DNA from: Eledone cirrhosa
Lineage: Eukaryota
Assembly (NCBI GenBank): GCA_964016885.1
Contig: OZ024740.1
Location: 150,226,001 to 150,290,000 of the forward strand
DNA length: 64,000 nucleotides
Direction: 5' to 3'
This document shows positions 1 to 64,000 of the stretch, piece after piece. Below the pieces are notes generated by a model. It saw nothing but the letters and a program-made list of their open reading frames with translations. It did no database searches and was not told the DNA's origin. Made by a program: the position numbers and the translations under genes. Positions within the stretch are counted from its first letter, which is position 1. Each line of letters begins with the position of its first letter.

Positions 1-17050: not shown

Positions 17051-17424
17051 TGATATGTGGTGTCAGTCGAGTTTGCAATTTTCAACTGTAATGAGATGGG
17101 TAAATTTACTACCTTTTATACATTTTATACAGAGAAAAGTGGCTCCAGAATGCAAAGCCCTGTAAACTGTATTTCGACCAATCAGTGTGTAGTTTCACTG
17201 AATTACTACAGCTGATTGGTTTAAGCGTCACGGCTGGTTGAGCATGCTAACGACAAATAGTCATACCCAACGTATCAATTGTTTTGCTTTTTGAAATGAT
17301 GAAAATAGCATTTTCTATTAATCATCACCATCAACATCACTTTTATTATTATTATTATTGTTGTTGTTGTTGTTGTTAGTGGTCGTGGTCATAGTGGTAG
17401 TAGAAGTAATACCCCTAGGCGTTA

Positions 17425-19611
17425 TTATTGTTCATTTAGCTTGGGTTTGAATTTATCAATAAAATTCTTTTCTTTGATTTTTCTCTTGATTTCACTTGGG
17501 CTGTGTAATTTGTAGAATGGGAATATTATAAATATTCCCTGACCACATGTTGCCAGGTGGCCGCTTAGGGGTATCTGACGGACATTTGGGTCTCTGATTT
17601 GTTGACGGTGTACCCGTGCACGTTCCGATAGTGCATTTCCAGTTTGACCGACATATAGTTCTTCACAATTTGGGCATTTAATGCAGTAAATTAGATTTCT
17701 GCTTTTGCAGTTCATATTTGCATTTGGGAATATTTTTCCAGTTTTTGTTTTCATATATTGACCGGCGTGTATGGATTGACATGTGCCGCATCGATTATCA
17801 TTGCATTTAGATACAGTGAATGATTGGTCTTTGTTGTTAAGGTCAAACTTTGCTTTTGTTAGCAATTGCTTCAAATTTTTTGGCTGTCTTTTACTAAGAG
17901 TCAAAGATCGATCTGTGATTAAGCCTTTTAATTCATTACTTTGAGCAATGATCGATAGGTTTGCTTTGGCAGTGTTGAATATATTCTGGTGACATGGGTT
18001 GTGTGTCATTATAAATGGTATGACCAGTTCTTGGTTTCTTCTTCCTTTGGTTGTTCTAAGTTGTTGTATAGGTATTTTTATAGCCCGCTGTATGCCATTT
18101 TCTATAAGTAGAGATGGGTATTTTTGTTTGAGCAAAAATTCTCTTAGTTCTGTTAGGCGTTTGTACCTGGTATTCGTATCTTCTACAATGGTACAAATTC
18201 TTCTGGCTAGGCAGTATGGGATGTTGCGTTTTGTATGAGGTGGATGGCACGACATAAAATTCAGATATTGATGGGTGTCTGTGTGTTTATAATATATATC
18301 CGTGGTAATGGTGGTGTCGTTTTTGATTATCATTATATCTAGGAATGGTAATTTGGTCCTACTCATCTCTTTTGTGAATTGGAGAGATGGGTGTAGGTTA
18401 TTCAGGAGGATATTGAACTCATCCAGAGTATCTAGAGATTCTGTCCAGATGATGAAACAGTCGTCAAGGTATCTCTTCCAAGATTTTTCAATGTACTTTC
18501 TAAAGTCAGTACTATATTTTTCCTCTATTTCTTGGTAGAGTTGTTGTTCTAAGTATCCCATTACAGAGTTCGCGTAAACGGGAGCAAACTTCGTTCCCAT
18601 CGCTGTGCCTCTAATTTGGATGTAATTCTTTCCATTGAAGAAGAAAGTGTTGTTTTCCAGAATAAGTTTAACTGCGTCTAATATAAATGGCGCTGTGAAT
18701 CTAATGGGAATCACTTCTCTATGTTTTTCCACCCAGTATTTAACCGCCTTTATTCCTAAATCATGTGTAATGTTGGTGTAAAGGCTTACCACATCAAAAC
18801 TGAGTAGAAGTGAATTCGTTTCCGTGGTTTTGGGAAGGTGGGACAGGAAGTCGATATCATCCCGGATGAAACTGGGTATGTGAATACATAGTGGTTTCAA
18901 AATAATGTCAACAAAATTGCTTAGACGGTGAGTGGGGCATGTTGGACCAGCTATAATAGGTCTAAGTTTTAAGTCTTTTGGGTGTAATAATTTAATGTAC
19001 TCACTGTTTTGTTCTCTTACTGCCAGTTGTATTTCTTTTGACTTGTGAACTTTCGGTAGGCCATACAGGTTGCTGGGTTTCGGCTCAAAATTGGTGATGT
19101 AGTCTCTTTCCTTATCAGTAAATGAGTTGTGGTATTTTGAAGCCAGGTTGTTGATCTTCTTCATGATGTTGTGGTCTATATTTGACGGTATTTCATGATA
19201 GAATGTTGTGTCTTTCAGTTGTTCCTCAACCAAATCCTTGTAGTATTCAGTATCCATTATAACAACTGCACCCCCTTTATCTGCTTGTTTAATTATTATT
19301 GTTTTATCATTTTGTATACGTTTAAGTGCAGACATTTCTGATTTGTTAATGTTTGGCCTAACATTAGTATTATGTCTAAGAGGAAATTTAGACAGGATGT
19401 CAATGTATTGGTCGAGATAAATATTTCTTCCTTTTGGCGGAGTGAAATTTGATTTATTCTTTACTAGTGATTCATCACTCTCATTATTTTTATCAGCGAA
19501 GAATTCTACAAGACGTAATTTTCGACAGAATTCTTGGGTATCCTCCTTCAGTTCTTGGTGGTTGACTGTTGGAGTCGGTGTGAATTTCAGTCCTTTTGAC
19601 AGAATTTGCAT
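17425..19611 (-). CDS. PLE reverse transcriptase plus GIY-YIG endonuclease (frame open upstream to ~19737)
   Basis: LYGLPKVHK, RPIIAG, FDVVSLYTNI, GTAMGTKFAP, WKRYLDD, YYKHTD, CxxxxCxxC linker, NLIYCIKCPNC..YVGQTG; uninterrupted 728 aa. Confidence 0.95.
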   Translation of the reverse strand: MQILSKGLKFTPTPTVNHQELKEDTQEFCRKLRLVEFFADKNNESDESLVKNKSNFTPPKGRNIYLDQYIDILSKFPLRHNTNVRPNINKSEMSALKRIQNDKTIIIKQADKGGAVVIMDTEYYKDLVEEQLKDTTFYHEIPSNIDHNIMKKINNLASKYHNSFTDKERDYITNFEPKPSNLYGLPKVHKSKEIQLAVREQNSEYIKLLHPKDLKLRPIIAGPTCPTHRLSNFVDIILKPLCIHIPSFIRDDIDFLSHLPKTTETNSLLLSFDVVSLYTNITHDLGIKAVKYWVEKHREVIPIRFTAPFILDAVKLILENNTFFFNGKNYIQIRGTAMGTKFAPVYANSVMGYLEQQLYQEIEEKYSTDFRKYIEKSWKRYLDDCFIIWTESLDTLDEFNILLNNLHPSLQFTKEMSRTKLPFLDIMIIKNDTTITTDIYYKHTDTHQYLNFMSCHPPHTKRNIPYCLARRICTIVEDTNTRYKRLTELREFLLKQKYPSLLIENGIQRAIKIPIQQLRTTKGRRNQELVIPFIMTHNPCHQNIFNTAKANLSIIAQSNELKGLITDRSLTLSKRQPKNLKQLLTKAKFDLNNKDQSFTVSKCNDNRCGTCQSIHAGQYMKTKTGKIFPNANMNCKSRNLIYCIKCPNCEELYVGQTGNALSERARVHRQQIRDPNVRQIPLSGHLATCGQGIFIIFPFYKLHSPSEIKRKIKEKNFIDKFKPKLNEQ

Positions 19612-19658
19612 TTCATCATTGTCAAGATCTCTTTTAGATAAATTAATTATTTTAGGAT

Positions 19659-20225
19659 CTACGTGTACAGCTGTTTTGGGTATGTTTCCTCCTGGAGTTT
19701 TTCTTTTTCCGGTTTTTGTTGTCCTGACGTTAAAAAATGAATTTTTCTCTGTTCAGGATTTATATTCCTGTTGGTGTTCGCTTGATGAACTTTTGGTCGT
19801 GATATTATATTTGGTTTCGTTATGTATTTTGTCCTATTTTTGGTATTCTGTATATTATTTTTCTTCCTGTTAGCATTATTTTTAACAATCTGGGAAAATG
19901 ACCTAGGTTTGCTTTCAGGTTTAGATTGTTTTTTCGTCCAGTTTCTTGTGGGCAATCTCTGTTGAGATCTTGAGAGTGATCTGGTTATTCTACGTTTTGT
20001 TTCCACATTCCTTGTTGGTAGTCTCTGTTGAGATCTTGAGAATGATCTCCTGGTTTTACTACTTCTCATGGTCTGGTCAAAGGAATACCTATCGTGTTTG
20101 TGCTTTTTGTTCATGTTGTGTGCGATAGGGGGTTTTTGTAGAAAAAGCGAAGAGTTATTACCGTAGTTCTTCTTTGATTCAAGGTAAGGTGAGTGTTTGT
20201 GTTGGCACGTGTTCTGGCGTATGTC
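19659..20225 (-). CDS. 3' part of PLE1 upstream ORF1 (basic, low complexity)
   Basis: Overlaps the RT frame via a T6A heptamer; duplicated SRSQQRLPTRN; the ORF-track start at 20306 lies in an adjacent insert. Confidence 0.6.
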   Translation of the reverse strand, partial: DIRQNTCQHKHSPYLESKKNYGNNSSLFLQKPPIAHNMNKKHKHDRYSFDQTMRSSKTRRSFSRSQQRLPTRNVETKRRITRSLSRSQQRLPTRNWTKKQSKPESKPRSFSQIVKNNANRKKNNIQNTKNRTKYITKPNIISRPKVHQANTNRNINPEQRKIHFLTSGQQKPEKEKLQEETYPKQLYT

Positions 20226-20346
20226 ATATATATGACTCCAGTTCCCCAGTGAATTAACAACCCAACAAGGAACTGGGCATATCAGAGTATTGACAATATC
20301 ATACACCTAAACAACATATGTACTTGTCTATACCATACTAATTCAA

Positions 20347-20401
20347 ACTGCCTGAAGAGGTCACAGCCAAAGATGGCTGTCACTGAAATATATATAGCAG
20401 T
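20347..20401 (+). ncRNA. Hammerhead ribozyme in a short separate insert 20232-20450
   Basis: ACTGC-CTGAAGA-GGTCACAGCCAAAGATGGCTGTCACT-GAAATATAT-ATA-GCAGT, then AATAAA. Confidence 0.85.
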
Positions 20402-20445
20402 AATAAACGAAGCTAAATTTTAATCATTTGACTTTTATTTAACTT

Positions 20446-20545
<100 letters not shown>

Positions 20546-20587
20546 TTATATATATATATATATACACACATATATATATTTACACAC

Positions 20588-20714
<127 letters not shown>

Positions 20715-20725
20715 TATATATATAT

Positions 20726-20765
<40 letters not shown>

Positions 20766-20773
<8 letters not shown>

Positions 20774-22087
20774 AGATCAAAAGATGGTTAAATGAGTTCC
20801 ATGTATTTTATTATGCGCATTTCAAAAACAAATATCATCATGCAATAACATTTGTGTTTTCATCAGATAAAATAGGAGGACATGATATGAAGGTTAAAAA
20901 CACTTGTGGATAGTGCAGTTTTAAATCAACATATGAAAAGTAGTTTTAGATTGATGTGTGATATTGGGAAACAAATTTTTTTGAGGGGGGTGGGGAGGAT
21001 GAAAAAGAGGAGGAGATGAGAGTAAAAAGTGGAGGGGGAGGAGTATAATGAGGAAGGATGAGATAGGAGGAGAGATGGGTGATAGAGAGAGAGAGAGAGA
21101 TAGCTTTTATAACTGAGAAAAATATATTGTTTTACATAGAGAGGTTGAAAAACCGTTGGAAGATAATGTATAAATTAAAAGAATTTGAAAATTAACGAAG
21201 AGAAAAATAATGTAAAGTTAAGGTTTGTATATTGAAGGGTTTAATAATATGTGCGATGAAAAGAAATTGTTAATATGTATTAAGAATAATATTTAAGGGT
21301 TTAATAATATGTGCGATGGAAAGAAAATGTTAATATGTATTAAGAATAATATTTAAGGGTTTAATAATATGTGCGATGGAAAGAAAATGTTGATATGTAT
21401 TATTAAAAAAACAGAAGTAATGTAAGTAAGGATATATTGTGAGATGAGCATGAATAAGTTAGATGAAAGAGAGAAAAAAATAATGAATAGAGGATGAATA
21501 ATCTAACGTAAAAAAAAAATGTTTATGTTTACGAAGGATTTTTTGAAGGTGATATAAAGTAAGAATATAGTGTATGGTGTAATGATTGTTTCTATGTTAG
21601 GCACAGTGAGAAAAGGTACAGATTAGGGGTTAGAAATTAAAAGAAAAAGAAAAGAAAAGGAAAAGGACAAAAGGGAAGTGATGAATAGGAGTGATATAGA
21701 ATATAATAAATAACTTTGAAATAAGGTAGAAAGATGGGTATATTTTTAAAGAAGTATATATATATATATGTGTGCCTTTGAGAAGAGGATTCTGAATTGA
21801 TAAAGTTTAGGATATTAGCTGTATACTTTATGGAAAGTTCTGTGGAATGTATGCAAGCAGATAGAAAACAAGTCAGTGCGTCTATTTATTATAGAATCTA
21901 AATTAGATATAATGGTACATTTTTCATTTAGACAGAGATTGCAAGTCTTGGATAGAGAACTGTTCAAGTATAAAGAAGCAGAGGAAACCTTTTTCCAAGA
22001 GATGTTATATTTAATATTTTTGTCTTTCAAGGACCATATGAGTTCTGAGAGAGCCGTGTTGGTTCTTTTAAGTTTATATTTAAAAGA
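20766..22087 (-). mobile_element. PLE 3' fragment: GIY-YIG C-terminus plus long 3' region with HHR (20806-20872)
   Basis: W..KDKNIKYNISW..CNLCLNEK..INRRTDLFSICLH. Confidence 0.8.
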
Positions 22088-22139
<52 letters not shown>

Positions 22140-22143
<4 letters not shown>

Positions 22144-24598
22144 CAATGGGAAAATTAGGGATGGATACTCCTCTCTACGTACTACTAGTCTGAATAGATC
22201 CATAAATACCTTACCACCTGTGCAGACCTTATCTCATAGTAACCCTACGTGTGATGCATCACTACTTCAGCCGATCAATAGCACCCGGAAGTGAAACTGT
22301 AGAGTGAGTGCTAACTGCCCTTTGAAAGGTAACTGCCTCTCTAAGAACATCGTTTATGCTTGTGTAGTTAAAACCAATTCCTCTAATAGCACATATACAG
22401 GCTCTACATCTAACACTTTTAAGACTAGGTTTAATTCTCATATCTCTAATTTTAAACATGTTAAGTTTAAGAATTCTACTTCTTTAGCACACCATATCTG
22501 GGATCTTAAGGGAGTTAATATACCATATAGCCTTAATTGGCGAATAGTAGCACGCTCTAATAACCTTTCAACACATACTAAATTTTGTAATCTCTGTATC
22601 CTTGAGACCCACTCTATAATTTTCTCTAGGGAAACCTTACTTAATAGAAAGTCTGAGATATGCTCTTCTTGCCCCCACGCCATTTCAAATTCTTTCTTTT
22701 ATTATAAACCTAAAGGTTCTAGTAGTGTAAATTGTATCCATTAGCTGCTATATTCCCTTATCTTTTTAGTTTAGGTTCATTTTGTTTACCACCATCATCA
22801 TCATCATTATTATTATTGGTTTTTAACAGCTTTTCATTCTAGCTTTCATAGTCTTTTAGCTACCATACCATATCTATCTTCTTAAATATTATATTTTCAC
22901 TATTAACACCTTATGAGTTTATATCTGATTATATATTTTTTTTATATTATTTTATTTTATTTGGATTCTTCTTTGAATAACTACCCCCCCCCCACACACA
23001 CTTGTCATTCGCCTCTTCAAATATACTATAACTATATTCAATTCCCTTTTATGCTCCTTTCTATTGTATAATACAGTATATTGATTATGATTTTATGCTC
23101 CTTCATATCCTCCATACATTTCTTTTTTCTGTCCCCATTGGCCTACCATAATTCTATTTAAAGTCTGTTTATTAGATAACGTTATTCAACTGATAGTAGA
23201 ATATTTCATTCTTCTCCAGATATTTTTATAGTGATATCTTAAAATTTCGAGATTTTGATTACTTAAACCATAGCTAATTTTGTATTGACTTATTATGTAT
23301 TTTAAATACTTTCAATATTAATTAATTTAATAGGGTTTTCTAGTCATTTATCCGGGTTTGTTTCCTAAATTTTTTACTTAACTGTATGTGACACCTAAGT
23401 AAAAACTTTTGTTTTTATTTTTCGATTTCCGGTTGATTTTATTTATATATTTATACTACCATGCGTAGTTTTCTTTCTGGTTCTCATTCACTTATTCACA
23501 AATGTCTGTCCGCCAACCACGTAATTATATATATTATACTATGTTCAATATTTTATATTGAAGTTTTATATCATTCCACTCTTTGTTAACGTACTACTGA
23601 TCTTTATTATTTACCGATTATTAAATGTACCATTATGTTATGTTAAATTATGTAAATTCTGTAATATGTTTATATTTTTATGATTTTTGTAATGTTTGGA
23701 TAATATTTATTTATTTACACCAATTGTATTGAAATTTGAACTCCATCTGTTTTCTTGCAATGATTTTGATATTTTTCCAACATAATTTTTTCCAACATAA
23801 TTTAGTTCTGTACAATATTTTTTCTCACCCGGTCTGTAACCCTATATGATTTGTTAAGTTATATGCCATTATATTATAATATTGTTATTATAGTGTTATT
23901 GTAACATTTATATTGTTTGTGTAAATTAACCGGAGATTATCTATTCTATAATTATATAGTTTATTATATATTATATGTTTACTTTTAATCATTTATTCCT
24001 CATTTTATACTGTAAATAATATATGTATTATATTTTTATTTTTATTCTTATTATTCTTATTATTCTTATTTATATTTAAACTCTTAATAAGGGTTAATTT
24101 GTGCTTGTATTGATGGAAATGTGTATTGATATATATGTATATATGTGTACATATGTATATATATATGTATATTGGGCCGTTTAACATTATTATTGTTATC
24201 AATTATAGTATATTATATTATATTATATATAGTACAATAATTCCCGCTCTATATCACCACCTTTGTTTAGCTTTAGTTTTTGCATTGGACTATATTTGTA
24301 ATATGGTTCAAAATGTTATTCACTTCCTTAGCAATTTTTACTTGATGTACACTCCATATTCTTCTGAGTTTTTTGGCTTGTATTGGCCGATAGTGCTTCT
24401 TATAGCTTTAATTGCCCTGATGTGTCCTTAATAGGACGAAACATTGTTGGCTAATAAAGACTTTTGATGTATTGAAGGCTTCTTTGGTTTATTTTCATAA
24501 TTCTTCGGCTCTCTTTAATTACATTGAGCTATACTTATACTCTCATTTCTATAATACGAAGAGGGTGTTTAACTCCAACACACTCTAGTATTTTAATT

Positions 24599-24600
<2 letters not shown>
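22140..24600 (+). mobile_element. PLE 3' fragment (family A): GIY-YIG plus 1.85 kb AT-rich 3' region ending in an HHR
   Basis: ORF 22304-22744 and HHR 24414-24451; TA-flanked. Confidence 0.85.
22304..22744 (+). CDS. PLE GIY-YIG endonuclease domain (CPLxGxC type, possibly Nematis-like), truncated
   Basis: CPLKGNCLSKNIVY..YTGSTSNTFKTRFNSH..TSLAHHIW..CNLCILE..LNRKSEICSSCPH. Confidence 0.8.
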   Translation: MSANCPLKGNCLSKNIVYACVVKTNSSNSTYTGSTSNTFKTRFNSHISNFKHVKFKNSTSLAHHIWDLKGVNIPYSLNWRIVARSNNLSTHTKFCNLCILETHSIIFSRETLLNRKSEICSSCPHAISNSFFYYKPKGSSSVNCIH

Positions 24601-24682
<82 letters not shown>

Positions 24683-24693
24683 TATATATATAT

Positions 24694-24770
<77 letters not shown>

Positions 24771-24843
24771 CATATATATATATATATATATACACATATA
24801 TATATCTATATATATATACACACATATATATATATATATATAT

Positions 24844-24904
<61 letters not shown>

Positions 24905-24941
24905 TATATATATATACACACACATATATATATATATATGC

Positions 24942-24972
<31 letters not shown>

Positions 24973-25001
24973 CACACATATATATATCTATATATATATA
25001 A

Positions 25002-25105
<104 letters not shown>

Positions 25106-25107
25106 GC

Positions 25108-25228
<121 letters not shown>

Positions 25229-25236
25229 CACATATA

Positions 25237-25286
<50 letters not shown>

Positions 25287-25416
25287 CACATATATATATA
25301 TGTATATATATATATATAGATGTATATACACATATATATATGTATATATATATATATATATATATGTATATACACATATATATGTATATATATATATATG
25401 TATATACACATATATA

Positions 25417-25468
<52 letters not shown>

Positions 25469-25621
25469 CATATATATATGTATATACATATATATATATG
25501 TATATATATGTATATATATATATATATATGTATATACACATATATATATGTATATACACATATATATATGTATATACACTATATATATGTATATACACAT
25601 ATATATGTATATACACATATA

Positions 25622-25683
<62 letters not shown>

Positions 25684-25788
25684 CACATATATATATGTAT
25701 ATACACATATATATATGTATATATATATGTATATATATATATATATGTATATACACATATATATATGTATATATATATATGTATATAC

Positions 25789-25827
<39 letters not shown>

Positions 25828-25828
25828 C

Positions 25829-26091
<263 letters not shown>

Positions 26092-26095
26092 TATG

Positions 26096-26129
<34 letters not shown>

Positions 26130-26156
26130 TATATGTATATATATATATATATATAT

Positions 26157-27075
<919 letters not shown>

Positions 27076-27154
27076 TATATATGTATATGTATATATATAT
27101 AGAGATAGATAGATAAATATACACGGGTGTGTATGATTGTGTATAGAAGATTAT

Positions 27155-27572
<418 letters not shown>

Positions 27573-27633
27573 GGAAAATTTTAACAGGAACAAAACAGAG
27601 AGGCAGTACAACGAATGTTTATTAATTTAATTT

Positions 27634-27788
<155 letters not shown>

Positions 27789-28476
27789 GAGAGACGTAAA
27801 ATAAGTAAATTATAAAATTAACTTACTTACTAAAATATCACTTCCAACTAATTAGTTTCTGGAATGGAGTAAATATATTTTCCGAAGAAGATATTGAGAA
27901 ACATTCCGTCGTCAGGGAAGTCTATTCTCATCTAAGTTTCCAGGCAAAGCGAGGACTCTGGAAACTTATTAAAAATTATTTGTCGAGCAATATTGGCCAT
28001 GACTGCTGCTATGGTAGTAGGCAGGCCGCTGTCTTATTAGCAAACCACTTTCCACTGATTGACCTCGATGTCACGTGATTGATTCTTTTTGTATTTGCCA
28101 CAGACGCAGAGGCAGTGACTTTCTCAATGGCTAGGAATTCAGTCCACGCTTTGCTATTTCCTATCCACTGAATTATTTTTTAATAAGTTTCCAGAGTCCT
28201 CGCTTTGCCTGGAAACTTAGATGAGAATAGACTTCCCTGACGACGGAATGTTTCTCAATATCTTCTTCGGAAAATATATTTACTCCATTCCAGAAACTAA
28301 TTAGTTGGAAGTGATATTTTAGTAAGTAAGTTAATTTTATAATTTTCTTATTTTACGTCTCATAATATTGTTCTGCAACCCCATGCATTGAACCACAATG
28401 TTACTAAGACAAAACCTATATATTTGCTAGCATTGATATGCATCTGTATGTATATATATGTTACTAGATATTAATT

Positions 28477-28546
<70 letters not shown>

Positions 28547-29597
28547 ATATATGTAATTGGGAATCAGTAAAATCGAATCTCTGGCGGTTTGCAAGTGAAT
28601 TCGGCCTACTTATATGAAATGATGAGTTAGCAAAGCACTAGATAAGATAGGTCCTTAGAGTAATTACATACGTTTAAAAAGCTTGACAAATCGAACATTG
28701 TGGTAGGCTAAACTAACACACAATATATATATATATATATATTTAATACAATAACAGAGATAGTTTAAAGTTAAACTCTGACTGGTAACCATCTCATTCA
28801 ACAAACATTAGGTTATATAAACCCAATATAAACCCAATTTAAGTGTTTGGGGTGCTAACAATATGTATAATGTGAAAAACCAGTTGTATTATTTTATGAG
28901 ATATAATTAAAGTTAAAGTATATCTCTCTTTCCAAACAATTGTTTCATTATAAGTTTTCTACAAGTTGGGAGAATATTTCCAGTTATGTAGAAGCCTAAT
29001 ATATATTCATGTAAGAATATATTTAGGTGGGCGCTTATAAATCATCAGTGGAAGCCCATTAAACTTTGATATAAGAAAGAAATTGTTACTGCAGTCAAAA
29101 ATCGTGTCTGTTAAGTTGCTCCTTCTAGGATCGAATGACCGCCAAATTTGAAATTCCAGCAGTTTTTGACTGAGGAAGTATCATAGCGACACGAAGCGGG
29201 AAGGGTAGACAACTACGATCCACGAAAGGAGGAAAAAAAATAATATACACGCGGGTTAATTAGTTTTTTCGAAAACATTATCAATCCAACGTGTTAAGAA
29301 CTCAATTGAAAATAAAAAAAATAAATATATGCGTGTATAAATTACACACGCATATAGATATTTTCTTAGGCTAAATCAGAAGTTGTACCCGAATAAGAAC
29401 CGCATCTCATAACCGCAGTAAATACAGAAAGTTATGCTTTAAAGGGCAAATGGGAATGTAAATCTCCGGCCGAATTAAGAGTAAAATATAAAACACACGC
29501 GGGTTAATTAGTTATTTCAAAACCAATATCAATTCCTCCTGTAAAGAACCCAATTAATTAAAGAAAATAAATGTATGCATGTAATTATATACATAGG

Positions 29598-30540
<943 letters not shown>

Positions 30541-30599
30541 AAAATATATATATATGTGTATATATATATGTATATATATATGTATATATATATATATGT

Positions 30600-30838
<239 letters not shown>

Positions 30839-30857
30839 TATATATCTATATATCTAT

Positions 30858-30914
<57 letters not shown>

Positions 30915-30940
30915 AATATATATATATGTATATATATATG

Positions 30941-31059
<119 letters not shown>

Positions 31060-31696
31060 GTAAATATGATAATAATGGAGCTGCGGCGTTGCAAATGGGT
31101 TACATATGAAAAAGTTTGTCCTTCATCAGTGGTCTTTCAACCGTCATAGGCATTTCATCGCTTTAAAGACCATATACCTCAGGTTGGTGCGAACAACGGC
31201 TAAAAAAAGTCGTTGGGACACGTAAATAAAGGGGACGCTAGGGTAAACAAACAAAATGGTTTAAGCAACAGAAAGTGATGAAGAAAGAGACAAGTCCCAG
31301 ATTTCTATGAATATAAATTCGGTGAAATCGTGAACGAGAGAATAAAGACCATCAAACCTGGTTGAAATGTGAGCAAGGAAGGAATTTCGCACAGGTCTAA
31401 CGGGAGGAAGAAGGGGTCTGGTCTGCGAATTCGGTAAACATAAGTTCTGTGAAATCGCAGACGAGAGAGAGAGAGAGAAAAACAATTCATACCAGCTTGG
31501 CCAAGAGCGCGCGAGAAAAGAATTACGGACAGGTCAAACGGGAAGAAAGAGGAGGAGGAGAGGTAGTGACAGAGAATGAGTGAGTGAAGGGTGAGGAAGA
31601 GGCTAACAGAGAGAGAGAGACTGCTAGAAAGGGTAAAGATACAAAGAACGAAACAGACGGGTAGCAGCAGAGGAAAAAATATGTGTAAATATGATA

Positions 31697-31775
<79 letters not shown>

Positions 31776-31777
31776 TA

Positions 31778-64000: not shown

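Follow-up and report, generated by a model that had tools for sequence, protein, structure and literature searches.

A candidate programmed -1 frameshift site between ORF1 and the reverse transcriptase–endonuclease frame of a Neptune-type Penelope-like element from Eledone cirrhosa and its relatives

How could a Penelope-like element (PLE) express a reverse transcriptase–endonuclease (RT-EN) whose intact frame lies in the -1 register of ORF1, the frame ahead of it? The element PLE1, on the minus strand of the window (the whole 64,000-nucleotide stretch of DNA analysed), raises this question at a run of six T, where its two frames overlap. The features concerned are the following:

19731-19737, minus strand: slippery heptamer T TTT TTA (X XXY YYZ) of PLE1, of the same type and register in 13 other loci
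19659..20225, minus strand: 3' remnant of PLE1 ORF1, a basic low-complexity tail with IHFL plus 23 residues
19659-19661, minus strand: ORF1 (0-frame) stop TAG, 69 nt after the heptamer (family mode 30 nt)
19753-19755, minus strand: TGA that closes the RT frame upstream, 5 codons before the heptamer
17425..19752, minus strand: intact ORF of 775 codons for the RT–endonuclease, in the -1 frame
17434..17694, minus strand: C-terminal GIY-YIG endonuclease domain (Pfam PF01541, E 3.5e-6)

Read on the minus strand, the ORF1 frame (19659-20306, stop to stop) runs ...ATT CAT TTT TTA ACG... around the heptamer, and its stop lies 25 codons on, counted from the heptamer Phe. This reading bore out an earlier note on the same DNA, which had placed HFL over T TTT TTA, the ORF1 stop about 25 codons later and a -1 frame open from the heptamer into the RT-EN ORF. 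The RT frame contains no ATG from its closing TGA to a conserved IINLS motif, and its ORF matches RVT_1 (E 3e-6) in addition to GIY-YIG in Pfam. The heptamer in the -1 overlap of ORF1 and the RT–GIY-YIG ORF is thus real. An X XXY YYZ heptamer in register inside such an overlap is what a canonical eukaryotic -1 programmed frameshift site looks like, and calling the site a canonical slippery one was justified: UUUUUUA is the HIV-1 site (PMC12086091).

By its domains and motifs, PLE1 is a Neptune-type PLE. It has the RT and C-terminal GIY-YIG domain expected of Neptune, and two further stretches were compared with Neptune expectations, for the linker motif and for a hammerhead motif in the pseudo-LTR:

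17779..17805, minus strand: C-x4-C-x2-C linker motif in the PLE1 translation, typical of Neptune, Nematis and Naiad PLEs
17031-17045, minus strand: hammerhead-like by pattern match only: a minimal core (CTGAAGA...GAAA) in the PLE1 3' untranslated part, with no Rfam hammerhead

The linker agrees with CX2-5CxxC, and its spacer is long, as in the Neptune and not the Nematis rows of Fig. S2 of PMC8557442, compared by eye. The CCHH arrangement is also present, as CPNC between LIY and YVG with His residues downstream. PLE1 differs from Athena and Coprina in possessing the endonuclease and from canonical endonuclease-bearing (EN+) PLEs in having two overlapping ORFs, as its relatives do, and the trees, which include no named reference, set its clade apart from linker-less single-ORF PLEs. 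Rfam on 16500-23500 returned just TA-repeat artefacts and two sub-threshold snoRNA matches, with no hammerhead. The named close protein relatives come from bivalves or bivalve-symbiont assemblies. Viral contigs yielded no relative. Animal-type PLEs also appear under bacterial genome bins or symbiont names (L081-L097; P0006, P0009, P0065, P0100, P0128), where they are likely host contamination.

The ORF1 of this copy is 5'-truncated near 20225, as indicated by loose ends at 20224 and 20230 and a jump in depth, and its coiled-coil half is lost. The remaining tail aligns with a full-length 400-aa ORF1 (P0210) at 35% identity over 144 aa (pairwise E 1e-11). TA microsatellites flank PLE1 on both sides. 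The tail contains a 66-nt-spaced duplication (19942-20059), and three 60-nt tandem copies lie outside the element (21229-21408). A very high-copy repeat adjoins the truncated 5' end in opposite orientation and carries a hammerhead-like core with a longer stem II (20352-20388, plus strand). Elsewhere in the window we noted GIY-YIG-like remnants of other PLE types (22295-22744, plus strand, a weak Pfam match; 21815-22174, minus strand) and, by eye, minus-strand RT/endonuclease ORFs of non-LTR retrotransposons at 45588-47900, which has C-terminal C2H2-like motifs, 33056-35174 and 29725-30378.

If the offset between ORF1 and RT were peculiar to this copy, then related elements should show one continuous ORF. 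The window itself contains a second element:

37363-37369, minus strand: T TTT TTA heptamer of PLE2 (CAT TTT TTA), in the same register to the RT frame as in PLE1
37330-37332, minus strand: 0-frame stop of PLE2, 30 nt after the heptamer
37421..38758, minus strand: PLE2 ORF1 with the conserved helical domain, a long frame that is not the heptamer's frame
35528..37399, minus strand: PLE2 RT ORF, 50% identical to the PLE1 RT, with a TA repeat replacing the endonuclease part

The long frame stops at 37421, short of the heptamer, and we infer an upstream frame break in the PLE2 copy of ORF1. We also collected 97 loci, 80 of them from at least 411 metagenome matches and 17 from genome contigs. Adding PLE1 and PLE2 gave 99, of which 68 contained the RT N-terminal motif needed for anchoring. 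In quick trees (L015 left out) the PLE1 clade had a FastTree support of 0.994, and 11 of its 13 anchored loci carry T6A (8) or T6G (3), all in the -1 register. The two exceptions are L017, whose sequence ends 47 nt upstream of IINLS, and L076, which is paralogous to L002 but broken and reduced to T5. Five of seven loci in a second Neptune-like (sister) group also have a heptamer, T6A in three and T TTA AAC in two (L033, L045), while L054 and L015 have neither. Heptamer and frame offset recur in 13 other loci at RT identities down to 34%. The earlier note had proposed to test whether both are fixed in the family; 11/13 loci of the clade carry them, and PLE2 has the heptamer in the matching register.

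Sequencing reads point the same way. We used read contigs at 80% likeness from 4 of 24 listed runs, covering four coded organisms and three studies, one possibly the source sample. Summed contig depth 3 nt from the PLE1 heptamer was 64, 8,925, 4,595 and 964 in the four runs, and at a 5% threshold none of the indels listed (12 of 14) fell within 19201-19789. Substitutions in the heptamer may still occur, since 40 of 716 substitutions were listed. A single gap without an assigned position occurs in one bridging contig (X2 record 16). The indels listed in ORF1 were of 6 nt and 3 nt, plus three single-base gaps at 19999-20007 (6 contigs, 1 and 1). The best 150 ORF1 homologues extend to at most 546 aa and the best 120 RT-EN homologues to at most 817 aa, and a weak search among longer proteins returned no fusion. 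A copy-specific indel that broke one continuous ORF, which the earlier note had named as the finding that would overturn its reading, was accordingly found neither in the four runs nor in the 13 other loci nor as over-long homologues. Copies do decay generally, and P0137 reads from ORF1 into the RT frame before stopping; set against the same offset in 16 loci and the absence of any listed indel at the T-run in four runs, we regard such an indel as extremely improbable. The offset is very probably a lineage-wide property, and the heptamer, judged on these alignments, a candidate -1 frameshift site.

The register of the T-runs distinguishes this lineage. Within 300 nt upstream of IINLS, T6A or T6G is in the -1 register in 14 of 14 cases among 20 Neptune-like loci, at distances to IINLS from 20 to 68 codons. 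The same region of 39 other PLE loci gave registers of 3/1/6; these are mostly linker-less, and their RT frames often stay open for 150-180 codons upstream. RT bodies contain six T6R in 28,545 nt (registers 5/0/1), about one twelfth of the upstream density. All 14 runs are exactly six T and never contain C. In 16 of 16 sites a stop closes the RT frame within 0-15 codons upstream of the heptamer. A homopolymer at which RNA polymerase or RT slips, adding a base in some transcripts, could in principle give the same proteins, and a T5 copy (L076) exists. Two relatives, however, have T TTA AAC at the matching place, and the run is just six T long. Runs at which polymerases slip are usually longer than six. 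We consider slippage of this kind very unlikely.

Could RT-EN instead be translated on its own, by separate initiation or by reinitiation after the ORF1 stop, with the T-run kept for coding Phe-Phe or Phe-Leu? An in-frame ATG lies between heptamer and IINLS in 4 of 16 loci, and a killifish Neptune with two non-overlapping ORFs has been described (PMC12602865). Such an ATG is absent from the other 12, however, none is conserved, and the ATG starts of the 120 best RT-EN homologues are widely scattered. Coding need also fits poorly with the composition: the codons are TTT TTT in 14 of 14 cases against a TTT share of Phe codons of 61% in these RT frames (39% in PLE1, 17% in PLE2), and the flanking residues are unconserved, with a tail identity of 9%. 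Independent initiation is therefore an improbable account, if slightly less so than transcript slippage.

A frameshift at the heptamer predicts that ORF1 proteins end in Phe-Leu (FL) followed by a short tail. We set this prediction beforehand for 16 new close homologues and measured d, the distance of FL from the ORF1 C-terminal end, where d=12 corresponds to a stop 30 nt after the heptamer. Eight had d=12, one had d=14 and seven lacked FL. An ORF1 profile search then gave 807 representatives at 50% clustering; of the best 150, we kept the 97 whose tail extended 60 aa or more beyond the conserved domain and dropped 53. FL occurred within the last 40 aa in 71 of the 97, counted at the protein level, where FL does not imply TTT TTA codons, against a background of 4 in 8,813 tail positions; 26 had none. 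In four homologues (P0135, P0140, P0171, P0273) Phe-Arg takes the place of Phe-Leu, 11-13 residues before the C-terminus, which may reflect a variant shift site.

The position of the stop is unevenly distributed. Among the 71 proteins with FL, d was never 2-11, was 12 in 27 and lay between 13 and 40 in 44 (hazard 0.055 per codon). The d=12 proteins have a median core identity of 33% and an average tail identity of 9%. Collapsing 68 of the 71 at 45% core identity left 27 clusters, 11 of which included d=12 and none a lower value; at 40%, d=12 was present in 5 of 14. With a composition-aware chance of 0.76 per locus of meeting no stop in ten codons, the stop-free floor would arise by chance with a probability of about 6e-4 when 27 clusters are counted, or 0.02 when 14 are. 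At the DNA level d=12 was found in 7 of 14 T6R loci (PLE2, L002, L007, L010, L012, L014, L018), one of which, L018, has an unrelated ORF1 type. The PLE1 subgroup, with d of about 24-30, lies outside the 30-nt spacing. Further humps of stop positions at multiples of the footprint (22-25, 32-37) were unconvincing by eye. In five of the seven d=12 loci, a small sample, the ORF1 stop is followed by C, which we take to be a weak termination context. In L033 and L045 the stop codon directly follows T TTA AAC.

These data also bear on splicing, in which the T-run would belong to a 3' splice acceptor (T6AG), spliced RNA encoding RT-EN and unspliced RNA encoding ORF1. This is the strongest competing account, because AG directly follows 8 of 14 T6 sites and a codon starting with G (Gly, Glu, Asp, Ala or Val) follows FL in 50 of 68 proteins. 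PLE1 offers CAG|G in the same phase 14 nt from the heptamer start, about seven homologues without FL end in Phe-stop, which is compatible with an acceptor, and introns occur in PLEs according to the Fig. 1 legend of PMC8557442. An acceptor does not, however, account for the eight sites lacking an adjacent AG, in which the first AG falls in mixed phases (2,1,0,2,1,1,2,0). Nor does it explain why the tracts never admit C or why sister elements substitute T TTA AAC. Splicing would leave the ORF1 frame free, yet FL is retained in 71 of 97 proteins, and it gives no reason for a floor of 12 residues in d. We judge splicing unlikely, though it is the least unlikely of the competing explanations.

The preferred reading is therefore that frameshifting at U UUU UUA of PLE1 yields an ORF1–RT–endonuclease fusion, to which we assign a probability of roughly 0.85 on sequence evidence. 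A minority of ribosomes would slip back by one base at the heptamer, presumably by tandem tRNA slippage as at HIV-1 gag-pol. A full-length copy would give abundant ORF1 protein and scarce enzyme, the latter of roughly 400 + 770 aa. Against a frameshift speak the T6G of three loci, the 26 of 97 ORF1 homologues without FL, the long ORF1 frame of PLE2 that stops short of its heptamer, the lean of T6R in RT bodies to the same register, and a lack of stimulatory structure at all 16 sites. T6G is a less favoured slippery heptamer.

We sought the element that might stimulate such a shift. The earlier note had seen no clear pseudoknot, and the folding results agree. Minimum free energy gave z-scores of +0.54 and +0.16 for PLE1, hence no stimulatory structure, and across 16 sites 1 of 32 values fell below -2 (L081), with no consistent signal. 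A scan for simple, bulge-free H-type pseudoknots found none above shuffles in 16 Neptune-type sites; it would overlook small folds of non-canonical type, such as those containing bulges or triples. The same scan scored 6 of 6 sites in an endonuclease-less clade used as positive control (0/30 shuffles each). In this control clade (L029, L049, L061, L065, L066, L067) no endonuclease motif was detected. Its long ORF1 and the RT frame overlap for about 200-220 codons, starting some 270-300 codons before the RT N-terminal motif, and A AAA AAC is followed after 6 nt by a covarying H-type pseudoknot. The stimulator at the Neptune-type sites is thus likely not a classical pseudoknot. The 12 nt that start 6 nt past the heptamer are 66% G+C and 4% T, and may form a short local element.

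What could take the place of a fold? At d=12 the stop lies 30 nt from the heptamer, which is the spacing of collided ribosomes, so a terminating ribosome may act as a roadblock. Collided ribosomes in yeast are spaced 30 nt and 33 nt and accumulate at stop codons (PMC7784341). A trailing ribosome 33 nt behind the terminating one would hold UUU in the P site and UUA in the A site, and one 30 nt behind would have just translocated off UUU/UUA. In much of the family, a pause caused by the ribosome terminating 30 nt ahead would then be the most likely stimulus, whereas in the PLE1 subgroup the slipperiness of the heptamer and the short G/C-rich patch downstream would have to suffice. The U UUA AAC relatives, with a stop directly after the heptamer, might represent a second termination-linked solution; U_UUA_AAC is among the most shifty eukaryotic heptamers (PMC5009743), a paper whose searched text mentions neither Penelope nor Athena. 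Several observations weigh against a roadblock. The simple model leaves unexplained why a short tail should fare worse than a long one, d differs from 12 in 44 of 71 proteins as well as in the PLE1 copy, and in mammalian cells termination pausing rarely triggers collisions (PMC13341110). A minimum length required of the ORF1 tail may explain the floor in d instead. We hold it doubtful that a terminating ribosome drives the -1 shift without RNA structure across a large Neptune lineage. If it did, enzyme output would scale with ribosome load and termination speed.

The ORF1 protein itself is likely to consist of long helices and a basic disordered tail that serve RNP packaging, as far as modelling can tell. 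Pfam gave no family above cut-off, and a PDB sequence search gave one weak match, to a designed coiled coil. The AlphaFold model is all-helical (pTM 0.43) and had no Foldseek match at E<=0.001. We do not claim a relationship to Gag; PNMA/gag-labelled Atlas clusters reached only 0.80-0.81. The locus L003 has identical ORF1 copies on both sides of its RT-EN ORF (71-1375, 3770-5074), a partial tandem arrangement. In the second Neptune-like group (L018, L021, L032, L033, L045) ORF1 is different, 640-840 aa where complete, so that unrelated ORF1 types share the frameshift layout. It ends in a GDSN domain, with a DGxH motif in 4 of 5 and no corresponding Pfam hit; we take these motifs to be SGNH/GDSL esterase blocks. 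Fish and molluscs have Neptune-like PLEs for which esterases have been described (PMC5408684).

If the preferred reading is correct, annotation in the Neptune clade changes: RT-EN would be made fused to ORF1 through a frameshift, clones of the RT-EN ORF that start at the first ATG would miss the true N-terminus, and an offset between ORF1 and RT should not be scored as decay. Athena elements have a T6A frameshift site. Athena and Coprina resemble PLE1 in a frameshift between RT and the ORF1 ahead of it, which is a coiled-coil ORF1 there; they are endonuclease-less and drawn with a pseudoknot, whereas PLE1 has the endonuclease and yielded no pseudoknot. The Fig. 1 legend of PMC8557442 allows for an ORF1 set apart by a frameshift and pseudoknot in some type of PLE, so that frameshifted ORF1 in PLEs has already been mentioned. 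New here are the Phe-Leu near the ORF1 end and the floor and spike of the stop position. Our literature search, which did not extend to Arkhipova 2006/2017, Gladyshev 2007 or Repbase reports, found no published description of a slippery site in EN+ PLEs, and no paper on queue-stimulated programmed -1 frameshifting.

Among known systems, the Neptune clade shares with PLE1 the RT with C-terminal GIY-YIG, the CX2-5CxxC linker and (TA)n flanks (PMC8557442 and PMC12602865). The earlier statement that EN+ PLEs are usually described as single-ORF agrees with the abstract of Craig et al. 2021 (PMC8557442), which describes canonical EN+ PLEs in this way. Two-ORF Neptunes are nevertheless in print, in killifish (Roussel et al. 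2025, PMC12602865), where the ORFs do not overlap and the term frameshift does not occur in the text searched. In SARS-CoV-2 a 0-frame stop 5 codons off lets the pseudoknot refold (PMC8168617), whereas stops less than 10 codons after the T6 heptamer are absent here and no pseudoknot was seen. HIV-1 gag-pol has an identical UUUUUUA, and there too the RT ORF lies in the -1 frame and is fused to a structural ORF (PMC12086091); the putative fusion of PLE1 would resemble Gag-Pol. In HIV-1 the shift depends on RNA structure downstream; here no such structure is detectable, and where the 0-frame stop lies looks constrained instead. The family supplies dozens of natural candidate -1 sites without detectable structure, and the floor and spike of the stop position raise the question of whether a terminating ribosome, and not a fold or a protein, can stimulate eukaryotic -1 frameshifting.
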